Part shown: positions 1-32,000 of the stretch, piece after piece | Layout: every line of letters begins with the position of its first letter | How positions within the stretch are numbered: position 1 is the stretch's first letter | Source: Candidatus Harpocratesius repetitus | Lineage (GTDB): Archaea > Asgardarchaeota > Lokiarchaeia > Sigyniarchaeales > Promethearchaeaceae | NCBI GenBank assembly: GCA_021498095.1 | Contig: JAIZWK010000001.1 | Coordinates: 270,001-302,000, forward strand | Length of the DNA stretch: 32,000 bases | Direction of reading: 5' to 3' | Translations under genes and position numbers: made by a program | Notes under the pieces: model-generated | What the model was told of the DNA's origin: nothing | The model's input: the letters and a program-made list of their open reading frames with translations, nothing else | Databases searched by the model: none

Positions 1-1012
1 TGCCATTTCCGCCAGCATGCTTAATTTGTAAAGTATGAAACATTTCATGCTCTACGGTATATTTAAGTGAGACGTCTGATTTCTTTTTTCCGATATCTAT
101 TTTGATATCTCCTGTTTCTGGGTCGCAAGATCCTGAACTTTCATCACTCGTACCGTTAGCAAAGGTAATATTAACATAACCATCACCCCCTGTCTCAGGG
201 TATCCATAACCTAATTTATGATAAAGATCGATGGAATATGTCGCATATTCTGTTATTTTCTTCTTAGCTTCCTTTACAGTCGGATGTCCATCCTTTTTAG
301 GGGTTTTTCCTATGTAATATGTCCCTTCATTGGGGATATAATTAATTCGACCATTTTGGGCGCTTACAGTTTGGTTCGTATTTGGAACTGGAATCAAGAA
401 TACATTTGGTAAAGCGGGTGTAGGAATGCTAGAAAACCAATTTGCAGATGTATTGTCATTATAACCCCAAATACTTAAACTCTCATTATCTAATGCAACC
501 AACGAACTATTTACTAAGCTCCAAAAGGGAAAATTAGCAGTTATTGAAGTGCCCCATGCTAATGTATCGATTATTTTGCCTTCATTATCTCGAAGAATGA
601 TTCCACCTTCAGTATTGTCCAAAAACTCTGAAGAATAATTCAGAAACACATCAATTGAGTGTTTTTCACGATTAACTTCAGATGGCCACTTATCTGAGGA
701 TCCTATATGAAGTGCGATGTAATCAAATTCTTGGATGTTTAAAGCAGGTAATTCAATGATTTCACCATTAGTAGATTCAATTTTCCATCCTTCTATCGAT
801 AATGTAGTATTGCCAAAGTAATAAAGTTCAATCCACTCCAGTCCAGGAGTATCAGCATGATAACTTACTTCATTAAATTGAAATGGAACGAACTTGAATT
901 TTTCTTCAGTTTCTACAAGTTTAGGCCAATAATAATACCAACCTGCGAATCCTCCACCAATTAACGCAATAAATATAGCAACAATTATTATATTTTTTCC
1001 TTTTTTTACCAT
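1..1012 (-). CDS. Partial (runs off left edge) membrane-anchored lamin-tail-domain (LTD) + HEXXH zinc metalloprotease
   Basis: Not in the ORF track. Manual translation from ATG at 1012 stays open to base 2 (337 codons): MVKKGKNIIIVAIFIALIGGGFAGWYYYW (signal anchor), FQFNEVSYHADTPGLEWIELYYFGNTTLSIEGWKIES...IILRDNEGKIIDTLAWG (LTD-type signature), then ...LKYTVEHEMFHTLQ (HEXXH at 35-49). Confidence 0.85.
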   Translation of the reverse strand, partial: MVKKGKNIIIVAIFIALIGGGFAGWYYYWPKLVETEEKFKFVPFQFNEVSYHADTPGLEWIELYYFGNTTLSIEGWKIESTNGEIIELPALNIQEFDYIALHIGSSDKWPSEVNREKHSIDVFLNYSSEFLDNTEGGIILRDNEGKIIDTLAWGTSITANFPFWSLVNSSLVALDNESLSIWGYNDNTSANWFSSIPTPALPNVFLIPVPNTNQTVSAQNGRINYIPNEGTYYIGKTPKKDGHPTVKEAKKKITEYATYSIDLYHKLGYGYPETGGDGYVNITFANGTSDESSGSCDPETGDIKIDIGKKKSDVSLKYTVEHEMFHTLQIKHAGGNG

Positions 1013-1564
1013 ATTTTTTACACTTTCTAAAAAAATAAATTATATCAATATTAAAGAATAAATGTTAAAAGGTTACTTAGTTTCCTTTTTCAATACTTAT
1101 TTGCTTATTTCCATAATAATTGTTCTTCAATCTACTACTGAATTTACCATTAAAAGCTGTAATAATGAATTTGTTGTTTGATAATTTTAAGGAAAATGAA
1201 ATGTGGAAAAAAGTAGGTTCACCCGAAACGAAAATGTCGAAAACAAACCATTTTTATAGGTGGATTGATATTATTCTTTATAGTAGAAAATATGTCTTAT
1301 TTTTAAATGCACAAAACATTTTATTATAAGATATATTTATTAATTAATTAATTTCTTATCATTCTTTTTTAAAGCATGTTGTATTATTATTTTAAAACCA
1401 ACATATATTAAATTAAAAAAATTATGATATAATGCCAAAACCATGAAAAAGAACTGCGAGAAATAATCTTTCTCCAAAATAATTGCATATAAAACAAACA
1501 AATTCAGTATAAATAAATTCAATACTGAAGAGCTGCGTTAAACAAGAGGGAATAGTGGAAAAGA

Positions 1565-3619
1565 ATGTCAATAACGAAAAAACAAAACAAATCACCAGAA
1601 GAACAAGAATTGGAAGATTTTTTTAAGAAAAGTTTATTTAAAGAAGGGTTAGCTCGATGCCATGAAATGAAGGATAATCCATTTGTTTCAGAGAAGACAA
1701 AACTGAAAATAGGGATCTTTCAATTGCGCTTTATGGAAAAACTTGAAAAATTTGAAGAAGGCATCAAACATGCGGACTCATTGCTGAAATCAGAACCAAT
1801 TCGACTCTCTTCTATTCTAAAGGTAGAAGTTCTAACAGAATTGACTAAAATTTATTTTTCAAAAAGTGATTTAAATCTTGTTATTAAAACCATTCAACAA
1901 GCAGAAGAACTACTTTACCATGACAAATCTTTATCTAATGAAGAATTGGAGCAAAAAATGGCAGATTTAGTTCTACTTCGAGGGGGGTATGAATGGCATC
2001 AAGGAGAATTAGAAAATGCACTCTTCTTTTTTAAATTTAATTTAGAACTAAGGAAAAAATATGGAACCCATTTAGATTTAGCAAATGCATTGAATAATGT
2101 TGGCGTAATTTACAATGCAATTGGAGAACTACCCAAAGCATTGAAATACCTAAAGGACGCTTTAAATGAATACGAAAAAATTAAAAATATGAGGGGAATT
2201 TCGAAAACAGGACATAATATTGGGGCAATATTAATTCAGATGGGAGAATTAGATGAAAGTTTACAGTATATGCAAAAATCATTAAGTATTGATATTCAAG
2301 ATAATTATCGAGATGGAATAAGGGTTGCTTTGCAAAACATAGGTGAAGTTTATTGGCATAAGCGCGATTATGAGGAAGCACTAGATAATTTATCGAATTG
2401 TTTGGCTTTATTAGAAGAGACACAACAATTTTTCGAAATTACTGAAGTTTGCATACCATTAATTGCTGTGCATTTGGAAATGAATAATAAAGTTGCTGCA
2501 TTTCAATGTTTAACCAGAATAATTCAGATCCATAGTAAAGATCCAAATAAAGTTATAGAACAACGCTTGTGGTTGGGAAAAGGTCTTTATTTTAAATTCT
2601 TAAATACGTTTGAGAGTATTAAAAAAGCAGAATTCTATTTTAATCAAATTATTCATGATGAAGTGCGGTATTTCGATATAACAGCAATGGCTTGGGTTAA
2701 TCTCACAGAATTATACGTATTAAAGATGGAAAAGAATTATTCTTTTGAATTACTCAAACCTTTAAATGAGATTCTACAAAAAATGATTCAATTTGCACGT
2801 CAAAATCATTCTTATTCGATGGTAGGGGATTCTCTGTTAATTAAAGCAAAAGTGATGTTCCTGCAAGGTAATATTGAGAATTCTCACATTCTATTACAAA
2901 AAGCATTACGAATTGCCCAAAATCATGGATTACATCGTTTAGAAGTAAAAATACTACACGAATTAGATCTTTTCTTAGAAAAATCTGATTTTTGGGAATC
3001 AACTCCGTTTGTTGGTAAAACGAATTTATCAAAATCGATAAAAAAGTCTTATATAAATGCCTTAAAAAACCAAATCAGAGAAATCTTTTCTCCAGAAACA
3101 AGCAAAAATAAGGAAATTAATAAAAAAATAAATAAAAAAGTAGATAAAGATAAAAGAGATGAAGAAATAAAAATCAAAAAATCTTCATTGACTTCAACTT
3201 TGACAAAAAGTAGTGATAAAATAATTCCTGAATGCTTTCTAATTATCAATAAACATGGTCGTATTTTACTAAACACACCGTTTCAATCAAAATGGAAAGA
3301 AGAATCTCTCTTTTTTAGTGTTTTTCAAATCAATTTAATGTCTTTATTGCAAGATTTCGCCACCAAAGGCATTTCTATGAATCGATATGAAGATGTCAAG
3401 ATTCTTTTCTTTCACCTAAGCAAATTAAATTCGATTGGAATATTTATTTATCAAGGATCAGTTTTAATTGCTCTAAATAAAATAAAATTACTTAAAAAAA
3501 GGATCGAAGAAAATTTCTCTCAATTTTTAGAGTTTCAAGATATAGAAAGTCAACGGAAAGAATATGTTAACATGTTACAGCAAGATATTTTTAATTTCAT
3601 GGTAGGATTATGCAGTTAA
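1565..3619 (+). CDS. TPR-repeat protein (about 40-aa MalT/TPR_12-type repeats) with Lys-rich linker and putative C-terminal longin/roadblock-like alpha-beta domain
   Basis: 684-aa ORF. Consecutive repeats such as LANALNNVGVIYNAIGELPKALKYLKDAL, ISKTGHNIGAILIQMGELDESLQYMQKSL and IRVALQNIGEVYWHKRDYEEALDNLSNCL. The C-terminal about 130 aa begin CFLIINKHGRILL. Confidence 0.85.
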   Translation: MSITKKQNKSPEEQELEDFFKKSLFKEGLARCHEMKDNPFVSEKTKLKIGIFQLRFMEKLEKFEEGIKHADSLLKSEPIRLSSILKVEVLTELTKIYFSKSDLNLVIKTIQQAEELLYHDKSLSNEELEQKMADLVLLRGGYEWHQGELENALFFFKFNLELRKKYGTHLDLANALNNVGVIYNAIGELPKALKYLKDALNEYEKIKNMRGISKTGHNIGAILIQMGELDESLQYMQKSLSIDIQDNYRDGIRVALQNIGEVYWHKRDYEEALDNLSNCLALLEETQQFFEITEVCIPLIAVHLEMNNKVAAFQCLTRIIQIHSKDPNKVIEQRLWLGKGLYFKFLNTFESIKKAEFYFNQIIHDEVRYFDITAMAWVNLTELYVLKMEKNYSFELLKPLNEILQKMIQFARQNHSYSMVGDSLLIKAKVMFLQGNIENSHILLQKALRIAQNHGLHRLEVKILHELDLFLEKSDFWESTPFVGKTNLSKSIKKSYINALKNQIREIFSPETSKNKEINKKINKKVDKDKRDEEIKIKKSSLTSTLTKSSDKIIPECFLIINKHGRILLNTPFQSKWKEESLFFSVFQINLMSLLQDFATKGISMNRYEDVKILFFHLSKLNSIGIFIYQGSVLIALNKIKLLKKRIEENFSQFLEFQDIESQRKEYVNMLQQDIFNFMVGLCS

Positions 3620-3647
3620 TTTTTTTTTTAAATAGATCCTATTACCC

Positions 3648-4685
3648 TTATAACCAACCATGTTCTTTGTACCAAATTCCTGATTGGTAAATGGCGGAAC
3701 TTATCGAATTATTCGGTTTCCATCCCAAAATCCTTTTTGCTTTCTGATTTGACATAGTCTGTCCTGGAGCGGCTGCTTGAATTACTTTTGAACGATTTAT
3801 GAACGATGGTTTATTAAATAGACGACCAATAGATTCCAGTAAAATCCCTATAAAATAGAAAATCGGAAAAGGTATCGAAATTGGAATTAAAGATCCATAA
3901 GGTCTTTTAAAAACTTTAGAAGCGATAACCTCATGAATGTCACGATAGGGAAGATTTTGGTCACATCCAAAAAGAAAGATTTGGCCAACCGCATCTGGAT
4001 TATATCCACATAATTCAATACCATGTATTAAATCTTCAACATGTACGATGCTGAAAAAACGAGGTTTTCCAAATACGAAAACTTTCAAACCCATTTTTGC
4101 CACTTGAAAAAGATCAAGTGAGATTTTATCTCCTGGACCTATCACGGTAGGGGGGCGAATAATTACAATTGGAAGCAATTTCCAAGATTGCTTACATATC
4201 TTCTCGGTTTTGTATTTAGAGATTCCATACCAATCACCTTTTAGCGGAAATCTGTTGGAATCTTCTTGTTGAGGATTATTAGGAGTACCAGGACCACCAG
4301 CAACCATGGAAGAGACAACAACAATTCGTTTTAGATGAGAACAATGATTTTTACATGCGCGAATTAAATTTTGAGTACCGATAAAATTACCTTCCTCAAA
4401 TTCCCAGGGAGAATTTCCTTTGATAACACCAGCAATATGATAAATGATATCCATATCCTTAATAATTGGTACCAAAGAGTCGTAATTGCGAAGATCAGCA
4501 TAAACAAAATGCATTTTCTTCCAATTTGGTATTAATTCTTGCAATACACTCAAATCACTTGAGCGACGAATCATCGCATAAGGAATAACATTTTTATCAA
4601 GTAAGTATTTGCACATATTACTGCCAATAAAACCGTTTGCACCAGTTACCAATATTTTCAGTTTACTATTTTTATTTTTACTCAT
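3648..4685 (-). CDS. NAD-dependent epimerase/dehydratase (extended SDR)
   Basis: ILVTGANGFIG Rossmann motif, HIAG, catalytic YGISK (YxxxK), RPPTVIGPGD. Overlaps the upstream nitroreductase by 8 nt (operon). Confidence 0.92.
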   Translation of the reverse strand: MSKNKNSKLKILVTGANGFIGSNMCKYLLDKNVIPYAMIRRSSDLSVLQELIPNWKKMHFVYADLRNYDSLVPIIKDMDIIYHIAGVIKGNSPWEFEEGNFIGTQNLIRACKNHCSHLKRIVVVSSMVAGGPGTPNNPQQEDSNRFPLKGDWYGISKYKTEKICKQSWKLLPIVIIRPPTVIGPGDKISLDLFQVAKMGLKVFVFGKPRFFSIVHVEDLIHGIELCGYNPDAVGQIFLFGCDQNLPYRDIHEVIASKVFKRPYGSLIPISIPFPIFYFIGILLESIGRLFNKPSFINRSKVIQAAAPGQTMSNQKAKRILGWKPNNSISSAIYQSGIWYKEHGWL

Positions 4686-5607
4686 TCTCTTTTACCCGCC
4701 ATTGCACTGACAAGGGATCTCGTGGTGGAAGTTTTTTAAATTGATGAAGAGGTTTTCCAAGAACAAAACAACTCCAAGGTAAATATCCCCGAGGGATTCC
4801 AATAAGTTTTCTAATTGAGGGTAAACGCATCATAACTTCTTGTGCAATTCCAATCCAACATGAAGCAATTCCAAGCGCTTCAGCAGCCAACATACCATAT
4901 GTGGTAATAATTCCACTATCACAACCAGCTAAATTACCATATTTAGGAGAATAAATGATAATGACACATGGTGCATCGAAAAATATGGGATCTTTACCAT
5001 TTTTCGCATCTTCCAAAACTCGATTGATTGAAACAAAGAATCCCGGTTCGTTAACCATTTTACGAGTATTTCCAAATAAAAATAACTTTCTCACAATCCA
5101 ATTTTTTAATATTTTTTGTGTAAACTTGATGGATTTTACAACTTTTGTAGATAACTCTTTAATTAATTGAGGATCAGTAAGGACCATAAATTTCCAGCTG
5201 CGAGCATTACTGGCACTTGGTGAATAGCGCATAGAATCCAACACAGCACTAATTTCATCCATAGTAAGAGGTTCAGAGGTAAAATGTCGTATTGAACGTT
5301 TACTTCTTAAAAAGGTGTGGATAGAATCATAATCAGGCTTAGTATTTTTCCAATTTGGGGGAAAATCAGTTAATTCAGATGTAGATTCATATTTAATTGC
5401 ATCTACAGGACAAATTGCTAAACAATGACCGCATTTAATACATAAAGAATACTGATCTGAGAATATAATAAATTGTTTTTCTTTATAACTTTCATCTCCA
5501 GAAATGGTAAAAAGGTGAGAAGGACATTCTAATATACATTTTTGACATTGGATGCATTTACTTGAATTTATTCCGGATATAGTTAGCATAATATGATTCA
5601 AACTCAT
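4678..5607 (-). CDS. Nitroreductase family protein with N-terminal 2x[4Fe-4S] ferredoxin domain
   Basis: CIQCQKCILECP and CIKCGHCLAICP cluster motifs; RSKRSIRHF, SPSASNARSW and ALGIASCWIG nitroreductase FMN-binding motifs. Confidence 0.93.
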   Translation of the reverse strand: MSLNHIMLTISGINSSKCIQCQKCILECPSHLFTISGDESYKEKQFIIFSDQYSLCIKCGHCLAICPVDAIKYESTSELTDFPPNWKNTKPDYDSIHTFLRSKRSIRHFTSEPLTMDEISAVLDSMRYSPSASNARSWKFMVLTDPQLIKELSTKVVKSIKFTQKILKNWIVRKLFLFGNTRKMVNEPGFFVSINRVLEDAKNGKDPIFFDAPCVIIIYSPKYGNLAGCDSGIITTYGMLAAEALGIASCWIGIAQEVMMRLPSIRKLIGIPRGYLPWSCFVLGKPLHQFKKLPPRDPLSVQWRVKENE

Positions 5608-6050
5608 GTTCCAATCATATTAAATCTTCTTAGTAATTTTATTTTTTTTAATTTAAACGCTTTTTTGAATATCATTTATATATTTCCGACTTAAATCTGA
5701 AATATCGCAATTCTTTTTTTGTCGAACTCGATTTTTTCAAAGAATTTGTTAAATATTTATCATCCTGTTTATAAATTCTTCAATTTGAAGTCGATTCTAT
5801 TAAAATTATTGATTTTCATACCTTGAATTTGGTACGTTGATAAAATCGACAAAAAATAAGGAAGGATATTTTAGATTTGAGTCGGGAGAATTAAGATGAT
5901 GAAATGAAAAAATTCGAATCTTTGAAATTTAAAATACCCTCAATTCTTTGGAGAATATCTAAGAATTATTCCATCAAGTGAAAAATAAATAGCTAAAATG
6001 AATTTTTAGTGAATAAAGTATAATTTATTTCAATAAAAAGGTGAAAAAAA

Positions 6051-6473
6051 ATGGATGAATTAGATGAAATATGGATATTACATGAATCAGGAGTGTGTTT
6101 ATATAATTATGCAATAGAAAAAAACATGAATCCTGCACTGTTTGGCTCTTTTTTTACTGCAATCAATCAATTCGGACAAGAATGTGCAAATAATTCAATT
6201 GATGATATTACAATGGGTAATAATTTCCTTTCAAGTTATAAGATTCCAGAATATCATGTTATATTAATAGGAAGATCAACTAAAACTAAAAAACGGAAAA
6301 CAATGCAGAAAATATTGGAAAAAATCGCAAAAATCTTTAAAACTCAATATTCTCCTGAAGATATTGCAAATTTTGATGGAAAGGTAGATAAATTTAATAA
6401 TTTAACTTCATTAATCGATTACTTCTTTAATCAACAAGAACATATGATAGAAGAACTTAAAATGATTTTTTAA
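6051..6473 (+). CDS. Stand-alone longin-like domain protein (Asgard type)
   Basis: 140 aa: IWILHESGVCLY beta-hairpin, ALFGSFFTAINQFGQE helix, three further strands, and KIAKIFKTQY...FDGKVDKF helices, matching longin topology. SD-like AAGGTGA 7 nt upstream of ATG. Confidence 0.7.
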   Translation: MDELDEIWILHESGVCLYNYAIEKNMNPALFGSFFTAINQFGQECANNSIDDITMGNNFLSSYKIPEYHVILIGRSTKTKKRKTMQKILEKIAKIFKTQYSPEDIANFDGKVDKFNNLTSLIDYFFNQQEHMIEELKMIF

Positions 6474-6545
6474 TTAGCTCAGCTATATTTTTAGTAAAAT
6501 TGGGAAAAGATGTCACTATAATAAAAAGAAAAAAATAAATATAAA

Positions 6546-7679
6546 TTAAACAGCTTCAGCTGCACTTTTGGATTTTTTCTCGATAACTTTGGCTTTTTGC
6601 ATCAAATAAAATTCTTCTTTCATCAAATCTAATGCTTTTATCAATACATTCGCATTTTGAGCTTTTGTACGGTATTGTTTACGAATTGTATCCAAAAGAT
6701 GCAAGGGAAAGTATTTTTGAATGAAAAAATCGCTGATCAAACTATAATATTCATTTCCCTTATCATCTTGAAATACTGCAATCATTTTATTCTCCCAGAA
6801 TTTCCGAAGCACAAGATCTAAATCTTCAACTCCTTTCTTCCGAAGCTTTTCAAGATCATTTCGAGTTACCATTGCTTCTCTCAACAGTTTCAAAACTTCA
6901 TAACACTGAGGATCCAGCATGATTTCATCGATAATTTTAAGATTATCTTTATCATTTGGCTTGTACGCTTCAAAAAAGCTCCGAACCTCTTTAAGATAAT
7001 CATTCTTTAATGATTCTGGAAGATGACGATCCACAGGATCTTTGATTAATTCTTTAGGAGGAATTCGTAAAATCATCAATCCTTGAGCCAGAAAAACCAT
7101 ATCAGAAGATAAACCCTTTACGGAAGCTATTTTAACCAAACCACTTTTTACCATTCCGGTTAAAATATTTTCAACATCAACAAATCCTTCACGATATTGA
7201 TCTTTTAGCCAAATTGCAATTTCAGATTTACTTACGGCAGCTTCATCCCGAAGGCGTTGAATTATCAACCGTTTAACTTCACTGTTGTAATCCATACACA
7301 TTCTCTGTTCATCAGTAAGTGTAGGATAAACAGAAAGTCGTTGAAAAAGAGGAGGTAGAAGTGCATCAAGATTTCCTGAATCGAGATTTGGTATTATCTG
7401 GCGCGAAGTTTCAGCCAATATTTCTTCATATACATCACCATCTTCTTCAGCGGTTAGAAGCAAGATTATATAAACTGCAGAATCAGGTCCAGTATAATAG
7501 GATGCTAAATTAATAGCACCTGCTGTAATTGAAACAAGACCTGCTTCTCCGGTAAACTCATGTTGAGAATACAACTGCATTAACGTTTTTTCTTGAATTT
7601 GTGTTTCCTTTGGATAAGCTCCGAGAATTTCCACACCTATTCGCTCATCCCAATGCATTATGACCATTCCAGTAGGCAT
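6546..7679 (-). CDS. uDENN/longin-like N-terminal domain + two putative winged-helix domains (NPRL2/3-like architecture)
   Basis: N-terminus GMVIMHWDERIGVEILGAYP...VSITAGAINLASYYTG..AVYIILLL fits a uDENN-type longin pattern. KRLIIQRLRDEAAVSKSEIAIWL...LVKSGLVKI and CYEVLKLLREAMVTRNDLEKL...FWENKMIAVF fit wHTH patterns. Fold calls are by eye. Confidence 0.65.
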   Translation of the reverse strand: MPTGMVIMHWDERIGVEILGAYPKETQIQEKTLMQLYSQHEFTGEAGLVSITAGAINLASYYTGPDSAVYIILLLTAEEDGDVYEEILAETSRQIIPNLDSGNLDALLPPLFQRLSVYPTLTDEQRMCMDYNSEVKRLIIQRLRDEAAVSKSEIAIWLKDQYREGFVDVENILTGMVKSGLVKIASVKGLSSDMVFLAQGLMILRIPPKELIKDPVDRHLPESLKNDYLKEVRSFFEAYKPNDKDNLKIIDEIMLDPQCYEVLKLLREAMVTRNDLEKLRKKGVEDLDLVLRKFWENKMIAVFQDDKGNEYYSLISDFFIQKYFPLHLLDTIRKQYRTKAQNANVLIKALDLMKEEFYLMQKAKVIEKKSKSAAEAV

Positions 7680-7692
7680 TTTAGAGACCTCC
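7680..7692 (-). promoter_or_regulatory. Shine-Dalgarno GGAGGT embedded in the last codons of the giant gene, serving the 7679 start
   Basis: Minus strand reads GAA GGA GGT CTC TAA A ATG: SD 7 nt before the ATG, 1-nt intergenic gap. Confidence 0.75.
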
Positions 7693-10600
7693 TTCTGTTG
7701 ATGAACCTAATTCTTCCATAGGTTCAGGTGTTGTTGATTTTCCAACCCCTAAAATTGAAGCAATATCTAAGTCCAATAACTCCCAATAATCCTTAAAGCG
7801 ATCTGATATCTCTTCTTCATAGGTTTTGGTAATATTGTCATCAGAAATGACTTTGTTTCCTGAAATTAATTTCTTTGTCCTGTCAATCTGCTTGATAATC
7901 AATGGAATTCGAGCATATTGAATATATTTAGTGGTTCCAGCAATTGCAATGGCAATTAAAGCCACACTACCACCAATGTAAACAAAAATCTTAGGTACTC
8001 CGACTCCGCCAACAGTAAATTCAGGAGGAGTAACTGAAATCGTGATATCAAATGGAGCAATAGTATAATTTGTTTTTTCAACAGTAATGGTTGCTGTATC
8101 AGTTATAGCGGCTACTAATGCATTATATTCTTCAGAATTTGTATCAATAACATATCGGTATAATCCGGGTGTGTCAGTTTCTGGAATTGGAATATCATTT
8201 CCTCGATAATGCATTGTTACCGTCGCACCTGTTAAAGGTGCATTATCAACTGGGTCTGTCAAATTAAATTCGATAACAATCATATTTCCTTCAGGAGTTT
8301 CTGCAACTTTAGAAGCAATTTGCTCACCTAACGCGACCACAACGGGTCGTTCCTTGATAATTAAGGTTATTGTAGCAGATCGAGTTACAAAATTATTCTT
8401 TCCGAGATACACAGCAATGAGATAGGTTCCAACTGGTTTACTGATTGTATCAAAATCCATACGGTAGTATCCATTTTTCATATCGGTTAATAATCTTGAA
8501 TGCGTTCCAGAAGAATCTTCCCATTCAAAATAGGCTATATTTGCACCGGTTATAGCCGTTCCATCAATTTCACCGTATGTAATATAGAAATAATGAGTGG
8601 TACTAACATTAATACTGATATCATTTCGCAAGAAAATGGTGTTGTTAATTCGTGTTTGAATTGGATCAATTACCAAATAGAATGTTATTATTTGGGTTGA
8701 ATATTGGTACTTTTCAGCAGTAACATATAGAGTATAACTTCCAACACCTGCAAAATCGGTAGAATTTAATGTTATTGAATATGTACCTCCAGATTCATGA
8801 GAAAGAATTCCAGTCAATCCTGCTTGCTGACCAACGTAGAATGAAACTGTTCCGTCTGTTATTCCAGTACTTCGATATAAATCTGTGAATTGAACGGTAA
8901 TGGTGAATTGATCACGCCAAGTCACAGTGTAATTTGTTTGACTTGTAGTAAAGCTGGTTGGAATAACTAAAATATGAATTGTCAATACTAATTGCTGTGT
9001 TTCATATTGATTCTTAGTTGCAGTTATTCTGAATGTATATGTTCCAGCTTGACCGAAATCAATTGATTGCAAATCAAAAGTATAAGTTCCATCATTTTGT
9101 GAAATAAGATATCCATTTGATATTCCTAACGAAGCAGCATAGTAGGAGACAGTGGCATCTCCAATTCCTATTGGTGCGCTTGTATTGACTATGTTATCGA
9201 ATGATACAGTTAAATTCTCTGATTCGCCCCAATAGAGAGTGATTGAATCATTTTCATAAGTAGAAGATAATTCAGTTGGAATGGTCATTATTGCAACCGT
9301 AATTACCAATGTTCGTGTGGCATATTGAGGTTTGGATGCAGTAATTTCAAAAGTATAACTTCCTGCTTGACCAAAATCAAAAGAACTTAAGAATAATTCA
9401 TATCTACCATTGCTTCCAGAATATACAAATACTCCAGAATCGCTGTAATCTCCCGTTCCACTTACAACATAACTTACTGTTCCAGTTGAAATAGGAACTG
9501 GATTTAATGAATCATAAATATCAAAATAGCTTACAGATAATGTACAATTCATTTCCCAGTAAATGTATACTTTTGAGGCATTCGTGGTGAAATTAACAGG
9601 TCGAATCCCGATATCAACATTAATTACCAGCTGCTGTGTTTCATACTGATTTTTCGATGCTGTGATTGTAAATGAATATGTTCCATTAGTTCCGAAATAT
9701 GTGGTATTAAATTCGATCACATAAGCATTAAAGATGAAAGAATAAGCAATGGTCCCATTATATTCTGGATGACCAATAACTGTATATGTGACAGAACCAT
9801 CAGTGATATTCTGAGAGTTATCTTCATCAAAATAGACAATGCTTATTGTGAAATTATCGTTCCATGCAGCAGCAATTGTATCACTTGCAGTTGTCAATGT
9901 TGTATTAATTACTGCAATATTCACGGTGATTGAAAGGCTTTGAGTCAAATACTGACTTTTTTGAGCAGTAATCAAATAGGTATAAGTCCCTGCAACAAAT
10001 TGTCCACCTTCAATTGCATCAAATGAGATGTAATACCAACCTGTCCCTAAAGATGATAAAAGTCCAGAGTCTGCAAATTCATTCGGTCCGGAAGCAGAAT
10101 AACCTACAGTTCCATCATTAATTGCAATTAATTTATATAGATCTTCATAATATACTGAAAGTTCAAAAGATTCACCCCAATTCACCGAAATTGACAAGTC
10201 TTCTGCAGTTAATTTTGTTGGGATAATGTTGATATAAACTGTGATGGTTACCGATTGTGTTTCATACTGGTTCTTCATCGCGGTAATCACAAAAGTATAA
10301 GTTCCATTGAAACCAAAATCAGTAGAATTCAGAGTATCACGATAGGTTCCAGGGCTAGATGCATAATGAATTAATGATCCTGAACCAGAATAACCAACAG
10401 GTCCTGTAACAGTGTACGAAACAGTTGCACCGGTTGTGATAGGTACAGAATTTAGAAGATCACGAATATCTTCGAAATAAACTGAAAGTGTAAATTCTTC
10501 TCTCCAGTAAACATTGATAGTTTCAGTAGAGACAGTTAAATTTGTTAAAACTGTTTCAATATTTACTGTAATACTAAGACTTTGGGTTTGATGTTCAGAC

Positions 10601-13600
10601 AATTCAGCAGTTATCGTAAATGTATATGTTCCAGTTCTGTTAAAATCGATATCACTGATAAAATCTTTTGAGAACTCTCCACTTCCAATATATGTTAATG
10701 CACCTGAACCTGTATATGAAGCAGGTCCTGTGATTATATAAGAAATTGTTGCATCAGCTAATGGGGAACTGTCTCGTGCATCTAGATAAGTAACTGCAAT
10801 TGTAAAGCTTTCTTCCCAGAACAGAGTGATTGTTGTATTTGGAGTAGTCAAAGTGGTAGGTATAATTGCAACATTAATAATTATTGTGAGAGTTTGTGTT
10901 TCATACTGGTTTTTAGTAAATGTTAATGTATAAGTATAGGTTCCACCAGTAGTCCTATTAAAATATGAAGTTGTATTAAAAGTCTCACTATAAGAACCAT
11001 TATTTTCTGATGTGATAAAGCCAGTATCTAAGAAACTATCAGGACCGGTAGCAATGTAACTTACTGTCCCATCTGGAATTGGTCCACCAAATATGGTGCG
11101 AGTATCATCAGCCAAAACTGAAATTGTAAATTCTTCATTTAGGTTCAGATTATACTGTGATGTCTGAGTACTAAAACTAACAGGAATCAGTAGAACATCT
11201 ACGTATATATATATTTCAGATGTTTCATATTGATTCTTTGCTGCGACAATGTGAAAGATGTAACTATCTGCATCACCTAAACTTGAACTGTTTATGGTTA
11301 AATTATAGGTAAATCCACCTACATAATTCATGGATAAATCCATTGAAGTATTCCGAATTGTATCCACAATAACTGAAGCATCAGGTATTGGTTGGTTACG
11401 GTATGTATCATTCAAATTTATGGAAAGATAAATATTTTCACTCCAGTATACTTGAATATGGTCATCAACATGATTAGAATAGATTTCAGTAGGAATTATT
11501 TTAATTTGAACATAAATAATTATTGATTTTGACTCATATTGATTTCGTTGGGCAGAAATAATAAAGGAATAATTTCCTGCTTGGTCAAAACTAGTTGTAT
11601 TATATGTCAAATTATATTGTCCATTACCCACATTGACTAAATCATTATCAAAAAGAGTACTTCCAACCAAATATGAAGTTACCTCTGAGTTTGAATTAAT
11701 AGGCAGATCTCTATAAGTATCAAAATAAGAAACAGATAAAGTGAAGTTTTCTTCCCAATAAACACTTATATATTGAGTCTCCGTTGTCAAATTGGTAGGA
11801 ACCTTTGAAAGATTTAAAGTAATTTGAATTTGAGATGTTTCATAGTACTCTTTTACAGCAGTTATCGAAATGTAATGAATACCTGCCTCAATGAACTGCG
11901 TTGTATTTAATTCACAAGAATAAATTCCATTTCCTTGATGAATAAGTGACCCAGTTAAAGAAGGAATTCCCACTACACTAAAAGAGAGATCACCAGTTAA
12001 GATTTGTTTTTGATAATATGTATCAGTGAAATTTACCAATATAGTAATATTGTCCTCCCAATAAGCAGAAATAGTATCCGAGGCATGAAGAGAAACCAGT
12101 GTTGTTGGAATAATCTTAATTGTTATCTCGTCTGTTTGAGATTTCGATTCATAATGATTTTTCTGAGCATTAATTGTTATTGATTTTGCCCCAGTTCCTG
12201 AAAATTGAGTGGAATTAAATTCATATCTATACCACCCATTTCCCAACTCAACAAATGTTCCATTAAGTTCAGAATTAGTAAAGGAAATATTTGCATTTTC
12301 TACAGGACGATTGTTCAGAGTATCATTATAATATACTAAAGCAGTGAAGTTTTCAAACCAATATGGCGCGTAATTATCGTAAGAAATAACCAATTCAGTT
12401 GTAATCTCTTGTACTTCTATTGAGACATATTCAGTTAATGGTTCAAAACCTGCTTTTGAAGCATAAATATATAAAACATATCGACGGTTTGTATCTAAAT
12501 TAAAGTTTCCATCACTTGAATTAAACGTTAACTCATAATAACCTGCAGTGCCGTTTGAATTCATTGTTCCTGAATGTATAACCAATCCTAAACTATCATC
12601 AACAATCTCATAGTTTACCACTGCTTCAGAAATTCCAAAATACCCTCCGCTAGTTGTTCCGTAGGTATAATTCGCAATTATTGTTAAGTTTTGATTCCAA
12701 TAATGGCTGTTTACAAGATTAGAATAGGGATTTGTGGGATTATTCGTTGTCCAAGATAATCTTGACTCAAAATTCTCCATTTGAACAGATATTGTGTGAG
12801 TTGTATATTGACTTACAGTAAAATTAACCCGATTTTGGAAATGATATGTTCCAACATCAACAACACTATAATTTAACAAACGATAATCTCCGTAGGAATA
12901 GACTTTGATAGTATAATTTCCTGTCGCTTCGGTACTATTAAGATAATAAAAGGTAACTTGACCACTATCATCTGAAATTTCAGATCCGATATATCCTCCA
13001 TAAGAATTCATGTTTGGATCAGTATTATTCCAATACAATGATACATTCGCACCACTAATCACTTCTGCTGGATTGTCATAATTTTGCAGATTTAAAACTA
13101 TTTGAGTAAGATTGAGTTTTGATACTTGAACTGTTTGTGTTGTATCTAAGGTTATATTTACCCATCGTAATTCTATCTCTGGTTTATTATAAGCTTGATA
13201 TGAAATTTTACATGTAAGATTCATCTGTTTTAAATTATAAAACGTTGTTTTTCCCGATTCATCAGATTTTTGCGAGATTGGTTCAAATGTATTAGGTCCT
13301 GTAATACTGGTATAATAACCACTCCAATTTTCGGTAGTATTATAAAGTGTTATATTCACATTTCTTGCGGGTAAATCATCTCGATCGGTTAATTCAAAAC
13401 CTAAATTGAAAAATAGTTTTTCTTCATTATCAATGGATGACTGTAAAGGATTTTCTAAAGATTGATAATATGCATCAATTTCTTCATTTATAGTAGGTAA
13501 AGTAATTGGTAGATATTTTTTCGCCATTTCCCAAAACTCAACTGAAACATTATAATTAGATTGTGTGGGATAATCACCATTTCGAGGTCCATGATTATTC

Positions 13601-15477
13601 AGATCAGTTTGATAACCACATACAATATTTGGTTGATCTGAAGTATAAAAGGCAGTCATATTTGCAGATGAAAATTCCATAATTGGATTTCCTTTAACCA
13701 AATCTGTTACGAAGACTCCACATGCCACTTTTTCGTTATTACCAGTGTTATCGTAAGTAATAACATAATTTTCTGCAATAAAGTCATCAGAACTTAAAGC
13801 CCGAGGAGATGAAGAACTATCTTCAATATAAACATCTACACCAGTAGTTGATGAACTTGGGTAGTTAGTGTTAAAGATCGTCCATTCATTCCCAGTTGTT
13901 TCATTAATATTATCTTTCCACCAAAAAGTCCGATAGTATTTAACCATAGGAAAATCACGGTAAAAAGTAATAGTATCCCATGTTTTCATTGTTGCTGAAT
14001 CTTCCCATGTTAAATCAAAAGTGGAAAATATTGGTCCTTCTTCTACTAGTGAAATACTTTCAATATTTATTTTTGGAATATGTGAAATAACCAAATTTGG
14101 AATTTCTTCATAAGCAGAACTATTACTTGAAAAACGAAGTCTAAATCCCCAACCTCCTCCACGTTCTTCAACCATAATAATAAACGAATGCCAACCTGCA
14201 GCAATTGTTCCTAAATTAACTGAATCTTGATCCACTCTTGGAGCTCGTAATACATGATTTTCATGTACTCTTGTTCCATCCATATACAAGCGAACACCAT
14301 CATCACTACCAATTAATGCATATCCAGGACTAACATCTTGTGGAAAGTAAACATAAATCATACCATAAGCGACTTCATCATCTTGTGTTCCAAAAATATC
14401 AGCATCTTGGAGATTAATATAATCATCAGCATCATGATGGGCAAACCATTGTTTTGTTTCATCAAGTCCTCTGGAGCATGCTTCACCCTCTGGAGGTGCA
14501 GTAGCATAACTTCCTTCGACATATAATTGAGTAGGATCAATCATATTGTAGATTCCCGTACCGTATGTAGGATGATATACAGTTGGTGTATTACTCCAAC
14601 TAGTATACGGTGATGTATCGAACGATCCAACTAATAACCAATCCCGAATAAACCCATAGGCATCAGGAGAATATGTATCTGAAGATCCACCAGAAACAAT
14701 GTCTGATAAAGGACTCATGGAAGTGTCAGTATGGTAGTTAATCGGATCTGTATTCTCAAATTGAAAAGTATCAAATGCAGAGCCTGTTCCGAATTCAACA
14801 TATAGAGAATCTGTGTCAACTACAGCCCGTTCTGTGCTGGGATTATAACTTGTCGACATTCCTGTGTCAATATAATATTGATCATAATTTGTCGCCATTG
14901 CAGAAGAAGAATAATATAAGTAATAATTATTCGTACTGTTTTTTGCAATGGTAACAGAAAATGTAACCGAACAACTTTTCAGAAAATCTCCTGGACTCCC
15001 ACCATCTTGCCAGTAAGTCATATTCCATGTTTGTGATGGTATTTCTGTTTGTGAAGAGCCATCATAATAAACGATACGAGTGCTATTTTTATATGCAGTT
15101 CCATTATCAAATGAAAAATATAACGTAACAGGCTCATACTCTCTATTTTTCACATTAGGCTCAGTTATTGTTATCAACTTGCGAAAATCGAAGTTTTCAT
15201 CCCACCAATCAATTGCTCCTGCTGCAGAAACAGGAGAATGAAGAAGATTTGAATTTTCATCATATAACTTATCATCAATTTTTGATATTTCATCCGGACG
15301 GAATGAATTATCAAAATTTTTACCATCATCAACATTATTACTAAAATTAGTGTGAGGCCTATAATAAAAACTTGAAGAACTCACTAAGAATATCATAACA
15401 ATGACAGTAAAACTAATAACCTTGCGAATTTTGTTCTTTTCCAAAATTATATCACCCGATTTATAAGTTAATTTCAC
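7681..15477 (-). CDS. Giant type-I membrane surface protein/adhesin: signal anchor, DUF2341-like region, PA14-like module, prealbumin/carboxypeptidase-regulatory-like domains, about 15 Ig-like repeats, TM helix, cytoplasmic tail
   Basis: 2,598-codon ORF. Hydrophobic N-terminus, WWDENFDFRKLITITE (DUF2341-like), IGSDDGVRLYMDG...GWHSFIIMVEERGGGWGFRLRF (PA14-like), repeats of about 100-108 aa, IFVYIGGSVALIAIAIAGT TM at about 7935-7990, many N-x-S/T sequons. The true start may be the in-frame TTG at 15444, which has GGTGAT 6 nt upstream. Confidence 0.9.
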   Translation of the reverse strand: MKLTYKSGDIILEKNKIRKVISFTVIVMIFLVSSSSFYYRPHTNFSNNVDDGKNFDNSFRPDEISKIDDKLYDENSNLLHSPVSAAGAIDWWDENFDFRKLITITEPNVKNREYEPVTLYFSFDNGTAYKNSTRIVYYDGSSQTEIPSQTWNMTYWQDGGSPGDFLKSCSVTFSVTIAKNSTNNYYLYYSSSAMATNYDQYYIDTGMSTSYNPSTERAVVDTDSLYVEFGTGSAFDTFQFENTDPINYHTDTSMSPLSDIVSGGSSDTYSPDAYGFIRDWLLVGSFDTSPYTSWSNTPTVYHPTYGTGIYNMIDPTQLYVEGSYATAPPEGEACSRGLDETKQWFAHHDADDYINLQDADIFGTQDDEVAYGMIYVYFPQDVSPGYALIGSDDGVRLYMDGTRVHENHVLRAPRVDQDSVNLGTIAAGWHSFIIMVEERGGGWGFRLRFSSNSSAYEEIPNLVISHIPKINIESISLVEEGPIFSTFDLTWEDSATMKTWDTITFYRDFPMVKYYRTFWWKDNINETTGNEWTIFNTNYPSSSTTGVDVYIEDSSSSPRALSSDDFIAENYVITYDNTGNNEKVACGVFVTDLVKGNPIMEFSSANMTAFYTSDQPNIVCGYQTDLNNHGPRNGDYPTQSNYNVSVEFWEMAKKYLPITLPTINEEIDAYYQSLENPLQSSIDNEEKLFFNLGFELTDRDDLPARNVNITLYNTTENWSGYYTSITGPNTFEPISQKSDESGKTTFYNLKQMNLTCKISYQAYNKPEIELRWVNITLDTTQTVQVSKLNLTQIVLNLQNYDNPAEVISGANVSLYWNNTDPNMNSYGGYIGSEISDDSGQVTFYYLNSTEATGNYTIKVYSYGDYRLLNYSVVDVGTYHFQNRVNFTVSQYTTHTISVQMENFESRLSWTTNNPTNPYSNLVNSHYWNQNLTIIANYTYGTTSGGYFGISEAVVNYEIVDDSLGLVIHSGTMNSNGTAGYYELTFNSSDGNFNLDTNRRYVLYIYASKAGFEPLTEYVSIEVQEITTELVISYDNYAPYWFENFTALVYYNDTLNNRPVENANISFTNSELNGTFVELGNGWYRYEFNSTQFSGTGAKSITINAQKNHYESKSQTDEITIKIIPTTLVSLHASDTISAYWEDNITILVNFTDTYYQKQILTGDLSFSVVGIPSLTGSLIHQGNGIYSCELNTTQFIEAGIHYISITAVKEYYETSQIQITLNLSKVPTNLTTETQYISVYWEENFTLSVSYFDTYRDLPINSNSEVTSYLVGSTLFDNDLVNVGNGQYNLTYNTTSFDQAGNYSFIISAQRNQYESKSIIIYVQIKIIPTEIYSNHVDDHIQVYWSENIYLSINLNDTYRNQPIPDASVIVDTIRNTSMDLSMNYVGGFTYNLTINSSSLGDADSYIFHIVAAKNQYETSEIYIYVDVLLIPVSFSTQTSQYNLNLNEEFTISVLADDTRTIFGGPIPDGTVSYIATGPDSFLDTGFITSENNGSYSETFNTTSYFNRTTGGTYTYTLTFTKNQYETQTLTIIINVAIIPTTLTTPNTTITLFWEESFTIAVTYLDARDSSPLADATISYIITGPASYTGSGALTYIGSGEFSKDFISDIDFNRTGTYTFTITAELSEHQTQSLSITVNIETVLTNLTVSTETINVYWREEFTLSVYFEDIRDLLNSVPITTGATVSYTVTGPVGYSGSGSLIHYASSPGTYRDTLNSTDFGFNGTYTFVITAMKNQYETQSVTITVYINIIPTKLTAEDLSISVNWGESFELSVYYEDLYKLIAINDGTVGYSASGPNEFADSGLLSSLGTGWYYISFDAIEGGQFVAGTYTYLITAQKSQYLTQSLSITVNIAVINTTLTTASDTIAAAWNDNFTISIVYFDEDNSQNITDGSVTYTVIGHPEYNGTIAYSFIFNAYVIEFNTTYFGTNGTYSFTITASKNQYETQQLVINVDIGIRPVNFTTNASKVYIYWEMNCTLSVSYFDIYDSLNPVPISTGTVSYVVSGTGDYSDSGVFVYSGSNGRYELFLSSFDFGQAGSYTFEITASKPQYATRTLVITVAIMTIPTELSSTYENDSITLYWGESENLTVSFDNIVNTSAPIGIGDATVSYYAASLGISNGYLISQNDGTYTFDLQSIDFGQAGTYTFRITATKNQYETQQLVLTIHILVIPTSFTTSQTNYTVTWRDQFTITVQFTDLYRSTGITDGTVSFYVGQQAGLTGILSHESGGTYSITLNSTDFAGVGSYTLYVTAEKYQYSTQIITFYLVIDPIQTRINNTIFLRNDISINVSTTHYFYITYGEIDGTAITGANIAYFEWEDSSGTHSRLLTDMKNGYYRMDFDTISKPVGTYLIAVYLGKNNFVTRSATITLIIKERPVVVALGEQIASKVAETPEGNMIVIEFNLTDPVDNAPLTGATVTMHYRGNDIPIPETDTPGLYRYVIDTNSEEYNALVAAITDTATITVEKTNYTIAPFDITISVTPPEFTVGGVGVPKIFVYIGGSVALIAIAIAGTTKYIQYARIPLIIKQIDRTKKLISGNKVISDDNITKTYEEEISDRFKDYWELLDLDIASILGVGKSTTPEPMEELGSSTEGGL
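8020..12765 (-). repeat. About 15 tandem diverged Ig-like protein repeats (about 310 nt each) inside the giant gene
   Basis: Consensus PTxLT...xYWxExFTLSVxYxD....PIxDATVSY...GxGxYxxxFNSTxF...GTYTFxITAxKNQYETQxLxITVxI. I counted 15 copies manually; boundaries are approximate. Confidence 0.85.
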
Positions 15478-15723
15478 TTTCGTATTAAATTAAAACTTTA
15501 GAAAGATAAATGCTAAAATTTAATGTGAATCTTAACTTTCATTATGGAATTTCTCTCCACAATATTTGTTTCTTAAAATAAGGTATTACATCTTTAAATT
15601 TGTTTTTTTTTTGCATTCACATTGTGCAATGCAAATTAAATTTTTTGAGACAACTCTCTTTAAATTTATTTATTGGCCCAATTTTGTAAAGTGATTTTAA
15701 ATTTTTAAAAATGAAATAAGATT

Positions 15724-16995
15724 ATGGGAAAAAACAACTCACTCAATTCATACACATTCGTAGAAAAAGAAGTACAACAAGCGATCGACTTTACTACAAA
15801 AATTATTAATGAAACAGGTGCGAGAATTACAGGAGACGATAGCACTCATAAAGCAGCCAAACTTATTGCAAATGAATTTCGGCAATACTGCGATACTGTA
15901 GAAGAAGAAACTTTTCCAGTTCACCCTAAAGCATTTCTCGGTTGGATTAAATTAATCACCGCTTTATACTTATTTGCCACAATTTCAGTATGGTTTTCCA
16001 TTCCCCTTATTTCAGGTCTATTGATTACAATAGGAATTGTGGCGATGGTAATGGAATTCTTTCTCTACAAAGAATTCATCGACCCATTCTGGCGAAGAAA
16101 ATTCGGAATCAATGTTGTTGGAAAAATTGAACCAGTTGGAGAAGTAAAGCAGCAAATTCTTATTTCTGGCCATCATGATAGCGCTTTTGTGTTCAACTTT
16201 TTTGTACATCAACCCAAATTATATCCAGTTCGATTGTATGGAGGATTGGGTTCAGTTGCGTTACTATGGACACTATCATGGATATGGTGGATTATACAAT
16301 TAACCACAAATAAGAATCCAACGTGGGTTTTGGGTATTAAAATTTTTGCTGGAATTTCTCTTCTTTTAGTTATCCAAATGTGGTTTTTTAGGGGAAAAAA
16401 GGGCACTCCTGGAGCAGGAGATAATATGATTTCTGTTGCTATTGCTAATGAAATTGGAAAGAAAGTGGCTCAATTAAAAAAATCAAAGGAAAATTCTTCT
16501 GAATCGGCATTAAATCACACTCGAATTTTAATTTGCAGCTGGGATGCAGAAGAAGCTGGGTTACGAGGTTCAAGAGCATATGCAAAAAAGCATAAAAAAG
16601 AATTAAATTCCATCCCTACCTACAACTTCAATATTGATTGTCCATATTATTTAGAAGATTTTTTCTTCATGACATCTGATGTTAATGGAACAGTCAATCT
16701 CTCTCAAGACATGGTAAATGAATGTATTGAAATCACACATGCACTTGGATATCCATGTGCATCAAAACCTATTGAATTTTTAACTGGTGGAACCGATGCT
16801 GGAGAAATGGCAAGAATTGGAGTAAAAGCAACGAATCTTATGGGAATGCCGTGGGGAAATTCAAATCGTGCATCAGTCTATCATACCCCTGAAGATACAG
16901 TTGATAAAATTGAGCCGCAAGCAATTCAAGCCGCGATGAACATAGCTTGGCAATTTATTATAAAGAAAGAGGAAGAACTCAAGAATAACGAGTAA
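15724..16995 (+). CDS. Membrane-associated M28 family zinc peptidase
   Basis: Motifs ISGHHDS, PGAGDN, WDAEEAGLRGS, NIDC, TGGTDA and YHTPEDT, with about 4 hydrophobic TM segments inserted. Confidence 0.9.
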   Translation: MGKNNSLNSYTFVEKEVQQAIDFTTKIINETGARITGDDSTHKAAKLIANEFRQYCDTVEEETFPVHPKAFLGWIKLITALYLFATISVWFSIPLISGLLITIGIVAMVMEFFLYKEFIDPFWRRKFGINVVGKIEPVGEVKQQILISGHHDSAFVFNFFVHQPKLYPVRLYGGLGSVALLWTLSWIWWIIQLTTNKNPTWVLGIKIFAGISLLLVIQMWFFRGKKGTPGAGDNMISVAIANEIGKKVAQLKKSKENSSESALNHTRILICSWDAEEAGLRGSRAYAKKHKKELNSIPTYNFNIDCPYYLEDFFFMTSDVNGTVNLSQDMVNECIEITHALGYPCASKPIEFLTGGTDAGEMARIGVKATNLMGMPWGNSNRASVYHTPEDTVDKIEPQAIQAAMNIAWQFIIKKEEELKNNE

Positions 16996-17171
16996 ATATG
17001 TGAAAAGATTATAAATTACATATATAAATGCGAAAAATCTCATGAATATTTCTAACTCATTTTTTATTTTTCGTTTTAATTATGATTTCTACTTTGATTC
17101 AGAATTTTTTCCATGTAATGTGAATTAAGGATGTTAAATTTTTTCAACGATGGTCCATTGCTATTGAATAA

Positions 17172-18230
17172 ATGAATTTTTGGCTACTGGGAATATCTTG
17201 TTATATCTTTACTTTTGGAATTGCTTTAGCACTACATATATTTCATCGATGGAATGATCCAAACAAGCGAAATTTTAGGATTTCTGAACTTACAGCCGTA
17301 ATTTTATTTTTTTATCACGGATTTCAAGGATTTAATCTTTTTACAAATCCTACAGATAAAACGGCAGAATTTCTTTCCTCCATCCTCTTTCTACTTCTTT
17401 CTCTTGAATTTTTAATATTATTCGGTGGAAATGTACTTCCAAATATTATAAAAAAGAAAAAGAATTCCCAATACCGCGTAGAATATTCATACGAGAATTT
17501 TTTATCAGAAATGATGGAAAAAACGCAAAACCTTTCCAGTAAAGCCGTTTTAATGCGCGATCTTAGTCGTAAAGGCCTTCATATATTACAATTCTTGGGG
17601 GTACTCCTTATTTATTTAATTTCTGAGAAGATCTATCCGTATCAACTCCTACAAGGATTAACTTCATGGGAATTTCGCAATTATTTCTATTTCTTAATTA
17701 GTGCTTTATTTTGGATGATAATGATGATTGGAGATATCACAAGGATTGAAGAATGGCGGGTTCTTCCAAAATGGGCTTGGAAATGGTTCGGCACTTCTTT
17801 AGATTTGAAGCGTGAAAAATTTACAATAAATGGAGCGACGCCAATTTTATTAGCAAATATGGTGTGGATTCATCCATCCATTCCTATTCAAGTTCTTTTA
17901 ATTGCAGTTTGGATTTCTTGTATTTCAGATGCATTGGCGGCGCTTGTTGGAAAAAATTTCGGCAGACATGCACTTCAAAGACTGGGAAAATTTCCAAAAA
18001 AAACGTGGGAAGGGCTGATTGCAGGAATTTTAAGTACGATTCTTGGCACGACTGGAATTTTATTTTTTCTTCCTGCAAATATCCCACTTTTTGGATTGTT
18101 ATTAATTTTAATTGGAACAATCACTGTGTTTGTTTTCACCGATTTGTTTTGCATCTATCTTAATGATAATTTAGTTAATAGTTTAGCTGGTGGCTTTATT
18201 GTATGGATGGTATTTTTAATATTTCAATAA
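17172..18230 (+). CDS. CTP-dependent polyprenol kinase-like integral membrane protein (dolichol/phytol/farnesol kinase, CTP_transf_1 superfamily)
   Basis: RKGLHI, SDALAALVGKNFGRH, KKTWEGLIAG and NDNL motifs; multiple TM helices. Confidence 0.82.
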   Translation: MNFWLLGISCYIFTFGIALALHIFHRWNDPNKRNFRISELTAVILFFYHGFQGFNLFTNPTDKTAEFLSSILFLLLSLEFLILFGGNVLPNIIKKKKNSQYRVEYSYENFLSEMMEKTQNLSSKAVLMRDLSRKGLHILQFLGVLLIYLISEKIYPYQLLQGLTSWEFRNYFYFLISALFWMIMMIGDITRIEEWRVLPKWAWKWFGTSLDLKREKFTINGATPILLANMVWIHPSIPIQVLLIAVWISCISDALAALVGKNFGRHALQRLGKFPKKTWEGLIAGILSTILGTTGILFFLPANIPLFGLLLILIGTITVFVFTDLFCIYLNDNLVNSLAGGFIVWMVFLIFQ

Positions 18231-18263
18231 CAGATTAAGAATTATAGGAGTAGTGAAAAAATA

Positions 18264-19961
18264 ATGGCTGTAAATATTTATTCAATTCCATGGTGGAAGA
18301 AAACTACGGTATATCAGATTTATCCACGCTCATTCTATGATGGTAATGGTGATGGTATAGGAGATCTTCCTGGAATTATTTCAAAATTGGATTATATTAA
18401 AGAAAGTGGTTTTGAGACAATTTGGTTTTCACCATTTTATGATTCTCCACAGCGTGATTTTGGTTATGATATTCGAGATTACCGAAATGTTGCCCCCGAA
18501 TACGGAACTTTGCATGATGCTGAAAAATTAATTGAGGAAATTCATAACCGGGATATGAAAATCGTAATGGATATGATTTTAAATCATACTAGCGATGAAC
18601 ATCCATGGTTTGTTGAATCACGAAAAAATCGAGAGAATCCCAAAAGAGACTGGTATATTTGGCGCGATGGTAAAAAACCGAATGGAAAAGCACCACCCAA
18701 TAATTGGTTATCGCAAACTGGAGGATCTGGATGGCATTATGATCCTTCTACTGATCAATGGTATTGGGCAGCCTTTTTACCCTTTCAACCAGATTTGAAT
18801 TTCAGAAACCCTGCCGTACAAGAAGAAATGTTAGAGATTATGCGATTTTGGTTGGATAAGGGTGTAGATGGTTTTCGATTGGATATATTGGGTTCTCTTT
18901 TTGAAGACGCAGATTTTCGTGATAATCCTTTTAAATTCAAACTTTTACCTTCAGATTCAGATCAAGGAATGCTTTTCAGATCTTCAGAAATGACCATTAA
19001 TCATCCCGATACGATTGCATTTACCAAACGTTTGCGTGAGTTGACTGATGAATATACCCCTACCCGTTTTATGGTAGGAGAAGTATTTGGTTCATATCAA
19101 TCAATTCGGGCTTTTTGTGGTACTCCCGAAGCACCAGGCATCCACTCAGTCTTTCAATTTAAAACATTCGAAACACCATTTAGTTATGAAGGATTTTTAC
19201 GATTACTTCAAGAAAGTGAACGGTGGTTTCCCGATCCATATATGCCGACATGGGTTTTTTCAAATCACGACAGAACTCGCCGAATTACAATCTTAAAAAA
19301 TGACGTCCGAAAAGCAAAATTAAATGCAATGTTTCAGTTAACGGTCAGGGGAATCCCGTACATTTATTATGGAGAAGAAATCGGGATGCGTCAAGTAGAT
19401 ATTCCATTTGAAAAGGCACAAGACGGTTTAGTTTCAAAATTTCTTAAATACCCAAAGTGGATGATTGCGTTACTACAAAAATTAACTGGAGGTGCCATCA
19501 ATCGCGATGGTTGTCGAACTCCGATGCAATGGTCTTCATCTTTAAATGCTGGTTTTATTAATAATATTAAAAACCCTACAATTACTCCATGGCTACCAGT
19601 TGATCTTGAATATAAAAAGATAAATGTAGAAGAAACGAAGCGCGATCCGGATTCTATTTGGCATTGTTATCACCGCTTGTTGGAATTACGTAAAAAATAT
19701 CCTGCGTTGGCAATAGGTACTATGAACATTTTTGCACCAGGAATTTTACCGAAGAATGTATTAGGATATAAGCGTTCAACAATTGTAAATGGAAAAGAGC
19801 AGAAAATATATGTATTTCTTAATTTTTCGAAAAAAGAAGTTACTTTTTCCAGCCCAATCCACACACCTAAAATTTTATCTTCGACAACTGTATTAACAGT
19901 ACCGATAAAAAAAGATGAAATAACTCTCACACCTTGGGAAGGAATCGTGGTTCATAAATAA
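18264..19961 (+). CDS. GH13 alpha-glucosidase / oligo-1,6-glucosidase
   Basis: WWKKTTVYQIYPRSFYD, DMILNHTSDEHPWF, GVDGFRLD (nucleophile), VGEV (acid/base), SNHD, YYGEEIGM and RDGCRTPMQW. Confidence 0.95.
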   Translation: MAVNIYSIPWWKKTTVYQIYPRSFYDGNGDGIGDLPGIISKLDYIKESGFETIWFSPFYDSPQRDFGYDIRDYRNVAPEYGTLHDAEKLIEEIHNRDMKIVMDMILNHTSDEHPWFVESRKNRENPKRDWYIWRDGKKPNGKAPPNNWLSQTGGSGWHYDPSTDQWYWAAFLPFQPDLNFRNPAVQEEMLEIMRFWLDKGVDGFRLDILGSLFEDADFRDNPFKFKLLPSDSDQGMLFRSSEMTINHPDTIAFTKRLRELTDEYTPTRFMVGEVFGSYQSIRAFCGTPEAPGIHSVFQFKTFETPFSYEGFLRLLQESERWFPDPYMPTWVFSNHDRTRRITILKNDVRKAKLNAMFQLTVRGIPYIYYGEEIGMRQVDIPFEKAQDGLVSKFLKYPKWMIALLQKLTGGAINRDGCRTPMQWSSSLNAGFINNIKNPTITPWLPVDLEYKKINVEETKRDPDSIWHCYHRLLELRKKYPALAIGTMNIFAPGILPKNVLGYKRSTIVNGKEQKIYVFLNFSKKEVTFSSPIHTPKILSSTTVLTVPIKKDEITLTPWEGIVVHK

Positions 19962-19988
19962 CCTTTTTTCTTCAATGTCTTCTTTTTT

Positions 19989-20897
19989 TCAAGTTATTTT
20001 TCTTTCTTTACCACAAAAAGGACAAAAGTCTGATTTTTGAAAGATTTTTCTTCCACAGTATTCACATTTTATTCTTCGTAATTTAGAGATATTTTCTTTT
20101 TGAGAATAAATCAAAACACTTACTAAAATCGCAGGAACAATAATAAGTTTAATAAAGAAGGGTATCAAATCTGTTGCACATGATACTATAATATCAAAGA
20201 AAATTGCAACTAAAATCCCACAAAAACTTCTTTTATTAATACTTTTTCTCTCTTCGTTTAGCAGTTTAATCTCATTTCTATGTTTTTCTTGTTCTTTTCT
20301 AATCTCGTTCAAATGTTTTTCTTGCATATCAGAAAACTTTAAAGTTGCGATTTCAATATTTGAAGCATATTTTTCTAAAAAAACATCATGATCTTTATGA
20401 TACTTTTGAACTTTTTTAATCAAAACTAAAAATTCGTCATATTTTATTTCGTATATGGAATTATTGGTAGTCATATCTGATTTTATTTCTCTAATATGAC
20501 TGATTTCTCCATGCAACTTCCTTCTTATTTCTTCAGATTGTCTAATGAAATCTAATACTATCGGATCTTGAATTATCATTTTCTTAAGAAAATTCTCTAC
20601 TTTTTGAATTTTATTTCGATCTTCGATAAGCATCAGTTCAAGAGACTCGAGCCCTGCTCTTTTAAAATGTTTTCTGCTATCTTGAATTAGAGTGGTTTTT
20701 TCTTTTTCAATTCCCATTAATAAATCATCAAAACCAGCATTAATATGCTTCAAAATAGGAAGAATTTCTTTAGAATAAGCAGTAGATACATCAATATATA
20801 ATTTTCTAATAATTTGATATAATTTAATGTCCCGTTCGATTGAATCTTTAGTGTTTTTGTCTGAAATGAAGTTTAAATTAATTGACAAATTGATCAA
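19989..20897 (-). CDS. Hypothetical helical/coiled-coil protein with two C-terminal TM helices and a zinc ribbon
   Basis: 302 aa, TTG start uncertain. Charged helical body, FCGILVAIFFDIIVSCA and LIPFFIKLIIVPAILVSVLIY hydrophobic segments, CEYC-x10-CPFC. Confidence 0.7.
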   Translation of the reverse strand: MINLSINLNFISDKNTKDSIERDIKLYQIIRKLYIDVSTAYSKEILPILKHINAGFDDLLMGIEKEKTTLIQDSRKHFKRAGLESLELMLIEDRNKIQKVENFLKKMIIQDPIVLDFIRQSEEIRRKLHGEISHIREIKSDMTTNNSIYEIKYDEFLVLIKKVQKYHKDHDVFLEKYASNIEIATLKFSDMQEKHLNEIRKEQEKHRNEIKLLNEERKSINKRSFCGILVAIFFDIIVSCATDLIPFFIKLIIVPAILVSVLIYSQKENISKLRRIKCEYCGRKIFQKSDFCPFCGKERKIT

Positions 20898-20929
20898 ATA
20901 ATTTATTAAACAAGGATATTAAAAAAGAT

Positions 20930-21127
20930 TTATTCTAAATCCGACAAATCTTTGTAATCTAAAATTTTCTTCATAGAAGAATGAAGACCTAGTGTATCAC
21001 AAATCAATGAATCATCAAAGTCTATTTCTTCGCGCGATTCTTGGATAAGTCTACCTACAATGCCCAGTTTATTTAATCTTTCTTTTTCTTTTTTTCTTGC
21101 ATTTTTAACTTCTTCCAAGATTGACAT
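20930..21127 (-). CDS. Small hypothetical protein (65 aa)
   Basis: ATG start, protein-like charged composition, co-oriented 32 nt upstream of the 302-aa gene. Confidence 0.55.
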   Translation of the reverse strand: MSILEEVKNARKKEKERLNKLGIVGRLIQESREEIDFDDSLICDTLGLHSSMKKILDYKDLSDLE

Positions 21128-21369
21128 GATGTGGCCTCTTATACTATCAACTCTATTTTTAACTTACATTTAAATGATATAAAAATTAGTTAATAAATAC
21201 TTTTAATAACTCCTTTTTATTTTTTACGATGTTCTAAATTTACAAAAAATTTGTGTAATAATTACAACCAAAGGCATTCATTCTTCTTTTTACTTCTCAT
21301 GATAGACGTTTCTTTTTGAGATCTCTTAAATCAAAAATGTACCCCTTTTTATCAGTTCTTTTTATATTA

Positions 21370-22251
21370 CTATTTTTCCTTCTCAAAAATTAAAGTTCCA
21401 ATCGGAGCGTTAAAAATACCAGCAACAACTGAGCATTTCGCCTTTAACAAATAGAATATTGAACCTTTTGGTTTTAAATTTAAGGATTTAGAAATACCTT
21501 CTAAAGACTCGAAATTTCCCTGTCCTTTCGAAATAATAAGATCTGCGTTCTGAAATACATTGATAAATTCAGAAGATACTTCTTCAAATATTACTCCTGG
21601 AGATAAAGATCCTTCGACAACTTTACAGATTTCTGATAACCCAATTTCATCCGCTTCAATACGAGTAATATCATTAATTGCTGGTCCACCGCGCACACCA
21701 TAAATTATTTGTATGCTTGGGTAGTGTTTTTGTATGAATTCTATAAAGATCTTATCGAATACGGCTTCACCGCAATTGTCACCGATGATAAATAATACTC
21801 TACTTTGTATTAATTTCTGACGAAAATGCTCCATAGTTTTAGCATTCAATGTAGCATCTTCAATTTTATTTAAATCTTCTTCTATATTAAAGCTGTGAGG
21901 TGCCCCAAAATCTATGGTATTGCCGATTATCATTAATTTAACAGCGGTAAATAGAGGATCAGAAGATGATTTCAAAACTTGTTTTATTTGGGGAATTAAG
22001 GTTTGGACGAGATTATTATCGCGCTGTTTTATCGTTCGATAAGGATCTGGATCTTTAATTTCTTCAGCGATCGTTTGATAAACAATTTTTCCATAATAGG
22101 GAAGTTTTGTATGGTTTTCATGGATAATTTTTCGCATAACTTTTTTTTGAACTTCCACAATCTCTTCATTTTCCATATTTGGTCGCAATAACCGTATACT
22201 TTTAAGAACTTGGGAGAGAAAACAGGACATACATTCTGCTTGAATTTCCAT
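21370..22251 (-). CDS. DUF89/ARMT1-like damage-control phosphatase
   Basis: ECMSC N-terminal CxxC, GNTIDFG, DNCGEAVFD, AINDIT and ISKGQGNFESL. Confidence 0.92.
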   Translation of the reverse strand: MEIQAECMSCFLSQVLKSIRLLRPNMENEEIVEVQKKVMRKIIHENHTKLPYYGKIVYQTIAEEIKDPDPYRTIKQRDNNLVQTLIPQIKQVLKSSSDPLFTAVKLMIIGNTIDFGAPHSFNIEEDLNKIEDATLNAKTMEHFRQKLIQSRVLFIIGDNCGEAVFDKIFIEFIQKHYPSIQIIYGVRGGPAINDITRIEADEIGLSEICKVVEGSLSPGVIFEEVSSEFINVFQNADLIISKGQGNFESLEGISKSLNLKPKGSIFYLLKAKCSVVAGIFNAPIGTLIFEKEK

Positions 22252-22423
22252 CGCTAATCTTAGAAAGTTTTCTCCAAATAAAAATTTAGTAAGAACAATG
22301 ATTAAATAATCAATTTAGATGATTTAAATGAAATGCTCCAATAATGATTCTTCCCTTTGATTTCCCATAATTGTAAAATAAAATTTATAGAGATTTTAAA
22401 TAGAAAGAAAATTTGGTTTAAAT

Positions 22424-23131
22424 ATGAAGACTCAAGTCCCTCAAAAATTCAGCTTGAAGGAAATTCGTGCGGCGGGATTGACATTAGATCAAGTACGGAA
22501 GCACAAATTATCAATTGACAAACGACGGAAAGGAATGGATAATGAACGTATTACCTATTTAAAATCCCTCGGAATTCCTGCCCAATATACTGGTCCTAAA
22601 CCCCAGCCACCTAAAATAAAATCACGTATACCTAAAAAACGAAAAGTACAAATCAAAAAGCCAAAAACTGTTGAAATTAAGACCACAGTTAAACCAAAAA
22701 CTAGCATTAAAGTCAAATCTACAGCAACATCTAAATCTACAGTTAAACCAAAATCCAGGTCCACGTCTACTAAAAAACCAGCTGTAAAATCCACAGTAAA
22801 ACCTTCAGTTAAACCAGTTGAAAAACCAATTGAAAAACCTGTTGAAAAACCAGCTAAAGAACCAACTAAGAAACAAACTGAAAAATCTGAAGAGAAAAAT
22901 ACATTTACTAAGAACCCTTCGAAATCTCTTGATCCTAAAGTTCAAGATGCAATCTCTAAGATTTTCAAAGATACACCATTGTTCACAAAAAAATCCGACT
23001 TATTAGAAGCAATTGAAAAGCATGTTGCATCTATTACAGACATGAGTACTACTCAAATCTTTGATAAGTTAAAAAATGAAAATGTCATCAAGTATTCCCG
23101 CACATCTCCTCGAGGATATTCACTTAATTAA
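22424..23131 (+). CDS. Ribosomal protein eL13 (L13e)-like domain fused via a Lys/Pro/Thr-rich linker to a putative winged-helix C-terminal domain
   Basis: FSLKEIRAAGLTLDQVRKHKLSIDKRRKGMDNERITYLKSL resembles the archaeal L13e core (FSxxELxxAGL...xGIxVDxRR). Includes 4 x 12-bp KPxE-type repeats at 22811-22858. Confidence 0.7.
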   Translation: MKTQVPQKFSLKEIRAAGLTLDQVRKHKLSIDKRRKGMDNERITYLKSLGIPAQYTGPKPQPPKIKSRIPKKRKVQIKKPKTVEIKTTVKPKTSIKVKSTATSKSTVKPKSRSTSTKKPAVKSTVKPSVKPVEKPIEKPVEKPAKEPTKKQTEKSEEKNTFTKNPSKSLDPKVQDAISKIFKDTPLFTKKSDLLEAIEKHVASITDMSTTQIFDKLKNENVIKYSRTSPRGYSLN

Positions 23132-23427
23132 TTTTTCTTTTCTTTTTTCTAATTTTAATAATTTTTGATATCTATTGCTTTCTGTTACATATATTTCATC
23201 TTAACATCTCTATTCCTTATATAAATATATCAATATCTCTTCAAATTCCAAGCATTTTATACTGTTTTTATATTATTTTTGTATCCTTATCTTGTCTCTC
23301 TAAGCATTAAATAAAATGAGAACCAAGAAAAAATCTGATGAAAAAATTTTAAGAAAAAATGATAATTTGGGTTATGATTTAAGGTTTAAATATTATTACA
23401 AGGCACATTTTCTGCTATAACATGTAA

Positions 23428-25383
23428 TCATGATTTTCTTCGATAGTATAACCCAGTTAGCGAAACTACTAATACACCCATAATTATTGGGGTAGAAAAT
23501 CCAGGAACTTTCAATCCATTATTATCATCATCATCGGTTGAAGTATCATCAGTTGAAGTATCATCAGTTGAAGTATCATCGGTTGAAGTATCATCAGTTG
23601 AAGTATCATCAGTTTGGGGCTCATCTGAGTCGCCCACATTTAATATTTGATAAGGTAAATAACCAGGATCATAGACGGTTAAATTTAAAGTGCTTAATTC
23701 TGATGAATTATATGGTATTTGAATTATACCTTCAGCAGAAGATAAGCCCTTAAAGAGAACACTTTCTTCTCTGGTGATTGTAATTGTTGCGTTCGCTAAT
23801 GGTAAACCTTCAATATTGGAAATTTTCAAATCAGTGTATTCTTGAGTGCTATTTTTGGTTACATTTATAATCTGAGGGCGTTGAAACCACAGACGAACTT
23901 CTGGATCGCCCATTAAATTCATTTGCTTTAAGGTTTTATTTTCCCAATCTGGAAAATATGGACGATCGGCATTATAATAAAGTGGATTGGCTCTATCTAA
24001 AACGTAATCTTCTTTTGCCAACGCTAAAGCAGCCCCCGGTTGTTGAGAAATCATAAGCTGTTCGAAAAAGCGGTAGGTCAACCCGTCCGAATACCAACCT
24101 CCATACTCACGCTCATACCACTCATCTTCACCCCAAACAACCTGACTACCTCCAATTGCACCAATAGCAATTGTTTTTAAAAATGTTTCAGTTAAGCAAT
24201 CTGTTGGAGCATTAAAAGTACCTACACTGCAACCACCTAAATAGTAAAAACCGAGGACGTTTGTGTTTGGTGCTAAATCATCATAAACTGTTATCAAAGG
24301 TATTGAAAGAGTCTCATCTATTGCAGGGGCATAATATCCAGTGCCATTTCTATCGAATAAGCCATCACCATCGTAATCTTTTGAAAATATGGTTCGATAC
24401 ATAGAATATGGATTTCCATGACCAGCAATTGCCCCAATGCTATACCCATGATTAAGTTGTGCAACCAAACTATCTTCAGAAATGCTTTCATTAACCGAAT
24501 ATTTCGTGGGAACAAGCCCTTGAGTTTCTCCCATAAAATATGTCGACCAATTAGTTATACTTTCATTTAAAATCGTTTTATCGATAAAATGGGTAAATCG
24601 ATTATAATCACCACCTAAATAATCAGGTTGACTGTCATTATCCCAATCTTCATCGAAAAACAACTGAGCACCAGCCATTAAAGCACTCCCAAACCAATCA
24701 CCATCAGGAGGTGCACTTTCATATTGTACAACTCGATCGGCTAAAAATTTAAGTTCATTAAAGGAATTCACTGATAATCTTCCTACATAAACTTCGGGGT
24801 GGTAATCGAAACCGTCATCCAATTCTCCCCAAATCTGATTATTGTTTGAATCCCAATCATTATCCAGATCTGTATAATATGAATCACAACTCACATAATC
24901 ACCATCACCAGAATAATCTTCAGGTGCATATGCTTCACGTGTTGGAACATCATCTTCATCACCAGCTAAAAGCACCCATGTTGTATTATAATTTTCATAG
25001 TAATCAGTAATACATGATTTGATTTTTGCAGCTAAATCTATACCATCATAGTTAGTATTGATAAATCCAATTGGTATTATCACAGCTGAAACACCTTTCT
25101 GACTTTTCCAATTAGCCAATTCCTGCACTGCATCCACATTATCATCAGGAACAATAATCAAATAGTCCACTCCATACAATAACTCTGATGAAAGATCAGG
25201 TTTTGATATATACAAGAGTCTATCTTGTGAATAATTGTTTGTTCTATTCAATTTTGTGCTTGATTTCGGAATTAAATCAATAAATAGAAAGGATCCTATT
25301 ATTGAACTTATAAGTAAAAATCCAAAAAGATATGGTATTAATCTTCTTGAATTCCTATGATTTTTAATAGTATATCTCTTCAT
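23428..25383 (-). CDS. Secreted C25 (gingipain-like) cysteine peptidase with acidic linker and PGF/Loki-CTERM-type sorting tail
   Basis: Signal anchor; YLIIVP, WKSQKG, WVLLAGD, SCDSYYTDLD...PEVYVGRL; catalytic AGHG (His 24418-24420) and GGC (Cys 24229-24231); C-terminus VPGFSTPIIMGVLVVSLTGLYYRRKS. Confidence 0.9.
   Translation of the reverse strand: MKRYTIKNHRNSRRLIPYLFGFLLISSIIGSFLFIDLIPKSSTKLNRTNNYSQDRLLYISKPDLSSELLYGVDYLIIVPDDNVDAVQELANWKSQKGVSAVIIPIGFINTNYDGIDLAAKIKSCITDYYENYNTTWVLLAGDEDDVPTREAYAPEDYSGDGDYVSCDSYYTDLDNDWDSNNNQIWGELDDGFDYHPEVYVGRLSVNSFNELKFLADRVVQYESAPPDGDWFGSALMAGAQLFFDEDWDNDSQPDYLGGDYNRFTHFIDKTILNESITNWSTYFMGETQGLVPTKYSVNESISEDSLVAQLNHGYSIGAIAGHGNPYSMYRTIFSKDYDGDGLFDRNGTGYYAPAIDETLSIPLITVYDDLAPNTNVLGFYYLGGCSVGTFNAPTDCLTETFLKTIAIGAIGGSQVVWGEDEWYEREYGGWYSDGLTYRFFEQLMISQQPGAALALAKEDYVLDRANPLYYNADRPYFPDWENKTLKQMNLMGDPEVRLWFQRPQIINVTKNSTQEYTDLKISNIEGLPLANATITITREESVLFKGLSSAEGIIQIPYNSSELSTLNLTVYDPGYLPYQILNVGDSDEPQTDDTSTDDTSTDDTSTDDTSTDDTSTDDDDNNGLKVPGFSTPIIMGVLVVSLTGLYYRRKS
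23537..23611. repeat. Coding tandem repeat, 5 x 15 bp (GTTGAAGTATCATCR), encoding (TDDTS)5 on the minus strand
   Basis: Five near-identical copies read directly; only the last base varies (A/G). Confidence 0.95.
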
Positions 25384-25666
25384 GAGTTAGAATTCATATT
25401 GACTCTAACCTTTTAAATCATATGGTGTTATTTAAAAGAGTTATTCAAAAAATCCAAAACTATTTTTTTTATGGATGAAAATTCTCAAATTTAATTTGCT
25501 TTACTCTTCTTACTCCCAATTTACAAATCGATCCATCCATTAAAATTATCACAAGATTTCAATACTTCAATATTGATTTATTCCCATTTTTTCCCCACCC
25601 TCTCAACAGAAAGCAAATAATTTATAGAAGGCATTCTAATTCCACATAATTTAATGTTCTTTAAAT

Positions 25667-27451
25667 TTGTTAATTTTAATTATTGAGAACATCATTACAT
25701 TCTTATTGGATTGCATGAATATGACCCCTAAAGATGAAATAACGCTTGATTTTATTCGAAATCAAATTATAGGTCGAGATTATAAATTTAAAACACCATT
25801 TGGTACCCGACTACTTACTTATGCTGATTTTACTGCTTCAGGTCGTGCGTTAAACTTTATTGAAAAATTCCTTATTCACGTACAGCGCTCTTATGCTAAT
25901 ACTCACACCGAAGATGATGCCACAGGTCGTACAATGACGGGTCTCCTTCACAATTCAGAACATATTATAAAAAAAGCATTTAATGCTGAACATGGATACT
26001 GCATTATTGCTCATGGAACTGGCAGCACCGGCGCAATCTCAAAATTTCAAGAAATAATAGGTGTTCGCATTGCCCCTGCTACTAAAGCATTGTACCAATC
26101 ATTGCTTGAAAAATACTTTAAAGAACATCCCAAAATCCGCTCGACGTATTCTGAAATTTCACAATTCGTTGAAGCTCATAAACCAGTCGTATTTATTAGC
26201 TCTTACGAACACCATTCAAATGAAATTATGTGGCGCGAATCTTTTGCTGATGTTGTTGAAGTTAATTTAACTAATGAAGGAACAATCGATTTAGAAGACC
26301 TTGAAACAAAATTATCTGATTCTCGCTATAAAGATCGATTAAAAATCGGCTCATTCTCAGCTGCATCCAATGTCACTGGAATTATAAGCCCTGTTTATGA
26401 CATTGCACGAATTTTACATAAGTATGATGCGATTGCGTGCTTTGATTTTGCAGCTAGCGCCCCCTATGTAAAAATTGATATGCATAAAGATGATGAATGT
26501 TATTTTGATGCGATCTTTATTTCACCACACAAATTCTTAGGCGGCCCTGGTGCTACTGGAATTCTGGTTTTTAATGAAAAACTTTACAACACATCACTAC
26601 CTCCAACCTTCGCAGCGGGTGGAACTGTTGATTATGTAAGCCCATTTGCAGTAGATTACACTAAAGACATTGAAACACGCGAAAAAGCAGGAACCCCAGG
26701 AATTATTCAGACAATTCGCGCCGCTTTAGCAATTGACTTGAAGGATCACATCGGCATGGCTGTTTTAGAAGAAAAAGAAAAAGATTTCTGCCACCGCGGA
26801 ATGCAACGTTTGGCGAAAATTCCAAATGTAGAGATTTTAGGCAATCAAGATCCAAACAAGCGCATTCCTATAATTTCCTTTGTCATTCGTTATAAGGACG
26901 GATATTTACATCCCAAATTCAGCACTAAGTTACTCAATGATTTGTTTGGGATTCAATCTCGAGCAGGTTGTAGTTGTGCAGGAGTATACGGCCATCGACT
27001 GTTGAATATTGATCATAAAACATCTGAAAAATTTAGAACACTTGTTCAAAATGGACTATTTTCAATAAAACCAGGATGGACACGAATCAATTTTCACTAT
27101 TCATTTTCAGAAGCAGAGTTTCAGTTTATTTTGGATGCAATTGAATTTGTTGCAACCCATGGACCAAAGTTCCTTCCACTTTATCAAATAGATTTGAAAA
27201 CTGGTGATTGGTTCTATCGTGATTTTGAGGATAAAGATCTCACATTTCGCCCAACTATTCGAAATATTCTTGAACTATCCCAACGCGACTGTTTTAAAGC
27301 AGAAAAAATTGATATAGAAAAAGAATATACTTCTTATCTGAAATTTGCACACGACCAAATAAAATCGCTACCTGAACCAGAAGAATTCAAAAAATACTCA
27401 GATCCGCTTGCAGCCGAACTTCAATGGTTTTATTACTGCCATTCGGTTTAA
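25667..27451 (+). CDS. Class V aminotransferase-fold PLP enzyme (cysteine desulfurase-like)
   Basis: YADFTASGR, YEHHSNEIMWRE, DFAASAPY, SPHKF (PLP Lys), AGTP and QSRAGCSCAG (candidate persulfide Cys). The real start is probably ATG 25715 or 25721. Confidence 0.9.
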   Translation: MLILIIENIITFLLDCMNMTPKDEITLDFIRNQIIGRDYKFKTPFGTRLLTYADFTASGRALNFIEKFLIHVQRSYANTHTEDDATGRTMTGLLHNSEHIIKKAFNAEHGYCIIAHGTGSTGAISKFQEIIGVRIAPATKALYQSLLEKYFKEHPKIRSTYSEISQFVEAHKPVVFISSYEHHSNEIMWRESFADVVEVNLTNEGTIDLEDLETKLSDSRYKDRLKIGSFSAASNVTGIISPVYDIARILHKYDAIACFDFAASAPYVKIDMHKDDECYFDAIFISPHKFLGGPGATGILVFNEKLYNTSLPPTFAAGGTVDYVSPFAVDYTKDIETREKAGTPGIIQTIRAALAIDLKDHIGMAVLEEKEKDFCHRGMQRLAKIPNVEILGNQDPNKRIPIISFVIRYKDGYLHPKFSTKLLNDLFGIQSRAGCSCAGVYGHRLLNIDHKTSEKFRTLVQNGLFSIKPGWTRINFHYSFSEAEFQFILDAIEFVATHGPKFLPLYQIDLKTGDWFYRDFEDKDLTFRPTIRNILELSQRDCFKAEKIDIEKEYTSYLKFAHDQIKSLPEPEEFKKYSDPLAAELQWFYYCHSV

Positions 27452-27539
27452 TATCTAAATGATTTTTTTTATTTCGGCTAATACATTCAAAATTTAATCA
27501 AATAGTGCCAGGAAATATAAAATTAGAAGATCCACAAAA

Positions 27540-27546
27540 TTTATAT
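27540..27546 (+). promoter_or_regulatory. Probable TATA box of the tRNA-Tyr gene
   Basis: TTTATAT preceded by A-rich CACAAAA, about 33 nt upstream of the mature tRNA 5' end. Confidence 0.5.
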
Positions 27547-27578
27547 TTTTTCTCTATCTTTATCACTAAGATAGCAAT

Positions 27579-27706
27579 CCCTCCTTAGCTCAGTTGGTAG
27601 AGCGCTCGGCTGTAGATAGAAATCGCTCAGAAAAGAGAATTTTCGATGATTCTGAGTCAGTCTTGCATTTACCGGGATGTCGCCGGCTCGACTCCGGCAG
27701 GAGGGA
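27579..27706 (+). tRNA. tRNA-Tyr (GTA) with a 55-nt anticodon-loop intron
   Basis: Acceptor stem CCCTCCT/AGGAGGG, D stem GCTC/GAGC, anticodon stem CTCGG/CCGGG, GTA at 27612-27614, T stem GCCGG/CCGGC, discriminator A, C1-G72, short variable loop. Intron 27616-27670 (or 27617-27671) gives a 73-nt mature tRNA; CCA is not encoded. Confidence 0.95.
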
Positions 27707-27720
27707 CTTTTTCTTGTTTT
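27707..27720 (+). terminator. T-rich archaeal terminator downstream of the tRNA
   Basis: CTTTTTCTTGTTTT immediately after the discriminator base. Confidence 0.5.
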
Positions 27721-28522
27721 GAATAATTAATTTAATTGATTTTATTCTTTTCATGTTCCCTATTTCCAATATAGCTTTCTTCTTAATTGTATTAAAAATT
27801 AACCTGAATATATAATTGAATAAAAGAGATAAAAAAAATTTAAAAACCTTGGTTCAGATAAGAGCATTTTTCTATTGAAACAAATATTGAAAATTCATGC
27901 GATCAGAGAGAGATACCCCAACTACAATCCATGATTTGGTTAATATATAAATCTCTTGAAAATTATCACCATCACAATCTGAATCATTTCAAAATAAGGA
28001 AATTGTTTTACATATTTGTTAAACAAGCAATTTGAATTAGATTATGAAAATACGCGCTTTTAAGATGATTGCTGGCGAAAATTTATAAAAACTTTTTCTT
28101 TCAACAATATATTCGGCCTACTATTAATTTTATCTTCAATATTCAAATATTTAACATTTTTCTTGAATAACGACTGAAATATAAAAGTAATTTAATGTTA
28201 AACGATATCAAAATAAACATACATCATATATATCGGAGATGGGTCAATATACCCATTAGAATTCTGAGATAGATGAAAAAATGAATATATATTTTGCAAT
28301 TTTGCTGAAAATTGAAAGATAAATGGATAGAATTTTAATACTATTAAGAGAAAACAACCCAGATACCAAACTTCAATCGTTTAACGCTTATAATGATATT
28401 TGATTAAATATTTTGTCGCATGAACCTAATACTAATCATAAAAGCATCACATTTAAATCTGCGCAGAATAAATTAATATTAGAACATTTATTGATCTTGA
28501 AAATGATCTTAAGGGTTGTTGT

Positions 28523-28848
28523 ATGAATCGGCGTGAATATTTGTCTGGGGTGTCATCCTTAGTATTGTATTTTCAGGAGGCGCCTATATTTACAGTTTTA
28601 CTTATGAAACTTCTACAGTCATAATTACTCTTCCACAGGAAACCTTAGGTAGCCCAGAAACCGCAGCATTACGAACAATCGGATCTAGTGCTCTTTTACA
28701 AGGGTTTTATTGGGATGTGCCTGCAGGAGGAGTGTGGTATGATGAAATTGCCGCAAAAGCGCAAGAAATTGCAGATGCAGGTTTTGATTGTGTTTGGCAC
28801 CTCCCAGCGGTTTTACAGTTTGGATTCCTCAATAAAATAATAGAATAA
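28523..28848 (+). pseudogene. Relic of a membrane-anchored/secreted GH13 alpha-amylase (frameshifted and internally deleted)
   Basis: Frame 1 at 28681-28800 encodes GSSALLQGFYWDVPAGGVWYDEIAAKAQEIADAGFDCVW, matching the first strand and helix of Thermococcales/Bacteroidota-type alpha-amylases (QAFYWDVP.GG.WW..I...AG...IW). ATG 28523 (MNRRE) is one base out of frame with the signal anchor IFVWGVILSIVFSGGAYIY. Confidence 0.8.
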
Positions 28849-29012
28849 ATGCTTCTAATAAAGTTGTTCCTTTTTTCTTCTTTTTCTTCCTTTTTTCTTT
28901 TCTTTTTATTAACTTTTATTAAATTGCCTGTAAAATTTTCTTATTGGAATATTCGAAAATATCCACATCATATCACTATACAAAAGGGAAATTGGATAAA
29001 TTATAATCAGAG

Positions 29013-29348
29013 ATGTCAACTTCACAAGTGCGGACTCTGGCTCGACTTAATCGATTAATCACATTACAGCAACAACTTCAATTTTATGAAAAGAGTACCG
29101 ATTACTACAAGCAGGGATTAAATGCATTCAAAGCTTATGTTGAATGCGTGCGTGAATTTAATAAACCACGTGATTTAGTCAATTCATATATTCGCATGGC
29201 AAAATACTGCGAAAAAATGGAAGACTTGTTATTATCTAGAGACTTATATCATGAAGCGATGAATTTAATGATTACATTTCAAATTGGTACCAAAGTAAAT
29301 ATTCGTAATTTAAGACAAAAAATCCAAGCACTTCGTCATTTTTATTAA
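29013..29348 (+). CDS. Small all-helical TPR-like hypothetical protein
   Basis: 111 aa; LVNSYIRMAKYCEKMEDLLLSRDLYHEAMNL resembles one TPR unit. Confidence 0.65.
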   Translation: MSTSQVRTLARLNRLITLQQQLQFYEKSTDYYKQGLNAFKAYVECVREFNKPRDLVNSYIRMAKYCEKMEDLLLSRDLYHEAMNLMITFQIGTKVNIRNLRQKIQALRHFY

Positions 29349-29545
29349 TACTTGTCATATCATAGCCTTATCTCTCTTCCCCAATAAATCCTTCAACCGA
29401 ATATTCTCCGTTCGTTTTTTTTTTCTTTTTTTCTACTTTTATTTCATAATTAGTGAAACATCACAAAAAAAGTAATGATAAGGTGAAGAAAAGATAAAAA
29501 ATTTGGAAATGATAAATTCAAGAAAAAATTAAGATAAAGATAGTT

Positions 29546-30151
29546 CTATTTAAATTCTTCTACAACAAGTGAACGAGAATGATTAAACGTAGAGGAGTGC
29601 CCTAAGCTGAGAGAATTCGTGCCAGAAGGATCCCAATCAGAGCGCCATTCTACAATAATTTGATAAGTTCCAGCTGATAGACTTTCGGTTATTAGATTAA
29701 GATATATAAATTGGCTTATTTGTCGATAAGCTGAAAGTGCATCTTGTTCAAAATACCTTACAGTTCCGGTGCGTTCCTTTATTCCTACAACAGAAATTCT
29801 AAAGGAAAAAATAGTATGATTTTGGAAACCAGTTCCAAGAGTTAAAAAAGCGATTGCTGAAAATGTAGCTGAAATTTTTGAATTAGTACTAATGGAGATA
29901 TTGACATTCATTTCTGGGATTGTTTGATAATCTCCCGTATCATAATCAAAAATATATGCATACGTTTTTGATTCAACATTAATACGTTGAAGAATAATTC
30001 CTTCATCGGATGTTTCATATTGATTTAGATCTGCAGTTAAATTAGGATAAAGTAGGGGTAATCCAAAATACCCTCCCGCTCCAATAATTATCAATGTTAG
30101 AAATACACTAATAATCACCGTTCCAAACATTGAAGATGAATTTTTCGCCAT
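29546..30151 (-). CDS. Bitopic membrane protein with extracellular beta-sandwich domain
   Basis: N-terminal TM GTVIISVFLTLIIIGAGGYFGL; beta-rich body (IPEMNVNISISTNSKISATFS...LSAGTYQIIVEWRS); AGGAAGG upstream of ATG. Confidence 0.75.
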   Translation of the reverse strand: MAKNSSSMFGTVIISVFLTLIIIGAGGYFGLPLLYPNLTADLNQYETSDEGIILQRINVESKTYAYIFDYDTGDYQTIPEMNVNISISTNSKISATFSAIAFLTLGTGFQNHTIFSFRISVVGIKERTGTVRYFEQDALSAYRQISQFIYLNLITESLSAGTYQIIVEWRSDWDPSGTNSLSLGHSSTFNHSRSLVVEEFK

Positions 30152-30268
30152 ATTTCTATCCTTCCTTTTAATTCATGTTATTTTTTTATTTACATCACAA
30201 GGTATTCATATAGCTTTATTTCATGAAAAAAAATATATTATAAGTGAACAAATTTCACTTTATCAACG

Positions 30269-30574
30269 TTAATTCTCTGCAGAAATCCGTCGAAGTTCAA
30301 ATAATGCATTCAATTCATCCAATATTGCCCTCTTTGATGATTGAACATTTATTGGTTTAGGAGCAATTCTTGGAGGTAGTCTAAAATGTGGAGTAGATCT
30401 TAAAGTACCAACTGTTGTACTAAGAGTAGAAGAAGGTAATTGTTTACGATTTACAGATATATCACCTTTCATGATTAATTGTTCAAAATTGTTGTTTAAT
30501 TTCACTAACATATTGGACATTTGAGCGATCATTTCTTTTATATCTATAGATGTAGTCAAGGACATTCTGGGCAC
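30269..30574 (-). CDS. Hypothetical protein (coiled-coil, S/T/P-rich linker, C-terminal amphipathic helix); probably extends to ATG 30675 across a one-base frameshift
   Basis: ORF-track call starts at GTG, but the frame is open upstream to about 30658. Upstream ATG 30675 encodes MLGRPKK and would join it if the A6 run (30655-30660) were A7. Confidence 0.6.
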   Translation of the reverse strand: MPRMSLTTSIDIKEMIAQMSNMLVKLNNNFEQLIMKGDISVNRKQLPSSTLSTTVGTLRSTPHFRLPPRIAPKPINVQSSKRAILDELNALFELRRISAEN

Positions 30575-30835
30575 AAAACAGGTATTATTTCCAGTAATTA
30601 CTCCATTCCATCTTCGATATTGATGTACAATGGCTCGAATAGTGGAAGATATTCTTTTTTAGGGCGTCCTAACATAGGATAACACATGATCAATGTGATT
30701 TAAACATTTTCAAAATATCAGATTACGAACTGACTTGAAATAGATGCTTAAGATAGTGTACGCTTTGCTCATAAATTTCAACTAAATTGCCAAAAATAAA
30801 TATTTGAAAGATTATTTGGGAATAATTTAAAAAAT

Positions 30836-31405
30836 ATGGCTTCTCTTAATCATACTATGGATAATTCCAAACTTTTATGGAAACAACGCCAAGAAAAAGT
30901 GATATTCCGGAACCAATACATTGGGTTAAGAAATGATGAAGTTGAAAGACCTGACGGGGAATTGGGGCATTATATTGTTATTGAAAATCGGAATTTCGTA
31001 AATGTATTTTGTCATACTCCAAACAATACATTTTTGATGGTATATCAGTATCGTTATCCTTGGAAATGTTTTTCTTGGGAACCTCCATCCGGTATTATTG
31101 AAACAAGTAAAGGTGAAACACCTGAAGAAGCTGCTCGTCGTGAGGTAGAAGAAGAAACAGGATTTAGGGTAAAATCACTAATAAAGCTGGCAAAAGTTCA
31201 TCCATTTGCAATGTGTGCGGGATGGGCGCATGTATTTTATGCCGAAGTCGTTCACTCTGGAAATCAACATTTAGATCCAGGGGAATTTCTTATATTCGAG
31301 GAAAAAACACCAGTTCAAATTGAAAAATTAATTGAACAAGGCGTTTTTTTACATGGAATGTCGCTGTTAGGTTGGGAAATAGTCAAAAAACAGTTTTTAA
31401 AATAA
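30836..31405 (+). CDS. Nudix hydrolase (ADP-ribose pyrophosphatase-like)
   Basis: Nudix box GIIETSKGETPEEAARREVEEETGF; upstream VYQYRYP...WEPPSG and downstream LDPGEF motifs. Confidence 0.92.
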   Translation: MASLNHTMDNSKLLWKQRQEKVIFRNQYIGLRNDEVERPDGELGHYIVIENRNFVNVFCHTPNNTFLMVYQYRYPWKCFSWEPPSGIIETSKGETPEEAARREVEEETGFRVKSLIKLAKVHPFAMCAGWAHVFYAEVVHSGNQHLDPGEFLIFEEKTPVQIEKLIEQGVFLHGMSLLGWEIVKKQFLK

Positions 31406-31552
31406 CATTCTTCAGTATTTAAAAGCATAGCAAAAGCTTTAATGCTCACCATATTGAATAAATATCTAAGAAACGCATTGTTCCATTCGCTCATATTATA
31501 ATTATTAAAGTATAAGAAATAAGTAAGATAAAAAAATAGGAGAAAAATAAAA

Positions 31553-31951
31553 GTGATCTTTACCGATGCTGATTTAATTCGCCTTCTTTTTACATTCTGG
31601 GCTGCTGCACATGTAGCACATTTAATTGCCTTTATTTTCGCCAATCTAGATGATATATTTATTTCAAAGATTTTCTTTTTAGGAGATCTTGCAGGATGGG
31701 GCTTAGTTTGTGGACTAACAGTACTTATGATTAATGTTTGGCAAGTACCACGCTGGATGATCTGGGGTTTCTACATTCTTCATATTCTCATAATCTCAAC
31801 TATCTTTTCTGATTTAGCTTTATATCAAGATTCAATCGCTTTAACAGATATCAAGGAATTAATTCGAGAAACGTTAATTGAATCCATCGTTATCCCATGG
31901 GGTGTAGGTATTGTGGTTGGCGTTATCAGCGCGGTGATTTTCGGGCTCTAA
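31553..31951 (+). CDS. Small integral membrane protein (about 4 TM)
   Basis: 132 aa with four hydrophobic segments; start codon (GTG) uncertain. Confidence 0.65.
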   Translation: MIFTDADLIRLLFTFWAAAHVAHLIAFIFANLDDIFISKIFFLGDLAGWGLVCGLTVLMINVWQVPRWMIWGFYILHILIISTIFSDLALYQDSIALTDIKELIRETLIESIVIPWGVGIVVGVISAVIFGL

Positions 31952-32000
31952 AAATAAATTATAAGGATCGGGCTCCCTTACTTTAATAAGGTTCATGTGC

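Follow-up and report, generated by a model that had tools for sequence, protein, structure and literature searches.

Two adjacent genes of an Asgard archaeon probably encode a constitutive receptor-adaptor pair, in which a giant surface protein is partnered by a 377-aa cytoplasmic protein whose longin domain would serve as a platform for a small GTPase. Both genes lie on the reverse strand of the window, the whole 32,000-nucleotide stretch of DNA that was analysed (Table 1). The anatomy and folds of the two products, the conservation of their coupling, natural fusions of the two genes and the neighbourhood and co-occurrence of one GTPase family were all obtained by computation, and together they carry this reading, in agreement with the original prediction.

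Table 1. Positions in the window of the two genes, their junction and the regions of their products.
Feature	Position	Strand	Basis or remark
Giant type-I surface protein gene	7681..15477	(-)	2,598 codons from GTG 15477 (ORF list, translation)
N-terminal hydrophobic segment, aa 20-38 (signal peptide or anchor)	15364..15420	(-)	Hydropathy scan
Distal head, aa ~40-975	12553..15360	(-)	Pfam PA14/CBM35 hints below threshold
~15 tandem Ig/macroglobulin-like beta-sandwich repeats, ~100 aa each, aa 976-2480	8038..12552	(-)	Jackhmmer self-search
Single C-terminal TM helix, aa ~2492-2516	7930..8004	(-)	Hydropathy scan
Conserved 82-aa cytoplasmic tail	7684..7929	(-)	Alignment of 33 tails
GGAGGT Shine-Dalgarno	7687..7692	(-)	Inside the giant gene's last codons (Gly-Gly)
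Coupling junction: TAA, one base, ATG	7677..7683	(-)	Read from sequence
377-aa cytoplasmic adaptor gene	6546..7679	(-)	Longin, two winged helices and C-terminal helices; AF2 model
Longin domain, aa 1-120	7320..7679	(-)	Signature W10-D11-x3-G15, P23, H40, S60, G64
Winged helix 1, aa 121-208	7056..7319	(-)	AF2 model
Linker helix, winged helix 2, C-terminal helices, aa 209-377	6549..7055	(-)	Predicted tail-binding face within aa 202-241, 319-357

The sequence of the junction is GGAGGT CTC TAA A ATG. As the original prediction had it, the 2,598-codon ORF ends one nucleotide ahead of the ATG of the 377-aa ORF (stop, 7683-7681; spacer base, 7680; ATG, 7679-7677) and a GGAGGT Shine-Dalgarno is written into the last codons of the giant gene, at 7692-7687. 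No Shine-Dalgarno stands before the listed GTG start of the giant gene (15477). Translation from the TTG at 15444, which follows a GGTGAT, yields 2,587 aa; the protein database record has the same length, starting from an internal TTG. From the sequence, this TTG is the more likely start. Each of the 35 homologous junctions examined has a GGAGG-type Shine-Dalgarno sequence within the upstream gene's final codons; they comprise 30 loci of a phylum scan (the window's own included), the second copy in the source genome and four junctions of Lokiarchaeum ossiferum. Because the internal element is kept at all of them, the arrangement of the two genes goes beyond chance. The gap from stop to ATG was between -1 and +3 nt in all 30 loci, which come from the genome's own taxonomic order, 1 nt at each of the four L. 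ossiferum junctions and 0 nt in the genome's second cassette. A scan for sigma-70 promoters and terminators gave counts at the level of shuffled sequence and is uninformative, since the host is an archaeon.

The giant protein was analysed by profile searches and structure prediction. An AF2 model of two repeats (pLDDT 89.8) gave best Foldseek matches to the MG domains of complement C3b, SbsC and PD-L1 (E 4e-5 and <1e-3) which, with ~15 repeats and one C-terminal TM helix, bears out the expected giant Ig-repeat, single-pass surface protein. The ectodomain contains 69 N-x-S/T sequons against 40 expected. Tandem beta-sandwich repeats are carried on a putatively exported, membrane-anchored chain, as in Ig/macroglobulin-repeat surface adhesins, and the protein is a candidate adhesin. 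A PA14 or lectin identity for the distal head was rejected, the Pfam scores for PA14 (E 0.07) and CBM35 (E 0.14) both being sub-threshold, and the head had no named match in the ESM Atlas. Between this genome and L. ossiferum, the giant proteins can be aligned only across the C-terminal ~300 aa, with 26-29% identity. The TM helix lies ~83 aa ahead of the stop in 28 of 30 related loci; the tails of the remaining two carry long acidic Pro/Glu-repeat inserts.

Conservation of the cytoplasmic tail far exceeds that of the ectodomain. A defined tail of about 75 aa, rather than a bare anchor, had been proposed, which is close to the 82 aa found here; 33 aligned sequences share a conserved module of ~65 aa, and fused forms lack the terminal GG. 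The predicted docking module spans approximately aa 2525-2576 and reads IP..K...I....IS......W..L.L..IL. Co-folding of the tail with the 377-aa adaptor gave ipSAE values of 0.78, 0.78 and 0.79, and no control scored above 0.00; the runs agreed in at least 92% of contacts with a partner pLDDT of at least 73. In calibration, the same mark was reached by 58 of 80 solved complexes and by 2 of 110 mismatched pairs, counts that are only roughly valid here because our own alignments were used. The tail, through its residues 9-60, appears to dock onto adaptor residues 202-241 and 319-357, a prediction whose strength is that of model confidence rather than of measurement. R205, P207 and F236 of the adaptor and the I, P and W positions of the tail module belong to this predicted interface.

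The AF2 model of the adaptor (mb917fbfcdb40; pLDDT 88.4, pTM 0.77) consists of an N-terminal longin domain and two winged helices, the wHTH units falling at aa 121-208 and 241-325. Its best structural matches in the PDB and AFDB-SwissProt were NPRL2 and NPRL3 of GATOR1 (adaptor 2-303 against NPRL2 7-329, Foldseek E 2e-4, with a TM score of only 0.23). Of the uDENN/longin-wHTH assignment made originally, the longin and the winged helices stand, together with the likeness to NPRL2/3; 'uDENN' is imprecise, as no DENN domain follows the longin. The longin domain is acidic (pI 4.2) and is left free in the predicted complex, and the second winged helix has a conserved Lys-rich turn. The adaptor shares 73% identity with an L. 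ossiferum copy, and 649 homologues were found. Even below 30% identity W10, D11, G15, P23 and H40 are retained, with W10, D11 and G15 kept in 34, 31 and 34, respectively, of 37 such relatives. The residue following the invariant G15 is V, T or A, where the published motif has 'GP'. The beta1-beta2 loop has a conserved R13 instead; the alignment of 37 relatives, read at the sequence level rather than by structural superposition, showed no conserved Arg in the beta4-beta5 loop. It is doubtful that the adaptor is capable of catalytic GAP activity, given the replacement of 'GP' by G-(V/T/A) and the lack of this Arg.

Sequence searches gave no family for the adaptor. Pfam, applied to the single sequence and to the 37 alignment members, returned none, with no NPR2 or NPR3 match at E<=5; the adaptor profile found nothing among PDB sequences and the ESM Atlas returned unnamed Asgard clusters only. 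Elsewhere in the window, a TPR protein (1565-3619) and a 140-aa ORF (6051-6473) were considered as related longins and rejected, hhalign giving each less than 1% probability against the adaptor profile; a longin fold is possible for both. Pfam gave no match to the 140-aa ORF.

As the original prediction required, the gene pair occurs in every one of the 30 loci retrieved within this genome's taxonomic order. Of 10 genomes taken from distant Asgard families, 3 have it in a looser form. L. ossiferum has four giant/adaptor cassettes and the source genome a second one, which encodes FG-GAP (integrin-alpha-type) repeats. The neighbours of this second cassette are unrelated housekeeping genes. Furthermore, the two genes are fused in several lineages, at least nine diverse relatives having ectodomain, TM helix, tail and adaptor in one ORF. 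Same-order genomes contain open frames of 2,100-3,009 aa, five of them in tandem in G210.

Across Asgard genomes the adaptor also appears linked to one family of longin-Arf-like GTPases, for which the comparative support lies in a conserved neighbourhood and a matching phyletic pattern; the link to a small GTPase had been anticipated. The family is Arf-like by Pfam and weakly Gtr1/RagA-like. At locus L067 a 344-aa longin-Arf-like GTPase is encoded between two cassettes, and at L069 the fused gene is followed by a Ras/Arf-like GTPase. In distant Asgard families a GTPase of this family adjoins the adaptor homologue in 9 of 10 loci lacking an upstream membrane-protein gene, four of the nine being on the same strand with gaps of -4 to +29 nt. 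Among the matches listed, at least 24 same-order genomes had an adaptor match 150-420 nt from a GTPase match. Both proteins were found in families f1, f2, f5, f9, f10, f14, f21 and f23, and essentially neither was detected in f7, f16, f24 and f29. Some distant families have the GTPase without the adaptor, as in f22 (6/7 and 0/7, respectively). No GTPase gene adjoins either cassette of the source genome, whose longin-Arf-like orthologue is unlinked to them (C1:2149203-2151206) and has its G domain at aa 123-253. The 1.5-kb flanks examined around the 30 closest loci likewise showed no GTPase gene.

These results are consistent with the following scheme. The giant protein would be exported and N-glycosylated, presenting a variable head on its stalk of ~15 Ig/MG-like repeats, with one TM helix as the anchor and the conserved ~65-aa module beneath the membrane. 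Translation of the adaptor would proceed by re-initiation at the giant gene's stop, so that both proteins would be made in roughly fixed proportion. The second winged helix and C-terminal helices of the adaptor would then clamp the tail module, and the acidic, conserved longin would in consequence be held directly under the membrane. There this longin, of the NPRL2/C9orf72 type with its W-D-x3-G signature, may act as platform to a longin-Arf/Rag-like GTPase dedicated to it, the longins of adaptor and GTPase pairing as in GATOR1, FLCN-FNIP and C9orf72-SMCR8. Through this contact, and through any GAP or GEF activity that the complex may have, the GTPase switch would be tied to where the surface protein sits or to its ligand state.

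The same parts could work in the opposite direction. A tail-bound longin/winged-helix protein might bring the giant protein to particular membrane sites, such as protrusions or vesicles, and cluster it or keep it there under the control of an Arf-like GTPase, in the manner of the sigma/mu longins of AP complexes or of SRX-SRbeta. Such inside-out sorting or positioning would use the same tail contact; it is an unlikely explanation, as the neighbourhood contains no coat or AP-like subunits and distant families have an adaptor-GTPase operon without any membrane-protein gene. The computed results are otherwise compatible with this reading as well as with outside-in signalling. A simpler possibility is that the small gene merely shares the giant transcript, the likeness to a receptor and its adaptor being coincidental. 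The products of neighbouring genes do often fail to bind each other; here, the independent in-frame fusions, a tail conserved far above the ectodomain, the co-fold score (0.78 against 0.00) and the coupled junction kept in 35/35 cases make co-expression devoid of physical contact hard to credit.

In the AF2 model the winged helices have the fold of ArsR/MarR-type wHTH regulators, and the adaptor might alternatively be a membrane-sequestered transcription factor, with DNA-binding winged helices and a tail that retains it until contact or proteolysis, as for anti-sigma or Notch-like systems. Several observations render this very unlikely. The winged helices are not basic (pI 6.4 and 4.9), and in the co-fold the second of them is occupied by the tail along with the C-terminal helices. 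Moreover, in the fused forms a TM helix ties the adaptor down permanently, the whole chain is collinear with NPRL2 and the conserved partner is a GTPase. Carried further, the receptor-adaptor reading would make the module a precursor of the longin GAP complexes of eukaryotes (GATOR1, FLCN-FNIP, C9orf72-SMCR8) and a device by which a prokaryote signals from the outside in. In it the tail would sense contact or clustering of interchangeable ectodomains and the adaptor would switch an Arf/Rag-like GTPase that steers membrane or actin protrusions in syntrophic contact. We regard this extension, which fixes a direction of signalling, as rather improbable.

In the literature covered, which was incomplete, no published description of a giant surface protein paired with an NPRL2-like adaptor was found. 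Small GTPases are encoded by the dozen in Asgard archaea, as are longin and roadblock proteins. According to Tran et al. 2024 (PMC10933270), genome layout rarely shows which regulator matches which GTPase. The module described here offers a concrete matched set, in which the tail of a surface protein goes with an NPRL2-like adaptor and with one particular longin-Arf-like GTPase; fusions, operons and co-occurrence all speak for it. It would connect eukaryote-like GTPase machinery with the 'complex surface proteins' observed by cryo-ET on Lokiarchaeum cells (PMC9834061), which have been invoked in models of cell-cell contact before eukaryogenesis. The module is also testable, since all its parts are small enough, or can be trimmed, to suit assays of binding and GTPase activity, and strains are available in culture.

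Among known systems the nearest structural relatives of the adaptor are eukaryotic. GATOR1/SEACIT, which acts as a GAP on RagA/Gtr1, has NPRL2 and NPRL3 (yeast Npr2/Npr3) as its longin subunits, and the winged helices of NPRL2 mediate protein contacts in GATOR1. The Asgard adaptor has the same order of an N-terminal longin followed by winged helices and, judging from its gene neighbourhood, would likewise work next to a membrane, together with a small GTPase carrying a longin/roadblock partner domain of its own. It differs in having no detectable sequence homology to these proteins, in lacking both a TINI segment and a conserved Arg where the finger would be, and in reading G-V/T/A for 'GP'. 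Furthermore, its predicted tether is the tail of a plasma-membrane surface protein and not lysosomal KICSTOR, and the nearby GTPase is Arf-like by Pfam and weakly Gtr1/RagA-like. C9orf72, together with SMCR8, forms a longin-DENN GAP complex for Arf and Rab GTPases. Its W33-D34...G38 motif is described as conserved and essential for GAP activity (PMC12290439); the W-D-x3-G of the adaptor beta1-beta2 loop has equal spacing, as a pattern match only, and an Arf-type GTPase is the likely client here too. In contrast to C9orf72, the modelled adaptor has two winged helices in place of DENN/dDENN after its longin, does not keep the Pro of 'GP' and has no identified SMCR8-like Arg-finger partner.

An asCOG orthogroup with 'NPRL2-like longin domain' and 'HTH domain' labels (cog.008476 / cog.000164) is listed for both cultured Lokiarchaeia in the available portions of the source, and with the same organisms and domain labels the adaptor is a candidate member (10.1101/2020.10.19.343400; PMC9834061); the locus tags of its L. 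ossiferum homologues do not occur in those portions. The available portions of the Liu et al. 2020 preprint (10.1101/2020.10.19.343400) and of the L. ossiferum paper (PMC9834061) report proteins fused to two-component domains, and also a DENN/LAMTOR/Rab operon; the coupling to a giant protein, the tail module, the fusions and the specific GTPase neighbour reported here do not appear in those portions. As in integrins with talin and kindlin, a large modular ectodomain of Ig-like repeats is joined through a single TM helix to a short conserved tail that is bound, by prediction in our case, by a cytoplasmic adaptor. The bacterial giant adhesins SiiE and BAP likewise have large modular ectodomains of Ig-like repeats and, to our knowledge, no cytoplasmic adaptor. 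Neither the tail nor the adaptor is homologous to components of the integrin or SiiE/BAP systems, and the likeness to integrins extends to the FG-GAP repeats of the second cassette in the source genome.

The pairing of the giant surface-protein gene with the gene for a 377-aa protein, the putative adaptor, is real and strongly conserved. As originally noted, a single base separates the giant stop from the adaptor ATG, since the junction reads GGAGGT-CTC-TAA-A-ATG, and the last Gly-Gly codons of the giant gene contain a canonical Shine-Dalgarno sequence. No ribosome-binding site is found at the listed GTG start of the giant gene; a TTG at 15444, with GGTGAT upstream, gives a protein of 2,587 aa, the length in the protein database record. 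A GGAGG-type Shine-Dalgarno lies within the last codons of the upstream gene at all 35 junctions examined.

Features of the giant-adaptor gene pair, its two products and distant counterparts
Feature	Position or locus	Strand	Remark
Giant-protein ORF, 2,598 codons	7681-15477	-	ORF list
Adaptor ORF, 377 codons	6546-7679	-	ORF list
Giant, hydrophobic N-terminal segment	aa 20-38
Giant, head, ~930 aa			no assignable family
Giant, ~15 tandem repeats of ~100 aa	aa 976-2480
Giant, single TM helix	aa ~2492-2516
Giant, tail after TM helix			82 aa
Adaptor, longin domain	aa 1-120		beta-beta-alpha-beta-beta-beta-alpha; AlphaFold2 model
Adaptor, winged helix 1	aa 121-208		then linker helix; AlphaFold2 model
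Adaptor, winged helix 2	aa 241-325		then two C-terminal helices; AlphaFold2 model
Distant loci with preceding membrane protein	L046, L054, L058		protein sizes 868, 872 and at least 1,473 aa

The giant is a glycosylated type-I surface protein. As expected for a single-pass surface protein, it has a hydrophobic N-terminus, one TM helix and the 82-aa tail, and its ectodomain has an excess of N-x-S/T sequons (69 versus 40 predicted from composition); the adaptor has none. In the head, PA14 and CBM35 matches fell below threshold, leaving no family assignable. A two-repeat model, for which the internal repeats served as alignment, was all-beta with a pLDDT of 89.8, and its best structural matches were complement C3b macroglobulin domains, S-layer SbsC domains and Ig domains. 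Elsewhere in the window, a 651-aa protein (23428-25383, -) contains a gingipain-type peptidase domain, matched strongly by Peptidase_C25 (E 3e-44).

The gene pair (the cassette) recurs well beyond the window. A second copy in the same genome (C1:2962043-2970271, -; L063:4044-12272) has abutting genes, an adaptor 62% identical to that of the window and a 2,361-aa giant with FG-GAP (integrin-alpha-type) repeats in its head, an MG2-like match and the same conserved tail module. Lokiarchaeum ossiferum has three tandem cassettes and a fourth elsewhere, each with a giant of 2,005-3,420 aa, a 376/377-aa gene and a gap of exactly 1 nt. The adaptor family was detected in 201 of 301 Asgard genomes scanned (E<=1e-20), including all those sampled from the window's own family (f1, 6/6) and order (f2, 69/69). 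Synteny held, as in L. ossiferum, at every one of the 30 loci drawn from these two groups: the gap between a same-strand upstream ORF and the adaptor ATG is -1 to +3 nt, and 28 of the 30 upstream ORFs encode a TM helix ~83 aa short of the stop, with a strongly conserved tail immediately after it. The remaining two, L037 (G129) and L039 (G040), have long acidic Pro/Glu-repeat tail inserts; this repeat, of PEPEIEEE type, lies between the tail module and the Shine-Dalgarno-encoding end. Between the own genome and L. ossiferum the adaptors share 73% identity, and of the giants the last ~300 residues alone can be aligned (26-29%). Heads vary among FG-GAP, Laminin_G, CarboxypepD_reg and one without assigned family, so the cassettes combine variable ectodomains with a constant tail and adaptor. 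In distant Asgard families, where ten genomes were sampled, an adaptor homologue follows a single-pass membrane protein with a long acidic tail at three loci.

The two proteins also occur as natural fusions. An exhaustive search of representatives returned at least nine diverse proteins (588-2,548 aa) in which a single open frame runs from the ectodomain through the TM helix and the conserved tail module to a full adaptor, and the genome scan found fused frames of 2,100-3,009 aa in several genomes of the order. Five such genes stand in tandem at G210:C9:430340-464784, with ~8.3-kb spacing and open frames of 2,655-2,678 aa; two of the five contain one in-frame TAA each. The terminal Gly-Gly is missing from fused forms, which fits a role in split forms as the encoder of the Shine-Dalgarno.

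The adaptor matched no Pfam family and, by sequence, no solved structure; its 649 homologues (50-83% identity) come from many Asgard MAGs and L. ossiferum. Its AlphaFold2 model (alignment A1, 37 homologues; pLDDT 88.4, pTM 0.77) confirmed a longin fold. GATOR1 NPRL2/NPRL3 chains were the top Foldseek matches in the PDB (7t3b_C, E 2.9e-4), followed by Fuzzy-Inturned, Mon1-Ccz1, ESCRT-II and DENN proteins, and four NPRL2 orthologues were among the top five in AFDB-SwissProt, with query residues 2-303 aligned. The model and these matches therefore uphold the description as longin plus wHTH, NPRL2/3-like, in fold and domain order; the accompanying label 'uDENN' lacks precision, as the longin is not followed by a DENN domain. 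Two family members (P0167 and P0175, ~1,020-1,046 aa) have SIR2_2 and MalT-like TPR regions C-terminal to longin-WH-WH instead, marking the latter as a portable module. A window neighbour (1565-3619, +) is likewise a MalT-like TPR protein; for the longin-like sequence separately proposed in its C-terminus and in a 140-aa ORF (6051-6473, +), profile comparison found no similarity to the adaptor family (probability <1%), nor did Pfam match the ORF. In a distant Asgard genome (G012:C1:180823-182677; L040/L049) a 168-aa longin-only paralogue directly precedes the adaptor homologue and may form a heterodimer with it, as NPRL2 does with NPRL3.

Co-folding of the adaptor (A1) with the tail (alignment A2, 33 sequences) scored 0.78, 0.78 and 0.79 versus 0.00 for the best control, with at least 92% contact agreement between runs and partner pLDDT of at least 73. 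Solved complexes reached the mark in 58 of 80 cases and mismatched pairs in 2 of 110, counts that are only a rough calibration because A1 and A2 were our own alignments. The predicted interface joins tail residues 9-60, the conserved module, to adaptor regions 202-241 and 319-357 (WH1 wing, linker helix, WH2 end and C-terminal helices). The longin domain, containing 21 of the 54 invariant adaptor positions, stays free. The models thus support the proposed binding of the tail by the adaptor.

A small GTPase is a recurrent neighbour in other genomes. In a submitter-labelled Hodarchaeota MAG, two cassettes bracket a convergent gene for a 344-aa protein with an Arf-family G domain (residues 122-254) after an N-terminal extension of ~120 aa; longin-GTPase fusions of similar kind have been described (Tran et al. 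2024, PMC10933270). A fused giant-adaptor gene (P0133) likewise has a convergent downstream neighbour, which encodes a Ras/Arf-like GTPase extended in a similar way. The own genome has one clear orthologue of the 344-aa GTPase (C1:2149203-2151206, +; L076:16704-18707; 52% identity, E 1e-121), a 667-aa protein with ~410 extra C-terminal residues without family; its gene is linked to neither cassette. An adaptor paralogue of 127 aa, with the longin alone (C1:2146500-2146868), lies 2.3 kb from it, and a 341-aa paralogue (25% identity) ~9 kb away. Among the ten distant genomes, adaptor homologues adjoin this GTPase family at nine loci, four of them (L043, L048, L050, L051) same-strand, adaptor-first pairs with gaps of -4 to +29 nt. 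Cross-reading the rows listed in the two phylum scans gave at least 24 same-order genomes with an adaptor and a GTPase match 150-420 nt apart, mostly convergent. Both families were found in f1, f2, f5, f9, f10, f14, f21 and f23 and almost never (adaptor versus GTPase) in f7 (1/28 versus 0/28), f16 (0/11 versus 0/11), f24 (1/21 versus 0/21) and f29 (1/11 versus 0/11), the main exception being f22 (0/7 versus 6/7). This nearly identical distribution is supportive rather than statistical, because related genomes are not independent.

Adaptor residues W10, D11, G15, P23, H40, S60 and G64 are retained in relatives below 30% identity. The W-D-x3-G spacing is that of C9orf72 W33-D34...G38, residues reported to be essential for the C9orf72-SMCR8 GAP and to be part of a motif common to FLCN, NPRL2 and some Asgard longins (PMC12290439). 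The proline of that 'GP' motif is replaced by V/T/A in the adaptor family, and the alignment has no conserved Arg where the finger is expected, R13 lying instead in the same loop as W-D-x3-G. These features suggest that the adaptor contributes the non-catalytic half of a longin-longin pocket, the other half of which might be the N-terminal domain of the GTPase itself.

Mere co-expression of giant and adaptor, without contact, is unlikely because of the natural fusions and the co-fold. The adaptor could also be a membrane-sequestered transcription factor, as its winged helices resemble ArsR/MarR regulators. This possibility is disfavoured because the winged helices lack a basic pI (6.4 and 4.9), because fusion ties the adaptor to the membrane for good, and because the partner that is conserved is a GTPase. 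Pairing, fusions, co-fold and GTPase neighbourhood together support the original interpretation of a receptor and cytoplasmic adaptor linked to a small GTPase. Within it, the adaptor may serve sorting or positioning (inside-out) or outside-in signalling, which these data do not tell apart.

Asgard 'NPRL2-like longin domain' proteins have been reported by Liu et al. (10.1101/2020.10.19.343400); the giant-surface-protein coupling, the tail module, the fusions and the specific GTPase neighbour were not found described in the literature searched. The system would belong to a known kind, the longin-platform GTPase regulator, here predicted to be tethered to the tail of a surface receptor.
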